Virus record (IMG/VR): IMGVR_UViG_3300044731_000789
Coordinates: 1-64,000 of that record
Strand: one strand, 5' to 3'
Length of the DNA: 64,000 nucleotides
Source of the DNA: a virus
The notes below the pieces were generated by a model. It had not been told where the DNA came from. It worked only from the letters and a program-made list of their open reading frames with translations, and ran no database searches. The position numbers and the translations under genes were made by a program. Shown here piece by piece: positions 1-64,000 of this stretch. Numbering within the stretch: the stretch's first letter is position 1; every line of letters starts with the position of its first letter.

Positions 1-249
1 GATGTGCAACATACAATGTCCAAAACTATTAATCAAGTTGCTCAAGGAGCAACCATTATGATTAAACGTGGTGGAAAACCTGTTGCAAAATTGATGCCTG
101 CTGGTTCCAATGAATCGGTAATAAATGAATCTGTTCAAATCAGTAAAATAAATAATATTCAATATTTGCTAGAAACTATGAAAATAGATGAATCCATTTT
201 GTTAAATGATGTACAAACTAGCATAATCCTTAAAAAACTTGGTAATTAA
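1..249 (+). CDS. 3' part of a head-region protein (runs off the window start); contains a Phd/YefM-like segment
   Basis: Frame open from base 1; SKTINQVAQGATIMIKRGGKPVAKLMP resembles Phd/YefM; NES/DES motifs like those of processed T4 head proteins; lies upstream of gp21. Confidence 0.45.
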   Translation, partial: DVQHTMSKTINQVAQGATIMIKRGGKPVAKLMPAGSNESVINESVQISKINNIQYLLETMKIDESILLNDVQTSIILKKLGN

Positions 250-250
250 T

Positions 251-1432
251 ATGCAAAAAACTGTACATATTCAATTTGATAAAGAAAGTAAATATCTTGG
301 CAAAGTTGATCCAACAAAAGATATCAAAGATGGTCATTTCAACATTGAAGTCAGCCATGATGAACATGAAGATGTTGAAAAAAATAAAGATGAAGCAGAT
401 TTTGTTGCAAAGTTTTTAGGTGGAAAATCCAAAATTGATAATGAGAAAAGATTAGAAGGATTGGTTAAAGAAGAGTTGGAACATGAATCATTGGTATTAG
501 ATGAAACATCTGTACCAACAGAACAATCTTTGCTCGAACTTAGCAAAGAGACTTTGAAAAGTTATATGCGAGCAAATGTAGAAGACAGAATTTTAAGAGC
601 ATCTGGTGCAAGTTTCAAATCTGGAAAAGCTGGCGACGAATATAATAAAGCAGATGATACAGAAACCGACGAAAAACGTAAAAAGGGTATGGATAAAGCA
701 ATGGATAAATTAACAAAAGAATCTGAGCAATTGGATGAATTATCAAAAGAAGAGTTGATACAATATATTAATGAAGTTTGTATTTTACATGAAGAGGTAG
801 ATTACGCATCATATACAACAATTGCCCATGAAAAAAGCGAAAAAGCACTAAAAAGTAATTTATATGATGACCATAAACGAGCAATCGATGCACACAAAAC
901 TGCTAGGAAACATTGGTTAAATCTTAGCAAAAAAATTGAGAATGAAGATGGTCAAGGTAGAATATCGAAATCTATAGCAAAATATCATGATTCGCAAATT
1001 CAAAAACATGTAGAAGCAATTAAACCAAAAAAAATGAACGAATCATTTGGTGCAAATATTTTGGCATCTATTATCAATAATAAACCAATCGAGGCACAAG
1101 AACAATTTGGCGCAGCTATGTCAAGTATTTTAAAAACCAGAATTGACAATATGCGCCAAGATGTTGCATCCAGAATTTATAATAATGAAATGAATGAATC
1201 TGTGAACGAGCAATATGGTGTATATCACCAACGACCAGAAGATATTAAAACGGCAAAAGAATACCCAACAAAACCTACTACATTATATCATTTATCAACA
1301 CATTCAACTAAAAATTCTGCACAAAAAGAAGTAGATAATTTAAAAAATCGTGGATATACAGGGTTTTTATTTGCTAACAAAATTTCAGATGCAGAGAAAA
1401 TGCCACATAAAATAGTCAAGGATTTTAAATGA
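251..1432 (+). CDS. Prohead core / internal head protein with a gp67-like segment
   Basis: ATG at 251; ILASIINNKPIEAQEQFGAAMSSILKTRIDNMRQDVA resembles gp67; repeated L(D/L)ELSK and LxE motifs; directly upstream of gp21. Confidence 0.6.
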   Translation: MQKTVHIQFDKESKYLGKVDPTKDIKDGHFNIEVSHDEHEDVEKNKDEADFVAKFLGGKSKIDNEKRLEGLVKEELEHESLVLDETSVPTEQSLLELSKETLKSYMRANVEDRILRASGASFKSGKAGDEYNKADDTETDEKRKKGMDKAMDKLTKESEQLDELSKEELIQYINEVCILHEEVDYASYTTIAHEKSEKALKSNLYDDHKRAIDAHKTARKHWLNLSKKIENEDGQGRISKSIAKYHDSQIQKHVEAIKPKKMNESFGANILASIINNKPIEAQEQFGAAMSSILKTRIDNMRQDVASRIYNNEMNESVNEQYGVYHQRPEDIKTAKEYPTKPTTLYHLSTHSTKNSAQKEVDNLKNRGYTGFLFANKISDAEKMPHKIVKDFK

Positions 1433-2082
1433 AACTAATAACAGAATTATATGATGATGTAGAAATGATTACAGAATCAACCGATTCTGGGAAAAAATAT
1501 ACAATCTCTGGAATATTTGCTCAAGCTGAGGTTGGTAACAGAAACGGAAGAATTTATCGTATGCCTGTTATGGAGCGAGAAATAAATTCATATGTGAAGA
1601 ATTTTGTTAATGAAAATAGAGCTTTAGCGGAAATGTGCCATCCTTTGCACTATCATGTTAATCCAGATAGAGTTTCCCACCGAATTACAGAATTAAAATT
1701 TGATGGGAATAATGTATATGGCAAAGCGAATATATTAAATACTCCGTGCGGAAATATTGTAAAGGCATTTATTGATGATGGTGTCAAATTTGGAGTTTCT
1801 ACACGAGGTATTGGCACATTAAAGAAAAATTCTTCTGGATTAAATGAAGTACAAGATGATTTCAAACTATCGTGTATAGATATTGTTACTGATCCTTCTG
1901 CACCAGATGCATTTGTACAAGGAATCCTAGAAAACAAGATTTTTGATATTGTAGATGGAGTTATTACAGAAAGTATTATTGATAACTATAAACAAGTTAT
2001 TAAAAAATCTTCTACAAAAGAATTAAACGAAATAAAATTTAAATTATTCCAAGATTTTATGAATAATTTAAAGAATAAATAA
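1429..2082 (+). CDS. gp21: Prohead protease
   Basis: MKLITE start, GIFAQAE..NRNGRIY, RALAEMCHP, TPCG.IVK, GVSTRG.G, DIVTDPSAPDAFV motifs. Confidence 0.95.
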   Translation: MKLITELYDDVEMITESTDSGKKYTISGIFAQAEVGNRNGRIYRMPVMEREINSYVKNFVNENRALAEMCHPLHYHVNPDRVSHRITELKFDGNNVYGKANILNTPCGNIVKAFIDDGVKFGVSTRGIGTLKKNSSGLNEVQDDFKLSCIDIVTDPSAPDAFVQGILENKIFDIVDGVITESIIDNYKQVIKKSSTKELNEIKFKLFQDFMNNLKNK

Positions 2083-2083
2083 A

Positions 2084-2091
2084 TATAAATA
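2084..2091 (+). promoter_or_regulatory. T4-type late promoter (gp22)
   Basis: TATAAATA followed by an AGGAG RBS and the gp22 ATG. Confidence 0.8.
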
Positions 2092-2117
2092 ATATTATAA
2101 AACATTTAGGAGTAATC

Positions 2118-2825
2118 ATGTTACAAGAAAATTTCGGAAATCTGTTTGAAGGCCAAGAACTTTCAGACGAATTCAAAGAAAAGGCTACCCTTGTTTTTGA
2201 AGCTGCTGTCACAGAAAAAGCCAAAGAACAAGTTGAAGAAATTTCAAAGGAATTGCAAGAAAAATTCGATAAAGAATTAGAAACAATTCATGGTGAATTA
2301 GTGGAAAAAATTGATAGTGCCTTGAACTATTTTGTTGAAGGTTGGTTAGAAGAAAACAAATTGGCAGTTGAAACTGGTATCAGAACTGACATTGTTGAAA
2401 ACTTTATTACAAAATTGAAAGACCTTTTTACCGAATCTTATATCGATGTCCCAGAAGAAAAAGTTGAATATGTGTCGGAAATGGAACAGAAATTTGTAGC
2501 CATGGAAGAAAAATTGAACGAACAAGTTCAGAAAAATATTGATCTAAATGCAAAAATTGCAGGACTGGTTAAAGAATCTGTTTTTGCTCATGTTGCTAAG
2601 GATTTGGCAGAATCTGAAAGCGAAAAATTTAAAGGTTTGACTGAATCAGTTGATTTTGTATCAGAATCTGACTACAAAGAAAAATTGGAAACATTGAAAG
2701 AAAATTATTTTCCAAAATCTTCCGAAAAAACTGAACCAGTTGTTGAACAAACTTTGGACGAAAGCGTGGCTCCTGATATTTCTAAAGAAGCACAATATAT
2801 TTCAACCAAGTATGCAAACATTTAA
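2118..2825 (+). CDS. gp22: Prohead scaffold/core protein
   Basis: LSDEFKEKATLVFEAAV, WLEENKLAVETGIRTDIVENF, LFTESYIDVPEEK, KLETLKENYF; lies between gp21 and gp23. Confidence 0.93.
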   Translation: MLQENFGNLFEGQELSDEFKEKATLVFEAAVTEKAKEQVEEISKELQEKFDKELETIHGELVEKIDSALNYFVEGWLEENKLAVETGIRTDIVENFITKLKDLFTESYIDVPEEKVEYVSEMEQKFVAMEEKLNEQVQKNIDLNAKIAGLVKESVFAHVAKDLAESESEKFKGLTESVDFVSESDYKEKLETLKENYFPKSSEKTEPVVEQTLDESVAPDISKEAQYISTKYANI

Positions 2826-2928
2826 TAATATATAGACAAATATTTAACGATATGTAAGTAGTGCGTAAGCACCCTAATTGGTTGGAATCTAATTTCCAAC
2901 GAGGACATCGATCCTAGCTCTTTTTGTG

Positions 2929-3065
2929 TACCCAGGGGAACTGGGGAATTAACGGACGTGGAGATTATTAGCTCTGGCTTCGCAACTTCGTTGCTTGGTG
3001 AAACTATGGTCAATGAACCGTCAATTTGTTAAATTGCGTATTTTAGTGAGCTAACAAACTTTCAA
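2929..3065 (+). ncRNA. Stand-alone TnpB omega-RNA (reRNA) scaffold; predicted guide starts at 3066
   Basis: 2929-3028 is 85/100 identical (ungapped) to the reverse complement of 31634-31733 at the tnpB 3' end, with compensatory changes; ends in TTCAA like IS605-family right ends; no tnpB ORF adjacent. Confidence 0.8.
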
Positions 3066-3066
3066 T

Positions 3067-3074
3067 AATAAATA
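3067..3074 (+). promoter_or_regulatory. Late promoter (gp23)
   Basis: AATAAATA; 3068-3084 is identical to 2085-2101; GAGGA RBS precedes the gp23 ATG. Confidence 0.7.
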
Positions 3075-3104
3075 ATATTATAAATTTAAACTAAAGAGGA
3101 TAAC

Positions 3105-4646
3105 ATGTATAAAATTCAGGAATCAGGTCTTGATCAAAAATGGGCAAGTGTTTTAGATAACGATAAATATTCGCCTATTAAAGACAAGCATAAACGTGAT
3201 GTTTTAACCACAGTTTTGGAAAACCAAGAAAAAGCTTTTGCAGAAAGTCGTGAAGCTATTTCAATGTTGCAAGAAGCGGCACCAGCTAACGCAGTTGGTA
3301 CATATGGTAATACTGATGGTATCGCTAAATGGGACAGCGTTTTAATTGGTATGCTTCGTCGTGCAATGCCGCAACTTATTGCATATGATGTATGCGATGT
3401 GCAACCAATGACAATGCCTGCTCAATTGATTTTTGCAATGAAATCAAGATATACATCACAAAGTGGTGCTGAAGCGTTGTTCAATGAATCAAATGCAGCA
3501 TTTTCTGGCACCAATTTGGTACAATATGGCACTAATCCGTCTTCTCCAGAAAATGTTAAAACATCTGGTGGGTCTGATGTAACTATGTCAGCTACTGGTG
3601 GTAGCGCGGCAGTTACATTGACTGGTGTACCTTACAAATCAGGTGCAAACGTAAGTTTGAAAGGTGTTACTATTTTTGACAGCAATGGTGTTGCGGTTGG
3701 TCGTGTATTAACCCATACCGCTGGTGGTACTGCTGTAACATTAGAAGCAAACGCTCCAGCAAGTGCATCAGGCGCAGTATATGCATACAGCTATAGCACT
3801 GGAATGACCACTCCAGAAGGTGAGGCATTAGGTACTCAAGGTGGCGGCACATTCCAAGAAATGGCATTCTCAATTGAGAAAACCACTGCAACTGTTGTAA
3901 CCAGAGCATTGAAAACAGAATATACATTAGAATTGGTACAAGATTTACGCGCAGTTCATGGTTTGGATGCAGAAAATGTATTGAGCAATATGTTGTCAAC
4001 AGAATTGTTGTCAGAAATGAACCGCGAAGTATTGCGTACAATCTACACAACTGCTCAATGGGGCGCTCGTGCTGGTTCTACCAACACTGCAGGCACTTTT
4101 GACTTAGACTTGGATTCAAATGGTCGTTGGTCTGTTGAAAAATTCAAAGGTTTAATGTTCCAAATTGAGCGCGATGCGAACGCAATTGGTCATTTGATCC
4201 GTAGAGGTCGTGGTAACTTCATTATCTGTTCTGCAGATGTTGCAAGTGCATTGGCCATGACTGGCAAATTGGATTATAACCCAGCATTGCAAAATAACTT
4301 GAATGTTGATGATTCAAACGCTACTTTTGCAGGTATTTTGAACAATAAATACAAAGTATATATTGATCCATATAGTGCAAACTTGAATGCTGCAGATCAA
4401 TTCTATGTAGTTGGTTACAAAGGTGAACAATTTAACTCTGGTTTGATTTATTCTCCTTACACCCCATTACAAATGGTTCGTGCAGTTGATCCAGGTAGCT
4501 TCCAACCTAAATTGGGCTTCAAATCTCGCTATGCGCTCACCGCAAACCCATACGCGTCAGGCACTGGTCAAATCATCACATCAGGTGTTGGTCCTGCTAA
4601 TAGCAATGTGTACTATTCTAAAGTAAAAGTACAAAATTTGATGTAA
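3105..4646 (+). CDS. gp23: Major capsid protein
   Basis: LRRAMPQLIAYDVCDVQPM, EMAFSIEK, RALKTEYTLELVQDLRAVHGLDAE, GRWSVEKFKGL, FQPKLGFKSRY. Confidence 0.98.
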   Translation: MYKIQESGLDQKWASVLDNDKYSPIKDKHKRDVLTTVLENQEKAFAESREAISMLQEAAPANAVGTYGNTDGIAKWDSVLIGMLRRAMPQLIAYDVCDVQPMTMPAQLIFAMKSRYTSQSGAEALFNESNAAFSGTNLVQYGTNPSSPENVKTSGGSDVTMSATGGSAAVTLTGVPYKSGANVSLKGVTIFDSNGVAVGRVLTHTAGGTAVTLEANAPASASGAVYAYSYSTGMTTPEGEALGTQGGGTFQEMAFSIEKTTATVVTRALKTEYTLELVQDLRAVHGLDAENVLSNMLSTELLSEMNREVLRTIYTTAQWGARAGSTNTAGTFDLDLDSNGRWSVEKFKGLMFQIERDANAIGHLIRRGRGNFIICSADVASALAMTGKLDYNPALQNNLNVDDSNATFAGILNNKYKVYIDPYSANLNAADQFYVVGYKGEQFNSGLIYSPYTPLQMVRAVDPGSFQPKLGFKSRYALTANPYASGTGQIITSGVGPANSNVYYSKVKVQNLM

Positions 4647-4659
4647 AATATCAAATTAG

Positions 4660-4686
4660 AAAAAAGGGGGCTTCGGCCCCTTTTTT
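4660..4686. terminator. Bidirectional intrinsic terminator
   Basis: A6-G-GGGGC-TTCG-GCCCC-T6 with a C(UUCG)G tetraloop, between convergent genes. Confidence 0.92.
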
Positions 4687-6472
4687 ATTTCTTTCGCCAT
4701 TCTAATTTTAATTTACCGCAATCATATATTCTATATATTCTGTTATAAATTGCTAATTCATGTTCTGTCATTGTTTCATCATATTTTAGTTTTGGATCAT
4801 TTTTAAATCTGTTTTTTCTAAATCCGAACTTATGTTTCCTTTCATCGTTATGGACATATGTATAATCGACAGGCAATCTATCAACAATATAGAAACCATT
4901 TTCTAAATAAGATTCTCCAGTAAACATTTGCAAATCAACAAATGTGTGGATTATATCTAATTTAGAATTTTTCACCAATTTGCTCAACCCACCAACCACT
5001 TTGCATGATGTGGTATACCTAGTTAAAATGTTGCCATTGAACAACATTGCTGCAACAATTTCTCCATTATACTCAAGACAAACATTATATGAATGTACCG
5101 CATACCCTTGGATATGGTATTTCACAAAGAACTTAGTCAAAAATTCTTTCCCAACATTATATAAAACGTTGCATTTCCTGGCAAAAATGCTTATATCATC
5201 ACATTTACCAATAGAATTTTTGATAAATCTTTTAACTATATCAAACCTATCAACAATATCATCTTCATATATATGAATCAATCTTATACCAAGATTTGAA
5301 CACATATCTGTTTTCATTTTGTGATATGTTGATAATTTGTATACTTCTGAATGCCAATATACACCATTTATTTCAAACGCAATATTTTTTTCTGGTATAA
5401 TAATATCTAATTCATATGGAGATATTATTTGTTTAGTGCTATATTCATATGTAACATCTAATGAATCTAAATAATCCCTAATTTTATATTCATATGTAGA
5501 AACTGTATTATCGATTCGTATTTCTATACCATGTCCAGTCAAATATCTGGAAACACATGAGTCAGTACATTTTAAAATAGCGCAAATATCATATGTGGAT
5601 AATTTATTTGTCACATATTGCTCATACATCCAGTCTCTATTATTTAATAAATCCCATGCAAATTTTCCAAGTCTTGTTTCAGAACCTGATCTAACTGGTA
5701 TATTATGTTTATTCAAATAATTTCTAACTGTTCTTTGTGAGCAACCTAGTTCCAAAGCAATTGCGTCCATAGATACCCAATTCACACAATATGCTTTATA
5801 CAACCACAAAAAACTTGATAATTTTTCAATAGCATTTTTGCTTAATTGGTTTTCGGTTCCATTTCTTAACGGAATACCATATTGTTTTATATATTTCAGA
5901 ACAATACCTGTACCACATCCACATATAGAACTTATATCAGATGATGAATATTGTTCCAAAATATATTTCTCATATAACCAATCATATTGTTCCAATGTAT
6001 TTGATAAATCAACTTGACAACAATTATATTGAATTTCTTTTATGCCATGTTTTGAAATCCATTTAGATATAGTTGGGTGAGAAACTCCTAATTCATTTGC
6101 TATATTTTCTTTGGATTTCTTATTTACAATCCTTTGGGTATATAACCAATCTTTATCTTTAAGTTTATCCATAATATTTTTGTTCAATCTTGGTGTAGAT
6201 TGTCTACACAAATCTGAACAAAATCTATTAAACCCAAGTTTGTTGTTTCTCGCGTTTACTGATGTATTACCACCACAATGTTCGCATTTTGGTATATCAT
6301 GAATATTATTTTTGACACAATATATTCTTAGTGAATAAGTTGGTGTTAAACTATTGAGAAATGATGTTTCATCCAACAATTTTGAAACAATTTCTTGTTT
6401 AGACTGTGATAGACTTATTGCAGATTTATTCTCACATAAGTCTATCACATATTGACTATATTTTTTATCCAT
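4685..6472 (-). CDS. Hef/Vsr-like PD-(D/E)xK homing endonuclease with four tandem HTH repeats
   Basis: ELDIIIPEKNIAFEINGVYWHSE...GIRLIHIYEDD nuclease motif; four DWLY...IA.ELG.S...I..HGI-type repeats; N-terminal CxxC. Confidence 0.75.
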   Translation of the reverse strand: MDKKYSQYVIDLCENKSAISLSQSKQEIVSKLLDETSFLNSLTPTYSLRIYCVKNNIHDIPKCEHCGGNTSVNARNNKLGFNRFCSDLCRQSTPRLNKNIMDKLKDKDWLYTQRIVNKKSKENIANELGVSHPTISKWISKHGIKEIQYNCCQVDLSNTLEQYDWLYEKYILEQYSSSDISSICGCGTGIVLKYIKQYGIPLRNGTENQLSKNAIEKLSSFLWLYKAYCVNWVSMDAIALELGCSQRTVRNYLNKHNIPVRSGSETRLGKFAWDLLNNRDWMYEQYVTNKLSTYDICAILKCTDSCVSRYLTGHGIEIRIDNTVSTYEYKIRDYLDSLDVTYEYSTKQIISPYELDIIIPEKNIAFEINGVYWHSEVYKLSTYHKMKTDMCSNLGIRLIHIYEDDIVDRFDIVKRFIKNSIGKCDDISIFARKCNVLYNVGKEFLTKFFVKYHIQGYAVHSYNVCLEYNGEIVAAMLFNGNILTRYTTSCKVVGGLSKLVKNSKLDIIHTFVDLQMFTGESYLENGFYIVDRLPVDYTYVHNDERKHKFGFRKNRFKNDPKLKYDETMTEHELAIYNRIYRIYDCGKLKLEWRKK

Positions 6473-6475
6473 CTA

Positions 6476-6913
6476 TTAAATCTTGCACCAACTGTGAACT
6501 TTCCTTTTCCCGTTATACGGGACAGCCATTTTTTGGGCAATCATTTGGTCAGAAACACTCTGACCATCTTGCCACACATCGCAATCAATTCTGGAGCCAT
6601 ATTTGTCCCATGTGCATGCGGTAAGGGTTACATATTTTCCATCTAACATATTGGTCAAATATTCTTTGGCAGAGACTGCCCAAATTTTTTCCCCAGTGCA
6701 TTTCCCATGAATTTCTGGAGAATCTATGCCAAGAATTCTAACAGATATATGGGACAAATTTTCTGGTAAACCAGACATGGTTATCATAAAAGTGTCTCCA
6801 TCATATACTCGATCAACTTTGGCAACAATTGGCACATCCTTTGCCAGAACATTGCCAATCATGGATGCCAATAGTAGCAACAAATAAATTATCCGCACAG
6901 CAATTGACTCCAT
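6476..6913 (-). CDS. Thermonuclease (SNase-like) with signal peptide
   Basis: RVYDGDT, VRILGIDSPE, DKYGSR motifs; hydrophobic N-terminus. Confidence 0.88.
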   Translation of the reverse strand: MESIAVRIIYLLLLLASMIGNVLAKDVPIVAKVDRVYDGDTFMITMSGLPENLSHISVRILGIDSPEIHGKCTGEKIWAVSAKEYLTNMLDGKYVTLTACTWDKYGSRIDCDVWQDGQSVSDQMIAQKMAVPYNGKRKVHSWCKI

Positions 6914-7095
6914 GATTTAATATATCTTGCGCCATCTTCTGAAACATAATATTTTACATATATTCCTGTAGACAGTTGCACCATCTGACAAAGGGATTCA
7001 TCAATATTTTCGTTAAAATGGATTGCCCCAGAATAGCCACGAAATCGTGGTAATGTTGTAAATTCTTTTACCTCTGCTTCTGTTAATCTGTTCAT
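6889..7095 (-). CDS. Hypothetical protein
   Basis: Tightly coupled within the minus-strand operon. Confidence 0.5.
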   Translation of the reverse strand: MNRLTEAEVKEFTTLPRFRGYSGAIHFNENIDESLCQMVQLSTGIYVKYYVSEDGARYIKSWSQLLCG

Positions 7096-7096
7096 A

Positions 7097-7549
7097 TTAG
7101 TAAACCAAATTTCTTAATGTTGTGTACATGGTATACAATTCTTTTGACCATTCTTTACCAGATTTTGTATTGTACCGATAGTGTAAATCTTTTACAACGT
7201 TTTCTGTTAATGGGATGGTTCGATCATATGTAATAGTTTGAATCAAATCATTTTGTGAAGAAGATTTATACAACCCATCAAAGCGTTGCTTTGCAATTTT
7301 GGCACCAAGTTTTCGGGAAAAATTGTCATCTGGATGACAAACTGCCCAAGTGTAGGTGAGAGTTTGTTGCAATTGATTGATATAGAAGTGGAATACAATT
7401 CCCCCTTTTGCGGTTGGAACAAATCGTTCGATATTATCATCCCATTCTGTTGGTCGTACAACTCGGTTCAATTCTACAAATTCTTTACGATCACCCATAT
7501 CTAGTTCTCCAAATGTTTCAAAAATATCTTGCTGTAATTGTTGTTTCAT
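7097..7549 (-). CDS. Hypothetical phage protein
   Basis: AVCHPDDNFSRKLGAKIA motif common in phage proteins; ATG overlaps the sigma-factor stop. Confidence 0.65.
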   Translation of the reverse strand: MKQQLQQDIFETFGELDMGDRKEFVELNRVVRPTEWDDNIERFVPTAKGGIVFHFYINQLQQTLTYTWAVCHPDDNFSRKLGAKIAKQRFDGLYKSSSQNDLIQTITYDRTIPLTENVVKDLHYRYNTKSGKEWSKELYTMYTTLRNLVY

Positions 7550-8322
7550 AATAACACATCCTTTAAATTTGTCAACTCATTTTTCATTTGTCTAAAAGCT
7601 TTTTTCTCAATTTGTTCAATTCTTGAACCACTGCATCCATATTTTTCACCAAGTTGTTTATATGTTTGTGGTGATTCTGTTAAATGTCTGGAAAGAATAA
7701 TGTCTTTCCATCTGTCATTAAAGTGTGTATTAATATATGTTAAAATTTCTTTGATATGTTCTTGGTATGAATCTAGTGTGAAATCATACTCTTCTACAAG
7801 AATATCATCATAGTGGTTATGAAAATCTGAAACATTGTATACTGCGTTATACAACATATTGGCATCAAATTTATCCACACCACATTCTTTTGCCATTTCG
7901 TGTATATTTTCTGATGAAAAGTCTGTTTGTATTTTTGATATCATTTTTCTAAATTTTTGAATTCCTTTTGTTACTGGAATTTTAATTATTGTGTCATTTG
8001 TAATTAATTTATTTACTTCTTGCTGAATCCATGGGGCAGCATATGTTGCCAAGGATACTGTATCAACATATTGCATATCATATTTTTCAATAGATTTTAT
8101 TAAACCAATATTTCCACATGAAATTACATCCATAAAATCAATTTTAAATGATCTATATTGTTTACACATATAAACAACAAATCTTAAATTATGTTGGATT
8201 AATTTTTCTCTACTTTGTTTGCAACCAGTTGTTTTATATTTTGTTAATAATTCTTTTTCTTCATCTCTGGTAAGTTGTTTGTGTTTCAATTGTTTGCGAT
8301 AGTATGTAAAACTTTCACTCAT
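7546..8322 (-). CDS. Sigma-70 family (RpoH/RpoS-like) RNA polymerase sigma factor
   Basis: REKLIQHNLRFVV, DVISCGNIGLIKSIEKYD, ATYAAPWI (region 2); TYKQLGEKYGCSGSRIEQIEKKA (region 4 HTH); GGAGG RBS before ATG 8322. Confidence 0.9.
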   Translation of the reverse strand: MSESFTYYRKQLKHKQLTRDEEKELLTKYKTTGCKQSREKLIQHNLRFVVYMCKQYRSFKIDFMDVISCGNIGLIKSIEKYDMQYVDTVSLATYAAPWIQQEVNKLITNDTIIKIPVTKGIQKFRKMISKIQTDFSSENIHEMAKECGVDKFDANMLYNAVYNVSDFHNHYDDILVEEYDFTLDSYQEHIKEILTYINTHFNDRWKDIILSRHLTESPQTYKQLGEKYGCSGSRIEQIEKKAFRQMKNELTNLKDVLL

Positions 8323-8347
8323 AAATCCTCCAAATTTTTGTAGGTCT

Positions 8348-8376
8348 ATTGTACACAAGATGTTGTCCTATGTCAA
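8348..8376 (-). promoter_or_regulatory. Sigma70-type early promoter of the sigma-factor operon
   Basis: TTGACA-17-TACAAT on the minus strand; back-to-back with a late box CATAAATA at 8378-8385 on the plus strand. Confidence 0.75.
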
Positions 8377-8431
8377 GCATAAATAATTGATTAATATCTA
8401 GTGGTATATATTATTTTAATATAGGTAAAAT

Positions 8432-8722
8432 ATGGCAAATACAGGAATAGCTACAATAGATTTTGGTTCGGCTCCTGGTAGCAATGAAACAAGCGTAACC
8501 ATAACTGGTCAAACTTTGATTACATCTTCTGGTAAGGTTGAAGCATATGTGATGGGTGATGATACTACTGCTGATCATACAGCCAATGATCACAGATATT
8601 TTTCTGCATTGGTTGGACTAACGTGTGGTACACCAACTGATGCAACAGGGTTTACAATTTATGCTCGATCACTAGAAAAGCTTACTGGCACATTTAAAGT
8701 GCGTTGGGTTTGGGTTAATTAA
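8432..8722 (+). CDS. Putative virion structural protein
   Basis: Thr/Gly-rich beta-type composition; downstream of a late promoter. Confidence 0.6.
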   Translation: MANTGIATIDFGSAPGSNETSVTITGQTLITSSGKVEAYVMGDDTTADHTANDHRYFSALVGLTCGTPTDATGFTIYARSLEKLTGTFKVRWVWVN

Positions 8723-8736
8723 TTTAGGAATTACAT

Positions 8737-10194
8737 ATGGCATTAGATGCAAATATAGTCAGCAATTTAGATGCTGGAAATAACTTAAAGGTTTCATTAC
8801 CGAATACACCAGCACAAGTTGGTAGTATAAGATTGATGTCTGAAAATGATGCAGGGTCTTTGACCGGAAACGCATATCTTCGACCACCAGAAACTTCCAC
8901 CGATTATAGATTACGGGTAGGTATTGACACAGTATTAATGTCAGAAACCTTTAACTTAACAAGTACTACCACAAATTATAACACATGGAAATATACAAAT
9001 AGTACCATGACAGCGGCTGGAACATCTGCAGGTAATATGTCGTTTGGCGTTGTCCAAGGTACTGCATCTGGCCATTATGCTGCCATTCAAAGTTATCAAT
9101 ATTTTCCAGTTATTGGAACTGCACCCCTTGCTGCGGAATTCACTGTTGGTTTGGCTACAGCAACTTTGATAGCAAATGAAGTTGTTTCATGTGGATTTGG
9201 TGTGCCTGGAGCTGGAGTTTTGCCTACTGATGGTGTCTATTTTCAGCTTACATCGGCAGGACTGATCGGTGTTGCAGCGTTTAATAGTTCTATAACACAA
9301 ACTGGCGTGTTGGCAGACATAACTGATTTTGATATTGGGACTTTATATCATTTAATGATTGTTGTAGGTGAACGAACAATAGAATTCTGGAAAGATTCCA
9401 TATTATTAGGGGAACTTAGTATACCAGCAGCAAATGGACAACCATTTATCCAAGGTTCTTTGCCAATATATTGCATGAAACATTGTACTGGTGTAGTTTC
9501 TAATACATGCACATTAAGATTTGCAGACCTTACTGTTTCATTATTAGATATAGCCTGGAATTTACCCTGTTCACATCAACAAGCTATTCAAGGTTTACAT
9601 GCATACCAACAGCAAAACGGTGTAGCAACTGCTGGTACTGTTACTACTAACCAATTTGTTGGTACTATTACAACAGGTTCTACTCCAAATTTACCAACTG
9701 CTGCTGCTGGATCAAATACTGCAGCCAATGCTGTTGGGTTGGGTGGCTGGGGGGCAATCAATGCTGCAGCGGGTGCTGCAACTGATTTTATTGCCACATC
9801 TTTTCAAAATCCAGTACCAACTATAAATTTAACTGGTAGAAATTTGCTGATTACAGGTGTCCATATTTCAGCTATCAATGGTGGTGCTGCTGTTGCAACA
9901 ACTCCTACTACATTGTTATGGTCACTCGCATTTGGCCATACTGCAGTATCGTTACAAACGGCTGAAGCAGCTACAACTCATGCACCAAGACGATACCAAC
10001 TTGGGTTTATGTCTGCCCCTATTGGTGCCGCCATCGGTCAACCTTATAACCAAGATTTACGAATTGACCTTGATGCTCCCCTATGCATTCGTCCAGGCGA
10101 ATTTATCGCCACAGTAATGAAAATCGTTGTTGGTACTGCTACTGCATCACAAACAATTATTTTTAACGTTCGGTTTACTGGTTATTATATCTAA
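8737..10194 (+). CDS. Putative virion protein (beta-sandwich/lectin-like)
   Basis: 485 aa, Ala/Gly/Thr-rich, in a late operon. Confidence 0.6.
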   Translation: MALDANIVSNLDAGNNLKVSLPNTPAQVGSIRLMSENDAGSLTGNAYLRPPETSTDYRLRVGIDTVLMSETFNLTSTTTNYNTWKYTNSTMTAAGTSAGNMSFGVVQGTASGHYAAIQSYQYFPVIGTAPLAAEFTVGLATATLIANEVVSCGFGVPGAGVLPTDGVYFQLTSAGLIGVAAFNSSITQTGVLADITDFDIGTLYHLMIVVGERTIEFWKDSILLGELSIPAANGQPFIQGSLPIYCMKHCTGVVSNTCTLRFADLTVSLLDIAWNLPCSHQQAIQGLHAYQQQNGVATAGTVTTNQFVGTITTGSTPNLPTAAAGSNTAANAVGLGGWGAINAAAGAATDFIATSFQNPVPTINLTGRNLLITGVHISAINGGAAVATTPTTLLWSLAFGHTAVSLQTAEAATTHAPRRYQLGFMSAPIGAAIGQPYNQDLRIDLDAPLCIRPGEFIATVMKIVVGTATASQTIIFNVRFTGYYI

Positions 10195-10201
10195 GTAACC
10201 G

Positions 10202-11512
10202 ATGTCATTATTATTGGCATTAGACACAGGTGCTGGTGTAACTGGCACCTTTGCTTCATCCGAAGCAGCCGATACAATACTTGTCAATGGAACAATTATT
10301 GTACATGGTACTTCTGCCATATCTGAAACTTCTCCTGACACAATCCTTGCCAATGGCAAAATCCTTGTCAAAGGTAATTCTACAATAATAGAACCATCTG
10401 TTGACACAATATCAACAAATGGCAAAGTTATTGTCACAGGGAATAGTTCTGTTTCCGAACAAAATGATTTCATAACATTAACAGGATTTGTTACAACAAA
10501 GGGTTCATTTGGTTTAACTGAATCTAGTTCAGATATATTTTCTGCTATTGGTGTTGGCAAACTTGTTTCATTAGGAACAATTTCTCTATCAGAAAATACC
10601 GATACAATATCATCAATTGGTAAAGTTTTTGTTTCTGGAGCTATCTCTCCAACAGAATCAAATGATATTGTTTCGATTAATGTAAAAAATATTATTTCTG
10701 GACAAATTGGGGCAACCGAGTTGCCAGATGTTGTTTACATTATTGCAAAATCTATTGTTACTGGATATACACAAATTGTTGAAAGTGTGGGTGATACTTG
10801 TTCTGCATCTGGTAATGCACCAATAATTGGTAATTTTTCTGTACAAGAATCCACCACTGATTCCATCAATATTATCGTAAGCAAACCAATTGTTGCAATA
10901 ATTGGTATACAGGAAACCAATGCGGATATTATTCAATTATATGGATATGGAGATTCTGGAAGAAAACAAACATTAGACAAATCATTAGATAGAATAAATA
11001 TAAACTTTTTATCTCCAATAGGATATGTATTTGAGATAGATAGATTACCAAACATTACATTTTTCGTACAAGAATGTGATATACCTGATAAGAGTTTATA
11101 TATAACAGAAATATCAACACCAATATTAGATTATCCAATTATTGGTAATAAATTATCATATCCACCTTTAAAGGTATCCTTTAAAATTGATGAAAAAATG
11201 ATTAATTATAAGGAAATTTTGGAGTGGATGTATGGTATAAATAATCCAGAATCATTGGATAACCATAGGTTATATGCATTGAGCAATATTAATAAATATT
11301 ATAATAAGCATATATCAGATTTTTTAAATTTATTTAGTGATGGTTGGTTGCATATACTGGATAACAATAACAACGAAAATGTTGTATTAAAATTTGTTGA
11401 TATGTTTCCAGTTGAAATATCCGAAATAAATTTTAGCACAAACAAAACAGATGTTAATTATATAACATGTAACATCACTTTTCAATATTCTTATATAGAA
11501 CAAATTAATTAA
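10202..11512 (+). CDS. Repeat-arm protein fused to a C-terminal gp3-like tail completion domain (copy 1)
   Basis: About 21-aa G...E..DT...G repeats, then NFLSPIGYVFEIDRLPN...YKEILEWM...SDGWLHIL...FPV typical of gp3. Confidence 0.75.
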   Translation: MSLLLALDTGAGVTGTFASSEAADTILVNGTIIVHGTSAISETSPDTILANGKILVKGNSTIIEPSVDTISTNGKVIVTGNSSVSEQNDFITLTGFVTTKGSFGLTESSSDIFSAIGVGKLVSLGTISLSENTDTISSIGKVFVSGAISPTESNDIVSINVKNIISGQIGATELPDVVYIIAKSIVTGYTQIVESVGDTCSASGNAPIIGNFSVQESTTDSINIIVSKPIVAIIGIQETNADIIQLYGYGDSGRKQTLDKSLDRININFLSPIGYVFEIDRLPNITFFVQECDIPDKSLYITEISTPILDYPIIGNKLSYPPLKVSFKIDEKMINYKEILEWMYGINNPESLDNHRLYALSNINKYYNKHISDFLNLFSDGWLHILDNNNNENVVLKFVDMFPVEISEINFSTNKTDVNYITCNITFQYSYIEQIN

Positions 11513-11527
11513 TAATAGGAAACAATT

Positions 11528-11917
11528 ATGGCATTAACATATTCAACATCATTAAAAACTGCTCGTATGAACGCAATTGTGACAGCAATTGGTGGTACAG
11601 GTGTATTAGAAATTGGTACAACTGGTATGGCATTAATTTTGGCAACAATTCCTTTGGCTGCAACTGCTGGCACCGTAACTGGTACAAATCCAGTTAAATT
11701 AACATTTACTCCTGGTGGGATGACAGATTCTTCTGCGGATGCTACTGGTACTGCCGCTGCAGCAAGAATTAGAACTGCTCCAACAGGTAGTGGTTCCGAT
11801 GTTATCACTGGCTTAACTGTTGGAACATCTAGTGCAGATATTATTCTTGATAATGTGTCCATCAATGCTGGCCAACAAGTAACCATTTCTTCTGCATTCA
11901 TTGATCATGCTGCATAA
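11528..11917 (+). CDS. Putative virion structural protein
   Basis: ADATGTAAAARI...G.TVGTS.ADIILDN.SI.AGQ.VTI-type small phage virion protein. Confidence 0.65.
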   Translation: MALTYSTSLKTARMNAIVTAIGGTGVLEIGTTGMALILATIPLAATAGTVTGTNPVKLTFTPGGMTDSSADATGTAAAARIRTAPTGSGSDVITGLTVGTSSADIILDNVSINAGQQVTISSAFIDHAA

Positions 11918-11930
11918 TATTAGGTGATAT

Positions 11931-12386
11931 ATGACAATTTTACAAACACTTGCAACAGAGTTAACCACTGGCCCATTGTCCCAAGAAATTGCGCCATATA
12001 TTGCCGATGGCAACGATGGCGCAATTTTGGAAATATTGTCAAGAAAAGATATTCAAAGATTGGGCAGAATTTCTGCCCATGATATCAAACAATATTTCTC
12101 ATTGATTGGTGTCAGAATTCCTATCAAAGATAGTCCTGCAGAATCTTGCAGAGTTGTGTCCCTTGCATTAGAAGATTTTCCAATATTTGATTTAAGAATT
12201 CCTGAAATTCAGGCAACTTTTATATCAATTTTGGACGCATTGGTGGCAGAAACTTTGATTCCAGATTTTACAGAAACACATAAACAAACAATTTTATATT
12301 TGGCAACAGAAACTGTTAGCAGATTGGAAGAAATTGGATTGAATATTTCTATCAACGATATTATACAAGTAAGAGGTTTATTATAA
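11931..12386 (+). CDS. Hypothetical protein (virion cluster)
   Basis: RBS present; coupled to the next gene. Confidence 0.6.
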   Translation: MTILQTLATELTTGPLSQEIAPYIADGNDGAILEILSRKDIQRLGRISAHDIKQYFSLIGVRIPIKDSPAESCRVVSLALEDFPIFDLRIPEIQATFISILDALVAETLIPDFTETHKQTILYLATETVSRLEEIGLNISINDIIQVRGLL

Positions 12387-12835
12387 TGTCAACCGGAAAA
12401 TTATTGCCAACAAGAAGTAGCAATGTATTAACAGCAGAATTTAATGGCATATTAAATGGATATTATGCGGTAAGCCCAGCTATTGATATTTCAGCAATTG
12501 ATCCAGTAGATTTGGTAATTGAACTTGCTATTACTCCAGGCACTGTATCTGGAGATAAGGCAGTATATGTTTATGCAAAAGTTGCGATGGATGGTACAAC
12601 ATATTCAACTGGACCAGAAGGATCAAATGCTACTACCGATGAAGCTAATTTGTTTTATGTTGGATATTTGCCATTAAATACCAATGCTACACTGCAACGA
12701 GGTTCATATAATCTTCGGCAGGCAATTGGATTCATTCCTCCAGCATTTAAAATTGTTATTAAAAACTCAACCGGAACCACTCTAGGCACAGGTAGCACTC
12801 TACATTACATCACGTATTTGGCGGATATTGCTTAA
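12386..12835 (+). CDS. Putative virion structural protein
   Basis: Beta-rich; coupled to the LamG/gp3 gene. Confidence 0.6.
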   Translation: MSTGKLLPTRSSNVLTAEFNGILNGYYAVSPAIDISAIDPVDLVIELAITPGTVSGDKAVYVYAKVAMDGTTYSTGPEGSNATTDEANLFYVGYLPLNTNATLQRGSYNLRQAIGFIPPAFKIVIKNSTGTTLGTGSTLHYITYLADIA

Positions 12836-14917
12836 ATGTCATTGCTTATACTGCCTGAAAAGCATATTAGACAACCAGCAAAATATCAGATTAGCAAATC
12901 TGATATAACCAAAAAACTATACTTTGCTTTAGATGTACATAATTTATGTGATGCGGTTAGGGGACTAAAACCAACATATATTAATAGTTCAAAACGTGGA
13001 ACATCGCAGGGAATAGGCTTAAGCACTGTTACCGGCAACACTGGATTACAGTTTGCAACTGGCATCCCAACAAGTAACGGCAGTTATACCGGAGATTTTG
13101 CATTACATATCATTGCATACCCTGATACGGCGTTAGGGGCTTTGATACAAACAATTATACCAAATAACCCGTATTCACAAACTGGTATATATGTAAATGC
13201 TGCTGATTATAGTTACTTTTATAACCAGTTGGGTTTTGAAAGCTATAGTGGCGGTTCAGAACACGTGCAGGCGGCTGATGCTGTTGGAACGGGTATTAGG
13301 CATTATGTCGCCACTAGAATAGGCACAACATCATATTTGTATGCTAATGGTGTATTGGTTGCGTCAGGCACGATTAAACAAGAGATTTCGGGCAGCAATG
13401 CATCTTTAACAATAGGTGGGGGGTTATCAAGCGACAGCAGGTTTCCTTGTCGATTCCCGATCATTGCTGCAAACGTATGGAATCGAGGGCTAACGGCGGC
13501 TGAGGTAAAATCTTTATTTGTAAACCCTTGGCAGATTTTCGAGCCAGATAATTTAATAATACCTTTTTCATCCTCTTCAAATGGTACAATTTCAGGAACT
13601 TTTACATCAACAGAATCTGCAGACACCTTTGCATCGAATGGAACAATTCTTGTCAGAGGTTCCTCTGCAATATCTGAACCAGTATCAGATACAATTGTAT
13701 TTAATGGTAAAACTCTTGTAACAGGAACATTTGAACTACAAGAAACTAATGTTGATTCCATATCTGTAAATGGTAAGGTAAAAATTTCTGGCCAGATATC
13801 TGGCACAGATGTTACAGATACTATTACATCAAATGGTAAAGTTCTTGTCAATGGTTCATTTGGATTACAAGAACCAATTGGAGACACAGGATCGTTTAAT
13901 GCTGGTTCCAGTACAACTGGATCATTTATTGGCCAGGAAACTGGCCCAGATATTGTATCAGCAAATGGTAGAGTAAAAGTATCTGGGACATTTAACAAAC
14001 AGGAAAATTCTGATCCTATTTCTGTATTAGGAAATGTAAAAATTTCTGGTACAATGATTGGAACAGAAATTGGTTCAGACGTTGTATCTATTATTGGTGG
14101 AAGTACATTTGGTGGACATCTTGGTGCATCAGAATTGCCAGATGTTATATCCATATATGGTAATACCAAAATTAGTGGATATAGTCAGCTTGCAGAAGTT
14201 GGTGCAGATATTGCACATGCAACAGGGAATGTGAAAATTTCTGGTGTTATTAGTGCACCAGAAATTAACAAAGATTCTATTCATATCTATGGCTATAGTG
14301 CGCCAGTTACTGGCACAATTGGTGCCCAAGAAGAATCAGATAGTATTCAAGTGTATGGATACAATGGTTCCCAAAGGCAACAAAAATTAGACAAAGTATT
14401 TGACAGGTATGATTTAAACTTCTTGTCCCCAACAGGGTTTATTTTGGAGATAGACAAGATTCCTAACACTATGTTCTCATGTGTAGAGGTAAACCTGCCA
14501 AATTTGGCCTCTCCTGTCGCCACTGTGGCTACTCCAATGTTGAACTACCCGATACCAGGGTATAAGATCAACTATGGCACCATGGTAGCTAAATTTGTCG
14601 TATTTGAGGATATGTCAAATTACAAAGAATTGGTAAAATGGTTAGAGAGTATGGCAAACCCAATATCATTGTTCAATAATGATTCATTTGTTGAACAATA
14701 CAGAAGAATGATGGCACCATCGACAACCATTTCTAGCAATTATTCTGATGCAACATTGTCAATCTTGGATAACAACAATAATCCAAATAATCACATACGA
14801 ATTGTTGACCTGTTTCCAGTTAGTGTTGGTGACATAACATTGGCATCAAATTTAACCAATGTCAGTTACAACACATGCACAGCAACATTCGAACTTTCCT
14901 ACTTCAATTTTGTTTAA
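12836..14917 (+). CDS. LamG-like domain + repeat arm + gp3-like tail completion domain (copy 2)
   Basis: HYVATR....LYANGVLV....VWNRGLTAAEV...NPWQIF (LamG), the same repeats as 10202, then NFLSPTGFILEIDKIPN...YSDATLSIL...LFP (gp3); gp3 position upstream of uvsY. Confidence 0.8.
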   Translation: MSLLILPEKHIRQPAKYQISKSDITKKLYFALDVHNLCDAVRGLKPTYINSSKRGTSQGIGLSTVTGNTGLQFATGIPTSNGSYTGDFALHIIAYPDTALGALIQTIIPNNPYSQTGIYVNAADYSYFYNQLGFESYSGGSEHVQAADAVGTGIRHYVATRIGTTSYLYANGVLVASGTIKQEISGSNASLTIGGGLSSDSRFPCRFPIIAANVWNRGLTAAEVKSLFVNPWQIFEPDNLIIPFSSSSNGTISGTFTSTESADTFASNGTILVRGSSAISEPVSDTIVFNGKTLVTGTFELQETNVDSISVNGKVKISGQISGTDVTDTITSNGKVLVNGSFGLQEPIGDTGSFNAGSSTTGSFIGQETGPDIVSANGRVKVSGTFNKQENSDPISVLGNVKISGTMIGTEIGSDVVSIIGGSTFGGHLGASELPDVISIYGNTKISGYSQLAEVGADIAHATGNVKISGVISAPEINKDSIHIYGYSAPVTGTIGAQEESDSIQVYGYNGSQRQQKLDKVFDRYDLNFLSPTGFILEIDKIPNTMFSCVEVNLPNLASPVATVATPMLNYPIPGYKINYGTMVAKFVVFEDMSNYKELVKWLESMANPISLFNNDSFVEQYRRMMAPSTTISSNYSDATLSILDNNNNPNNHIRIVDLFPVSVGDITLASNLTNVSYNTCTATFELSYFNFV

Positions 14918-14935
14918 AAATTTTTAAAATAAAAC

Positions 14936-14964
14936 TTGACAGATTTCAAAAGTTGTGATACAAT
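14936..14964 (+). promoter_or_regulatory. Sigma70-type promoter
   Basis: TTGACA-17-TACAAT with extended TG. Confidence 0.7.
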
Positions 14965-15127
14965 ACCATTGTTGGTGCCGGATTGGTAACATATTGGTTA
15001 TACAATATGTATACATATGGAACCAATTGGTTAGGTTGACCTAACAAAATTTGGTTCTAAATGGATCAATACAAATGAAACATACATGCGTAGCATATCC
15101 CCTACGGGGATGTTTGTTAAACAGTTG

Positions 15128-15156
15128 TTGACATGAGCAAACATTTTTGATATTAT
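15128..15156 (+). promoter_or_regulatory. Sigma70-type promoter (uvsY, probably leaderless)
   Basis: TTGACA-17-TATTAT with extended TG; ATG 8 nt downstream. Confidence 0.7.
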
Positions 15157-15164
15157 GGTTACAT

Positions 15165-15602
15165 ATGAAATTGACAGAGATTAGAACAGAGTGGGAAAAA
15201 GATAGTGTCATCGATGACCTAAAGATTGGTGACGAAGCAATCAAAAATTCCAAACTTCATTCTAAATATTTGGGAGAATTGATTGAATACAAAATGAAAT
15301 TGGCTCAACACAAATCTGATTACAAACTTTTGAGACAAGTAAAATTTCGGTACTATCGTGGCGAGTTAACTCGCGAAGAATTGGCACAATACGAATTGCC
15401 CCAATATCAAGGTCCAAAACATTTGAAAAATGAAATGGGTGAAATATTGGATGGTGACAAAGATTTGCTTGATATTTTGAAAAAAATCGAGTATTGTGAA
15501 ATAACTATCTCTACACTAGAATCAATTATTAAATCTATTTTTTCCAGAGGATTTGATATCAAAAATCATATAGACTTTGAAAAATTTAGAAGTGGATACT
15601 AA
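15165..15602 (+). CDS. uvsY: Recombination mediator
   Basis: EWEKDSVID...LHSKYL...KFRYYRG...RGFDIKNHIDFEKF. Confidence 0.9.
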   Translation: MKLTEIRTEWEKDSVIDDLKIGDEAIKNSKLHSKYLGELIEYKMKLAQHKSDYKLLRQVKFRYYRGELTREELAQYELPQYQGPKHLKNEMGEILDGDKDLLDILKKIEYCEITISTLESIIKSIFSRGFDIKNHIDFEKFRSGY

Positions 15603-15824
15603 TTTTTAACAACAACTCAGAAACATTATGGCATTAAAAGAAAGTAACAAAAACCGAAAGAAAAAAGTGGAACCAACTGTTGAAGTATATGAACCAGTTA
15701 TTCAAACAGATTCAACCATTGGTTGGGTTTTTATTATTTGTTTAGTCTTGGCATTTTTTGCTGCAATGTAATTATACAAATATGATCATAAATAGTTGGA
15801 ATATTCAGAAATGTTATTCCAACT

Positions 15825-17330
15825 ATGTCAAATTATTTTTCTGCAACAATCACAAAAATTAATGAAGTTTTTATCCAAGTAGATTGTGAGCCATCATTGG
15901 CTGCAGAACTATATCACCATTTCTCATTCAAAATTCCTGGTGCAGAATTTCATCCAAAAGTTAAGGCAAGGATTTGGGATGGGTTTCTACATTTGTTCAA
16001 TGTTCGTGAAAGAAAAATATATGCAGGACTTTTTCACCAACTTGTGCAGTACCTGCAAGAGAATGGATACACATATCGTGTACAAGATAATGGCTACTAT
16101 GGCCGAATAGATGAAGAAACCAATATTGATCTACAAGATTTCAAAAATTGGGTAAAAACTATTTCTCTACAATCCCATGGTAAAAAGATTGAGCCAAGAG
16201 ATTTTCAAATACTATCTGCATTTGAATCAATAAAATATAAAAGGTTGGTAAACGTTTCGCCAACATCATCTGGCAAAAGTTTAATTTTATATATAATTTT
16301 CATGTATCTTTTGGAACATGAGTTGTGTACAAAAATTTTATTAATATTTCCATCTACAGGATTGATACAACAGATGGCAAATGATTTTAGTGACTATTCT
16401 GGTGGAAAAATTTCTACAGATACTGTTATTCATTTGATATATTCTGGACAAGATAAAAAATCTTGTAAACCAATTCATTTTTCAACTTTTCAAAGTTTAT
16501 ATAAATTGCCTGGGTCATTTTATGACACATATGATTGTGTCGCAGGCGACGAAATTCATTTGGCCCAATCTTCATCTTATGTAAAAATTTTGGAAAATTG
16601 TAGAGATATTAAATACAGATTTGGATTTACTGGAACACTTTCGTCAAAAAATAAAACCCACAGATTGGTTGTCCAAGGTTTGCTTGGTCAAGCAAAACAG
16701 TTTACCACTACTGCAGAATTAATTGAAAGAAAAGAGGCATCAGATATTCAAATTACTTGTGTAATATTGGATTATTCAGATGAAACAAAATCAGCAAACA
16801 AGAAAACAAAATATGCGCAAGAATTTGCATTGATATGCAACCATGTGCGCAGAAATGCTTTTATCAAAAAATTGGCAATAGATTTGTCTGGAAATACTTT
16901 GATACTTTTTCAACATAAAGAACAGGGAAAATTGTTGTACAATATGATCAAAGAAGAGTATGACAAAGTTTTTTATATTGATGGAGACATACTGGCCACA
17001 GAAAGGGAGAAAATACGCCAATATTTGGAGACAGTGGATGACGCAATCATTTTGGCTAGTTATGGTACAACTTCTACTGGATGGAGCGTGAGGAACCTCC
17101 ACAACGGTATTTTTGCATCACCATACAAATCTGAAATAAAAGTGTTACAAAGTTTGGGAAGAGGTTTAAGGAAACATGATTCCAAAGAAGAGTTCAAATT
17201 ATATGACATAGTTGATGACCTATCTTGGAAAAATAGGGAAAATTATACATTGCAGCACTTTGCTGAAAGAGTTGGTTATTATGCCAAAGATTCTTTACCA
17301 TATAAAATAATTAGGGTAAAAATAGAATAA
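15825..17330 (+). CDS. uvsW: SF2 DNA helicase
   Basis: WDGFLHLF, SPTSSGKS, GDEIH, RFGFTGT, LQSLGRGLR. Confidence 0.95.
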   Translation: MSNYFSATITKINEVFIQVDCEPSLAAELYHHFSFKIPGAEFHPKVKARIWDGFLHLFNVRERKIYAGLFHQLVQYLQENGYTYRVQDNGYYGRIDEETNIDLQDFKNWVKTISLQSHGKKIEPRDFQILSAFESIKYKRLVNVSPTSSGKSLILYIIFMYLLEHELCTKILLIFPSTGLIQQMANDFSDYSGGKISTDTVIHLIYSGQDKKSCKPIHFSTFQSLYKLPGSFYDTYDCVAGDEIHLAQSSSYVKILENCRDIKYRFGFTGTLSSKNKTHRLVVQGLLGQAKQFTTTAELIERKEASDIQITCVILDYSDETKSANKKTKYAQEFALICNHVRRNAFIKKLAIDLSGNTLILFQHKEQGKLLYNMIKEEYDKVFYIDGDILATEREKIRQYLETVDDAIILASYGTTSTGWSVRNLHNGIFASPYKSEIKVLQSLGRGLRKHDSKEEFKLYDIVDDLSWKNRENYTLQHFAERVGYYAKDSLPYKIIRVKIE

Positions 17331-17388
17331 CACCTTGAAATATGTTATTTCACTATTATAGTTACAGGAATAAACTAATTGGTGAAAT

Positions 17389-17742
17389 ATGGATAAGAAT
17401 GAAACAATTGTTTTAAATATTCATTTAAAAAATGGTGTTCAATTGATTGGAGAAATGGAATATTCTGATGAACATTCTACAGGAATTCTTAGACCAATTG
17501 AAATCAGAAAAAGACCGTCATTCGGTAAAAATGGTGTATATGAAGTAATTACAACTTCTCCATTTTTATTAATGTCTGATTCATTTTTGTGTTCTATTCC
17601 ATCTTCAGAAATATTGGTACGAGGATGGTTACATGAAGATTTGTATGAAATGTACACAAAGTTAGCTTCAAAATATTATATGGATGTTTCTGAAATTATG
17701 GAAACAGATTTGCCCGACGAAGATAAAGGAACAATGCATTGA
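17389..17742 (+). CDS. Sm-like hypothetical protein
   Basis: IHLKNGVQLIGE start; usual T4-like slot between uvsW and gp55. Confidence 0.6.
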   Translation: MDKNETIVLNIHLKNGVQLIGEMEYSDEHSTGILRPIEIRKRPSFGKNGVYEVITTSPFLLMSDSFLCSIPSSEILVRGWLHEDLYEMYTKLASKYYMDVSEIMETDLPDEDKGTMH

Positions 17743-18386
17743 TAGCAGAAATTCAAAATGCCAAAAAAGCCAAAGACATTTATGTAGACAATGAAAGATT
17801 TGCTGCAGAATATGATAAATGGATAACAGAAGTTCACCATGCTCGTGCAAATGGTCTAAAAGACCCAAGAATTACAGAATATCTTGGGGAATGTATTTTA
17901 AAAATTTGTACAAGATTAACCTATATGCCATCATTTTACAACTATAGTTGGAAAAATGAATTTATTACAAATGCTATAGAAAATTGTATTAAATATTTTG
18001 ATCGATATGATAAAAATGCCATTTCAAAAAGAACTGGTAAAAAAACTGCTGGACCGTTTTCATATTTTACAACTATTGCATATTGGGCGTTTGTTCGCAC
18101 AATTTTGATAGAGAAAAAAGAATTGAAGAAAAAGCAGAAATATATTTCTCAATTGTCTTCAGTGATTACAGAAATTAGAGAATATGATTCTGAAGAATTT
18201 GACAATGAATATATAAATTATTTGAAACGGATGTTGGATGAAGATTTTTCGGGTGACGAAAAAAATGGTGAAAAGTTGAAAAAAGATGTTGACAATTTGG
18301 AAGAAGATGATATACTGGATATCATTGAATTGGACAAAGATTTGGCACTGGAAGTGTTGGAATATGATGAAGATGAAATTTTTTAG
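17739..18386 (+). CDS. gp55: Late transcription sigma factor
   Basis: YVDNERF, YLGECILKI, F.NYSW..EFI..AIENC, PFSYFTTIAYWAFVR.I..EKK. Confidence 0.93.
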   Translation: MIAEIQNAKKAKDIYVDNERFAAEYDKWITEVHHARANGLKDPRITEYLGECILKICTRLTYMPSFYNYSWKNEFITNAIENCIKYFDRYDKNAISKRTGKKTAGPFSYFTTIAYWAFVRTILIEKKELKKKQKYISQLSSVITEIREYDSEEFDNEYINYLKRMLDEDFSGDEKNGEKLKKDVDNLEEDDILDIIELDKDLALEVLEYDEDEIF

Positions 18387-18412
18387 TATAATCTGTTATA
18401 CTAGTACAACCG

Positions 18413-18420
18413 TATAAATA
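18413..18420 (+). promoter_or_regulatory. Late promoter upstream of the RNA genes
   Basis: TATAAATA. Confidence 0.65.
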
Positions 18421-18429
18421 GATATAAAT

Positions 18430-18524
18430 TCCAGGTAGTGTTACCATGGGAGCCAAGCAATGGGTGGTCGCTCCACCCCGCAAACGTCAGCGTCAGGCGT
18501 GACATTGGGAGAGATACCAGACCA
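18430..18524 (+). ncRNA. Structured CCA-terminated RNA of unknown family
   Basis: GC-rich, no ORF; GGTA/TACC closing stem, GGGTGG/CCACCC and GTCA/TGAC hairpins; ends ACCA 5 nt before a tRNA. Confidence 0.5.
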
Positions 18525-18529
18525 ATTAT

Positions 18530-18602
18530 TGCGGGGTAGTAGAAAAGTGCTATGCAAGGCTCATAACCTTGAGAACCGGAGCGTTACCGGCGACCGCTAC
18601 CA
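18530..18602 (+). tRNA. Atypical tRNA-Met(CAT), fMet-like
   Basis: Anticodon arm CAAGG-CTCATAA-CCTTG; T arm CCGG-AGCGTTA-CCGG; acceptor GCGG/CCGC with a 1:72 mismatch; encoded CCA. Confidence 0.65.
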
Positions 18603-18867
18603 AATATGGGATATATTATGACAATTAACGAACATGTATCAATAATTCGTGAAATTAATACTGAGTTGGCAATATTTAAACACAAATTAAATATTTTTGC
18701 CAGCATTGGAGCCAGTAAACATGTGTCTGACTGCGCCTTTTCAATAGGGTTGCGTTTAGACCGGCGCAAAAGACACGTTGCTGCAATTAATTGTTTCCAA
18801 ATTTAACTTGACAATCTGATATCAAATGTAGTATACTCAAATTTTACTACATCTGATATCAATCCTT

Positions 18868-19893
18868 ATGAAAATATGCCTATTAGGCGATTGCCATTTC
18901 TGTTACAAAAATTCATTTAATGAATATTACAAAAAGTTTTATTCACAAGTCTTTTTTCCCTATCTTGAAGCAAATAATATAAAAACAGTTGTTCAATTTG
19001 GTGACATTTTTGATAATCGTTCCAAATTGGATATTATTGGTTTAGAATTTGCTAATATGGAATTCTTTTCAAAATTCACCGATGCGATAAGATTGGTTAC
19101 ATTACTTGGTAATCATGATATTGTTAAGAAAAACACCTTGAAACATAATTCACCAAACGTTGCTATAGATAGCTCATATTGGGTGAATATTGTTTCCAAA
19201 CCATTTGGATTTGGAAACTGTCTTATTATACCATGGATATGTGAAGAAAATTCTGCAGAAATATTTTCGGCAATCGAAAAAACTAGCTGCAAATTTTTGT
19301 TTGCTCATTTGGAATTATCTGGATTTGAAATGAATAGGGGCTATATAATGGAAAATGGACATGATCCAAAACTCTTTTCGAAGTTCGAAAAAGTGTTTTC
19401 AGGCCATTATCATTGTCCAAGTTCTGGTGGAAATGTTGTGTACCTTGGTACACCATATGAACTGACTTTTTCGGATTGTGATGATCAAAAATATTTTTAC
19501 ATATTTGATACAGAAACTGGTGATTTGGAAGCAATACCAAATCCATACAAAATGTTTCACAAAATTGTCTACAATGAGGGATCGGATTACGATCTAAGTT
19601 CTGTAGAAAATTGTATTGTGAAAGTTATTGTTGAAGCAAAAACTGATCAAATGAAGTATGATATTTTCATGAAAACGTTGACAGAATGTAATCCAATGGA
19701 ATTAAAAGTTGTTGAAAACTTTGAGCAATTTGGTGATGAAAAAATAGATGTTGACAATATTGATATTTCTGATACACTATCTTTGTTATCAAAATATGTG
19801 GAAGAGACTTCCATGGATATTGATAAAGGATATATGAAAAATATATTGAATGATCTTTATAATGATGCGATAAAATTGGAATATGGTGAATAA
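18868..19893 (+). CDS. gp47: Recombination endonuclease (Mre11-like)
   Basis: LGDCHF, QFGDIFDNR, LGNHD, HLELSGF, FSGHYH, YLGTPY. Confidence 0.95.
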   Translation: MKICLLGDCHFCYKNSFNEYYKKFYSQVFFPYLEANNIKTVVQFGDIFDNRSKLDIIGLEFANMEFFSKFTDAIRLVTLLGNHDIVKKNTLKHNSPNVAIDSSYWVNIVSKPFGFGNCLIIPWICEENSAEIFSAIEKTSCKFLFAHLELSGFEMNRGYIMENGHDPKLFSKFEKVFSGHYHCPSSGGNVVYLGTPYELTFSDCDDQKYFYIFDTETGDLEAIPNPYKMFHKIVYNEGSDYDLSSVENCIVKVIVEAKTDQMKYDIFMKTLTECNPMELKVVENFEQFGDEKIDVDNIDISDTLSLLSKYVEETSMDIDKGYMKNILNDLYNDAIKLEYGE

Positions 19894-20149
19894 CATCAAC
19901 TAATAGATGTATCAAATGGGTCAATAGAATCTGGATACATGTGTGTAAAATGTGGTGAATTATTTAAATCATACGGAAAATAGTTATGTTATGTCCAATA
20001 TGTCACAATACAGTTTCATCTGGTAGATGTTACCATTCTTTACAAGAAAGAACTGTTGCAGCAAATTTTGCCAGTAGGGTAATCTATAATTACAATATGG
20101 GCAAAATAGATGTATCAGATTATGTAAAACAAATGAATTTGAAAAATAG

Positions 20150-21871
20150 ATGATAAAATTTACACGAGTATTTTATAAAAATTTCTTATCAAGTGGTTCC
20201 GGTGGAACAGAAATTTTTTTAGATAAAACATCTTCATCACTATTGGTTGGTCGGAATGGTTCAGGCAAAAGTTCCATGATTGACGCAATATGCTTTGCAT
20301 TATTCAACAAATCTTTCCGAAATTTATCAAAACCAAAAATTGTAAACTCTAAAAACAAAAAACAATGCCTCTGCGAAGTAAACTTCGAAATTGGTACAAA
20401 ACAGTATCTAGTAAAAAGAGGCATCAAACCAGATATTTTTGAAATTTGGATCGATAATGAAATGGTCGATCAATCTGCAAAAAAGTTTGATTACCAGGAA
20501 TATCTTGAACAACAAATTTTACAATTAAACTATAAATCTTTTACTCAGATTGTAATACTTGGTTCCAGGGCATATACACCATTTATGGAACTAAAGACTG
20601 GTCCAAGACGAGAAGTGATAGAAGATTTGTTGGATTTGACAATTTTTTCAAAAATGAATTTGGTATTAAAGGAACGTATCAAATCTTTGACAGATTCTGT
20701 CCAGAAGTTGGATACAAAAATTGATTCATTATATAATACAAAATCACTTAAAGAAAAATATGTTCAGCAAGCTGAAAAACAAAATCAATCAATTGAAGAA
20801 AGTATTATATCAAATATTGATACAACCAATACAAAATTATCACAAGTAGAACAAAATTTAGAAAAGAATAAACAAGAATTTGAAAGACTTCTTTCAGAAT
20901 TGGTTACAGATAGTAGACCATTAGAAAAGAAACTGAATAAATTTGTTGAAATACGTGGTGGTATTTTAAGTAATAAAACCAATCATACAAAGATTGTACA
21001 ATTTTATAGTAAATATGATTCTTGTCCAACATGTAACCAAGAAATTGATGAAGAATTCAAATCTGGCTTAATACTTGATTCCACATCAAAATTGGAATCA
21101 TATGAAGCAGGATTGGTCGATCTAAATGCAAAAATAGATTTGCATCAAAAACAGGTAAGAGAAATTAATAACAATGCAGCAATTCTTACCAATTTGCAAT
21201 CAACTATTAGAAATTTTGAACACCATAAGGAAACACTGTTATATCAATTGAAACAATATGAAAAACAGTTGACAGATGCACAAAATAGGAATACAATAGA
21301 TACCAATACCGAGAAAAACGAGATTGCTCAGTTACTGAGCCAAATTGAAGAATATACTGCAGAAAAGGATAGTTTGGAATATTCCAAAAAGTATTTGAAT
21401 ATGTCTGGAAAATTGTTGAAAGATGATGGCATCAAAACCATGATTATTTCACAATATTTGCCAGTTATAAACAAATTGATCAATCATTATCTTACAGTAA
21501 TGGATTTCTTTGTATCATTTAATTTTGATGAAAATTTTGACGAAATAATTAAATCCAGACATAGGGACAATTTTTCATACGCCAACCTATCAGAAGGCGA
21601 GAAGATGAGGGTGAATTTATCGATACTGTTTACATTTAGAAAGATTGCATCATTGAAAAATACTTGTAATACTAATTTGTTGATATTGGACGAAATTGCA
21701 GATTCAGTCTTGGACTCAGATGGAATAGAAATTTTGACCCAAATTTTGAAAGAGTTTGAAGACAATAATGTCTTTATGATTTCCCACAAAGATGAAATGA
21801 TGGATAAATTTGATAGAACATTGAAATTTTTTAAACAAAATGATTACTCAATTATGGAGGAAATTGGTTGA
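20150..21871 (+). CDS. gp46: Recombination ATPase (Rad50-like)
   Basis: GRNGSGKS, CPTC zinc hook, LSEGEKMR, LLILDE. Confidence 0.96.
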   Translation: MIKFTRVFYKNFLSSGSGGTEIFLDKTSSSLLVGRNGSGKSSMIDAICFALFNKSFRNLSKPKIVNSKNKKQCLCEVNFEIGTKQYLVKRGIKPDIFEIWIDNEMVDQSAKKFDYQEYLEQQILQLNYKSFTQIVILGSRAYTPFMELKTGPRREVIEDLLDLTIFSKMNLVLKERIKSLTDSVQKLDTKIDSLYNTKSLKEKYVQQAEKQNQSIEESIISNIDTTNTKLSQVEQNLEKNKQEFERLLSELVTDSRPLEKKLNKFVEIRGGILSNKTNHTKIVQFYSKYDSCPTCNQEIDEEFKSGLILDSTSKLESYEAGLVDLNAKIDLHQKQVREINNNAAILTNLQSTIRNFEHHKETLLYQLKQYEKQLTDAQNRNTIDTNTEKNEIAQLLSQIEEYTAEKDSLEYSKKYLNMSGKLLKDDGIKTMIISQYLPVINKLINHYLTVMDFFVSFNFDENFDEIIKSRHRDNFSYANLSEGEKMRVNLSILFTFRKIASLKNTCNTNLLILDEIADSVLDSDGIEILTQILKEFEDNNVFMISHKDEMMDKFDRTLKFFKQNDYSIMEEIG

Positions 21872-22167
21872 AACTTGAAATAAATGATCCATTTGAACTA
21901 CTATATTCAACAAATGTGCAGGAACTGCAAAATGGTTGCATTTTAATTACGATTAATACAATGAATGGGTATGTATGCGAACATTTTCCGTTGACAGAAA
22001 TGTACCATTGTGATACAATGCATTTTTTTGATGAAGACACATCGTTCCAAACATGTTCAGTTAAACTGACGATATCTGGAAAGAATGTTAACACATTATA
22101 TAGAAGATTTTGTGAATATACTGGAAATTATGAATATCTTTTTGTACCTTATGAGCAATTTGAATGA
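21868..22167 (+). CDS. Hypothetical protein
   Basis: GGAGG RBS; start overlaps the gp46 stop. Confidence 0.55.
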   Translation: MKLEINDPFELLYSTNVQELQNGCILITINTMNGYVCEHFPLTEMYHCDTMHFFDEDTSFQTCSVKLTISGKNVNTLYRRFCEYTGNYEYLFVPYEQFE

Positions 22168-22445
22168 AAACATTAAAATTTGATAGAAATTCTTGGCATT
22201 ACCATATGGTAACTACATACCATCAAGATATACCAAGCAGAAATTTATGTGAATATTTGCAGCAATTGGGTGTATCAATTATAGTATGTATGCTTATTTG
22301 GATATTACTTATATCCACTACATTCTTTTTGATTATCAACCCAATAGTATTTACAATTATTGCATATACATTTCATTATTTTGATCCAAGTGGTAATTCA
22401 TTATGGATTGAAGATGTAGCAATATTGGGATTTTTATTAATTTAG
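22164..22445 (+). CDS. Hypothetical membrane protein
   Basis: Hydrophobic helices; coupled start. Confidence 0.5.
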   Translation: MKTLKFDRNSWHYHMVTTYHQDIPSRNLCEYLQQLGVSIIVCMLIWILLISTTFFLIINPIVFTIIAYTFHYFDPSGNSLWIEDVAILGFLLI

Positions 22446-22596
22446 TTGGCATACTTGGATATTGTTTATCCAAATTGGTTAACTTGCTTATACTAGCAAA
22501 AAATAACATTGAGATAGATAAATTTGCACCAAATGCATATAAAACGTTGAAAGAAAAATATTGTGCTAAAATTGAATTTGTAAGTGGAGAAAATAA

Positions 22597-22863
22597 ATGA
22601 GTAATGTAATTGTGCCAACTGTTGAAAAAGATCGGGCGGAAATCCGCCAATATTTGCAAACTGCATCAGATTCTTTGACCAGGATTGCTGGTGAAAGGGA
22701 TGCAATTAAAGAAATTGTGGAAGAAGTTTCAGAAAAATTTGAAATCCCAAAGAAGTATATTAAAAAGATGATTAATATTCATCATCAAATGAATTTGGAT
22801 ACATTGCGCCAAGAATACCAAGATGTAGAAGATTTGTATACAAGTATTGTGGGGATTGAATAA
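22597..22863 (+). CDS. dsbA: dsDNA-binding protein
   Basis: ASDSLTRI.GERDAIKEI...EKFEIPKK.IKKM.NIHH pattern of T4 DsbA. Confidence 0.75.
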   Translation: MSNVIVPTVEKDRAEIRQYLQTASDSLTRIAGERDAIKEIVEEVSEKFEIPKKYIKKMINIHHQMNLDTLRQEYQDVEDLYTSIVGIE

Positions 22864-22864
22864 T

Positions 22865-23110
22865 ATGTCGTATATCGAACAGATGGTAGCAAATAAAATT
22901 ATTGATAGGGCGAATTTTGGGCTATCAAAATATGGGGTTGGAATGGACAGGACAGATATGTCTGTGTTACAATTCTTAAAAATGGCACAGGAAGAAAGTA
23001 TGGATTTTTGTGTATATTTGGAAAGATTAATTGTAGAAGAAGAATTGAGGGCACAAGACCAAAAGCAACAATCAAATATTGAACAAGATGATGGAGAAAC
23101 AACTGAATGA
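22865..23110 (+). CDS. Conserved phage hypothetical protein
   Basis: G.SKYG..MDRTD...AQEE.MD..VYLE motif. Confidence 0.65.
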   Translation: MSYIEQMVANKIIDRANFGLSKYGVGMDRTDMSVLQFLKMAQEESMDFCVYLERLIVEEELRAQDQKQQSNIEQDDGETTE

Positions 23111-23778
23111 AATTGTCAAAAGAAACTTTAGAAATATTGAAAAACTTTTCAACTATTAATGAAAACATCTGTATCAAGCCTGGAAACATTTTGACAACAA
23201 TTTCTGTTGGAAACAATATTATTGCAGAAGCGGTGATTGATGAATCATTTGACAAAGAATTTTGCATCTACAATTTAATTGAATGGTTAAATGTATATAA
23301 TGTTACAGATAATGGTGACATTTATATTATGGACAAATTCATGGACATTTCTTGGGGAAATAGTAAAATTAAGTATGGATTTGCAGACAAAGATTCAATT
23401 TATTATACCGAGAAGGTTCCAAAATTTCATCATAATGGTGGAAGTTTACCAGACCAAGTTATCGAAGTAGAAGTTGCATCCAGTACTATTAAAACTGCAT
23501 CTGTTTTAAAATCCCCCCATATGGGAATTGTATCCAATGGATCAAATGTAAAATTGAAAACATTTGATTATAATACACCATCATCAAATTCATATGAACT
23601 AGATTTGGATGTAAACCATGACAAGAAATTTGCAGCAATTTTGGACATCAATAGTTTGAAAATTCTCCCTGGAACATATAAGGTGAAAATTTCATCTGCT
23701 GGAATTACATGTTGGACAAATTTGGATAGACCTGTTACATATTATATCACATTGGATACAGTATCCAAATTTGAGTAA
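23107..23778 (+). CDS. gp45: Sliding clamp
   Basis: MKLSKETLEILKNFSTIN; F.IYNL.E.L; LKILPG.Y.V.IS. Confidence 0.95.
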   Translation: MKLSKETLEILKNFSTINENICIKPGNILTTISVGNNIIAEAVIDESFDKEFCIYNLIEWLNVYNVTDNGDIYIMDKFMDISWGNSKIKYGFADKDSIYYTEKVPKFHHNGGSLPDQVIEVEVASSTIKTASVLKSPHMGIVSNGSNVKLKTFDYNTPSSNSYELDLDVNHDKKFAAILDINSLKILPGTYKVKISSAGITCWTNLDRPVTYYITLDTVSKFE

Positions 23779-23786
23779 ACCGTTTT

Positions 23787-23873
23787 GGGGTCGATAGTGT
23801 TTATCGGAAGCACGTTAGCTGCATGAGTTGATCGCCACAGTTAAAAGTTTTGGTTCGATTCCAAATTTGCCCC
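23787..23873 (+). tRNA. tRNA-like RNA with enlarged anticodon loop, no encoded CCA
   Basis: GGGG/CCCC acceptor end; D arm GTGT/GCAC with GG; T arm TTTGG-TTCGATT-CCAAA; anticodon stem TTAGC/GTTAA encloses 20 nt. Confidence 0.6.
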
Positions 23874-23899
23874 AACTTATTAAATATTATGGGAATATT

Positions 23900-24847
23900 A
23901 TGAAGAATATTAATAATGATGAATTTTTATGGTTTAACAAGTATAGACCAACTACTGTACAAGAATGTATTCTACCAGCAGATATCAAACAAACCTTTCA
24001 GGATTTTGTTGACAAAAAAGAAATTCCTCATTTGATGTTGTTTGGAAAAGCTGGTATTGGTAAAACAACTATTGCACAATGTCTATGCAACGAAATTGGT
24101 GCTGATATGTTATACATTAATGCATCAAATGAATCAGGCATCGATACAATACGCACAAAAGTTGTTCAATATTGCTCTACAGTATCGTTCGAAGGAAACC
24201 TAAAGGTAATCCTATTGGATGAAGCTGACCGCTTATCACAAGCTGCTATGGAGGTTTTAAGACCAATAATGGAGCAATTCTCCAAAGGGTCAAGATTTAT
24301 TTTAACCGGAAATAACAAATCTGGTGTAAGCGAAGCACTTGAATCAAGATGTGCAACAATCGACTTCACAATTCCAAAAAAAGATACACCAAAATTGGCA
24401 TCACAATTTCTAAAGAGATTGAAATTCATTTTACAAAATGAAAATGTGTTGTATGACGACAAGGTTTTGGTAGAATTGATTATGAGATATTTTCCTAATC
24501 ATAGGAAAACAATCAATGAACTCCAAAAATTTGCCAGTTCTGGCACAATTGATATCGGGATTTTATCAAACTTTTCAAATGATTCATTTCAAAGTTTGAT
24601 TGCAATGATCAAAGATAAAAGGTTTACAGATGCCAGAGCATGGGTAAATGATAATTCAGATATTGAACCAGGATTTTTCTTTAAAACATTGTATGAAAAT
24701 TGTTCAAAGCAATTGGAACCAAGTAGTATTCCAGAAATGGTTCTAATTTTGGCAAAATATCAATATCAATCATCTTTCTCTATTGATCAAGAAATTAATA
24801 CAACTGCAGCAATTGTTGAACTAATGTCATCGGTACGTTTTAAATGA
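23900..24847 (+). CDS. gp44: Clamp loader ATPase subunit
   Basis: LWFNKYRP, GKAGIGKTT, ILLDEAD, SRC; start moved to ATG 23900 because the upstream extension is the tRNA-like gene. Confidence 0.95.
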   Translation: MKNINNDEFLWFNKYRPTTVQECILPADIKQTFQDFVDKKEIPHLMLFGKAGIGKTTIAQCLCNEIGADMLYINASNESGIDTIRTKVVQYCSTVSFEGNLKVILLDEADRLSQAAMEVLRPIMEQFSKGSRFILTGNNKSGVSEALESRCATIDFTIPKKDTPKLASQFLKRLKFILQNENVLYDDKVLVELIMRYFPNHRKTINELQKFASSGTIDIGILSNFSNDSFQSLIAMIKDKRFTDARAWVNDNSDIEPGFFFKTLYENCSKQLEPSSIPEMVLILAKYQYQSSFSIDQEINTTAAIVELMSSVRFK

Positions 24848-24999
24848 TTGTTTGCGTTTGTAGAAATATTACAGAAAAGCAAATTATTGAACAAATTAAA
24901 TTGGGAAAATCTTTGGCGCAAATTATTAAGTATTATGACTTAACACATTGCGCCAAATGTGTTCCATATGTGAAGGAATTGTATGACAAATGTATTTGA
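24844..24999 (+). CDS. bfd: Bacterioferritin-associated [2Fe-2S] ferredoxin (51 aa, absent from the ORF track)
   Basis: MIVCVCRNITEKQI...HCAKCVPYVKEL: CxC...CxxC spacing of Bfd; ATGA overlap with the gp44 stop. Confidence 0.8.
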   Translation: MIVCVCRNITEKQIIEQIKLGKSLAQIIKYYDLTHCAKCVPYVKELYDKCI

Positions 25000-25357
25000 T
25001 TATGTTAAAAATATTAACAAGAAAGATGACCAATTAGAGTTAACATCGGAATATGTTCCATACATTATAAACAAAGCATTTTCTACATATTATGATACAA
25101 TTTTTTATAGCAATGCTATAAATATATCTGGACCAATAGATCACCAATGGCAATATGATTTTTATTACCATGGTGTTCCAAAAAATGTAAAAAGATTTGC
25201 TAAATACCCTAAAAAGGTTTCAGATAAATATTTGTTAGTTATACAAGAATATTACAATTGTTCTTTACAAAAGGCAAAAGAGATTGTTCAAATTCTTGAT
25301 GAAAATACTTTACAAATAATTGAAATGAAATTGAATAAGGGTGGGAAAGATGGATGA
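24983..25357 (+). CDS. gp62: Clamp loader small subunit
   Basis: FDYVKNIN...YVPYIINKAFS...WQYDFY...IQEYYNCS..KA. Confidence 0.9.
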   Translation: MTNVFDYVKNINKKDDQLELTSEYVPYIINKAFSTYYDTIFYSNAINISGPIDHQWQYDFYYHGVPKNVKRFAKYPKKVSDKYLLVIQEYYNCSLQKAKEIVQILDENTLQIIEMKLNKGGKDG

Positions 25358-25766
25358 TGAGTTTTTGTGGTCAATGGATGAAATGCTGGAGGTAGAATTA
25401 ACTGAACCAGATGATTTTTTAAGAATTAAAGAGACATTGACCAGGATTGGTGTTGCTTCCAAGAAGGAAAAGACTTTGTTTCAAAGTTGTTTAATTTTGC
25501 ACAAACAAAGTAAATATTATATTATACACTTCAAAGAAATATTCAGATTGGATAAGAAATGGAGTGATATTTCTTATAATGATATGGAAAGACGTAATAC
25601 AATTGCATTGTTATTGGAACAATGGGGTTTGTGTAATATAATTTGGAAGAAAGACCAATACAAACAAAAAACACATTTATCCAATATTAAAATAATTTCT
25701 CATGCAGAGAAAAGAGATTGGAATTTGGTTACCAAAGCAGCTTTGGGCCAAGATAAGAAATATTGA
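25350..25766 (+). CDS. regA: Translational repressor
   Basis: EPDDFLRIKETLTRIGVAS, LFQSC.ILHKQ.KYYIIHFKE, RRNTIA.LL.QWGL. Confidence 0.95.
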   Translation: MDDEFLWSMDEMLEVELTEPDDFLRIKETLTRIGVASKKEKTLFQSCLILHKQSKYYIIHFKEIFRLDKKWSDISYNDMERRNTIALLLEQWGLCNIIWKKDQYKQKTHLSNIKIISHAEKRDWNLVTKAALGQDKKY

Positions 25767-25853
25767 TACAGAATTGGGAAATTTATTTCCAATCCATTTG
25801 GTGCCGAATGGGCCAAATGTGTAATTATAACTTGCCTATAAAGGGAGAAACAT

Positions 25854-26285
25854 ATGTATTACGATTCAAGTAAAGTTGCACCAAAAAACTATACACCATA
25901 TTGGACAAATCTTGTTGGATTTGAAGAAATCTTATCCATTTTGGATGCAAATTCTCATACAAAAAAACAATCATATCCTCCACATAATATTGTAAAAATT
26001 GATGAAGAAAATTACAATATTGAACTGGCTGTTGCAGGATTTTCAAAAAAAGATATCAAGGTAACAGTTGAAGATAAGGAATTGATGATTGTTGGGGAAC
26101 AACTGGATAAGAAAAAAACAGAATATGTTCACCAAGGTATTTCCGAGAAAAAATTTACCAGCAAATTCAAATTGGCAGCAGATGTAAAAGTGGTTGGTGC
26201 CACATGTGTTGATGGTATTTTGATTGTGGAATTGAAACGTATTGTTCCAGAAGAATTGAAACCAAGAAACATTCCAATTTGGTAA
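25854..26285 (+). CDS. hsp20: Small heat-shock protein (IbpA-like)
   Basis: YPPHNI, IELAVAGF, YVHQGIS, DGIL.V.L..IVPEE.KPR.I.I. Confidence 0.93.
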   Translation: MYYDSSKVAPKNYTPYWTNLVGFEEILSILDANSHTKKQSYPPHNIVKIDEENYNIELAVAGFSKKDIKVTVEDKELMIVGEQLDKKKTEYVHQGISEKKFTSKFKLAADVKVVGATCVDGILIVELKRIVPEELKPRNIPIW

Positions 26286-26304
26286 ACTAGTATCTAAGTA
26301 ACTT

Positions 26305-26341
26305 AAAAAGGCTGGTTCCAGAAATGGTTCCAGCCTTTTTT
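26305..26341 (+). terminator. Intrinsic terminator
   Basis: AAAAAGGCTGG...CCAGCCTTTTTT. Confidence 0.8.
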
Positions 26342-26342
26342 G

Positions 26343-26371
26343 TTGACAAACATTTATATCTATGATATCAT
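26343..26371 (+). promoter_or_regulatory. Sigma70-type promoter
   Basis: TTGACA-17-TATCAT with extended TG. Confidence 0.7.
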
Positions 26372-26397
26372 ACTTTCAACAAATTATGGAGATTCAT

Positions 26398-26808
26398 ATG
26401 AATTCGGTGCCAATGATGTTAGATCGGATAAATTCCTCACTATTAAATACAAGCAACTTGATAAAAAATATTGGCTATTGTTTTGCCAGAACAGAAAAAC
26501 ATTTATTAGACAGAATTAATGATAGATCAATAGATAAAGTTGATGTGATTACAACTATTTCGTATTTAACTAATAAAAAATTGTGTGAATTTATATATAA
26601 CCTAGAACATAACGAATCTGAATTTGTTAGTTTTGGTATTCAATATGATCAAGATTTTGTTATAGTTGGAACATGTAGAAAAAATAATAATATTGGATAT
26701 AATATTATCAAATTTAATACGGTGGTCAAATATCCATGCAAAAGCGTATTACATCAAGGTGGGTTTATATTAAAAATTAATAAATTGATTAGAAAGGTGA
26801 ATATATGA
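26398..26808 (+). CDS. Hypothetical protein
   Basis: GGAG RBS before ATG 26398; downstream of a promoter. Confidence 0.6.
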   Translation: MNSVPMMLDRINSSLLNTSNLIKNIGYCFARTEKHLLDRINDRSIDKVDVITTISYLTNKKLCEFIYNLEHNESEFVSFGIQYDQDFVIVGTCRKNNNIGYNIIKFNTVVKYPCKSVLHQGGFILKINKLIRKVNI

Positions 26809-27086
26809 AAGACTTGGTTCTATTAGCTCTGTATCTGAGCACATTTTTAACCCTATACACATATTTGAGTATGGATAAAGTGTTGCGAATATATGGTATG
26901 ATTATTTTGATTACATTGGTACAAGCATATGGTTGAATTTTTATTTGCTCTATTGGCAATCACTTTTCCAGTTGCACTGGACAAATTTGGTAGACTAGAT
27001 AGGTTGACATATGGTATACTGTCAACAATATTTGGTTGGCTATCTGCAATATTTTTTATGATGTATATGTTAGGAGTTTATACAAA

Positions 27087-28070
27087 ATGACTGCACAATT
27101 CAAAAAATTTCCACACATCGAACAATTCAAATCATGTATCAAACAGGTACGAGATTATTCAAAATGGAACAATGTTCCTTTACCAAAACTAACCTTTACA
27201 GGAACTGTAAAACTCCATGGTACAAATTCTGCCATTGGATTACATGTCCCAAGTGGTGAACAATTTTACCAAAGTAGAGAAAGATTGATTGATATTCAAT
27301 CAGACAATTATGGGTTTGCAATGTGGGCCAGTGGTTCGGCAGATGTATCAAATCTTTTGAAAATGATTGCCGCCATGTATGGGGCCAAAGAATATGTCCA
27401 TGTGTTCGGTGAAAACGCGGGGAAAGGTGTTCAGAAGAATGTTGGTATTTCCGAATTTGAAAAATCTTTTTACATTTTTGCAATCTCCGTTGATGATGAA
27501 TGGGTAGAATTGGACACTATTTCTAAAACATTTCTGGGCGAAAGAATTTTTTTCATCAATCAATTCCCAACATTTGAAATTGAAATTGACTTCAATGCAC
27601 CAGAATTGTCTCAAAATCAATTAGTAGAGTTAACCATTGCAGTAGAAAATGAGTGTCCAGTTTCAAAACAATTGGGTAAAGATGGCACGACTGGAGAAGG
27701 GATTGTGTTTTCCACCACATGGAATAACAAATATTTATTGTTTAAATGTAAAGGCCAAAAACACAGTTCAAGTCGTGTAAACTCTGTAAAACAAATTGCG
27801 CCAATTGATGTAGAAAAGATTGCCACGATTCGTGAATTTGTGTCTACATGTTTGGGCGAAAATAGATTGGAACAAGGAATTTTCAAGTTAGGTGAAATGG
27901 GGTTGGATGCAACAGATAATAAAAACACTGGTGCATATATCAAATGGTGTGTAGATGATGTATTTCGCGAAGAGCGTGATACAATTGTTGAGTCGCAATT
28001 GGATGTAAAAATATTGGGTAAAGAGTTATCAACTGTTGCCAGGAATTATTTCCTTAATAGACCAATTTAG
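27087..28070 (+). CDS. RNA ligase, Rnl2-like
   Basis: FKKFPHIEQF, motif I KLHGTN, GEGIV, FKCKG. Confidence 0.8.
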   Translation: MTAQFKKFPHIEQFKSCIKQVRDYSKWNNVPLPKLTFTGTVKLHGTNSAIGLHVPSGEQFYQSRERLIDIQSDNYGFAMWASGSADVSNLLKMIAAMYGAKEYVHVFGENAGKGVQKNVGISEFEKSFYIFAISVDDEWVELDTISKTFLGERIFFINQFPTFEIEIDFNAPELSQNQLVELTIAVENECPVSKQLGKDGTTGEGIVFSTTWNNKYLLFKCKGQKHSSSRVNSVKQIAPIDVEKIATIREFVSTCLGENRLEQGIFKLGEMGLDATDNKNTGAYIKWCVDDVFREERDTIVESQLDVKILGKELSTVARNYFLNRPI

Positions 28071-28078
28071 GGGGAGTA

Positions 28079-30565
28079 TTGGAGTTCTATACAAGTGTCA
28101 GAAAACTTGGTAAAAATATTCTATACAGGGGAATAGATGAATATGGTAATCGTGTATGTGAAAAAGTTGAATATTCCCCAACATTATATGTGGAAGATAA
28201 TGTTGGGGAATGTATTCATAAATCAATGCATAAACTCCCACTTAAACCCATTAAATTTTTGAACATACCAGATGCAAATGAATTTATATCATCATATGAT
28301 TCAATTGAAAATTTCTCAATATATGGGGAAAAACGGTATGAATATTCTTTTATTAGTGAATTATTTAAGGGAAACATCCACCCAGATTATTCAAAAGTTT
28401 TAATATACAAACTGGACATTGAAACCAAATTAGATTTGAATGAAGGATTCCCATATCCTGCACAGTGTAGAGAAGAAATTTCATTAATCACTATAACAAA
28501 TTCTATTACAAAAAGGGTTACAACATTTGGTACGTTTGTTTATGATAATAGGGATAATGTTAATTTCATATATTGCATCAATGAAACACAACTACTAAAA
28601 CACTTTTTACAATTTTGGGTAAGTTCTTACCCAGATATTATTACAGGATGGTTTTCAAAAGGATTTGATATACCGTATCTATACAGAAGAATGGTAAAAG
28701 TTCTGGGGGAAAAACATGCAAAGAGATTGTCACCATTTAATTGGGTCAATGAAAGTGTGTCAGTAACCGACAAAGGAATGGAAGAATTTGAATATGACAT
28801 ATATGGAATCGATCATATCGATTACAGGGATTTGTACAAAAAATCTATTCAAGACCCAAGAGAATCATACAAACTAGATGAAATCGCCTTTATTGAATTG
28901 GGCGAACGAAAAGTTGAAAATCCATATGATACATTCAAAGAATTTTATGTAAACGATCCCAGTTTGTTTGTGTCATATAACATTCAAGATACAGTATTAT
29001 TAGATAGATTAGAAGACAAACTTAGATTACTTGGTAACATAATGTTTGTTGCATATAAGTGTAAAATAAATTTTTCAGATGCAATGTCTCCGGTTAGAAC
29101 CTGGGAAATTCTTATATACAACCATTTGTTGTCAAAGAATATCATAACACCCTTGGGTAAGTCTGGAGCACCAGTGCTAGATTTTGCTGGGGGATATGTT
29201 AAACATCCTGTTATTGGTAAACATAATTGGGTGGTGACATGGGATGTCAATTCTATGCATCCTCATATTATTATGAATTATAATATATCGCCAGAAACAA
29301 TGTTGAATACACCAGTTAAAAAGTTTTCTATCGATGATTTATTATACAAGACAGTAAATTTGGACAATATTGATGGAATAATGTCAGCTAATGGTGTGCA
29401 ATATTCAAAAGAGTTTGAAGGTATTTTACCAGAACTAATGTCAACATTTTATGCAGAAAGGCAATCAATTCAAGCAGAATTGAAACCCATGAAGAAAATT
29501 GATAACCCATCATCTGACATATTGGATAAAATCCGTATGATGGATGTGGCCCAAAATGGTATAAAGATTGGTATTCTTAATTCTGGGTATGGTGCATTAG
29601 GCAATAAACATTTTAAATATTTTGACACCAGATTGGCGGAAGCTGTTACACTAGGTAGCCAAATTGCTATCCGTTGGGTTGGCACTGCCATCAATGAATA
29701 TTTGAATAAGGTTTGTAAAACTGTTGATGAAGAATATTTCATATATGCTGACACGGATAGCAATTTTTTGAAATTTGAAAAATTTGTTGAATTGTACTGC
29801 CAAGGAATGACTGATAGAGAAATATCTGACACATTGAGTAAGGTATCGGAAGACAAAATTATTCCATTGATTGAGAAAAAATTTAATGAATTGGCTCAAT
29901 ACATGAAATGTAATGAAAACAGATTAAAAATGTCAAGAGAAAATATTGCAAAATCTGTTTTTTTCAGGGGGGCAAGAAATTATGCAATGGCTGTTGTTGA
30001 CCAAGAAGGTAAAAAGTATGATCCCCCAAAAATGAAAATAGCTGGGTTAGAATGTGTTAAAAGTTCTACTCCAAAAATTGCAAGAGAATACCTTAAAAAA
30101 TGTGTTGAATTGATATTATTGGACTCAATTGAATCTGTAAGAGAATATGAACAATCTGCAAAACAAGATTTTTATTCAAAATCTGTTCAAGAAATTGCTT
30201 TACCTAGAAGTGTAAATGGTGTGGAAAAATATTCTGATCCAACAACTTTGTATAAATCACGATGCCCTATTGCCGTTAGGGGGGCAATATTGCATAATTA
30301 TTATGTTACAAAACATAATTTACAAAATAAATATCAAATGATAAATGATGGAGACAAAATAAAATTTGCCTATCTAAAGTTACCAAACCCAATTAGGGAA
30401 AATGTTATTTCATGGAATGGAAAAATTCCCCATGAAATAATTCTTGACAATATGTTTGATTATGATATAATGTATTCCAAAGCATTTATTGGACCGCTTG
30501 AATCAATGCTTGATTGTGTCGGATGGGATTTGAAACACAAATTTAATATTTTAGACTTTTTTTGA
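28079..30565 (+). CDS. gp43: Family B DNA polymerase with atypical motifs
   Basis: DIET, FDIPY, YNIQD exonuclease motifs; GGYV, DVNSMHP, NSGYG, YADTDS, GLE..KSSTP; TTG start with GGGGAG RBS. Confidence 0.95.
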   Translation: MEFYTSVRKLGKNILYRGIDEYGNRVCEKVEYSPTLYVEDNVGECIHKSMHKLPLKPIKFLNIPDANEFISSYDSIENFSIYGEKRYEYSFISELFKGNIHPDYSKVLIYKLDIETKLDLNEGFPYPAQCREEISLITITNSITKRVTTFGTFVYDNRDNVNFIYCINETQLLKHFLQFWVSSYPDIITGWFSKGFDIPYLYRRMVKVLGEKHAKRLSPFNWVNESVSVTDKGMEEFEYDIYGIDHIDYRDLYKKSIQDPRESYKLDEIAFIELGERKVENPYDTFKEFYVNDPSLFVSYNIQDTVLLDRLEDKLRLLGNIMFVAYKCKINFSDAMSPVRTWEILIYNHLLSKNIITPLGKSGAPVLDFAGGYVKHPVIGKHNWVVTWDVNSMHPHIIMNYNISPETMLNTPVKKFSIDDLLYKTVNLDNIDGIMSANGVQYSKEFEGILPELMSTFYAERQSIQAELKPMKKIDNPSSDILDKIRMMDVAQNGIKIGILNSGYGALGNKHFKYFDTRLAEAVTLGSQIAIRWVGTAINEYLNKVCKTVDEEYFIYADTDSNFLKFEKFVELYCQGMTDREISDTLSKVSEDKIIPLIEKKFNELAQYMKCNENRLKMSRENIAKSVFFRGARNYAMAVVDQEGKKYDPPKMKIAGLECVKSSTPKIAREYLKKCVELILLDSIESVREYEQSAKQDFYSKSVQEIALPRSVNGVEKYSDPTTLYKSRCPIAVRGAILHNYYVTKHNLQNKYQMINDGDKIKFAYLKLPNPIRENVISWNGKIPHEIILDNMFDYDIMYSKAFIGPLESMLDCVGWDLKHKFNILDFF

Positions 30566-30572
30566 GGTTGGT

Positions 30573-30956
30573 ATGAGTGTAAAAATTTTCGATAACATGA
30601 TTGGTAAAATCGTAACGACCATTCATGGTAATATTGGCGATGAGGTTATAGAATTTGTTACAACAGATGGGTCAAAATTTATTTTTTCACATGAACCAGA
30701 TTGTTGTGAATCTGTTTACATTGAGGATATATGCGGCGATCTAATAGATTTAATTGGTTCGCCAATTACCATGGCGGAAGAGGTATCTAATATTGACGAA
30801 CCAAAATTACCATCGGACAATTATGCACAAGAATCATACACATGGACATTTTACAAATTTGGCACCAATCGTGGGACAGTAACTGTCCGATGGTTTGGGG
30901 AAAGCAATGGGTGCTATTGTGAAGAACCGCAATATAGAGAATTTTTAACACAGTGA
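30573..30956 (+). CDS. Conserved phage hypothetical protein
   Basis: DCCESVYIEDICGDL, SYTWTFYK, RW.GESNG motifs. Confidence 0.7.
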   Translation: MSVKIFDNMIGKIVTTIHGNIGDEVIEFVTTDGSKFIFSHEPDCCESVYIEDICGDLIDLIGSPITMAEEVSNIDEPKLPSDNYAQESYTWTFYKFGTNRGTVTVRWFGESNGCYCEEPQYREFLTQ

Positions 30957-31414
30957 GAAAAATGATGGAATTTATTGAGAAAGTAAAGTTATTTAATGCA
31001 ATTGCCGGTCAACCGGAAGAATTTAACCCAAGAAAAATTGCATTATATGTTGGATTAATTTGTGAAGAATTTGCTGAAATTATTGATTCATTTGATTCTG
31101 GAGAATTGGCAGAATTAGCAGATACATTAGACGACTTTTCATTGCGGTTTAAGTCAGGTGCTTATGATAATTTGGCAGCAAAAGTGGATTGCGTAGAATT
31201 TTTGGATGGGTGTATAGATGTTGCCGTAGTAGCAACTGGTGCTGCAATCTGTGTTGGCGCAGATATTGTGCCAGCTTTTCATCATATTGCTGACAATAAT
31301 TTGTCAAAATATAATTTAGTCGATGGTGAATATGTAGTGCTTCGTGACGAAAACGGCAAAATTATGAAACCAAGTAATTACCAAAAACCAAACCTTGCGC
31401 CATTCTTTAAATAA
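30953..31414 (+). CDS. MazG-like / PRA-PH-like NTP pyrophosphohydrolase
   Basis: LICEEFAE, EFLDGCIDV, NNLSK, RDENGKIMKP. Confidence 0.75.
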   Translation: MRKMMEFIEKVKLFNAIAGQPEEFNPRKIALYVGLICEEFAEIIDSFDSGELAELADTLDDFSLRFKSGAYDNLAAKVDCVEFLDGCIDVAVVATGAAICVGADIVPAFHHIADNNLSKYNLVDGEYVVLRDENGKIMKPSNYQKPNLAPFFK

Positions 31415-31415
31415 T

Positions 31416-31571
31416 ATGTCAAATAAATTCACCTGTGCAGATTTGCATCTTGGGCACAAAAATATTATTGATTTTACTTATCCAAATTCGGATCAAAGAT
31501 TTCGCCCATTTGAATCTGTTCAAGAACATGATCAGATTCTGATAGATAATTGGAACAAGGTAGTTGGCCCA
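31416..31571 (+). pseudogene. Metallophosphoesterase truncated by the tnpB element
   Basis: ADLHLGHKNII...RPFESVQEHDQILIDNWNKVVGP breaks where the GD motif should follow; junction coincides with the omega-RNA 3' end. Confidence 0.8.
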
Positions 31572-31733
31572 TTGGAATTTCGCAGGGATTCTGAGTTAAC
31601 TCAACATCGTGATTGAGCTAACATGAACCATTGCAAATTGACATGTCATCCATACTGGTTTCACCAAGCAACGAAGTTGCGAAGCCAGAGCCAATTATGT
31701 CTATGTCCGTTAATTTCCCAGTTCCCCTGGGTA
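31572..31733 (-). ncRNA. cis omega-RNA of tnpB; predicted guide TGGGCCAACTACCTTG (31571 downward)
   Basis: Overlaps the tnpB 3' end; nested stems; terminal GTTAGCTCAA/TTGAGTTAAC hairpin; reRNA-like layout; homologous to 2929-3065. Confidence 0.8.
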
Positions 31734-32864
31734 TTTGTTCGGTATTCCTAGATCAGATAAGCCTCTGGCTAGAATATTTTTAGCAGCATTTAAGTCTCGG
31801 TCATGGAAAGTATTGCAGGAACTGCAAGTCCATTCCCGAATATGTAAAGACATTGGTGTTTCATGTCTATGACCACAAACATTGCAGTCTCTGCTAGTAT
31901 AATTGGGGTTGACCTTCAAGAATGTTCTTCCGTACCATTTGGATTTATATTCCAATAACCGGAAGAAATCAGACCATGAAGCATCAGCTATAGATCGAGA
32001 TAATCTTTTGTTTTTCAAAAGATTCTTGATTTTTAAGTCTTCTACGATAATAACATCGTTGGATTTTACTATCTTATAAGATAATTTGTGTAGAAAGTCC
32101 GAACGGGAGTTCGATACTTTCTGGTAGATCAGAGCAACTGCTTTACGTTTCTTTTCTCGTCTATTAGATTCTTTTTTGGAACGAGACAAAGCACGTTGGG
32201 AACGTTTAAGTGCTTTTAGTTTTTTCTTTAGAAATCGTGGATTCTCAACAGAATTTCCGTTGGAATCATAAAGAAAGACTTTTAAACCAGCATCAATACC
32301 AATAATATTATTGGTGGCTGGAAATAAATCTACTTGACATTCTACAGAAAACGATATATGATACTTACCAGTGGCATCCAATGAAACAGTTGCCATTTTG
32401 GGTATCCCAGGAAATTCATGGGATACTTTAATTTTAACAGCACCTAGTTTTGGTAGTTTAAGAACTCCGTCCTTAAGGACAATATCCTGCATACGCACGG
32501 ATTTCTTGTTATACTTAGATTTGAATGTTGGTAAACCGGCTTTATTGGAACCTTTTGGTTTCTTTAAATCCCTAAAGAAATTAGAATACGCACTATTTAG
32601 GTCTAATAGTGATTGCCGTAGGCAAGTGCTAGGAACGTCAGATAACCAGTTAAAGTCTTCTTGTTTCTTTAAGATCGTAAGATCAGCAGATAACTGGTTG
32701 TTTGTTAGAGTGATACCTTGTTCTTTATAGGTATCACGTTTTAGTTTAAGATAATGGTTATAGACAAACCTTGAGCAACCAAACATTTTGTTTAGTAGTA
32801 TCTTTTGTTGTTGGTTAGGATAAAACCTAACCTTGAAAGATTTGTTTATAGTATTTTTGTTCAT
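31710..32864 (-). CDS. tnpB: RNA-guided endonuclease TnpB
   Basis: KVRFYPN...FGCSRFVYN N-terminus; RuvC GID, VEDL, DRDLNAA intact; CxxC..CxxC zinc finger. Confidence 0.96.
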   Translation of the reverse strand: MNKNTINKSFKVRFYPNQQQKILLNKMFGCSRFVYNHYLKLKRDTYKEQGITLTNNQLSADLTILKKQEDFNWLSDVPSTCLRQSLLDLNSAYSNFFRDLKKPKGSNKAGLPTFKSKYNKKSVRMQDIVLKDGVLKLPKLGAVKIKVSHEFPGIPKMATVSLDATGKYHISFSVECQVDLFPATNNIIGIDAGLKVFLYDSNGNSVENPRFLKKKLKALKRSQRALSRSKKESNRREKKRKAVALIYQKVSNSRSDFLHKLSYKIVKSNDVIIVEDLKIKNLLKNKRLSRSIADASWSDFFRLLEYKSKWYGRTFLKVNPNYTSRDCNVCGHRHETPMSLHIREWTCSSCNTFHDRDLNAAKNILARGLSDLGIPNKYPGELGN

Positions 32865-32870
32865 TACAAT

Positions 32871-32878
32871 TATTTATC
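32871..32878 (-). promoter_or_regulatory. Late-promoter-like box 6 nt before the tnpB ATG
   Basis: GATAAATA-ATTGTA-ATG on the minus strand; no SD. Confidence 0.55.
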
Positions 32879-33391
32879 AAAAAAGGAATGTATGCCAATA
32901 GAATATTGCAACCATGCTAATGATTTGATTGAGTGCCCAGGCGCTCACAACTACGCTTCGCTAAACACTACGCTGCGCGCTTCGCTGGGGGGTCGTCAGG
33001 CATCCCTGCCTTCCTTCGATGAAATTAATAGATTAAAAAATAAAAATGCTGCTCTTGTCGATGCATTGCTAGAATTGATGACTTACCATCCACGAGAATA
33101 TTGGGAAGGTGTTGGAGCGAACTTGTATAGAAAAACTGCTGGTTCTGCAATATCGAAAACACTGGATAAATGTGATGTGGCATTAAGCTATGGTGGTGAA
33201 GTAAAATGATGATTGATGAAGTGGAGATATGTGAATAATGAGATTTAAAGCTATTTGGATTGCAATTACTAGACCACAATATGTAATAACATGTGATCAA
33301 GGGATGACTTTATTAAAAGAAATTTGGAATTGGACAACATATAAAAACACACCTTGGTACAAAAATACTGAACAAGTATTGAAACAATATT

Positions 33392-33949
33392 ATGATAAGT
33401 AATCCATTCCATGATCTACCACATGTGATAGATTTCTTTAAAACAGAACAAGAAGCACATAATGAACGAATACAAAGGATACATAACTTAGTAAATGATT
33501 TTGTATCATTAGGTTCAGCATATCGAGTTAGAAAACAATATACTGTCTCAGACATGCTGAGAAAAGTATTGGAAAGTAATGATATAAAAGTTATTCAATC
33601 AAAAAATGGTATGAAAGATTTGGTTGAATTTGGCATATTGTTTAGTAAATGTATAAACAATATTGGGACAATATATCAAACATCCGATGTATTAAATTAT
33701 ATTAAATCCACAGATACATATATAACAACCATCAAAAAATACCATTATTCAATTATAACTGAATATATTTTATGTTATAGATATTTTTATAACATACAGC
33801 AAAAAGAAATCGCAGAAAATATTGAAACGGTTTTAGTAAATAATAATATTAAAATAATATATGGCACATGTATGTTTAATGGTTGGGATAATATTCCAAA
33901 AATATATAGGGGTGATTTTGGACACGACACTTTTGAGGTAATAAAATGA
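33392..33949 (+). CDS. Hypothetical protein with a CysRS anticodon-binding-domain-like segment
   Basis: RVRKQYTVSDMLRKVLESNDIKVIQSKNG; a weaker second repeat follows. Confidence 0.5.
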   Translation: MISNPFHDLPHVIDFFKTEQEAHNERIQRIHNLVNDFVSLGSAYRVRKQYTVSDMLRKVLESNDIKVIQSKNGMKDLVEFGILFSKCINNIGTIYQTSDVLNYIKSTDTYITTIKKYHYSIITEYILCYRYFYNIQQKEIAENIETVLVNNNIKIIYGTCMFNGWDNIPKIYRGDFGHDTFEVIK

Positions 33950-34362
33950 AAACAATTACAAGAACAAGCGAAATTTATGTTGCCGATGACGGCAAAATTT
34001 TTGATGACAGCAATCTATGCTGGAATTATGATGTAACACTAAAAACCTATTGGTTTCGTTTAACGAAACCAGATTGGACAACAGATTTGTATAAAATTGT
34101 TGGAACAGAAAAATTTGTTGATAGTAATATTTCACAATTTTTACGAAAAAAATATGGCCCGATGTTCGGGGCAGAGAATGGGCAAATTGTGCAAAAATAT
34201 AGTATAGATATGTTGCACCAACTTACTTTCCAGGCTATCCTGGACAATGACGAGTATATGGACTTTTATACGCTCCGCGTATCAGATTTGGGGCTAGGAT
34301 TTGAACTAAATACCACATGTGAATTGTTCGATCAATCGAACCAGAATTTGGAGAATTTGTGA
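33946..34362 (+). CDS. Hypothetical protein
   Basis: GAGG RBS; YVADDGKIFD phage-type N-terminus. Confidence 0.6.
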   Translation: MKTITRTSEIYVADDGKIFDDSNLCWNYDVTLKTYWFRLTKPDWTTDLYKIVGTEKFVDSNISQFLRKKYGPMFGAENGQIVQKYSIDMLHQLTFQAILDNDEYMDFYTLRVSDLGLGFELNTTCELFDQSNQNLENL

Positions 34363-35465
34363 GCTTATTAGACAAGATTAAGAAAAATAGTACAATTAAA
34401 GAAGTAGAAATACTGGCAACCAGTAAGTATTTTACAAATAAGGATATGGTACAGATTCCTGTGCCAGCACTTAATATTGCATTAAGTGGTAGTTTAAGTG
34501 GTGGATTGACTCCAGGGTTAACACAGATAGTTGGAGAATCAAAACATTTTAAATCTACAATTATGCTTATTATGGCCAAAGCATACTTGGATAAGTATAA
34601 AGATGCAGTGATTTTGTTTTATAATAACGAATTTGGCGCTGGTCCAGCAATGTTTGAATCATTAGGTATTGATACAAATAGAGTTGTACACGTACCATTT
34701 ATGGATTTGGAGCAATTTACACTAGATGTTATGTCCCAATTAGATGGGATAGAACGTGGAGACAAAGTAATTATAATTGTTGACTCATTGGGTCAAGCTG
34801 CTTCAAAAAAAGAGGCACAAGATGCTTTGGATGGAAAATCTAAAGAAGATATGAGTCGGCCAAAAAAAATGAAAGGAATGAGTAGAATGATTACTCCATA
34901 CTTGAACCTTAAAGATGTTCCAATGCTTGCAGTTAATCATGTATATTCAACACAAGATTTGTTTTCAAAAAAGGTTGTTAGTGGTGGACAGGGGTTATAT
35001 TTGGCTAGTGATAATATCATAATGATGGGAAGACAGCAAGAAAAAGAAGGAACAGATGTTGTTGGGTACAAATTTGTTATGAATATTGAGAAAGGTAGAT
35101 ATACAAAAGAAAAATCGAAAATCCCATTGACTGTATCATTTGATGGTGGAATTTCTACATGGTCTGGTTTGTTGGATATTGCACTGGAAAATGGTTTTGT
35201 TACAAAACCATCAAATGGCTGGTATACCAGACCAAAATTTGATTTAGATGGTAAAAAATATAGGGAAAGGGATACGGATACAAAGGATTTTTGGTTGCCA
35301 GTATTGATGGATAAAGCGTTTCAACAAGCAGTGGAGCAAAAATATAAACTATTTACTGGAGACAAAAAACTTTTGCATGATGATAATATGTATGAAACAT
35401 ATGCAGATATGAATATTGAAATTGATTATGAAACTGGAGAAATCCTTGGAGAAACTGATGAGTAA
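34359..35465 (+). CDS. uvsX: RecA-like recombinase
   Basis: LNIALSG, GESKHFKS, IVDSLG..ASKKE, VSGGQG, GWY. Confidence 0.95.
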   Translation: MSLLDKIKKNSTIKEVEILATSKYFTNKDMVQIPVPALNIALSGSLSGGLTPGLTQIVGESKHFKSTIMLIMAKAYLDKYKDAVILFYNNEFGAGPAMFESLGIDTNRVVHVPFMDLEQFTLDVMSQLDGIERGDKVIIIVDSLGQAASKKEAQDALDGKSKEDMSRPKKMKGMSRMITPYLNLKDVPMLAVNHVYSTQDLFSKKVVSGGQGLYLASDNIIMMGRQQEKEGTDVVGYKFVMNIEKGRYTKEKSKIPLTVSFDGGISTWSGLLDIALENGFVTKPSNGWYTRPKFDLDGKKYRERDTDTKDFWLPVLMDKAFQQAVEQKYKLFTGDKKLLHDDNMYETYADMNIEIDYETGEILGETDE

Positions 35466-35730
35466 CCAATATGAATACAAAGTTGCCGGATTAGATGAAA
35501 CCGGCAAAATTATTGTATTAGTAGATGATACAAAATATGGTGGATATTCTTTGTTAATTGATGTTGGCCAAATGGGGCCAGATGGTAAAATTGAAATTGA
35601 TTATGATTTTGTTAGTGATAATGTTGTGCCAATTTCTTTACAAGAAAAGGTTGTAGAGGAAGTAGTACAAAACATTTTTGCCGAAATTCAAAAAGAAATT
35701 GACAATGAGAAACGAAGAATTAATTCTTAA
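35458..35730 (+). CDS. Hypothetical protein (uvsX-gp41 interval)
   Basis: Coupled to uvsX and gp41. Confidence 0.55.
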   Translation: MSNQYEYKVAGLDETGKIIVLVDDTKYGGYSLLIDVGQMGPDGKIEIDYDFVSDNVVPISLQEKVVEEVVQNIFAEIQKEIDNEKRRINS

Positions 35731-37069
35731 AAATTTATTATATAATGAAGAGTATCTCAGAAAAGTTATTCCATTCCTTCAACCAGAATATTTTGTAGAA
35801 AAATCTGATAAAATTGTTTTCAATATCATAAATGAACATTTTGAAAAATATAATGCTGTACCAACTATTGCAGCATTATCTATCATTTTAAACAATGAAA
35901 AGGGTATTGCTGAATATGATCACAAAGATTGCACCAAATTGGTGCAAGAATTGGGGAACGGATATGAACCCCAGAATATAGATTGGTTACTAACTTTTTC
36001 CGAGAAGTTTTGTAAAGATAAGGCAGTATTTAATGCCATCATGGCATCCATTAATATTATTGATGGAAACGATAAACAATTTTCACAAGATCATATTCCA
36101 GAGTTATTGAACAAAGCTTTGGCAATATCTTTTGACCAAGATATTGGACATGATTATTATGAAAATGCTGAAGATAGGTATGATTTTTATCATACCTTGG
36201 AAGAAAAAGTTCCGTTTGATTTAGATATATTTAATAAGATTACCAAAGGTGGATTACCTGGAAAAAGTTTATCTGTAATTTTGGCAAGCACTGGGGCAGG
36301 TAAATCTCTGTTTATGTGTCATTTGGCATCATATCATTCAAAGATTGGAAAAAATGTGTTATACATTTCTTTGGAAATGGCTGAGGAAAGGATTGGTGAA
36401 AGACTAGATTGTAATATATTGGATATAACTTTTGATGAATTGGACAGAATGGATAAAGAAACGTTTTTAACCAAAATAAATAAAGCAAAAAAGAGAAGTC
36501 CTGGTAGGTTAGTATTAAAAGAGTATCCAACAAGTTCGGCAAGTGCTGCACATTTCAGAGCATTACTCGAAGAGCTAAAAGTTAAGAAAAATTTTAAACC
36601 GGATATAATATTCATAGATTATTTGGGAATTTGTGCAAGTGCCCGGTACAAAAATTCTGGTAATGTTAATAGTTACAACTATTCAAAATCTGTTGCAGAA
36701 GAGCTACGTGGGCTAGGTATGGCATACAATGTACCAGTGGTAACAGCGGTGCAAGTAAATCGATCTGGTACAAATAATAGCGATCCAGAATGGGAAAATG
36801 TTGCGGAATCCCATGGTATTGCTATGACTGCAGATTTATTCTTTGCATTGTATGCTAGTGAGGAAATGCAACAACTGAACCAAATCATGGTAAAATTGAT
36901 GAAAAATAGATGGAATTCATTGGATTTTTACAGAAGATTTTTAATAGGGGTTGACAAATCAAAAATGAAACTGTATAATCTTGAACAACCAAATGGGAAC
37001 ATAAGTATGCCAGATTCTAAAACAGAAATGGCATCAAAACCTTCCCTATCATTCGACAATTGGAGTTAA
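35705..37069 (+). CDS. gp41: Replicative DnaB-like helicase
   Basis: ASTGAGKS, SLEMAEE, KEYPT, IFIDYL, AEELRGL, Q.NRSG, KNR. Confidence 0.96.
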   Translation: MRNEELILKNLLYNEEYLRKVIPFLQPEYFVEKSDKIVFNIINEHFEKYNAVPTIAALSIILNNEKGIAEYDHKDCTKLVQELGNGYEPQNIDWLLTFSEKFCKDKAVFNAIMASINIIDGNDKQFSQDHIPELLNKALAISFDQDIGHDYYENAEDRYDFYHTLEEKVPFDLDIFNKITKGGLPGKSLSVILASTGAGKSLFMCHLASYHSKIGKNVLYISLEMAEERIGERLDCNILDITFDELDRMDKETFLTKINKAKKRSPGRLVLKEYPTSSASAAHFRALLEELKVKKNFKPDIIFIDYLGICASARYKNSGNVNSYNYSKSVAEELRGLGMAYNVPVVTAVQVNRSGTNNSDPEWENVAESHGIAMTADLFFALYASEEMQQLNQIMVKLMKNRWNSLDFYRRFLIGVDKSKMKLYNLEQPNGNISMPDSKTEMASKPSLSFDNWS

Positions 37070-37071
37070 TT

Positions 37072-37317
37072 ATGAAAATAGCACCTGTGCAAAATATTGA
37101 TAAAAAATTTGAACCATTCATTTTGCCAATATTGGTTGAATCTGTAGACGATGCAGCAAAGTTACATGCATTGTTTAATCAGTGTTCTATTCTTTCATAT
37201 TTAGGAATACCAACTGGTGACTCTTTTAGAGATTTTATCACACAAAATTCTTCCGTGCCACATAATAAATGTGTAGAAGAATTCAACAGAATTTATAAAT
37301 TGTTCAATGGAAGATAA
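37072..37317 (+). CDS. Hypothetical protein
   Basis: GGAG RBS; follows gp41. Confidence 0.5.
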   Translation: MKIAPVQNIDKKFEPFILPILVESVDDAAKLHALFNQCSILSYLGIPTGDSFRDFITQNSSVPHNKCVEEFNRIYKLFNGR

Positions 37318-37482
37318 TATAGGAATTGATGACAAATTTTCAATCAGATTGATACCAGAATCAGATTGGAATAGAGATAGATGTGGCACATGTTTTGCCT
37401 TTATTGGCAATCAATGTGCCAAGTCTGGTATCAATGTTGATGAATATTCACAAATTTGTGAGTATTACGACCCGGAGAATGG

Positions 37483-37728
37483 ATGAATATAGAATCATTG
37501 TTAAAAAATCCTTCAGAATTTTCAATGTATATTGAAAGAGAAGCAAAAAAATCTAATACAACATTGTTTGATATGTTGCTTAGTTCATGTGAAAAATATA
37601 ATATTGAAATAGATTCTGTTAAAAAATTGATATCAAAATCATTGGAAGAAAAGATGTACCAAGAAGCATTAACAATGAATTTGTTAACAGAGAAAAAAGT
37701 TGTTTCCCCATTAATGAAATTTTTATAG
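37483..37728 (+). CDS. gp33: Late transcription coactivator
   Basis: FS.YIE...CEKYNIEIDSVKKLISKSL.EK...EA...NLL. Confidence 0.82.
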   Translation: MNIESLLKNPSEFSMYIEREAKKSNTTLFDMLLSSCEKYNIEIDSVKKLISKSLEEKMYQEALTMNLLTEKKVVSPLMKFL

Positions 37729-38158
37729 GATCAAGAATGTACCAACAAGAATATCCCGTTTTTAAAGATGAAGACCAATTTTTTTACAGTGATGGAATTG
37801 TGGCAGATAATGGTATTCATTGTGAAATTCATTTAGATAATGGTGGTACGAAATGGGCTAATGTTATGCCGATGGATTTGTGTACTATTGCTTGTTCAAG
37901 AGTTGGTTACATTTTGGCGGAATAATGGTATATTATATTAATCCAAGAATTGTTGAATTAAAACGTTTAATCGAAAAACATACCAAAATGATTGAAAGAA
38001 TTCAGTCAAAATGCGATCATAATAATTATCCAAAAAGATATAAACATGTATATCCAGAATATGTTACGGTAACATATGGTGCAAATTTGGATCAATATTG
38101 GATAAATTGCCATTGTGCAAAATGTGACGCAAAATTTACAGTTTTTATGTGAGAAAAT

Positions 38159-38437
38159 ATGCTATCAAAACCTAGAATAGTGTGTGCAGCAAATTTGTAC
38201 CAAGATGGAACCATTATTGTTGGAGCAAGACATTTTGATTCCATTATGAGGAAAACCATTGAGGCAATTAATGCAGATTGGAACCATTGGCGACATATGA
38301 CCCATGAGCAAGGTTTCATTGACCAACATGGTAAATTTTATTCAAGAGAGGATGCATGGGATATTGCCAAAGAAAATGGACAAATTTTTAGAGATTGTGA
38401 TGTAGATGGTACACTATTTTCGGAGAATCTGTACTAA
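38159..38437 (+). CDS. Conserved phage hypothetical protein
   Basis: IVCAA, GARHFD..M, EQGFIDQ.G.F.SR..A, LFSENLY. Confidence 0.7.
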   Translation: MLSKPRIVCAANLYQDGTIIVGARHFDSIMRKTIEAINADWNHWRHMTHEQGFIDQHGKFYSREDAWDIAKENGQIFRDCDVDGTLFSENLY

Positions 38438-38797
38438 TGATTAAAAAACAATTTTTGCAACATGGTATGTATTATTCCGGTATTTGCCGGAACGCAAATG
38501 TTGCCGATGAATTTGTACCACTGGATAATATATTATGAAAATAAATGAACACTTGGCAGAATCTGCCCGACATTTGGAACTAGCTATTGCAAAAATGGGA
38601 AAATTGCGTGACCCTAAAGGTGGCCGGTATCCGGCAAGGTTTATTCCAAATAGGACATTTATATGGGTAGGAAAAATTGGAGATTATAAAAATCTTGTAA
38701 AATGTTTATTAAAATTGAGAGATGCATCAAAGAAAATTGAGCACTTAGATATTTGAACAACAATAAATAATACTATCAAATTCCTTGGGATAGTATT

Positions 38798-39190
38798 ATG
38801 AAAACATTCAAACAATTATTGACAGAAGGTAGAGGCGACAATCATTTGGCAACAGAATTGTTTCATAAATGTCGCCAAGCTGCTACCTTTTCTCATTATC
38901 AACACTTGATGACAGAAAGTTATGCCCAACATATGGCATTGGGCGCATTCTATGATGGAATTATCCCGCTTTTAGACAGTTTCCTGGAAACATATATTGG
39001 TTTATTTGGTAAACTAGAAACTATACAAGAAAATATTCAAGTACCTTTTAAAGTATCTGTATACGAGTTGAAAGAATGGATTGAAACCAATCGTCAACAA
39101 ATTTCTGATTCTACAACCCTTCAAAATATATTGGATACAATAGTTGAATTGTGTTCATCTACTATATACAAATTGGAAAATTTGAAATAA
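38798..39190 (+). CDS. Ferritin/Dps-like helical protein with a capsid-targeting-like N-terminus
   Basis: MKTFKQLLTE start; H..H..T.SYAQH.ALG.FY...DSF.E.Y.G; late promoter at 38762. Confidence 0.7.
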   Translation: MKTFKQLLTEGRGDNHLATELFHKCRQAATFSHYQHLMTESYAQHMALGAFYDGIIPLLDSFLETYIGLFGKLETIQENIQVPFKVSVYELKEWIETNRQQISDSTTLQNILDTIVELCSSTIYKLENLK

Positions 39191-39690
39191 TGGTTAAGTC
39201 TCTAGTAGATATTCAAATTGGTCAAGTATTGGATAAAATTGAATCCAATTTGGATGCATTTATTTCGCAATTGAATATTACATCTTTGGAAGATTTGTTA
39301 CATATATATGATGATTCAGAACTTTGTATAATGGATTCTGATGGAAATTATGTACAAGATATTCCAATGAATGAAGAAGTGGATAGAATGGAAAGAATTA
39401 TGCGATCAATTAGGATGAAATCCCATAGTTATGATATCCATTTGCATAGAAAATTGGCAGTAAAGTTTCCAAGTTCTATACAAAAAATATCTCACAGAGC
39501 AAGGGCAGCAACTTTGTATTATGTGAAACATCATATTGACAAGAATTATAATAAATTGGCACCAATGGAACGTGCCCAAATTGATAGAATTGTTAAAGGT
39601 AGGAAGGGATTGGTGTCATCTATGACAACAAAAATGTACAACCATATTAGAGATATCGAACACACGCGATTGGCGCATCACAAACCATGA
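39190..39690 (+). CDS. T4-like late hypothetical protein
   Basis: Acidic N-terminus, basic C-terminus; coupled within a late operon. Confidence 0.6.
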   Translation: MVKSLVDIQIGQVLDKIESNLDAFISQLNITSLEDLLHIYDDSELCIMDSDGNYVQDIPMNEEVDRMERIMRSIRMKSHSYDIHLHRKLAVKFPSSIQKISHRARAATLYYVKHHIDKNYNKLAPMERAQIDRIVKGRKGLVSSMTTKMYNHIRDIEHTRLAHHKP

Positions 39691-39839
39691 TTACAGAAGA
39701 ACTAACACCAGAACAGCAAGCAAAGGCAGAAGAGATTGTACAAGCCTTGAAATCGCACCAAGAAGAATTTAAAAAGAGATATGGGCCACGGTGGCGTGAA
39801 ATTTTGTACGCATTGGCAAACAAACAATCTAAAAAATAA
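39687..39839 (+). CDS. Small late protein (50 aa, absent from the ORF track)
   Basis: MITEELTPEQQAKAEEIVQALK...FKKRYG.RW.EILYALA; ATGA overlap. Confidence 0.65.
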   Translation: MITEELTPEQQAKAEEIVQALKSHQEEFKKRYGPRWREILYALANKQSKK

Positions 39840-39840
39840 C

Positions 39841-40731
39841 TCAATCTAATCTTTTGCATTTCCATTTTTCATGGTGCAGTGATCTACCACATGCAACATT
39901 ACTCATACTACGCTGTGACAACCCATTTCCTTTACAAAACTGAGTTAAGTTTTTAATCACAAAAACCTCCCCATCAGGGGCTGTAATTTCCCAGGTTTTT
40001 GCTTTTGAATTAGCTATTTTATTGCGTATTTCTTTTGATAGGTTTTTACCAAAATTATGATTGAGATCACCCATTTTGGATTCTGACATTTTTCGTTTCG
40101 CTTCATCTGTATGCTTAACGCCATACATAGAGGATAATTCCCCACATTTTCCATACATTGGATTATTTTCCCCCGTATTAAGTTGACTTAATAATTGTTT
40201 TGTTTGGTCACTATGCTTGAATGTAGTCATGAAAATTTTTATTTTTTCTACATGTTCATCGGATAATTTCCTACCGTAATTGGGTGATAATTCCCCACGT
40301 TTTCCATACATTGGATTATTTTCCCCTATTCTTGATAGACTATATGATTTTCTCCGATCTTCCGAAAATAATGATTTCAATCGATCCTTTTCTTCATCGG
40401 TGTAAACCTTTCCGATCATGTTAAATTGTTTTATAGAATTTTTGTGGTAAGACTTATTAAGTTTTAACGCATTGTCCCAATTTTCAAATATCAATTCTTG
40501 TTCAAAATTGTAACACTCGATTGGGTCAACAAACATTGCAACAATATGCCAATCAAATTCATCAAAAATTGGTTTTACAATTTTGGAACTTGTTCTGTAT
40601 TTAATCAAATCTTGTTCTGGGGGAAGTTTTATAGATTTTGCGGTTCTGGAACCAATATAAAATTGTCCAGTTTCACGATGGATGCCCATATAGACATATG
40701 GCAATACTTTGGTTGACCGATAAATAGTCAT
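39841..40731 (-). CDS. Seg-like GIY-YIG homing endonuclease with NUMOD3 repeats
   Basis: PYVYMG...FYIGSR; GENNPMYGK repeats; AGGAG RBS before ATG 40731. Confidence 0.85.
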   Translation of the reverse strand: MTIYRSTKVLPYVYMGIHRETGQFYIGSRTAKSIKLPPEQDLIKYRTSSKIVKPIFDEFDWHIVAMFVDPIECYNFEQELIFENWDNALKLNKSYHKNSIKQFNMIGKVYTDEEKDRLKSLFSEDRRKSYSLSRIGENNPMYGKRGELSPNYGRKLSDEHVEKIKIFMTTFKHSDQTKQLLSQLNTGENNPMYGKCGELSSMYGVKHTDEAKRKMSESKMGDLNHNFGKNLSKEIRNKIANSKAKTWEITAPDGEVFVIKNLTQFCKGNGLSQRSMSNVACGRSLHHEKWKCKRLD

Positions 40732-40810
40732 GCTGATTCTCCTTGGAAGAGTTAGAGCTTGTGGATGGTGGGACATCGTGACAAGCATCAATTTAAACAT
40801 TTATTACAAG

Positions 40811-40830
40811 TATTATTTATATAAATAATA
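40811..40830. promoter_or_regulatory. Overlapping divergent late promoters
   Basis: Perfect palindrome TATTATTTATATAAATAATA carrying TATAAATA on both strands. Confidence 0.75.
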
Positions 40831-40858
40831 TAAACAGAATTTTAATTAGGGGAAAATT

Positions 40859-41656
40859 ATGAGTTTATGGTCAAAGGATTCAGCGAATCCTATTCCAAAA
40901 TATTTGTCAAAAAGTGATTTGGCAACATATCGCGCCCAGGATTGTTACATTGGGGCAGCAGGCTATTATTATGTGCCAGAAAAATTTAACAAAATTGGCG
41001 CAGGTACTATTACCACATCAACTAGTTCTACCGCAGTTACCGGAACTGGTTCAAAATTTTTGAGTGAAGCAAAAGTTGGGCAATGGTTAGTCAGCACACC
41101 TGACAATAGTGCCACTGGCAGTTGGGATGCTAAATCCATTGTTGGGAAGATTGTTGCCATTGCGTCTGATACTGGTTTAACATTAGATAAAAATGCTCCA
41201 GCAACTGGCACTGGAAAATATAGTATTATACAAAAAGTTCAACCAGAATTGTTGGTTGCATTGAATCCATCATCCACAAGCCAAATTCCTGACAGACTTG
41301 GTGCAACAGAAATTGTGTCATTGGAATGGAAAGATAAGAAAACATTGGTTGCGGGTGCAACATCTACTATTATTGTACACTTCTCTGAGCCAGTTAAGGT
41401 TACAGGTGCGCCAACATTGGGATTAAGTGGTGCAGTAACTGCAACATATTCATCCATGGATGCAACTGGCACTAAAGCAGCGTTTACATTTACTGCTCCG
41501 GTTGCCGGAACAAGTGTTACAATTTCTAACCAAAATTTGGGCGGCACTGGCAACATTGTTGATTTGTTGGGGGCATCTCCTGCAACAACTGCGGTGACAT
41601 CTGTTGCAATTTCTGCAGCAGTTGCTGGAAAATTGCGATCTATTGTGTCTGCATAA
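40859..41656 (+). CDS. Virion structural protein (Ig-like/fibre-type)
   Basis: MSLW start, VTGTGSKF and FSEPV.VTG.PTL motifs; late promoter. Confidence 0.65.
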   Translation: MSLWSKDSANPIPKYLSKSDLATYRAQDCYIGAAGYYYVPEKFNKIGAGTITTSTSSTAVTGTGSKFLSEAKVGQWLVSTPDNSATGSWDAKSIVGKIVAIASDTGLTLDKNAPATGTGKYSIIQKVQPELLVALNPSSTSQIPDRLGATEIVSLEWKDKKTLVAGATSTIIVHFSEPVKVTGAPTLGLSGAVTATYSSMDATGTKAAFTFTAPVAGTSVTISNQNLGGTGNIVDLLGASPATTAVTSVAISAAVAGKLRSIVSA

Positions 41657-41734
41657 TAATATATAATATTGTAAATAAATAATGGGAACATATGTAAAAG
41701 TATGTTCCCATTTTTTATTGGAGTAAACAAACTC

Positions 41735-42166
41735 ATGACAGATTTAAAAATTTCTCAGCAACCATTGGCAACTACTGTTGAACTAACTGATAACTTTGTT
41801 GTTGCCAGAAATGGAACAAATGTTAGAATACCGGCATCAACCTTGTATACAAAGGCTCCCACATATATTGCCACAAATCAGGTAACAGAACAGGTTACAG
41901 CAAGTGGAGCACTAGATATATCAAAATCTTTGTCCGAAGTTGTCACCACAAATAGTCAAATTAATTTGACATTATCTGGTGGAACCCATGGACAAGAGAA
42001 AGTTATCCTATTTAGAAACAAAGGTACTGCAGATGTGGTTATTACACCAAATTTGTTAATAGGTGGCACAACTATCACATTGAATGCAACTGGACAAACC
42101 GTGACATTAAGATTTGTCACAAATGCATGGGCAATTGTCGCAATTTATGGCGGAATTGTTGCATAA
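41735..42166 (+). CDS. Putative virion protein
   Basis: DLKISQ.P.ATT; LTL..GT.GQ.KVI beta motif; GGAG RBS. Confidence 0.6.
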   Translation: MTDLKISQQPLATTVELTDNFVVARNGTNVRIPASTLYTKAPTYIATNQVTEQVTASGALDISKSLSEVVTTNSQINLTLSGGTHGQEKVILFRNKGTADVVITPNLLIGGTTITLNATGQTVTLRFVTNAWAIVAIYGGIVA

Positions 42167-42507
42167 TGGTTTTAACGGAAGAAAATTTTAAATTAGCTTG
42201 TGCCAAATATTATGATTCAATTGACATATATTCTTTTAACGAGGATATTGCAAGAATACATATGGTAAGAAAATTGATTAGAAAATTTATATCAACTGGT
42301 GATATAAATGAAAAATTAATTTTAAATCACATCATAATATTATATAATGGGTTTGGAGAGTTTACTCTCAATATATTATATTTTATATTTACAAAAGAGG
42401 AATACAAATATATAAATTCCTTTTTAATATTTTTAAATAGATTACCAGATGACAGATTTGTATATGGTATTGATATAACACTTTCAAAAAAATTGGAACA
42501 GATATGA
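42166..42507 (+). CDS. Conserved T4-like hypothetical protein
   Basis: LTEENF...KYYD...F.EDI.RI...LILNHIIILYN.FG. Confidence 0.75.
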   Translation: MVLTEENFKLACAKYYDSIDIYSFNEDIARIHMVRKLIRKFISTGDINEKLILNHIIILYNGFGEFTLNILYFIFTKEEYKYINSFLIFLNRLPDDRFVYGIDITLSKKLEQI

Positions 42508-42671
42508 AATCATTCAAACAAATTATGGAAGATATTGCCAATGTTACTGGGTCACCCAGTACAGATACTGGTGGAATATCCACCCCAGCTACAGCAAAAC
42601 CTGATCAAAAGAAAAGGGTAATGTTATTAAAAAATGTTGTAAAAAGAAAAGAGGATTCGCCAAATGGCTAA
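42504..42671 (+). CDS. Small internal-head-like peptide (55 aa, absent from the ORF track)
   Basis: MKSFKQIME start, flexible middle, basic end; overlaps both neighbours. Confidence 0.6.
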   Translation: MKSFKQIMEDIANVTGSPSTDTGGISTPATAKPDQKKRVMLLKNVVKRKEDSPNG

Positions 42672-43056
42672 CCAATTTGATCACCATGATGCACCCAATA
42701 ATGTAAAATTATACACGGAAATTGAGTTATTAAAACGGGACAATTTGCAGTTGAAAGAAATTCTTTCAAAATTGGATGTATCCGTGGAAAAAATTGCAGA
42801 TGCCGCCACAAACATTTCCAAAATTTTGGCTCTTCATGAGCAAAGAGTAGGAATGCTGTCTGAAGATATTGCATATTTCAGCAAAAATCATACCGAAATA
42901 TTGGCTGATATAAAATCTACAAAAGATACTATTGCAAAAGATAACAAAGAACGTGATGAAAGAATCACCAAATTGGAACAATATCGTTGGTATCTACTTG
43001 GGGCAGCAACTGCCATAGGATTTGTAATAAACAAATTGCCAGATTTGTTAAAATAG
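42664..43056 (+). CDS. Coiled-coil protein with C-terminal TM helix
   Basis: LALHEQR...RITKLEQYRWYLLGAA. Confidence 0.65.
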   Translation: MANQFDHHDAPNNVKLYTEIELLKRDNLQLKEILSKLDVSVEKIADAATNISKILALHEQRVGMLSEDIAYFSKNHTEILADIKSTKDTIAKDNKERDERITKLEQYRWYLLGAATAIGFVINKLPDLLK

Positions 43057-43059
43057 TTG

Positions 43060-43087
43060 TTGACAAATTGGTTTTTTGTGATATTAT
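43060..43087 (+). promoter_or_regulatory. Sigma70-type promoter
   Basis: TTGACA-16-TATTAT with extended TG; ATG 6 nt downstream. Confidence 0.7.
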
Positions 43088-43093
43088 GTGCCC

Positions 43094-43225
43094 ATGAAAA
43101 AGAAAACACAAAAACCAACATCAAGAAATTTTGTTGCCAAACATTGTTCTACTTATTGTAAACCAAAAGTAGAACAATCTAAAAAGGTATACAAACGGTC
43201 AAAAAATCTGTCACAATATATGTAA
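43094..43225 (+). CDS. Small basic ArfA-like peptide (43 aa, absent from the ORF track)
   Basis: RNFVAKH....KPKVEQSKKVYKR. Confidence 0.55.
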   Translation: MKKKTQKPTSRNFVAKHCSTYCKPKVEQSKKVYKRSKNLSQYM

Positions 43226-43518
43226 CAGATTTCTAATACATTATGGGAAATACTATGAACAAAACATATCAATGGTTATTAATTTTTGGATGTATATTAA
43301 AATTCTATGATCAATAACATGAAATTTACAATTAATGATAAAGTAATTGCTACCAGAGATATCAGTAATTCTTTTGGTACACTATTGGCAACAAAAGGTG
43401 ACATATTGGAAGTTGTTGGATTAGAATCCGGTGTATGTGATTATCCATATGTTGTGTGGAATGGTTCCAATAGTAAAGAATTTTGTGTAGAAGAATACGA
43501 AATAAATTTGGATCAAGT

Positions 43519-43920
43519 ATGAAAGAAATGATTATTTTGAGAGGGTTACCATCATCTGGTAAAAGTTCTTTAGCCAAAATTTTGGCAGGAGCCTGCCCAA
43601 GTTCTGTAATATGTTCTGCAGATAATTATTTTGTTGACAGTTATGGAAATTATGTGTATAATCCTTCCCATATTAGATTCGCACATCAAGATTGCCAGAG
43701 GCTGGCCAGATTGGCGGCAATTCAGGCAAGTGGATTGATTATTATTGATAATACCAATACAACAGAACAAGAGTACCAATATTATATTGACTTAGGCAAT
43801 CAATATGGGTACAATATTAGATCAATTGTTGTAGAAACAACCCATAGCAACAAAAATGATCATAATGTACCAGAAAAAACTATAACCAAAATGAGAAATA
43901 GGTTTAAAGTAAATTTATGA
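43519..43920 (+). CDS. P-loop kinase (polynucleotide-kinase-like)
   Basis: ILRGLPSSGKS, SADNYF, IIDNTN, HNVPE..I..M. Confidence 0.82.
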   Translation: MKEMIILRGLPSSGKSSLAKILAGACPSSVICSADNYFVDSYGNYVYNPSHIRFAHQDCQRLARLAAIQASGLIIIDNTNTTEQEYQYYIDLGNQYGYNIRSIVVETTHSNKNDHNVPEKTITKMRNRFKVNL

Positions 43921-44480
43921 ATATTATACATTATGATTCAGATGAAGCAGCAAAATATGTTACCAATATTTCTGGTTGGGTTTCATCAAAAGGGCATTTT
44001 TATGGAGCAAAAGAAGATTTGGCAAGATATGATGGGTGTACCCATCGAGCATGTGCCAAATGTGGTGCCCTAACTGAAAAATTGTATACAGTGTGTCCAC
44101 TATGCAGGACACAAAATGAAATAGAAAGATATACAAAATTGGAACCATTATATGCTTTCCAATGCATGGAAAAATTTGGTGTAAATGAATTAGTGTTATA
44201 TTCTGACGCATTGGATGAATATTTTTTTGATATTTCATTTGAAGAAATATTGGAACAATATGATTATACATCTGTTGAAGAATTGCGACTGGTTTGGTGC
44301 GAACCACAATATTTACCAATGATTGATCCATATGATTATTTTACAGATAAGTTACCAGAAGATGGGGAAGTCCCTTCCGAGATAATGGATGCATTTGATG
44401 AATTAAACGAAATTATTAAAAATTATAACAAGAATAATATAACAAGTTGGTATCCAAGTAAATATAGAGTTATTGTATAA
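43917..44480 (+). CDS. Hypothetical protein with CxxC pairs
   Basis: ARYDGCTH..C..CG.......C..C. Confidence 0.65.
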   Translation: MNIIHYDSDEAAKYVTNISGWVSSKGHFYGAKEDLARYDGCTHRACAKCGALTEKLYTVCPLCRTQNEIERYTKLEPLYAFQCMEKFGVNELVLYSDALDEYFFDISFEEILEQYDYTSVEELRLVWCEPQYLPMIDPYDYFTDKLPEDGEVPSEIMDAFDELNEIIKNYNKNNITSWYPSKYRVIV

Positions 44481-44506
44481 ATATTACATTTCAAATAATT
44501 CTACAT

Positions 44507-44770
44507 ATGAGCGAAGCAAAGTATAACAAAAGAACTTGGTTAAATGAGAATGATTCCCATTATACTGGATCAATTACATGTGCCCATTTTACCGATCTGG
44601 TAAATAGGGGCAAATATATGGAAGAATATATGTTTGTAGAATTTGCAGCATGTGAGTCAAAATCTAGGATACACAAGGATAATAATCATAGTACTCAAGA
44701 TTTTATCAGTAAGTTGAAATTAATTCAATCAGAATTGCAAGGTTTCATTGACCATTTAGAAAAAATTTGA
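44507..44770 (+). CDS. Conserved phage hypothetical protein
   Basis: YNKRTWLN...TGSI motif. Confidence 0.6.
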   Translation: MSEAKYNKRTWLNENDSHYTGSITCAHFTDLVNRGKYMEEYMFVEFAACESKSRIHKDNNHSTQDFISKLKLIQSELQGFIDHLEKI

Positions 44771-44977
44771 TATGAGAATTGATAGCACATTAATAGATTG
44801 GATTAATTGGAATCCCGAAACAACTGTTATATATATTGAGTTTCTCGATTCCACATCTTTTCCAATCTATTCTGATGATTATATGGAATGTGATAAAAAA
44901 TATATGAAACTACTTGAAGCATTTTATACCAAACGAAGAATCTTGGTAGACGATCAAACACATGCGATAACAATATT

Positions 44978-45436
44978 ATGATAAAATTTGTAAAGGGTGA
45001 TTTAATACAATTAATCAAAGATGGATGTTTTGATGTTGCTGTACATGGTTGCAATTGTTTCAACACCATGAATTCTGGAATTGCGAAACAACTTCGAGAA
45101 ACTTGGCCACAAATTTATACTGCAGATTGTAAAACCATTAAAGGCGATGAAAGAAAATTGGGAAGTTGGTCAAAAGTATATTTGACAGAAGAAGATTGTT
45201 TTATCCTTAATATGTATACTCAATATAGATATGGATACAATGGTCGATTATATGCAAATTATGATGCCATACGCTCAGGTATGAGAAAATTGGCATCAGA
45301 GATTGGTGAATATAAAATTGGTATGCCAAAGATTGGCTCCGGTAAAGCCGGAGGAAATTGGGATATAATTTTATCAATTATTGAGGCAGAATTGGGACAC
45401 TGTGATGCCACAATTGTAGAATGGGATAAATCATGA
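44978..45436 (+). CDS. Macrodomain (ADP-ribose processing) protein
   Basis: KGDL, HGCNCFNTMNSGIA, N.YTQ, PKIGSG.AGG.W. Confidence 0.88.
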   Translation: MIKFVKGDLIQLIKDGCFDVAVHGCNCFNTMNSGIAKQLRETWPQIYTADCKTIKGDERKLGSWSKVYLTEEDCFILNMYTQYRYGYNGRLYANYDAIRSGMRKLASEIGEYKIGMPKIGSGKAGGNWDIILSIIEAELGHCDATIVEWDKS

Positions 45437-45855
45437 ATAAACAAATTGTAGATTATATTACAAGCATATCAAAAACTATGGAAACCAGATATAATAGTAC
45501 AACTGGGATGAGTGAATATGGTCCATATTGGATTTTCTTTGGTGATGGTCAAGGGGACTTTGAAGTATTGGCTAATGACGCATCTGCCGACACATTGGTT
45601 CAATATATAGAATATTGTAATAGACAAATAGAATTGGCAAAAGAGTATTTGACAAAGGAAGCGTACAAATGAGAAATTCTGATAGCAAATCATTGGTGCC
45701 TCTTTGGCGATATTGCACAACAATTGTCGCGGTATGGTCCCGCGAAGAATGTGTGCAGATTTTGAAACAGAATACTAATTACCATATTGTTGCAGAAGAT
45801 ATAAAAAGATTAAAAAATTGTGCTGCAGATAGGGAACCAGGAATAATTTGAACAA

Positions 45856-46845
45856 ATGAGTTATGCAATTGATCATGAATACATCAATCGTATAAACTAT
45901 AGGCTAGAAAATTTTAAATGGAAATCCCCAAATCTAGCGAATTTTCGATGTCCAATATGTGGAGATTCTTCGAAGAAGAAAAACAAGTCTAGGGGATATT
46001 TTTACATAAAAGGAAATCATTTTAGCTTTTTATGTCATAATTGTGGATACTCATCCACATTTCAAACATTTTTAAAAGATTTTGACCAAGATGTTTATAC
46101 CCAATATATTATTGATAAACTAAAAGATGAACAAAATGTAACAAAAAAAACCACCATAAATAAAAAACCAAAACCAGAAACCATTTTTGGAAACAAGTAT
46201 GGGTTAATACATGTTTCCGAATTGGAATACACGCATCCAGCCAGGATGTATCTAAGAAGTAGACAAATTCCATCAAATGATGCCTATTATGTGGACAATT
46301 TCTTTGCCTGGGGGGCAAAAAACTTTCCCCAAAAATTCAAAGAAACTATAAAAGATCATTGCAGAATAATTTTTCCTGCATATGATCAAAATAGAAACAT
46401 AATTGGATACAGTTGTAGATCGATCAATGGGGAAGAACCAAAATATTATACACTAAAACTGGTAGAAGATTTTGTATTTGGTTTAAATAGAATTGATAAA
46501 TCCAAACCTGTATACATTGTTGAAGGTGGCATAGACAGTCTATTTCTACCAAATTGTGTAGCAGCATGTACTAGTAGTTTACATAGGGTAAAAGGATTAG
46601 ATGATTGTAAAAAAATATTGGTGCCAGATAATCAAAACAGAAACAAAGAAATTGTAAAACTGATTGGTAAATTTATTGATGAAGATTTTATGGTAGTTCT
46701 TTGGCCAGAACATGTAAAAGAAAAGGATATCAATGATATGATCCTAGCAGGATACAGTAGGGATAAAATATTGGAAATAATAAATAGCAATACCTTTCAA
46801 GGATTGGAAGCAAAAATTCGTTTTAATAATTGGAGAAAAGTGTGA
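45856..46845 (+). CDS. gp61: DNA primase
   Basis: NFRCPICGDS...RG, CHNCG, VEGGIDSLF, DN..RN, KDINDM. Confidence 0.95.
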   Translation: MSYAIDHEYINRINYRLENFKWKSPNLANFRCPICGDSSKKKNKSRGYFYIKGNHFSFLCHNCGYSSTFQTFLKDFDQDVYTQYIIDKLKDEQNVTKKTTINKKPKPETIFGNKYGLIHVSELEYTHPARMYLRSRQIPSNDAYYVDNFFAWGAKNFPQKFKETIKDHCRIIFPAYDQNRNIIGYSCRSINGEEPKYYTLKLVEDFVFGLNRIDKSKPVYIVEGGIDSLFLPNCVAACTSSLHRVKGLDDCKKILVPDNQNRNKEIVKLIGKFIDEDFMVVLWPEHVKEKDINDMILAGYSRDKILEIINSNTFQGLEAKIRFNNWRKV

Positions 46846-47525
46846 CAGCAAGACTTATTTCGTATACGAAACCAGTAGCAACAGATTTACTGGAAAATGA
46901 TATTACAACTATTTTAGATTTGGTTGCATATGTTGCCAGAGTATCAAATCCAGGGAATCAATATAATTCAGAAACATCTGAAAAATTGATTCAATATTTG
47001 ATTAAACATAAACATTGGTCGCCATTGTCTATGGTAGATGCAACAATTGAAATTGAAACAACCAGAGATATTGGTAGACAAATTTTGCGACATTGGAGTT
47101 TTGATTTTCAAGAATTTTCACAACGATATGCATCTGTATCAGATTTGGGACAAATGTTTGAACTATCTGAATGTCGATTACAGGACACAAAAAATAGGCA
47201 AAATAGTATTGTGCCAAGAAAATCTATTTCATATTGGTTCAAATCTACTTTTTGGAATATTTCCCAACATTTGTTGATTGCATTTGTTAAATTGATATAC
47301 ATTTTGGCGCTAAAGGTTGGCATTGCCAAAGAGGTTGCGCGAAAGATTTTGCCAGAAGGGTTAACTATTACCAGAATGTATATGAAAGGTAGTATCAGAG
47401 ATTGGATTCATTATTTGGCATTGCGTACAGATAATGGCACACAAAAAGAGCATATACATATTGCCAGAGAAATTGCCAAAGTTTTGGAAGAAATCTTCCC
47501 AATTGGGCAATATATTACAAAATAA
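46842..47525 (+). CDS. thyX: Flavin-dependent thymidylate synthase
   Basis: ARVSNP, HWSP, QILRH.SF.FQEFSQRY, AKE.AR..LP, R.W.HY..LR...TQKEH; GTG start with GGAG RBS. Confidence 0.95.
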   Translation: MTARLISYTKPVATDLLENDITTILDLVAYVARVSNPGNQYNSETSEKLIQYLIKHKHWSPLSMVDATIEIETTRDIGRQILRHWSFDFQEFSQRYASVSDLGQMFELSECRLQDTKNRQNSIVPRKSISYWFKSTFWNISQHLLIAFVKLIYILALKVGIAKEVARKILPEGLTITRMYMKGSIRDWIHYLALRTDNGTQKEHIHIAREIAKVLEEIFPIGQYITK

Positions 47526-47537
47526 TTGGAGAAATGA

Positions 47538-48542
47538 ATGGAAGAATTGCCAAGATTATTACAACCACAAGATACATATGTTGTGGAATATCCACAAGCA
47601 GTAGAGGCAGCATTAGAACAATTTCATATAATTTGGAGTCCAGATGAACCAGATGTGGAAAAGGATTTGCATCAAATAAAAACTGATTTTACTGAGGCAG
47701 AATATCATGGAGTAGTTTCTACTCTAAAGTTGTTTACATTATATGAGAGAAAGGTTGGCGAAGATTATTGGGCAGGATTTGTATCTAAAATTTTCAAACG
47801 TCCTGATATTATAAGAATGGCACAAACTTATGCATTTATAGAAACAGCCATTCATGCACCATTTTATAACAGACTTAATGAAGTACTTGGTTTAGATAAT
47901 GAAGAATTTTATTCAAGTTATTTGGATGATCCAATTTTGAAAAATAGAATGGATTGGATTGGAAGAAAAACTATTGTTCCTGACCCATCAAATGTTATAA
48001 AAATATTAGAATCCTTGGCAGTATTTTCTATGATAGAAGGGGCAATTTTATATTCAAATTTTGCATTTCTAAAACATTTTCAAGCAGATGGAAAAAATAA
48101 GTTAACAAATGTTTGTGCTGGGATTGATTTTTCATTAAAGGACGAAAACATACATTCTCAGGCTGGGGCATGGCTATATAGAACATTGAAAGATGAATAC
48201 TTGACTCTATACCCAGAAAAAATTAATTTAATACGCTCATTAGAAAATGATATAACAGAAACTGGTAAAGTTGTTGTAGAGCATGAAACCATAATTATCC
48301 ATAAAATATTTGAAAAGGGTAAAATTTCAGGTATAACTGATACAAAAATGATAAATTTTGTGCAATCTAGGGTAGATATGTGCTTAGATAATTTGGACAT
48401 TTCTCCAATATTTAAACCTAGTTATAACCCAATTGCTAAAACATTTTATAACAATATCAATGGATCAAAGATGCACGATTTCTTTGCACGACAAGGGAAC
48501 GAATACAATAGAAAATGGGTTAAATCTAAATTTATTTGGTAA
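47538..48542 (+). CDS. nrdB: Ribonucleotide reductase class Ia beta subunit
   Basis: W...E, LFTLYE, E..IH..FY, EG..L.S.F, DE.IH, DFF. Confidence 0.9.
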   Translation: MEELPRLLQPQDTYVVEYPQAVEAALEQFHIIWSPDEPDVEKDLHQIKTDFTEAEYHGVVSTLKLFTLYERKVGEDYWAGFVSKIFKRPDIIRMAQTYAFIETAIHAPFYNRLNEVLGLDNEEFYSSYLDDPILKNRMDWIGRKTIVPDPSNVIKILESLAVFSMIEGAILYSNFAFLKHFQADGKNKLTNVCAGIDFSLKDENIHSQAGAWLYRTLKDEYLTLYPEKINLIRSLENDITETGKVVVEHETIIIHKIFEKGKISGITDTKMINFVQSRVDMCLDNLDISPIFKPSYNPIAKTFYNNINGSKMHDFFARQGNEYNRKWVKSKFIW

Positions 48543-48547
48543 AATAT

Positions 48548-49666
48548 ATGTCAGACATTTACGAAGAATTAAGCAAAGAAAGAAAAAATTTACAAGAACA
48601 AGGGAAATTACCAGATTGGGTAACAACTATATCATGGCAAATGTTAAAGGAAAAATATCTGCGACCAGAATGGCCAGATTTATTGTCAACATATATCAGA
48701 ATTTCTACCCATGCTTCAACCTATACAGATAACCCATCATATTGGCAACCAAAATTTTTTGATGTTATGTGGAATGGTTGGCTGTCATTATCGACACCAG
48801 TATTAGCAAATATGGGTACTGGAACTAATTGCCCAGTAAGTTGTTCTGGTGGAGTGATTGGTGATTCTGTATACGATTTTTATGATATGCAAGTTGAAAC
48901 CGCACTTTTATCAAAAAATGGATTCGGTACATCTGCATATTTGGGCGATATTAGACCAAGGGGGGCACCTATAAATGGATTGAAAGGTGGTGCTAGTGGT
49001 GTATTACCAGTATTCAAAGATTATATACAGTTATCAAAAGATATATCACAAGGCAATAGTCGAAAAGGAGCCTGGGCGGGATATATTGAAATCGACCATC
49101 CAGATTTTTATGAGCTAGTTCAATATATCAAAAAATTTCCAGATGATGCTAATATTGGTTGGATAATAACAAATAAATTTATAGATAGATTGGATAATGC
49201 TGATTCCGATGCTATTGATAGATATCAGGAAGCATTGTTATTAAAAATGTTGACTGGTAAAGGATATTTCTTGTTTATTGATAGGGTTAATGACGTTAAT
49301 CCAAAAATGTATAAAGATAAAGGATATTCCGTTAAAGCTTCAAATTTGTGTGTGTCTGGTGATACAGTGGTTGAAATTAGATATGACGATATTGAGCTAA
49401 AAGTCATGATAAAGGAAATTGGTAATATACTTAAAAATTATGATAATATAGAAGTTAAATCATTTAATGAAAATACACAACAAGTAGAGTGGAAACCAAT
49501 TACAGATTTCAATTTAACAAAGAAAAAAGCAAGGGTGTTGAAAATAATTGATGAAAAATCTGGGAGATATATTAAGTGTACACCATGTCATTTAATATAC
49601 ACTACCAACAGAGGATATGTTAGAGCAGATCAGTTAAATGAACTCGATACGTTAAATATTATATAA
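48548..49666 (+). CDS. nrdA: NrdA N-terminal part fused to split-intein N fragment
   Basis: STPVLAN, VSC, GTS, SQG..RKGA, then ASNL|CVSGDT intein start. Confidence 0.9.
   Translation: MSDIYEELSKERKNLQEQGKLPDWVTTISWQMLKEKYLRPEWPDLLSTYIRISTHASTYTDNPSYWQPKFFDVMWNGWLSLSTPVLANMGTGTNCPVSCSGGVIGDSVYDFYDMQVETALLSKNGFGTSAYLGDIRPRGAPINGLKGGASGVLPVFKDYIQLSKDISQGNSRKGAWAGYIEIDHPDFYELVQYIKKFPDDANIGWIITNKFIDRLDNADSDAIDRYQEALLLKMLTGKGYFLFIDRVNDVNPKMYKDKGYSVKASNLCVSGDTVVEIRYDDIELKVMIKEIGNILKNYDNIEVKSFNENTQQVEWKPITDFNLTKKKARVLKIIDEKSGRYIKCTPCHLIYTTNRGYVRADQLNELDTLNII
49349..49663 (+). other. Split intein IntN (105 aa)
   Basis: Block A CVSGDT; block B IKCTPCHLIYTTNRGYVRADQL; ends at a stop codon. Confidence 0.9.
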
Positions 49667-49736
49667 TTCTTTGTGGTGAAGTTATGTTAAATATAAATAG
49701 TAATGTATTTAACATAACTGGAACCACTATGAATTA
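49664..49736 (+). promoter_or_regulatory. Late promoter inside a hairpin masking the HNH start
   Basis: TATAAATA 49692-49699; arms GTTATGTTAAATA/TATTTAACATAAC extended by GTGGT/ACCAC and TAATTC/GAATTA. Confidence 0.8.
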
Positions 49737-50694
49737 CTGCAAAATATACACCAATTTTATGGAATATGTAACAAACACTTCTCCATTTGAGAGAATGGTT
49801 GGACGGAATAAAAATGATTTTAGAAAAGATTATGACAAATTATACACAGAAAGCCATCACATATTACCAAAATCCCTTGGTGGTACAGATGATCCAACAA
49901 ATTTAGTGGTGTTGTTGCCAGAGGAACATCTATTCATCCATGCATTGAGATATAAAGCATTTAATACCCCTCAAGATTTTATTGCAGTTAGATTAATAAT
50001 CAATGGTATGAATACAAATTCTAGGTTTGGAGTGGTGCCTGACAATGTTAATAAGAAAATATTGTCAACATATGCCTGGATGAAACAAAATTCTGCCACT
50101 TTCAGATATGAACATGGATGGCAGACTGAGGATGGTCGAAGAAGAATATCTGAGGCCAGAAAGAATACAATGCCTGTTAAATGTGCAATAACTGGGGAGA
50201 TGGTTGGAACTGTACCTACTAACCACCCAAAGGTTATTTCTGGAGATTGGGTTCACCATTCTAAAGGGAAACATACATATAAACATATTTTAACTGGCGA
50301 GAAAATATATTGCAACACCAATGATGATAGATTGAATAGTGGAGATTGGACATCTACGTGGATCGATGTGGCTGGGGAATTAAACCCACGATTTAGCGGT
50401 GTGTCAGATGATGACATATTGGAATTTTATAGGAAATTAATTAGAGTCATCATAACATTATATGATGCAAAGCATGTACCAGGAATAGCATACACAAGAA
50501 AAATATGGAATGCCATATATGATAAAAAACTACCACATCTTTCTGGCGGTATTAGAAGCGGATTCAGGTTCAATGGAGACATATATGAAAACCTGTACAA
50601 AAAAATGGAATCCGAATTCAATGTCGCATATAGTATGTATAATAAAGAGACTAAAAAATTTAATATAACAGAGGTAATCAATGCTATTAATTGA
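49729..50694 (+). CDS. MobE-like HNH homing endonuclease
   Basis: MNYCKIY...YTESHHILPKSLGGTDDPTNLVVLLPEEHLFIH; lies between the two nrdA halves. Confidence 0.88.
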   Translation: MNYCKIYTNFMEYVTNTSPFERMVGRNKNDFRKDYDKLYTESHHILPKSLGGTDDPTNLVVLLPEEHLFIHALRYKAFNTPQDFIAVRLIINGMNTNSRFGVVPDNVNKKILSTYAWMKQNSATFRYEHGWQTEDGRRRISEARKNTMPVKCAITGEMVGTVPTNHPKVISGDWVHHSKGKHTYKHILTGEKIYCNTNDDRLNSGDWTSTWIDVAGELNPRFSGVSDDDILEFYRKLIRVIITLYDAKHVPGIAYTRKIWNAIYDKKLPHLSGGIRSGFRFNGDIYENLYKKMESEFNVAYSMYNKETKKFNITEVINAIN

Positions 50695-50779
50695 AGAATT
50701 AAACGAATTAGAAGATGTTTATGACATCACCGTAGAGGATAACCATAACTTTTATGCCAACGGAATCCTTGTGCATAAT
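50681..50779 (+). other. Split intein IntC (33 aa)
   Basis: Blocks F/G ending His-Asn; +1 Cys at 50780. Confidence 0.9.
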
Positions 50780-51676
50780 TGTAACGAAATAATGCTCTCT
50801 TCCAAAGAAGACGAGACATTCACATGTATACTTTCATCAATGAATCTATCAAAATTTGATGAATGGAAACATACCGATGCAGTATTTGTTTCAACCGTTT
50901 TCCTAGATTGCGTAAATAGCGATTTTATACAAATTGCTAAAAATATCAAAGGGTTAGAAAGAGCTGTTAGGTTTGCTGAAAGACATAGGGCATTAGGTCT
51001 TGGTGTATTAGGGTTTGCAACCTATTTACAAGATCATATGATGTCATTTTCAGGTTTGGATGCTCATTATACTAATATAGAAATGTTCACACATCTTAAT
51101 GACGAATCTTTGAGAGCATCTAAATGGATGGCAAAAAATTGGGGGGAACCTGATATGTGTAAAGGATATGGGGTTAGAAATACTCATAGAATGTCATGTC
51201 CACCAACAATGTCCACAAGTATTATAGTAGGTAGTATTTCACAGGGAATTGAGCCATTTTTTGAGAATGTATATACTCAAGGTAGTGCCGCTGGAGATAT
51301 GCATAGAATAAATCCATCGCTTTTACCCATAATGAAGAAAAGAAATGTATACAATAAAAAAACTGTTACTGACATTATTAATAATAATGGTTCAGTTCAA
51401 CACGTTACTTGGTTAGATGATAATGAGAAAGAAGTGTTTAGAACTGCGTTTGAAATTCCACAGGAGGCTATACTACGTTTAGCATCAACCAGACAACCAA
51501 AGATAGATCAAGGCCAAAGCGTTAACTTATATTTTGGCGCAGATGAAGACGAGGAATATATATCACAAATCCACAAAATTGCTTTTAAAGATAAAAATAT
51601 CAAAGGGTTATACTATATAAGGTCAAAATCTGGAGTAAAGGCATCAAAAGAATCTTGTGAAAATTGTCAAGGATAA
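50681..51676 (+). CDS. nrdA: Split-intein C fragment fused to NrdA C-terminal part
   Basis: VYDITVEDNHNFYANGILVHN|CNEI; then C.LSS.N, RALGLG, PPT.STS, GIEP, IDQGQS.N, LYY.R, terminal CxxC. Confidence 0.92.
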   Translation: MLLIEELNELEDVYDITVEDNHNFYANGILVHNCNEIMLSSKEDETFTCILSSMNLSKFDEWKHTDAVFVSTVFLDCVNSDFIQIAKNIKGLERAVRFAERHRALGLGVLGFATYLQDHMMSFSGLDAHYTNIEMFTHLNDESLRASKWMAKNWGEPDMCKGYGVRNTHRMSCPPTMSTSIIVGSISQGIEPFFENVYTQGSAAGDMHRINPSLLPIMKKRNVYNKKTVTDIINNNGSVQHVTWLDDNEKEVFRTAFEIPQEAILRLASTRQPKIDQGQSVNLYFGADEDEEYISQIHKIAFKDKNIKGLYYIRSKSGVKASKESCENCQG

Positions 51677-51679
51677 TGC

Positions 51680-51727
51680 TTGACAATCCTGCGCCAATCC
51701 TGTAATATATTACACATGGGTGGCGCA
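51680..51727 (+). promoter_or_regulatory. Sigma70-type promoter embedded in an inverted repeat
   Basis: TTGACA-17-TAATAT; TGCGCCA/TGGCGCA and TGTAA/TTACA arms. Confidence 0.6.
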
Positions 51728-51758
51728 GTAATTTATAAACAAAAGTGGAGAATATTTT

Positions 51759-52115
51759 ATGAATGATGTAGTATTATTTCTATATTTTGCAGATGTTATG
51801 CCTAGTATTGGCAGAATTTTTGCTCTTTTTGCTTGGGGCACTGCAATAACATATGTTATTGAATGGGTTGCATTTGTTGTATCAGAGGGAGAATGCTGTA
51901 AACAAAAACACCATTGTTTGGTATATTTTACATTAGCATTATCTTTGATATCTGCATTTGTTCCAGATAAACACACAATTTATTTAATTGGTGCAGCAAA
52001 AGCTTCTGCCGAATTCGGCCAAGCAGTTGGGAATAGTGATATAGCACAAAAAACTATGAAAGTATTAAACCAAGAATTGGATAAAATGCTTACTCCACCA
52101 GAGGGTAAAAAATAA
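51759..52115 (+). CDS. Membrane protein
   Basis: Hydrophobic helices; P...TIY.I.AA; GGAG RBS. Confidence 0.65.
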   Translation: MNDVVLFLYFADVMPSIGRIFALFAWGTAITYVIEWVAFVVSEGECCKQKHHCLVYFTLALSLISAFVPDKHTIYLIGAAKASAEFGQAVGNSDIAQKTMKVLNQELDKMLTPPEGKK

Positions 52116-52513
52116 TGACAACCTGTACAATATCTGCCGATAATTTAAAACAACTTGTTACCCTATATATCAATCAGATTGAAGATCATAGGGAAAAATC
52201 ATGTGAAAATATTTTGGATCAATATATAGGAAAAACGTTTACAGTTGGACACCTTTGGTGGAAAAAATATATAAAGATTGAAACCTATCATGACGCAGTT
52301 GAATACATAGAAAAATATGATCCAGACCAATATTCAGAATATATATGGGCACAAAATTCATGTTATAATTTGTTTGATTTATTAAAATCATTAGATTCTG
52401 CCCTAAATACAAAAATTGATTTAATATCGGTTGATTTATCAATTGATGATATGGATAGAATATCAAGATGGGAAAAATTTTATTTAGAAACATATTGTGA
52501 AAACAATGGATGA
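52115..52513 (+). CDS. Hypothetical protein
   Basis: Coupled ORF. Confidence 0.55.
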   Translation: MTTCTISADNLKQLVTLYINQIEDHREKSCENILDQYIGKTFTVGHLWWKKYIKIETYHDAVEYIEKYDPDQYSEYIWAQNSCYNLFDLLKSLDSALNTKIDLISVDLSIDDMDRISRWEKFYLETYCENNG

Positions 52514-52759
52514 ACAATTAATACAACTAATTGAAAAAGAAGAATCATTTTTGTGGGAAAACTATAGAAACTTTGAAAAAAGTTTTTGTAATGTAATGTG
52601 CCCAGAATTAATTAGCACATCATTTTCAACTAATTATGTAAAATTTGATTATTGTGATATGGATTCTGGACAACATTTTTCAGATTCTATTACAATATTA
52701 GAATATAATGCATGGAAAGAAATGGTAAAAATAAACGAACAAATTTATGGTGACCAACA

Positions 52760-52978
52760 ATGATTAGAAGTTATGACTACAAATGTGCCGATTGCGGCAC
52801 CATTGATGATTACATCATTCGGGGAAATACCTTAGAAGAAATTCTAAATATGTCCCCCAAATGTACAAATTGTGGGTCAGAAAATACCACAAGATTGATA
52901 TCTGCTCCAGGTGGATTGGTTACTAATGGTGCAGATAAACCAAAAACATTTACACAAAAAACAATGAAACATGTATGA
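52760..52978 (+). CDS. FmdB-like zinc-ribbon protein
   Basis: YDYKC..CG...C..CGS....RLIS. Confidence 0.75.
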   Translation: MIRSYDYKCADCGTIDDYIIRGNTLEEILNMSPKCTNCGSENTTRLISAPGGLVTNGADKPKTFTQKTMKHV

Positions 52979-53364
52979 GTAAAAAAATCAAACAGGTTTT
53001 AATTTGGAATAATGGTGTTCGTAACCATCTTGGGCAAAAGGTTCGCACAGGAAAGATTTGTGCGCAACTTGCCCATGCATCTATCAATTCATATATGGGG
53101 GCAATATCTTGGTCAAATCATTCCAGGCAAATTGCTGCAGATTGGATGGACAATGACTATACAAAAGTTGTATTAAAAGTTGAAACCACAAAAAATTTGA
53201 TGGACATTTACAACAAATGTATTGCATGGAAAATTCCATGCCATTTGGTAACAGATATTGGTGATACAGAATTTAATGGTATTCCAACTGTAACAGCATT
53301 GGGCATTGGTCCATATTTTTCAGAAGAGATTGATAGATTTACTAGGGGATTGAGTTTGTTATGA
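52975..53364 (+). CDS. pth2: Peptidyl-tRNA hydrolase, Pth2 family
   Basis: KQVL, GKICAQLAHA, KVVLKV, TD.G.TEF, T.T.LGIGP, ID.FT..L.LL. Confidence 0.88.
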   Translation: MSKKIKQVLIWNNGVRNHLGQKVRTGKICAQLAHASINSYMGAISWSNHSRQIAADWMDNDYTKVVLKVETTKNLMDIYNKCIAWKIPCHLVTDIGDTEFNGIPTVTALGIGPYFSEEIDRFTRGLSLL

Positions 53365-53606
53365 TTGCTAACATGAATATTGGAACAAGAATGTTGTTGT
53401 ATGTTGGTACAAATGATACCAGAATAAATGAGTACAATCTTTTGGAATTATCACCATCAAAAAAATATTTTAAATATACAATTGCTGGCATTTCACAACA
53501 GACCCCACTATGGGGAAAAATATCTGATTACACATTTGTAGAAAAACTGGTTGACAAATCATAGAAATATGGTATCATAAACCAACTTTCAACAAGTGGA
53601 ACGAAT

Positions 53607-54014
53607 ATGACACCAAAAGAATTTTATACTATTATGAATGGGGAGTTTACTCCCATAGATGAAAAATATTTGGTAAAATTTAAAGATACCCAATATTATT
53701 TGAACGATAAATTAGCCAAATCTCGTAAAATATCTGATGAAACTTTGAAACAAATTGTTCATTGGCATAAAGCAAAATTGGCAATATTTGAACAAATGAG
53801 GGGCACAGATGATTCAGATGAACTGAAAAGATGTGCCAAATTGGTGCAAGAGTGTGAATATAATTTACAACAGTTATGGGGATTTCCATTGGATTCAAAT
53901 TATCACCATTTTTGGGAAGTTCCTGGCTGTAAATGTCCCAAATTAGATAATATTGAAAGATTGGGAAGTCCATATAAAGTAATTGTTTCAGATTGTCCAA
54001 TACATGGAGAATAA
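53607..54014 (+). CDS. Conserved phage hypothetical protein
   Basis: LQQLWGF..D.NYH..W..P.C.CP..DN......CP.HG; promoter TTGACA-16-TATCAT at 53551. Confidence 0.7.
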   Translation: MTPKEFYTIMNGEFTPIDEKYLVKFKDTQYYLNDKLAKSRKISDETLKQIVHWHKAKLAIFEQMRGTDDSDELKRCAKLVQECEYNLQQLWGFPLDSNYHHFWEVPGCKCPKLDNIERLGSPYKVIVSDCPIHGE

Positions 54015-54433
54015 TATGAAACAAAGTTTAGCAGATTCCATTTTATATTTTCCAGAAAAAGTATTTTCTGCCTGTGGCAGCAAGGTATATTTCCATGTTG
54101 ATGGACCAGATGTTGTTGGACTTGTAGAAGTAATTTTACCAGATAAAACTCCATTTCATTTAAATATGGTATGGGATAGATATTCTGGGTTACCAAGAAA
54201 TTTGACCAAATATCCAACATACTATTATTATAGACTTGTTGTAAAGGATTAAAAATGAGCATTTCATATTATTGGGTACAAACGTTATTATTAAATGAGC
54301 CACCAGAAATAGTTCAGTGTCAAGAACGAAATGGTGAAGTATATTATTATTTTTTTGGTATGGATTGTCCACAAAACGAATATTGGTTCAACAAATATTA
54401 TACAATTATTGATCAGATATTTTTGGAGAAATC

Positions 54434-54970
54434 ATGAAATTTAAATTTGGCCCATATTGCACATGGTTTGGTGTATACCAATTTGCAGAAATGTTTCGCC
54501 CAATTATAACAGAAGAACAATCTGATAAATTGGGCGAATATTTGTCTGACACATGGTTTGATAAATTCCTAACATGGATTCATTCAAAAAAGAAACAAAA
54601 AGTTGTAGTAAAAATAGATAAATGGGATTTGTGGAGTATGGATTACATGTTAGCACAAATAATTTATCCATTGATGGTGCAATTAAAGGCTAGAAAACAG
54701 GGTGTGTCATATGTTGATGACAATGATGTTCCAGAACATTTACGAGCTGGGGTAAGTAAGTTAGAAGAAACTTTTTCGGTTACCGAAAAGAAATGGGAAT
54801 ATGTTATGGATGAAATCATTTGGGCATTTGAACGATTGTCCAAAGATGATATAGATGACTTGTCATACATAGATGGGAAATATGACCCAAAGTTATCAAT
54901 AGAATTGAATGATAGGGTAAGGGGTGGCACCACTCTTTTTGGTCGTTATCTGACCTCGATGTGGGATTGA
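54434..54970 (+). CDS. Conserved phage hypothetical protein
   Basis: VKID.WD.WSMD..LA.II.P...W..VMDE.IWAF...LFG.Y...WD. Confidence 0.75.
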   Translation: MKFKFGPYCTWFGVYQFAEMFRPIITEEQSDKLGEYLSDTWFDKFLTWIHSKKKQKVVVKIDKWDLWSMDYMLAQIIYPLMVQLKARKQGVSYVDDNDVPEHLRAGVSKLEETFSVTEKKWEYVMDEIIWAFERLSKDDIDDLSYIDGKYDPKLSIELNDRVRGGTTLFGRYLTSMWD

Positions 54971-55212
54971 TATGAATGATTTAATGTGGTTACCAATTAT
55001 TTCTCTGGCTGGTATAGCAATTTCCACTACAATGGAAATAAAAGATAGGATGATATGGGTGATAATCAATCTTATCACATGTTTAGTTTTGGTATATGGG
55101 GACAAAGTATGTTAGGTTGGTTTTGTTTGTTTACGGGTTTAATTTTTCACCTACCAGTACTCTGGTGGATTATTGGGTTTATAATTTTATTGGAAAGTGA
55201 TGAGGAAATGTT

Positions 55213-55863
55213 ATGAAAAAAATTGTATATTTATTTTTACTGGTTGGTTTAATTGGGTGCCAATCTGAAGAAGAAAAGATCAAAGAAAAACAAATTTTTG
55301 TTTGCAAAGAACAAATCCAATCTGGGCAGGAACCTACCCCATTTTGTTTAAATTTGTTGCCTGAATATCGAAAAGTTGTTTCACAGAATGTTCCACAGAA
55401 TGGATTACAACAATCTGGCGAATATGTTCCAGAAGTGGCACAACAGCCTTATGTGGAACAAATTGCGCCCAATGGTGGGCAACCTGTGCAACAGGTAGTA
55501 CAACAGCCCCAATATGTACCAGTGCCTGTACAATCGGCTCCAGTTGTCCAGAATGGGTCAAGTACTGCAGACACTATTAGAGACATGGCCATCGGTGGAA
55601 TGATTGGTTCATCTATTAGCAATAATAGTAACAACAATCGATCAAATTATAATGATTCATATCGGGATACATATAGGCAACCAACATACAGACAAAATAT
55701 TACAAAAAATGTAACCATTGTTAATAAACCTGTAGCACCAGTTGCTCCAATTGTTCCAAAGAAAAATTATATGGATACATCCAAATTAAGCAGTTATGGG
55801 GCAAGACCTTCGCCAAGACCTTTTACAAGAAGTGGTGGAACAAGTGCCCGATTAAGACGGTAA
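55213..55863 (+). CDS. Lipoprotein with Gln/Pro-rich low-complexity body
   Basis: MKK + hydrophobic stretch + LIGC lipobox. Confidence 0.7.
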   Translation: MKKIVYLFLLVGLIGCQSEEEKIKEKQIFVCKEQIQSGQEPTPFCLNLLPEYRKVVSQNVPQNGLQQSGEYVPEVAQQPYVEQIAPNGGQPVQQVVQQPQYVPVPVQSAPVVQNGSSTADTIRDMAIGGMIGSSISNNSNNNRSNYNDSYRDTYRQPTYRQNITKNVTIVNKPVAPVAPIVPKKNYMDTSKLSSYGARPSPRPFTRSGGTSARLRR

Positions 55864-55880
55864 AAATTTTGCGCTCTCTG

Positions 55881-55905
55881 TGCCCCTTAATTGGGGCATT
55901 TTTTT
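55881..55905 (+). terminator. Intrinsic terminator
   Basis: TGCCCC-TTAATT-GGGGCA-T7. Confidence 0.85.
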
Positions 55906-55917
55906 GTTTAAAATTTG

Positions 55918-55945
55918 TTGACATTCGATTGGATACATGTATAAT
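55918..55945 (+). promoter_or_regulatory. Sigma70-type early promoter
   Basis: TTGACA-16-TATAAT, followed by a GGAG RBS. Confidence 0.75.
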
Positions 55946-55978
55946 GTGCCCATACTTTAAACAAACCGGAGAAATAAA

Positions 55979-56944
55979 ATGGCAGCAAATTTAGATATGA
56001 GCAACAACCGTGTAAATTTTGCTTACACTGGTGATACAACAAAAATTTGGCACGGTATGGGCAATGTAATTGCAGAAGATGCCCCATTGGATGAATGGAG
56101 AGTTGCAGCAGGGTTGGATTGGTTTGCAAAAGAATCACCAATTTTGTTTAATAATGGTGATGATATGCCAACAGTGTTTCCAGATAAAAAAGCATTGTTC
56201 CGTAGCGATACAAATGCTCCATTATCTATCATGAGCAATGATTATCGCATTGTTCAACCAAAAGAAGTTTTAGATTTTTTTCATGATTTGTTGGAAAATC
56301 ATGATATGAAAATGTCAACAGCAGGTTCCCTATTCGGTGGCAAAAGATTTTTCGCCACTGCAAAATTGGGTGAAGATTTTGAAGTCATTTCTGGCGACAA
56401 AATTTCAGGATTTTTGCTACTTACAACAAGCTTGGATGGAACTTTGGCAACAACCGCAAAGGCTACTAGTATTCGAACAGTTTGTTCTAACACCTTGACT
56501 ATGGCGCTAAATGAATCATCCAAAAACATGGTCAAAGTTACCCATTCAACCGATTTTGATGCAAGCAAAGCCAAATTGGAACTCGGATTGATTTCAGATA
56601 CACAACACAAATTTATCGAAAATATGAGAACATTGGCAACAGCAAAAATTGAAACAAAAGATGTTCGCAAATTTTTCCAAGATCAATTTTACAAAAAAGA
56701 TGTTGCAGTTGATGAACAACATGGCTCCATTGTAAATAAAGTAAATGATTTGATTACTTTGTACAATTTTGGTAAGGGTGCAGAATTTTCAAAAGGTACT
56801 TTGTATGGTGTGTTACAAGCTACTACAGATTACTTTGATCACAAAGTTAAACCGAGATCAGAATCAGCAGCATTTTGGAACAGTTTTTATACATCAGATA
56901 AAATCAAATTGGATATCCAATCCAAATTGTTAGAAATGGCCTAA
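55979..56944 (+). CDS. DUF932-family protein
   Basis: WHG.G, AGLDW, Y.IVQP.E, AGSL.GG, LL.TS.DG, IRTVC.NTL. Confidence 0.85.
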   Translation: MAANLDMSNNRVNFAYTGDTTKIWHGMGNVIAEDAPLDEWRVAAGLDWFAKESPILFNNGDDMPTVFPDKKALFRSDTNAPLSIMSNDYRIVQPKEVLDFFHDLLENHDMKMSTAGSLFGGKRFFATAKLGEDFEVISGDKISGFLLLTTSLDGTLATTAKATSIRTVCSNTLTMALNESSKNMVKVTHSTDFDASKAKLELGLISDTQHKFIENMRTLATAKIETKDVRKFFQDQFYKKDVAVDEQHGSIVNKVNDLITLYNFGKGAEFSKGTLYGVLQATTDYFDHKVKPRSESAAFWNSFYTSDKIKLDIQSKLLEMA

Positions 56945-57722
56945 TCCTTATATAAAATGTGCCAGGGACGGCAAATATTATATAAAATTTTGGAATAATA
57001 TATGATTGATAATCCATCTTCAACATGGTATATAAAACATATTGACATATTTAAGAAATATGTTAGAATAGGCACACATCAACCAAATCGGGAAACTAAA
57101 ATGGAAACTAAAACAGATTTTAATAGATATACCCAAGGGTTCAAATATTTTGGACCATTGGAGCAATGTAATGATGGTGAATATATGTTGGTAAAAGACC
57201 ATGAAAAGATTGTTTCGCAAATGATTCTATTGGATAAGCATAATGAACTTATTGGCCTAAAAACAGACCTTATTGAGTATTACAAAAAATCTCGTAGTGA
57301 CTGGATGGATTTATATTACAGCACACAGAAAATGGCCAACTGGGTTCCGCCATTGTTAACATATTCAATATTTGGTACATTATTTGTAACATTAACAGTA
57401 TTAAAATTATTGTATGACAAAATTTGAAAAACTAATATTAGTACTAATCATTGGGTTTATAATATCGATATCATTATTTTCCCATCAAGATATTTTGGAA
57501 CAAATTGATATCATAAATTATGGGGAAGGGTATGACAGATATTAATAATATGATCAATGCAATCAGAGAATTTGAAAAACATGGGCTACCGGTTGATGAC
57601 CCACACAAAATTGCAGAAATTGCATTTAAAGAATCTTACAAATGTACTGATACATACCATGGATCACTAATGTATCTAATGGCTTTGGAACTAATGATGC
57701 AATACGATGATGGGAAATAACT

Positions 57723-58067
57723 ATGGACAATAATATAGGTAAAATAAAAATAACATATGAAGTAGATTTTAATTTAAATTATTTGTTGGATAGAAAACCT
57801 GTTGCAGAAGGGTTAAATGATTTAACCACTGCCGTAGAAAAAATTGTTAATGATTATAACACAAAATATAAAACAGAATCACCAGAGGCAACATTTTATA
57901 TTTGTTCATGCGAATATTATACAGAGTCAACTATAATATTTACCAGATTTGAAACTGATTCTGAATACAATTTTCGGATCAATAGATCAGAATTTGAAGC
58001 AACCAGACAAAAAGAATTGCGAAAAAAACAATACCTGGAATTAAAAAAAGAATTTGAGGCAGAATAA
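57723..58067 (+). CDS. Hypothetical protein
   Basis: R.ETD.EY..R...QY..LKKEFE phage motif. Confidence 0.6.
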   Translation: MDNNIGKIKITYEVDFNLNYLLDRKPVAEGLNDLTTAVEKIVNDYNTKYKTESPEATFYICSCEYYTESTIIFTRFETDSEYNFRINRSEFEATRQKELRKKQYLELKKEFEAE

Positions 58068-58264
58068 TGGAACCAATACTAAAAAGATGGTTGGCAATAA
58101 ATCACCCACATTTGGAACTAGAAGAATATTTTTTCTTGACAGAAACCAAGATTAGTGTAAAATGTTCGTACTTGGACAATTCTGATACCAAACATGGGCA
58201 CGGGTCGTGCAAGATTATTGATCAAACACTTTTAGTTAATATTTGGGACATTATGGAGTAAATT

Positions 58265-59350
58265 ATGACACCAATTCTACAAAATTATTATATCGATTAT
58301 GAAAATGGAATTTTAAAAGATAATATCAAGATCAAACAAGAAACTGTTGCAGGTAAGGTATTCAATATTGTTTCATATATCTACAACAATAATGATACAT
58401 TTAATGATCCATTATTATTAGAAAGTCGTGGTATAACATTTGATGAAGATGGCAAAATCGTGTCTCGACCATTCGAGAAATTTTTTAACCTTGATGGTTC
58501 CCAATGGACTCTTTCCAAAGATTTGGATTTCACTGATGCAGAATTTTATTTAAAAGTAGATGGTTCAATGATTACATTTGTTCCAATTGATGGGCAAATA
58601 TATGCAAAAACGAAAAAATCATTTTTTTCAGATGTTGCAATCTCTTGCCAGAATGATTTTGGGAATAATCCAGAGTTAATCAACTTGGTAACATCATATC
58701 CAATGATAACATTTATTTTTGAATATACTACACGAAAATATCCGATTGTAATTGATTATGGCTCAAAACCACAGTTAACATTATTGGCAGCAAGATTTAA
58801 TGGTGATGGTGAATATCTATATAGAGAACTATTGGGCCTTATGGCAACTTCCTGTTCATTAAACATTGTCAAAAAATATGACAATCTAACCATCTTTGAT
58901 GCTATTAATGAAACCCATAATGAAGACAGTGATATCGAAGGGTTTGTGGCAGTATTGAAAACTGGGCAACGAGTTAAACTCAAATGCGACCCATATTTGG
59001 CAAAACATCGAGTATTGGATGAATTCAATGCAAAAAACTTGGCAACACTGATTGCAAAAGATTTACATGATGATTTGAAACCAGTTCTGTCTCCAGAACG
59101 CAAGAACATTCTTGAAAATTTGGAGAAAATAATTTTAAAAGAGCTTGAAATTTATTCACAAGTTGTTTACAATTTGGTTTCAGAATGGGAAGGAAAAAGT
59201 TTGCGGGAGATTGGCACCAATTATGGTAAACATCCACAATTTAATCCAGCAATCAACATTTTTAAACAATTGGGGGATAATGATGATATAATTGTTCAAC
59301 ATTATCTTAAACACAGGGTTGAAAATTTTTCTACAAAACCTCTTTGGTAA
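58265..59350 (+). CDS. rnlA: RNA ligase 1 (RnlA-like)
   Basis: ESRGI.F, RPFEKFFN, motif I KVDGS, T.IFEY, EGFV, VKLK...Y. Confidence 0.88.
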   Translation: MTPILQNYYIDYENGILKDNIKIKQETVAGKVFNIVSYIYNNNDTFNDPLLLESRGITFDEDGKIVSRPFEKFFNLDGSQWTLSKDLDFTDAEFYLKVDGSMITFVPIDGQIYAKTKKSFFSDVAISCQNDFGNNPELINLVTSYPMITFIFEYTTRKYPIVIDYGSKPQLTLLAARFNGDGEYLYRELLGLMATSCSLNIVKKYDNLTIFDAINETHNEDSDIEGFVAVLKTGQRVKLKCDPYLAKHRVLDEFNAKNLATLIAKDLHDDLKPVLSPERKNILENLEKIILKELEIYSQVVYNLVSEWEGKSLREIGTNYGKHPQFNPAINIFKQLGDNDDIIVQHYLKHRVENFSTKPLW

Positions 59351-59354
59351 AATT

Positions 59355-60119
59355 ATGATAATCATTGGATCGACAGCATTAAAACATTTTGGTTTAAACA
59401 GACAAGAACCAAAAGATTTGGATATATTCATTTCAATTGGTGATAAAATTCCAGAAGAAAAATGTGATTATCATATTATTTCTAAAGATTTATATGCTAT
59501 GTTTAAATATGTAGAATCCAATGGATTACATTATGTTATACCAGATCATATTTACACATTAAAATGTTCACATTTCGCCTGGAACCAACATTGGGAAAAA
59601 ACTTTACAAGATATTTTATGGTTAAACCATAAAGGGTGTAAAATTGTTCCCGAATTGTATACAAAATTAAAACAATTTTGGGAAACAGTTCATGGTAGCA
59701 AAGATTTTTTATGTTTGGATAAAACAAAGAAAGATTTCTTTACAGATGGTGTAAAATACAAATATGATCACGATTGGTTGCATGAATTGGTTGCATATCC
59801 AAATCCACCAGTTTATACAAAATGTTTACGTCCTGGTGCAGATGTAATGATTAGTAAAAAATCATTTGACAAATTAACAAATGATGATAAAATACGCATG
59901 TTTCGGGAAGAAATAACTGTTATAGCAATTGAGCGATGGTTGGTTCAAGATGGTAACAAATTATCTTGGCTAAGAGCTTATCAATATGCATTGAAAAAAA
60001 CTATAACAAATTTAACCAAGAATTGGGCAAATGATTTTTTGATAATGAATTTAAAAGAATTTTGTAAGCCTGATTACCAGTATTTTAATCATGCATTGGC
60101 AACATTGGAGTTAATATGA
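59355..60119 (+). CDS. Nucleotidyltransferase-like phage protein
   Basis: IIGS.AL......PKDLD motif; YTLK.SH, YDHD.LH, REE..V.A.ER. Confidence 0.65.
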   Translation: MIIIGSTALKHFGLNRQEPKDLDIFISIGDKIPEEKCDYHIISKDLYAMFKYVESNGLHYVIPDHIYTLKCSHFAWNQHWEKTLQDILWLNHKGCKIVPELYTKLKQFWETVHGSKDFLCLDKTKKDFFTDGVKYKYDHDWLHELVAYPNPPVYTKCLRPGADVMISKKSFDKLTNDDKIRMFREEITVIAIERWLVQDGNKLSWLRAYQYALKKTITNLTKNWANDFLIMNLKEFCKPDYQYFNHALATLELI

Positions 60120-60433
60120 ATAAAATTGAAACAAAAGATCAATTATTTGATTTAATTTTTAAAACCATTGAGGAAAGACGATTGGTTTATGTATCTTTAC
60201 ACAGTGTATTAGTAATGATTCTACAAGGGTATGGGCATAGATATTTTTCTGATTATGAATTAATAAGCTCGAATATACCAGATAATAATGGTAACTTTAA
60301 GAGTATATTTAGAATATCCGACACCTATTTTTCAGGACTCCTGGAAGATTGTTCATATGGAATTCAATCATGTTTAATAGAATCAATAAAAGTAGTAACC
60401 ACTGTAACAAAAAACGTAACAACATACGAATAA
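60116..60433 (+). CDS. Hypothetical protein
   Basis: GGAG RBS; C-terminus similar to that of the next gene. Confidence 0.55.
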   Translation: MNKIETKDQLFDLIFKTIEERRLVYVSLHSVLVMILQGYGHRYFSDYELISSNIPDNNGNFKSIFRISDTYFSGLLEDCSYGIQSCLIESIKVVTTVTKNVTTYE

Positions 60434-60448
60434 CAATTGGAGAAAATT

Positions 60449-60793
60449 ATGAGTGATATTTTAACAACTTTGAAACAATTTCTGGATGAAGATTCTAATA
60501 TTGAGGGGCTGGTATATGATATGTCTACAGGATATATTGCCAACACATATGGTCCAGATTATGTAACCAAAGAAGTTGCAGAAAAAGTGTTGCAACATGA
60601 ATACCAATGGATTGAAGGGGAATTGGGTGGAGAAGGTTCTGGCGAATATTGTTATGGAGTTTTCAAATTTGATGGAAAATTTTATAAAACAGAATGGTCA
60701 TATTATTCATATGAAGGATGCAATTGGGATGATATTGAACACACATTGAAAGAAGTTAAACCAGTTGAAAAATTGGTTACTGTTTACGAGTAG
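60449..60793 (+). CDS. Conserved phage hypothetical protein
   Basis: GGEG.GE....VFK...FY....Y.S..G......EVKPVEK.VTVYE. Confidence 0.7.
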   Translation: MSDILTTLKQFLDEDSNIEGLVYDMSTGYIANTYGPDYVTKEVAEKVLQHEYQWIEGELGGEGSGEYCYGVFKFDGKFYKTEWSYYSYEGCNWDDIEHTLKEVKPVEKLVTVYE

Positions 60794-61087
60794 GTGTAAT
60801 ATATGATATTTTCAGAAGATTTTAAACCAAATGCTATTTGTATAAATTAGGAATAATAATGTATCCACTAGATTTGTTAGAAAGATTGGATCAATATTGT
60901 GAAGATGGTGCAACTATTACAATGTTCAAACAATATGATGTCACAACATGGATTGTAGATTTAACTAAAACTCAACCAGATATTGTGTTAATAAAACATA
61001 TATCTGGTGCACCTCGTTGGAGCCTTTTAGGATTACATGATCGTGAAGTACATTTGGTTAAAAACAAATTGATGGAGTATTTTTGAC

Positions 61088-61399
61088 TTATATTGTCAAA
61101 TTTCCTAATAATTTTAACTCATCCAAAGTGGCATTAGATTTCATTCTATTTGCTTTCCAAGAAATGACCCAAATATTGTCGGCAATATAGCCGCGATTTG
61201 GGTCAATCCTATCTACAGAAAAACTGTTATCCATTGCCTTGCCCCTATTATATACCAATGGTATAGAAAAAATGGGGCACGTAAGAGGCAACTCTAAATG
61301 TATAATATCTGATAAAGTTAATTGAAAATCTATGTCCCGTTTACGGGCAGATTGTTTCAATCGATTGTATATAATTTTTGGATCAGGTAAATATTGCAT
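61088..61399 (-). CDS. Small HNH-like endonuclease
   Basis: CP...IPL...SVDRID..RGY..DN..VIS..AN.MK. Confidence 0.75.
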   Translation of the reverse strand: MQYLPDPKIIYNRLKQSARKRDIDFQLTLSDIIHLELPLTCPIFSIPLVYNRGKAMDNSFSVDRIDPNRGYIADNIWVISWKANRMKSNATLDELKLLGNLTI

Positions 61400-61406
61400 A
61401 AAGTTG

Positions 61407-61434
61407 TTGACATGTTTGGTTAATTCTGTATAAT
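61407..61434 (+). promoter_or_regulatory. Sigma70-type early promoter
   Basis: TTGACA-16-TATAAT, followed by a GGGAG RBS. Confidence 0.75.
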
Positions 61435-61461
61435 ACTTATCAACAAATCGGGAGACAAAAA

Positions 61462-61863
61462 ATGAGTCAAGATACCCAAAATATTACTGCAGAAGTAATC
61501 ATTTCTAGGACATCGAATGACATAATTCGAATGACTATAAAGGATGATGCATCAAGGGAACAATTTGTTGAAGTTAACTTCACATATGAACAATTTGCAA
61601 AATGTATAACCAATCTTCATCAAACAGATATTCCATGTATCGTTAAAGGATTGGACAAAGTTGGCAAGAAAAAAAGTGTTGAATCCAGACATGTAATATA
61701 TCCTGGGTCATTTTATGACACAAAAGAAAAAATGTCCCAATGGTTGCTTGACAATTGTCAAGAAGAGGGTTATTATATTAGCACATATCTTGGATCAAAG
61801 GGTAGTGTAACTACACAAGAAGATCAAACATGGCTTAATTATACGGTAAACAAATATGAATAA
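61462..61863 (+). CDS. Hypothetical protein
   Basis: Promoter and RBS present. Confidence 0.65.
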   Translation: MSQDTQNITAEVIISRTSNDIIRMTIKDDASREQFVEVNFTYEQFAKCITNLHQTDIPCIVKGLDKVGKKKSVESRHVIYPGSFYDTKEKMSQWLLDNCQEEGYYISTYLGSKGSVTTQEDQTWLNYTVNKYE

Positions 61864-62278
61864 AATTATTGAAAAATCGATTGCAGAAAATATTCAAAGT
61901 ATTGGACCATGTTGGGATTTAGAATCATTTACTAATGATTTGTATGACAATGAATACTTCGATAGTTGTAGTGCCGCATATAGTTTATTTTCTGCAAGGA
62001 TTCAACAACTTCCACTTAATACATGGATGTGTACAGACACAATGGTTGGATTGTATGCATACTTTTTTGATGGTGAATTTGTTGCAATATCTTGGCAACC
62101 ATATAGAAAAAGCCAAACTTCTATATTTTGGGAAACCCCAGAACATGCACACAAAGTTAAACAATTTATTGACACTCTTCGTCATATAAAGGACTATAAT
62201 ACACCACCAATGTTGATATCAAATATTGAGGATGATGTTGACGCATGTTTAACTCGATTATTAAATTGGAAAAATTAG
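61856..62278 (+). CDS. Conserved phage hypothetical protein
   Basis: W.CTDT.VG...YF.D.E.VA...Q..RK. Confidence 0.65.
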   Translation: MNKIIEKSIAENIQSIGPCWDLESFTNDLYDNEYFDSCSAAYSLFSARIQQLPLNTWMCTDTMVGLYAYFFDGEFVAISWQPYRKSQTSIFWETPEHAHKVKQFIDTLRHIKDYNTPPMLISNIEDDVDACLTRLLNWKN

Positions 62279-62797
62279 GGGACAAATCATGGTAAAATAT
62301 CAAAAACGTAAACAAAATGAAAATTGGATGACAGTTCAACAATCTCAAAACCATTCTTCAACCATCATTTCCAGTGTACTGGACAGTTTGGAGCGATCTT
62401 ATAGAGATTGTCAAGTTCGTGCAATTGATGATAAAAACAACCTATTGGAACAAAGATAATGCAAATACCTTTACAGTTATTTCATGATGACATGCAAAAG
62501 GCATTAAGGGGTTTCGAAGAACAATGGAAAGATAAAAACAAGTCTGATCCAGAATCCTATCCAATGGATTTGGATGATTCATTGTGGGACGAAATGTTTT
62601 TAATTTATTATACAACTGGGCAAATATGAAAAAGTCATATTATGTAATTACAGCATTTATTATTTGGTTATGTGTATTAGTATTATCAGTATATAAAATT
62701 GCGGAAAAATTTCCGCAATTAGATAATAATTTCTTGTTTGGATTTATATATGGATATGTGGTAACAAAAGTATTCTTTTATACCTTGGATAAAATAT

Positions 62798-63253
62798 ATG
62801 AATAAAATTTCTGTTTGGCTAGACCTTGAAGAAACATTAATAAAAAGTTGGCATGACCATATGCTTATTAACGATTTCTTCAAGGTCAAAAAATATGTAG
62901 AATCCTTGCAAGCAAATAAGGTAAACATTTTTTCATATGCAATATGGACAAATGAAGACAAATATGAATTTGAAAATGATTTAAAACCATGGTTAGAAGA
63001 TCATTTGGGATTTTTTATTGAAAAAAATCCAAGTGTTGCAGATATGGTTAATGCAACAAAACAATTTCAAGGAATTATTTACTTAGATCACATTGATTTT
63101 ATCAATTTGGTTCCAAAATGGTTGGGGTTTTATTATTATATTTCAAACTTGCAATCCAACAATACAACATATTATTTAATTGATGATTGTGTGCCAAATA
63201 TGGTAATTAATTCCAACAATACTATTCAATTTGTTAATGTAAAAGACTTATAA
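62798..63253 (+). CDS. HAD-superfamily-like protein
   Basis: VWLDLEETL (motif I-like) and LIDD (motif IV). Confidence 0.55.
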   Translation: MNKISVWLDLEETLIKSWHDHMLINDFFKVKKYVESLQANKVNIFSYAIWTNEDKYEFENDLKPWLEDHLGFFIEKNPSVADMVNATKQFQGIIYLDHIDFINLVPKWLGFYYYISNLQSNNTTYYLIDDCVPNMVINSNNTIQFVNVKDL

Positions 63254-63305
63254 ATTTTGCCACATATGATATAAATAGTTATTTTAATAATAACTGGATA
63301 TCATT

Positions 63306-63584
63306 ATGTGGCAAAATATTTTAAATTCCGTAAAAACATTCATTTCAGCATTCTTTAAATCAGCATGGCAAAAAGAATTAAACATTTTGATGCCAATTGC
63401 GTTAGAAGTTGTTACATATGTGGAACATAACTATTCAGAGTTATTTGATCCTAGTAAACGCGATGCAGCATTTAAAATTATATTATCTAAACTTGATGAT
63501 GCACATAGAGAAATACCAAAATCTCTAATTAATTTAGCAATCGAATTGGCATGTCAGGAAATGATTGCATTGTCTCGCAATTAA
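63306..63584 (+). CDS. Late small protein, possibly holin-like
   Basis: Late promoter TATAAATA at 63270 inside an RBS-masking hairpin; amphipathic N-terminus; KR..A...IN.AIE.A pattern. Confidence 0.45.
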   Translation: MWQNILNSVKTFISAFFKSAWQKELNILMPIALEVVTYVEHNYSELFDPSKRDAAFKIILSKLDDAHREIPKSLINLAIELACQEMIALSRN

Positions 63585-63585
63585 A

Positions 63586-63999
63586 TCATTCTACCTTTGT
63601 ACATATCCACCCCTTATGGTTTTCCATGGTCCCTTTGTTTACATGTAACATACACCCGTAGGATAATCCATAAGTCTTACAAAATTTAGATAAATTTCTT
63701 TGGAAAATAACTTCACCCTCTGGTGAAGTTATTTTCCAATTGTTTGAATTTATATCTGATGCCCTAGTTATAACACCCAGATACCAACCGTCCCCAGGAC
63801 ATTCCTTTTGAAATTTGCATATTGATCCATCTGTCCACCATTTACTATTTCTATTGTGTGATCTATTTCCCTTAGCTATTTCTGATTGTTTTCGTCTTGC
63901 TTCCATGGTATGCTTTTTTCCATACATGCTATTATTAACTCCAAACCTATTAATATCCCTATATACAAATACTTTATCAATATTAGTAACTGCTTGGTT
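63586..63999 (-). CDS. 3' part of a NUMOD3-type homing endonuclease (runs off the window end)
   Basis: Frame open to the window end; NSMYGKKHT.EAR.K; C-terminal domain similar to that of 39841-40731. Confidence 0.75.
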   Translation of the reverse strand, partial: NQAVTNIDKVFVYRDINRFGVNNSMYGKKHTMEARRKQSEIAKGNRSHNRNSKWWTDGSICKFQKECPGDGWYLGVITRASDINSNNWKITSPEGEVIFQRNLSKFCKTYGLSYGCMLHVNKGTMENHKGWICTKVE

Positions 64000-64000
64000 C

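Follow-up and report, generated by a model that had tools for sequence, protein, structure and literature searches.

The window analysed here is the first 64 kb (64,000 nucleotides) of a 76,202-base IMG/VR record, IMGVR_UViG_3300044731_000789, whose estimated completeness is 43%. It comes from a T4-like phage in which gp21, gp22 and gp23 are recognised by Pfam, and it carries between gp22 and gp23 an inserted element whose right part is an omega-RNA scaffold (Table 1). This scaffold is referred to below as the orphan, and the scaffold at the tnpB gene, ~29 kb from the orphan insert, as the full copy. The gp23 protein is ~52% identical to those of the nearest cultured phages, which are cyanomyoviruses, and the stretch occurs in runs of lake and freshwater metagenomes that belong to 16 studies. 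Megablast and blastn searches of the phages collection matched no close relative. When IMG/VR was searched with gp23, TnpB and the gp22 of P0137, the best identity was ~54%, and metagenome contigs searched with gp22 gave a best identity of ~51%.

Table 1 Features of the gp22-gp23 junction and of the tnpB locus (positions in the window)
Feature	Position	Strand	Basis or remark
gp21 protease	1429-2082		Pfam
T4-type late-promoter octamer TATAAATA	2084-2091	+	Exact match; upstream of gp22
gp22 prohead scaffolding protein, 235 aa	2118-2825	+	Pfam T4_CASP, E 2e-61
Inserted element, ~243 nt	2823-3065	+	Between gp22 and gp23
Left part of insert, 106 nt	2823-2928	+	No detectable homology to full element
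Orphan omega-RNA scaffold, 137 nt	2929-3065	+	Covariance model, 171 bits, E 2e-31
Hairpin 1, CCCAG-GGGAA-CTGGG	2931-2945	+	Identical in both copies
Long stem with four double-compensated pairs	2955-3022	+	Inner part is the 34-mer, 2971-3004
Central hairpin, GCAAC-TTC-GTTGC	2982-2994	+	Within the 34-mer
Terminal (right-end) hairpin, stem TTTGTTA/TAACAAA	3025-3058	+	
Orphan scaffold and right-end terminus, CTTTCAA	3059-3065	+	
Predicted guide, equal to the vacant-site sequence	3066-3085	+	Family rule for the right-end flank
gp23 major capsid protein	3105-4646	+	Pfam Gp23, E 7e-126
Metallophosphoesterase stump, 52 codons	31416-31571	+	Adjoins right end of full element
Full-element predicted guide	31552-31571	-	Inside the metallophosphoesterase stump
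Full-element omega-RNA scaffold, 162 nt	31572-31733	-	Covariance model, 213 bits
tnpB, 384 aa, the only one in the record	31710-32864	-	All three Pfam domains of TnpB

Presence and absence of the insert at the gp22-gp23 junction

Contigs of four runs were placed on positions 1400-5000. The preliminary description had suggested that an empty site be sought in relatives, and one was found in run X4. Record 10 of this run, from a diverged relative, is 82-89% identical to the window through gp22 up to 2717, lacks the insert and rejoins at 3066, immediately after the TTTCAA with which the scaffold ends. At most 105 letters lie between the pieces that stop at 2717 and resume at 3066, and exactly 105 coding bases of gp22 remain after 2717. 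The 137-nt scaffold therefore does not fit into this relative, whose gp22 stop would most simply be the TAA at 3066-3068. Among seven relatives with 69-89% identity, gp22 is 235-237 aa long, and its C-terminus is KYANI in seven of eight sequences and KYANIW in the eighth. Rejoining at 3066, taken together with the length of gp22, gives an insert of ~243 nt.

Since the motif TAATAA is found at either border of the insert (2823-2828 and 3066-3071), the left border can be placed only to within 6 nt, and the gp22 stop TAA at 2823-2825 represents either the first bases of the insert or part of this repeat. The left flank ends in ...AACATT, and the vacant site should, as predicted from the joint, read ...AAC ATT / TAA TAA ATA.... 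The vacant allele is known by the coordinates of its joint, with a match of at least 85% over 57 nt in the guide region. An exact-pattern scan of IMG/VR for the gp23 leader and the predicted vacant junction returned no matches. The spacer between gp22 and gp23 measures 11-82 nt in 136 distant T4-like relatives (median 36 nt) and 279 nt here; removal of the 243-nt insert leaves 36 nt, the median of the relatives.

Both types of phage co-occur in run X4, where the insert-free type has a depth of 31.8 and the insert-bearing type a depth of 15.7. Insert-bearing contigs from two sources, the independent DNA run X4 and the metatranscriptome run X5, cover the orphan without a difference. The metatranscriptome-run contigs cover 2106-3161 without a difference; they carry no strand or end information and may reflect DNA carry-over. 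Joints with short sides in run X15 (21 letters) were disregarded.

Public assemblies of the phage (Logan contigs) break at 2975/3000, within the 34-mer shared by the two scaffolds, because the 31-mer graph meets a repeat common to the tnpB locus at this point. Short-read assemblies can be expected to fragment the capsid module at 2975-3000.

Homology and fold of the orphan scaffold

Positions 2929-3028 (+) align without gaps to 31733-31634 (-) at 85 of 100 nucleotides (blastn E 3e-28 in the 76-kb record), and the two copies have an exact 34-mer in common; both observations had been made in the preliminary description and were reproduced. RNAalifold run on the two copies gave 27 pairs, four of them changed on both sides, two on one side and none broken, with 10 of the 15 differences falling in predicted pairs. 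The double-compensated pairs are 30-91 (G-C/A-U), 35-83 (G-C/C-G), 42-77 (A-U/G-C) and 38-80 (U-G/A-U), the same four that had been named beforehand. Folding the orphan as a single sequence yielded the same helix as the consensus. In 200,000 simulated sets of 15 random substitutions, four or more double-compensated pairs arose at a frequency of 3e-5 and zero broken pairs at 2e-4, figures that are inflated because the structure was inferred from the same two sequences. These compensatory changes show that selection acted on the RNA structure at some stage in the descent that separates the two copies.

Beyond the 100-nt core the copies are unalignable. The full copy has at the place of the terminal hairpin a longer, unalignable hairpin closed by TTTGCA/TGCGAA, and both hairpins start from the same TTTG. 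It had been claimed that the terminal hairpins differ in sequence and that both form, which proved to be the case, with the full-copy scaffold ending in ATTCCAA (31578-31572) where the orphan ends in CTTTCAA.

At the 5′ side, hairpin 1 begins 2 nt after the break in homology at 2929. In ISDra2 a 116-nt scaffold is sufficient, RNA 5′ of position -116 is dispensable, and bases -5 to -3 pair with bases -105 to -103 in a pseudoknot (PMC10097598). By analogy, the GGA in the loop of hairpin 1 may pair with the 3′ UUYC before the guide to form an ISDra2-like pseudoknot; the putative 3′ partner, which precedes the terminal AA, is UUUC in the orphan and UUCC in the full copy. The orphan would thus keep a complete functional scaffold and almost nothing more, and it is taken as complete because its homology starts 6 nt before a hairpin with ISDra2-like loop and 3′ pairing.

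A covariance model built from the two copies recovered only these two scaffolds in the 76-kb record (~43% complete). A covariance-model search for further copies had been proposed, and the count of one tnpB and two omega-RNA scaffolds in the record holds. A further, weak match of the model coincided precisely with the end of a distant tnpB (3′ side of L093), where hairpin 1 is kept by compensatory changes. No Rfam family was found at gathering or E-value thresholds, and an exact-pattern scan with the scaffold core gave no matches in viral, genome and metagenome collections. Positions 26961-27108 were considered as a third copy (covariance E 0.1) and rejected as a chance match that is not alignable and lies in small coding ORFs. 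The surrounding 26809-27110 is an intergenic-looking stretch that holds small hydrophobic ORFs.

The left 106 nt of the insert contain two small hairpins, GTGC-GTAA-GCAC (2861-2872) and a 7-bp stem (2881-2900). Local alignments of this part to the tnpB locus, including the region upstream of tnpB (129 of 1000 shuffles scored as high), were no better than for shuffled sequences, and no second occurrence was found within the 76-kb record. Its peptide bears a weak, non-significant likeness to the ...NIL.RG... of TnpB tails. It could derive from a left end that has degenerated, or from the 3′ coding part of a tnpB that has decayed. An apparent layout in common with the region upstream of tnpB (CATT, ATTT.A.CGA ~20 nt in, a 4-bp GNRA hairpin) is no better than in shuffles and serves only as a lead.

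The resident TnpB and its own element

The TnpB encoded in the phage aligns to ISDra2 TnpB (8h1j/8exa) over residues 7-375 with an E value of 1e-84. Its GIDAG, VEDL and HDRD motifs align with GVDLG, VEDL and HDRD of the top match, 9yyg, and from this alignment both the RuvC D-E-D triad and the CxxC...CxxC zinc finger are read as intact. At 31710-31760 (minus strand) the phage protein ends in YPGELGN followed by the stop codon, where its closest relatives continue for ~30 residues (IPRGTGKLTD...) in another frame. In the full copy of the phage this tail frame is still open (IPRGTGKLTDIDIIGSGFATSLLGETSMDDMSICNGSC, followed by a stop). The absent tail corresponds to the ISDra2 C-terminal domain, whose residues 376-408 are encoded over the RNA, disordered and dispensable for cleavage (PMC10097598). 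A small frameshifting change has evidently truncated the phage TnpB at the point where the ISDra2 tail becomes dispensable.

The right end of the full element adjoins a metallophosphoesterase stump that is 58% identical to the phosphoesterase of Caulobacter phage Cr30. The first 50 of its 52 residues align, and the similarity to the Cr30 protein stops two codons before the end of the full-copy scaffold. No 3′ remainder of the phosphoesterase gene was found beyond tnpB (32865-33390), so the insertion came with a deletion or with foreign flanking DNA. The left border of the full element, sought by way of the phosphoesterase gene, was not located, because this gene survives as a stump without its 3′ part. 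Upstream of tnpB, positions 32930-33020 are ~50% GC in a genome of ~33% GC and form the small hairpins GGCA-GGGA-TGCC and GAGCGCC-TGG-GCACTC; a minus-strand ORF (33025-33300) runs into this stretch, which could represent the element's left end or be of foreign origin.

The search for tnpA (PF01797) in the 76-kb record gave no match. The intact tnpB provides an effector gene elsewhere in this genome, and its product is predicted to be compatible with the orphan, as judged from the sequence of the scaffolds: the full copy and the orphan share the 34-mer core and both closing stems.

Origin of the orphan from a tnpB 3′ end

In the closest TnpBs from metagenomes (50-58% identity) the tnpB frame continues over the RNA scaffold. 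In the orphan, frame 2862-3032 is open for 56 codons and, from VPRGTGELTD onward, matches the C-terminal tails of these proteins (57% over 49 aa with the tail of P0010, E 2e-9; P0003 and P0002 also match). The final 7 codons of the phage tnpB, together with its stop, lie within the scaffold itself, and no plus-strand ORF of at least 40 aa with a start codon was found in 2826-3104. The orphan scaffold is, as far as these alignments tell, the 3′ end of a former tnpB gene. The statement that no tnpB or tnpA coding remnant is adjacent stands for tnpA and has to be amended for tnpB, whose last 7 codons and stop, and a 56-codon tail-like frame, are present.

The sequences flanking the stem differ in type. 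The orphan resembles P0010-type tails (V..GELTDV, ETMV.E.SIC) and the full copy resembles P0002/P0003-type tails (I..GKLTD, ET.MD..SI), which suggests that each copy belongs to its own lineage of the IS family and that these lineages separated while their elements were still functional. On this view the compensatory changes may date from before the loss of tnpB, when both were complete elements. Covariation had been taken to mean that the second guide is structurally maintained, a conclusion that does not follow, given these tail peptides. Among relatives the scaffold varies most in its middle, yet here the two phage copies do not differ at all in that part (the 34-mer), and this fits either gene conversion within the genome or the need to fit the same protein.

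A third family member appears in run X5 as a loose contig end. Its identity to the orphan is at least 85% and starts at 2929, the point where homology to any tnpB element begins; a translation by hand of the letters upstream gave an ordinary in-frame tnpB 3′ end, ...RGSNPVGQIPRGTG. A GTDB scan with an alignment of the TnpB clade gave nothing above ~45%.

These data bear on whether the orphan is still in use. It is possible, though rather unlikely, that it is an inert relic: either a full-length element formerly located between gp22 and gp23, or a right part captured by illegitimate recombination, that has lost tnpB, a young fossil whose fold was inherited and whose RNA is neither processed nor used. 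The lack of a left end and of tnpA, the single orphan copy and its terminal hairpin, much shorter than that of the full copy, are what such a fossil would display; the orphan shows no variation in the population sampled, and covariation between two lineages can be ancestral. Decay is nevertheless not apparent in the fold, since none of the 27 pairs is broken in the orphan and the sole mismatch in the long stem, 39-79 (A.G), is found in the full copy (by hand count). The end of the deletion falls within 6 nt of the minimal scaffold, and the most variable scaffold part is identical to that of the RNA of the resident TnpB, as would fit protein compatibility or gene conversion.

Our reading is that 2823-3065 is a protein-less derivative of an IS200/IS605-family tnpB-only element, without tnpB and without a recognisable left end, and that the orphan is a stand-alone omega-RNA that the distant TnpB could use in trans against insert-free relatives. 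The two parts of this reading, derivation and use in trans, carry jointly about an even chance of being right. The tnpB-less omega-RNA copy that had been described earlier, with differences that preserve its structure, does end as predicted (TTTCAA/TAATAA...).

Predicted guide, promoter context and a possible homing mechanism

In the IS200/IS605 family the guide corresponds to the DNA that immediately flanks the right end (PMC10691335). Because the guide is the right-end flank, the predicted guide of the orphan equals the junction between the gp22 stop and the gp23 promoter of insert-free relatives. The bases that follow the scaffold, TAATAAATAATATTATAAAT, are unique in the window. They had been identified as the gp23 late promoter, and this is partly so: two octamer-like sequences lie before gp23, AATAAATA (3067-3074) and TATAAATT (3079-3086), each matching the late-promoter octamer at 7 of 8 positions, and in insert-free relatives the first three bases are probably the gp22 stop.

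The scaffold has the same orientation as gp22 and gp23 and lies downstream of the perfect TATAAATA; that it is read through from the gp22 late transcript, as had been proposed, is probable. No terminator-like site was found in 2000-3400. With this octamer before gp22 and no terminator in between, the late read-through transcript should therefore contain the scaffold. Strongly folded and carried in a highly expressed late transcript, with an abundant structural gene on either side, the RNA could also act for the capsid operon and independently of TnpB: it might be a site of processing, stabilise the gp22 or gp23 message, or insulate transcription. We consider such a role very improbable: a spacer of 11-82 nt is enough in the 136 relatives, the insert is missing from a close relative, the RNA folds like the one linked to tnpB, and nothing at the site resembles a terminator.

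If the orphan RNA is used in trans, the following sequence of events can be proposed. The scaffold would be transcribed late within the gp22 message, by read-through from TATAAATA, excised from this message and bound by the TnpB encoded at 31710-32864. The orphan RNA would then direct TnpB to the vacant junction of co-infecting insert-free relatives, and repair of the break, with the insert-bearing genome as template, would copy the insert along with capsid-gene sequence on its flanks. The outcome would be homing, or exclusion where repair fails. This reading in terms of homing or exclusion is plausible, with a likelihood that ranges from a substantial minority chance up to an even one.

Haplotypes from X4, X5 and X8 are identical to the window from ~2010-2070 to ~3300, among the differences listed, and are ~9-14% diverged, again among the differences listed, in gp21 (1473-1608; 1400 to ~2010) and from 3309 on. 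The identical block spans gp22, the insert and the first 200 nt of gp23. It offers a weak hint that the segment around the insert may be a co-conversion tract. Mosaics are common in these phages, and the block can equally be ordinary recombination in a mosaic phage group. A fuller version of the homing reading remains doubtful in our estimation: that the locus is a split RNA-guided homing or marker-exclusion system of a lytic T4-like phage, in which the guide-RNA gene alone is the mobile unit, spreads among related lake phages as the resident nuclease cuts the gp22/gp23 junction of competitors without the insert, and drags capsid-gene alleles with it, the 1.3-kb block being the co-conversion tract.

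The beneficiary might instead be the phage, which would keep TnpB and an extra guide as a domesticated weapon with which to destroy or out-recombine relatives at the capsid junction, that is, for marker exclusion. Several features would suit such a role. The sample also contains relatives without the insert, at higher depth, and the predicted target, a promoter/stop junction, is essential. With no tnpA and a location within a truncated phage gene, tnpB cannot move as a transposon. A review also lists, as a theoretical type, non-restorative homing directed at co-infecting phages (PMC13565253). We nonetheless regard domestication as improbable, as nothing separates a benefit to the phage from a benefit to the element, and one extra guide is present in the 43% of the genome in hand.

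Comparison with known systems

Trans-acting, stand-alone omega-RNAs and the omega-RNAs of PATEs have already been described, and to take the proposed uncoupling from transposition as a new principle would be an overstatement. Stand-alone, effector-less omega-RNAs act in trans with a compatible effector, and their role is called unknown (Altae-Tran et al. 2023, PMC10691335, citing the 2021 OMEGA paper). As described there, the OMEGA stand-alone loci resemble the present one in having a scaffold with a flank-derived guide, no adjacent nuclease or transposase, and a nuclease elsewhere in the genome. They differ in being located in bacterial genomes and in many copies, whereas here a single copy resides in a lytic T4-like phage. 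Unlike the loci so described, the orphan sits between capsid-assembly genes, and its only possible targets are other phage genomes.

PATEs (palindrome-associated transposable elements) often encode omega-RNAs, to be used by the TnpB of another element (Meers et al. 2023, PMC10055086). Like them, the insert is a short protein-less derivative that has kept the right end and the omega-RNA, with TnpB supplied by another element. In a PATE the left and right ends match, with subterminal palindromes, and movement depends on TnpA supplied in trans (PMC10055086), whereas no recognisable left end is present here. The insert contains no gene, as in a PATE; a matching left end was not found, and neither TnpA-dependent mobility nor several copies were seen in the 76-kb record (~43% complete). 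The orphan is thus best filed as a stand-alone omega-RNA from a tnpB element that was truncated at the 5′ side or deleted internally. On present evidence it adds a further case to a phenomenon that is known from bacteria. The analysis contributes the polymorphism of the insertion, the position of its border, a scaffold that is complete by analogy with ISDra2, and its derivation from a tnpB tail.

In comparison with ISDra2, the RNAs are without sequence similarity, and the scaffolds are 137 and 162 nt long here versus 116 nt (Nakagawa et al. 2023, PMC10097598). The TAM of ISDra2 is TTGAT (PMC10097598). The locus is a clean test case, in which a single nuclease is paired with two natural guides that differ in their terminal hairpins and the vacant site is known, and would suit the study of trans-compatibility and of the TAM.

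If the orphan RNA is used, a lytic phage would re-aim one nuclease with a 243-nt RNA gene. Were the homing mechanism true, the mobile unit of homing would be the guide, instead of an endonuclease gene. The locus would then resemble a split gene drive that arose in nature, and would show a simple way in which TnpB elements could develop into multi-guide systems. A 2026 review treats transposon non-restorative homing against co-infecting phages and plasmids as theoretical, with data for plasmids only (PMC13565253).

The arrangement is also like the intronless homing of the seg and mob genes, free-standing homing endonuclease genes of T-even phages, in that an insert is present or absent between conserved phage genes. 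The likeness would extend to the break predicted in the insert-free relative and to a possible co-conversion of flanking markers. In seg and mob homing, the nuclease gene is located within the mobile insert; here the insert has no ORF and the nuclease gene is found at 31710-32864. Unlike in the seg and mob systems, specificity here would reside in an RNA, with the nuclease encoded 29 kb away.

Follow-up and report, generated by a model that had tools for sequence, protein, structure and literature searches.

What does a TnpB nuclease gene with no transposase gene beside it do in the middle of the replication genes of a lytic-type phage? The question is raised by a window of 64,000 nucleotides (positions 1 to 64,000 of the IMG/VR record IMGVR_UViG_3300044731_000789) from an uncultured T4-like freshwater phage of lakes, in which a tnpB gene adjoins a truncated phosphoesterase gene. 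A first-pass annotation, made from the letters of the window, had read the gene as a phage homing endonuclease that is expressed late from a leaderless transcript and cuts the intact phosphoesterase alleles of co-infecting phages. We examined the full record of 76.2 kb, which amounts to about 43% of the phage genome, 57% being unseen. The locus is, we think, probably a non-autonomous TnpB-only (IS1341-group) element of the IS200/IS605 family, ISDra2 clade, which would have been transposed in trans and would perform RNA-guided homing onto intact alleles.

The surroundings agree with the initial description. The tnpB gene lies on the minus strand, antisense to its neighbours on the plus strand, which encode the gp43 polymerase, an NTP pyrophosphohydrolase, UvsX and gp41 and form a replication and recombination module. 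Genes similar to gp47 (at 18868) and gp46 (at 20150) are also found, and the phage therefore has UvsX and gp46/gp47-like repair genes of the kind that the homing proposal invoked. Across the whole 76.2-kb record (about 43% of the genome) there is no Y1 transposase, no serine recombinase and no further tnpB gene. The DNA of the whole region gave no match to the phage collection in near or distant searches. Contigs from three independent lake runs bridge the element junction, and the same junctions recur in many lakes from 2020 to 2025. The 12 carrier contigs all look like one phage; no other phage background with the element or its junction was found among the viral contigs or in the phage collection, and the exact junction pattern is absent from the viral contigs.

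Anatomy of the element and its nuclease

The right boundary of the element was placed where homology to the intact phosphoesterase alleles stops, and the left boundary by comparing a copy from a sibling strain (P0134) with its empty site in the window (Table 1). The extent first assigned, 31552 to 32880, is too short: the true end lies at 33017 and encloses a left end of 153 nt.

Table 1. Coordinates of the TnpB element, its flanks and related sites in the window
Feature	Position	Strand	Basis or remark
Calcineurin-like phosphoesterase remnant, codons 1-52 of 183	31416..31571	+	98% identical to P0124
Guide segment, 16 nt, TGGGCCAACTACCTTG	31556..31571	-	Sequence; antisense of phosphoesterase codons 47-52
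Whole TnpB-only IS200/IS605-family element, 1446 bp (probable assignment)	31572..33017	-	Right end, phosphoesterase homology; left end, P0134 comparison
Predicted omega-RNA scaffold, 162 nt	31572..31733	-	Overlaps the last 7 codons and stop of tnpB; terminates at the right end
tnpB ORF	31710..32864	-	384 aa; Pfam, ISDra2 TnpB structures, alignment of the 11 closest homologues
Left end, 153 nt	32865..33017	-	GC-rich stretch (about 50%); holds the GATAAATA octamer at 32871..32878
Chimeric 105-aa ORF	32892..33206	+	42 left-end codons run in frame into a small conserved phage gene
Transposon-adjacent motif TCATC	33018..33022	-	Left-end flank, sequence
Second partial omega scaffold, protein-less	2929..3028	+	Between gp22-like and gp23-like genes; blastn 85%
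SNase-like nuclease gene	6476..6913	-	Intact here; interrupted in the sibling strain
Empty site of the sibling-strain insertion, CCATC / TAACATATTGGTCAAA	6639..6659	+	Break after 6643

The tnpB product matches the Pfam families HTH_OrfB_IS605, OrfB_IS605 and Cas12f1-like TNB (PF12323, PF01385 and PF07282), and its residues 7-375 match the ISDra2 TnpB structures 8H1J, 8BF8 and 8EXA (E about 1e-84). It retains the RuvC motifs GIDAG, IIVEDL and HDRD as well as the CxxC...CxxC pattern. The D-E-D triad (D191, E275, D357) and the zinc finger with its two CxxC pairs (C327, C330, C347, C350) are intact, as had been noticed from the outset, and these residues are invariant in an alignment with the 11 closest homologues. 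Judged by its sequence, the product is an intact TnpB of the ISDra2 clade and would be an active nuclease. A TldR-type nuclease-dead regulator, considered as a candidate, is ruled out by the intact triad. Related TnpB proteins are known at 55-58% identity, and the closest bacterial TnpB is only 45% identical. No host copy of the element was identified, either through bacterial TnpB proteins (45% at best) or with the 24-nt core of the omega-RNA, which was absent from genome contigs and viral contigs. At related viral TnpB loci the DNA-level alignment is confined to the coding part and does not inform the ends.

The predicted omega-RNA is well structured. A 219-nt stretch that contains the scaffold (31572..31790) folds at -60.2 kcal/mol (z = -2.6), and the 162-nt scaffold by itself at -48.4 kcal/mol. 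It has no matching Rfam family; the covariance model R1 matches the 3' ends of tnpB genes at eight other loci, in each case with the correct strand and placement. The second scaffold in the window is identical at 85 of 100 nucleotides, and between the two copies four base pairs are changed on both sides and two on one side, with pairing kept in all.

The right end contains a strong 11-bp hairpin; the left end, as single-stranded DNA, folds no better than its shuffled versions (z = 0.49), and the two ends have inverted GCAGGGAT / ATCCCTGC in common. The 153 nt upstream of tnpB are devoid of a transposase. Read out in antisense, they yield the 42 codons listed in Table 1, which recur at 77% identity in P0134, joined there to another phage gene. 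Here they continue into the small conserved gene, whose native part starts at 33018 and lacks its first four or so codons. Residues 1-43 of the chimera match P0134, and for residues 41-98 there are matches to P0133 (59%) as well as to P0135, P0139 and P0140. The exact chimeric ORF is present on 12 contigs. It was not found in the phage collection by tblastn, a search for homologues of the small gene that might represent its native copy gave only the chimera itself, and the left-end peptide had no confirmed alignment in viral contigs.

Other interpretations of these sequences were discarded. The GC-rich stretch 32930..33015 was considered as a REP-like or multicopy repeat; its matches to P0132, P0137 and P0138 are due to chance and involve repetitive proteins, and the informative match is that to P0134. 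An IStron or group I intron was likewise rejected: no Rfam intron family occurs in 30500..34000 at E up to 1, and the element is oriented antisense to the genes that it interrupts.

Guide, adjacent motif and phosphoesterase alleles

The truncated phosphoesterase has intact relatives of 183 aa, namely P0124 (98% identity), P0141 and P0142. Since P0141 and P0142 read VVGP followed by NDTTY, Gly51 belongs to the native protein and homology stops after Pro52 (position 31571), and the junction falls, as first described, exactly after the Pro codon of NWNKVVGP. The description of this gene as broken holds for one side: residues 1-52 adjoin the element, but the remaining part is not found beyond it, and the C-terminal 131 codons are missing from the contig. 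The event was therefore no simple insertion, and involved an insertion plus loss or replacement. The DNA between two motif sites is probably gone, at least 131 C-terminal codons and likely more having been lost or replaced. This could have come about by recombination between two copies, by an adjacent deletion made by the transposase, or by co-conversion from another phage. Contigs joining across the element, as an empty site would appear, were searched for and none was found. One X12 contig ends exactly at 31571, a mere hint of a branch point.

The locus shows a presence/absence polymorphism, with intact alleles in P0124, P0141 and P0142 as against the interrupted allele. Junction ORFs occur on 12 contigs and intact alleles on 3, and variants differ by just 1-2 residues. 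A metagenome scan with P0124 as the query added the relatives L083 and L084 (86% identical). L083 encodes an intact phosphoesterase protein, 86% identical, and is a syntenic relative that lacks the element.

The proposed guide, taken from the flank that ends with the Pro codon, was recovered as such: the 16 nt at the right end on the minus strand read TGGGCCAACTACCTTG. In the 76 kb, every other site has at least four mismatches to it, and the guide's own copy is preceded by TTCCAA instead of the adjacent motif. This motif is deduced to be YCATY and would differ from the TTGAT of ISDra2. YCATY is found as TCATC at the present insertion, CCATC at the sibling-strain site and TCATT in L083; it rests on these three sites, one of them read from an allele that is 86% identical, and its background in the genome is 0.7% of positions. 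The TCATT of L083 stands directly 5' of the position that matches the guide and fits the motif deduced independently from the two left-end flanks. The flanks of the element are without target duplication. A TTGAT at 32879..32875 (minus strand), overlapping GATAAATA, was rejected as the motif, the true left end being 140 nt farther out, and also because the residues that read TTGAT in ISDra2 are replaced: four of the five in the REC domain have changed (Y52, K76, F77 and Q80 to N, S, T and R), and a deletion has removed the T123/N124 loop.

The case for intact alleles as the target is plausible for the close relatives and limited beyond them. From protein identity and the L083 allele, we infer that P0141 and P0124 carry the motif and match the guide at 16/16 positions, and P0142 is a close relative too. 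L083 has the motif but mismatches the guide at 7/16 positions, and would therefore escape cutting. On structural grounds, intact phosphoesterase alleles are a plausible target of TnpB, and a guide directed at the unbroken version of the interrupted gene would fit RNA-guided homing.

Transposition, homing and other readings

The sibling strain carries its related copy in a nuclease gene that is intact here, and over its C-terminal 56 residues P0134 shares 98% identity with the SNase-like gene of the window. The second scaffold copy scores 174 bits with R1; its 3' tail, which reaches to about 3090, is divergent and folds at just -2.9 kcal/mol, there is no recognisable left end and its own end cannot be placed, and it may no longer be a working element but a remnant. 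In this lineage, three different sites carry related copies or remnants, which implies real transposition besides any homing, and therefore a transposase acting in trans. The earlier label of the gene as transposase-less is thus correct in cis, within the 43% of the genome that was covered, but three sites point to transposition and not to homing alone.

According to the reading that we consider probable, the right end abuts codon 52 of the phosphoesterase and the left end about codon 5 of the small gene, with YCATY at both junctions. Transcription of tnpB would start within the left end, and the last 162 nt of the transcript together with 16 nt of flank would constitute the omega-RNA. TnpB loaded with this RNA would cut DNA in which a guide match follows YCATY, its target being the intact phosphoesterase allele of sibling or co-infecting genomes, and the carrier genome should be immune to its own TnpB because the element separates motif from target. 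Recombination involving UvsX, gp46 and gp47 would then repair the break with the carrier as template, and the element would be retained or spread. Its arrival and the insertions elsewhere would need a Y1 transposase in trans, supplied by the host or by the unseen 57% of the phage. A bolder version, which we put forward tentatively, is a working RNA-guided gene drive among co-infecting T4-like lake phages with late, leaderless TnpB, in which repair copies the element with the slot gene and replaces the 3' part of the phosphoesterase, and in which the second scaffold may add a target. If true, a gene drive would explain the excess of interrupted over intact alleles; if this is wrong, what remains is an ordinary insertion sequence within a phage gene that can be dispensed with.

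The original proposal of a free-standing phage homing endonuclease, with a gp55-type late promoter (GATAAATA), a leaderless mRNA and spread in which no transposase has a role, seems to us rather unlikely. Its starting point is sound: on the minus strand ATTGTA separates GATAAATA (32878..32871) from the ATG, so that the octamer is in place 6 nt ahead of a start codon that has no Shine-Dalgarno sequence. The phage probably uses T4-type late promoters, since there are few NATAAATA octamers (35 in 152 kb, both strands) and TATAAATA precedes ORFs in 6/10 cases. Guide, motif and allele polymorphism also suit a homing gene, and a phosphoesterase that has lost its 3' part beside a different slot gene resembles the outcome of co-conversion. 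However, the candidate promoter lies within the left end of the element itself, 140 nt from the tip, and hence is not phage wiring; it departs from TATAAATA at the first base, and its 6-nt gap is an outlier beside the 13-43 nt that separate the other candidate late promoters (n = 14) from their ORFs. These findings weaken the late-promoter wiring. Furthermore, a sigma-70-like TTGGCA-18-AATAAT overlaps the same place; in the sigma-70 scan, promoter-like sites were no commoner than in shuffles. Copies and remnants at three sites require transposition, which lies beyond homing, and the absence of tnpA applies to just 43% of the genome.

The clonal appearance of the carriers invites another account, an inert passenger of a successful phage clone that came to sit in a dispensable gene by transposition, and whose tnpB is still open just because the insertion is recent. 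The very low diversity and the recurrence of the junctions in many lakes over several years are what a clonal sweep would give, and the decayed second scaffold shows that such elements erode here. We nonetheless hold a passenger to be improbable, as catalytic residues, zinc ligands and RNA pairing are all intact, differences between the scaffold copies preserve pairing, at least one further recent insertion exists in the sibling strain, and the carrier allele exceeds the intact alleles by 12 contigs to 3. Very improbable, in our judgement, is a domesticated anti-competitor or regulatory system in which one TnpB uses two guide RNAs, the linked one and that at 2929..3090, to damage rival phages or to bind DNA near the promoter of the major capsid gene. 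The second scaffold does lie just upstream of the gp23-like gene and of a promoter-like AATAAATA, its pairing has been kept, and one RNA-library contig has a variant of this copy at a depth of 17.5. Yet contigs of RNA libraries, which cover the region, carry no strand or start and are no proof of transcription, and the second copy is without a stable 3' hairpin beside the guide position (-2.9 kcal/mol). Its compensatory differences may predate the present arrangement, from a time when both copies sat in active elements, and with its nuclease triad intact the protein is no TldR-type repressor.

Comparison with known TnpB systems

In bacteria, TnpB has been shown to retain transposons by RNA-guided homing, and the same kind of homing has been argued for plasmids. 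To our knowledge, in lytic phages it has so far been a proposal only. The present locus unites most of the material for a test: nuclease and scaffold are intact, the guide is defined, YCATY is deduced, the empty site of a second insertion and recombination genes are present, and natural intact and interrupted alleles coexist in the same lakes. As in the IS1341 group, an HTH, a split RuvC and a zinc ribbon are combined with a 3' scaffold, a motif-flanked insertion and no tnpA. TnpB-only elements of T4-like phages are already known, and the element described here adds another. They do transpose within phage genomes, and 'transposase-less' should not be taken to mean 'homing only'.

The closest structural model is the IS200/IS605 system of ISDra2 TnpB with its omega-RNA or reRNA (PDB 8H1J, 8BF8, 8EXA; PMC8612924, PMC10097598). 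The phage protein has the same three domains from end to end, with the D-E-D triad and the zinc ribbon; the scaffold overlaps the 3' end of tnpB and reaches the right end, the flank supplies the 16-nt guide, the adjacent motif is located 5' to the left end and the target is not duplicated. In contrast to ISDra2, the phage element has no tnpA in cis, its TnpB of 384 aa has little left of the dispensable C-terminal tail, YCATY is deduced as the motif and the replicon is a lytic-type T4-like phage.

Among phages, the nearest precedents are ISCaje1-3, TnpB-only IS200/IS605 elements reported in 2010 from the T4-like Campylobacter phages CP220 and CPt10 (PMC2853527). Both cases have related isoforms at differing sites in sibling phages, near-identical in ISCaje1-3 and here at the phosphoesterase and SNase-like sites. 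Unlike ISCaje1-3, the element belongs to a TnpB lineage unrelated to them in sequence (no match in the phage collection) and to another host environment, and its guide, motif and empty site can be read. TnpB-driven spread that does without TnpA is cited as 'transposon non-restorative homing' (PMC13565253), with a plasmid case (PMC11870625). The copy at 2929..3028 is comparable to protein-less omega-RNA or PATE-like derivatives in that it keeps a paired scaffold core with no nuclease gene alongside; it differs from them in its degenerate 3' part and in having no recognisable left end. Finally, the locus resembles the seg and mob homing genes of T-even phages: a nuclease gene lies between conserved phage genes and is variably present among relatives, its predicted target is the allele without the nuclease gene, and repair would fall to the phage's own recombination. 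It is unlike them in that recognition would be by RNA and a 5-nt motif rather than by protein, and in that the phage element retains complete transposon ends and has also moved to different sites.

Ends of the element and the adjacent motif

At the right end of the element, homology to intact phosphoesterases ends exactly after Pro52, as the first-pass annotation had held, and this is borne out by two intact alleles, P0141 and P0142, in which NWNKVVGP is followed by NDTTY, so that Gly51 is native. Intact alleles in metagenomes are 183 aa long, and one of them, P0124, is 98% identical across the 52 phosphoesterase residues. The 16 nt adjoining this end, which would serve as guide, read TGGGCCAACTACCTTG on the minus strand; within 76 kb no other match has fewer than four mismatches, and the self copy of the guide sequence is preceded by the element's own end. 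The junction is spanned unchanged by contigs from three independent lake runs; junction ORFs are on record for 12 contigs, intact alleles for 3. One contig from run X12 ends exactly at 31571, which hints weakly that another allele branches off there.

The opposite end had been placed at 32880, but P0134, a 97-aa metagenome protein on a 1656-nt contig, and an empty-site comparison move it to 33017. Protein comparison reveals that the ORF covering this end is a chimera, since its residues 1-43 match P0134 (77%) and its residues 41-98 match small conserved proteins (P0133, 59%; also P0135, P0139 and P0140). The other 56 residues of P0134 are 98% identical to the C-terminus of an SNase-like gene that is intact in the window. 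Because P0134 joins left-end codons to this C-terminus, a sibling strain, as judged from these alignments, has a related copy of the element inside the SNase-like gene, the 42 common codons being the left end read antisense. Setting both insertion contexts against the empty site defined the boundary: the element strand begins GAAGGAAGG..., and the empty site in the window reads CCATC and, past the break, TAACATATTGG.

An outward ATG in the left end, accompanied by a Shine-Dalgarno-like box (AAGGA), shares its frame with the truncated gene downstream in both known insertions; here, the small gene gains a new 42-residue N-terminus from it. IS200/IS605 elements do not typically have terminal inverted repeats. 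In this one, imperfect inverted repeats are formed by its first ~20 nt, at the left end, and its last ~22 nt, at the right; they share GCAGGGAT / ATCCCTGC. The left end contains two GCGAAGC motifs as well.

The bases 5' of the left end are TCATC in the window and CCATC in the sibling strain. In the syntenic locus L083, which carries an intact, 86%-identical phosphoesterase without the element, the antisense strand reads TCATT directly before the guide-matching position; the same bases are constrained by Asn53-Asp54, present in all intact alleles. Since YCATY is rare (only 0.7% of positions in the phage genome) and sits exactly at the junction, there is good evidence that the right end too would be a canonical, motif-dependent event, its motif being read from the 86% allele.

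Coordinates of the features discussed
Feature	Position	Strand	Remarks
Second copy of scaffold core	2929..3028	+	between gp22-like and gp23-like genes
Second copy with tail	2929-3090	+	protein-less
SNase-like gene	6476..6913	-	break after 6643 in sibling strain
Additional segment	26402-26804		~400 nt, missing from syntenic L083 and L084
Nucleotide pyrophosphohydrolase gene	30953-31414		directly upstream of phosphoesterase
Phosphoesterase remnant	31416..31571	+	residues 1-52; calcineurin-like
Element	31572..33017	-	1446 bp
Omega-RNA scaffold	31572..31733
Folded segment	31572..31790	-	219 nt, from inside ORF end
Repeat octamers	33002-33009 and 31582-31589
tnpB ORF	31710..32864	-	384 aa; all three TnpB Pfam domains
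Chimeric ORF	32892..33206	+
Region of new N-terminus	32892-33020	+	outward ATG
GCTTCGC	32955-32961 and 32979-32985	+	GCGAAGC motifs
UvsX	34359..35465		continuous

The TnpB nuclease and its guide RNA

Residues 7 to 375 of TnpB align to the solved ISDra2 TnpB (E ~1e-84), the RuvC residues (GIDAG, IIVEDL, HDRD) are retained, as are both CxxC pairs, and D191, E275, D357, C327, C330, C347 and C350 are unchanged across the eleven closest homologues. The closest relatives are metagenome proteins (50-58% identical), the top bacterial or archaeal match reaches 45% identity (one genome per species, 185,579 species), and variants in the population are one or two residues apart. This is the sole tnpB within 76 kb, and neither a Y1 transposase nor a serine recombinase was found within the 76-kb record. 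The earlier observation of an intact TnpB, no tnpA in the window and a junction at Pro52 is confirmed, with the element boundaries corrected. As an alternative motif, TTGAT of ISDra2, which overlaps the GATAAATA box, was rejected: of the residues that read it in ISDra2 TnpB (Y52, K76, F77, Q80, T123 and N124; PMC10097598), the first four are replaced here by N55, S79, T80 and R83, and T123 and N124 fall in a 4-residue deletion.

Read as minus-strand RNA, the segment at the right end folds with -60.2 kcal/mol (z = -2.6 vs shuffles). The second copy of the scaffold core aligns without gaps (85/100 nt identical); 10 of the 15 differences lie in predicted pairs, the pair is kept in all 10, and four pairs are altered on both sides. 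A covariance model made from the two copies, whose E-values are rough, gave eight further matches (E 0.002 to 0.05; seven bacterial loci, one viral), all at the tnpB 3' end on the coding strand. Because of the fold, the pair-preserving differences and the position of these matches, 31572..31733 is, on computational grounds, a genuine omega-RNA scaffold. The 3' tail of the second copy shows no stable fold (-2.9 kcal/mol), which suggests that this copy may be a remnant. Its degenerate tail enters the region where the capsid gene has its AATAAATA and Shine-Dalgarno sequence, and its variant is present on an RNA-library contig.

Promoter candidates upstream of tnpB

The first-pass annotation had proposed leaderless late expression of tnpB, and the box it described is found as such in the sequence. 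In an octamer census of the 76 kb, counting as ORF-linked any box at most 45 nt upstream of an ORF, TATAAATA occurs 10 times (6 ORF-linked, gap 13-39 nt), AATAAATA 16 times (6, gap 20-43 nt), CATAAATA 4 times (1, gap 30 nt) and GATAAATA 5 times (1, that of tnpB, gap 6 nt). This census makes T4-type late promoters likely in the phage. The tnpB box is off consensus at its first base, has a uniquely short gap to its ORF and belongs to the left end of the transposon itself. A sigma-70-like pair overlaps the box; such sites are no commoner than in shuffles. The case for a late promoter of tnpB is rather weak, and late leaderless expression is speculative.

Origin of the locus and comparison with known systems

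The 131 C-terminal phosphoesterase codons are absent anywhere in 76 kb, so the locus, as read, is not a simple insertion. In L083, 76-83% identical to the window at the nucleotide level, the phosphoesterase is followed by a 117-aa and a 55-aa ORF; in the window, the 52 codons are followed by the element, the P0133-like small gene (lacking about four codons) and a 54-aa ORF. As simplest routes, two element copies may have recombined, a transposase may have deleted the DNA between the right end and a motif downstream, or recombination may have brought in the whole block from another phage. Both junctions are consistent with the motif, and a native copy of the small gene did not turn up in a protein homologue search.

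The 76.2-kb IMG/VR record (CheckV completeness ~43%), whose first 64 kb make up the window, places the element in the replication/recombination module of a T4-like phage, with SbcD/gp47-like, SbcC/gp46-like, RNA ligase, gp43 polymerase, NTP pyrophosphohydrolase, UvsX and DnaB/gp41-like helicase genes, all on the plus strand. Metagenomes from lake water and freshwater contain near-identical DNA (16 studies, 2020 to 2025); a DNA-level search of a phage collection found no record similar to the region. The neighbourhood is a variable slot, since L083 has a different, non-alignable 121-aa MazG-like gene (4986-5351) in place of the pyrophosphohydrolase gene. UvsX, continuous in the window, is split in L083 (7384-9887): after ~210 codons comes an insert resembling an intein (CLDGETKI ... 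IIAHNS), which holds a 343-aa ORF of its own.

The family to which the element belongs, as an ordinary member, and the type of replicon that carries it are both known; transposon retention by TnpB acting as a homing nuclease is established. Its layout, as read here, is that expected for RNA-guided homing, which is plausible, and it has plainly also transposed, to judge from its insertions. A 2026 review (PMC13565253) applies the name 'non-restorative homing' to the cleavage, in co-infecting phages or plasmids, of orthologous empty sites; plasmid data underlie the term (PMC13565253; PMC11870625), and no paper that shows such homing between lytic phages came up in our literature search. In 2010, TnpB-only IS200/IS605 elements were described at differing places in sibling T4-like Campylobacter phages (PMC2853527), and the present element shares with them both its TnpB-only IS200/IS605 composition and its differing sites in sibling genomes.
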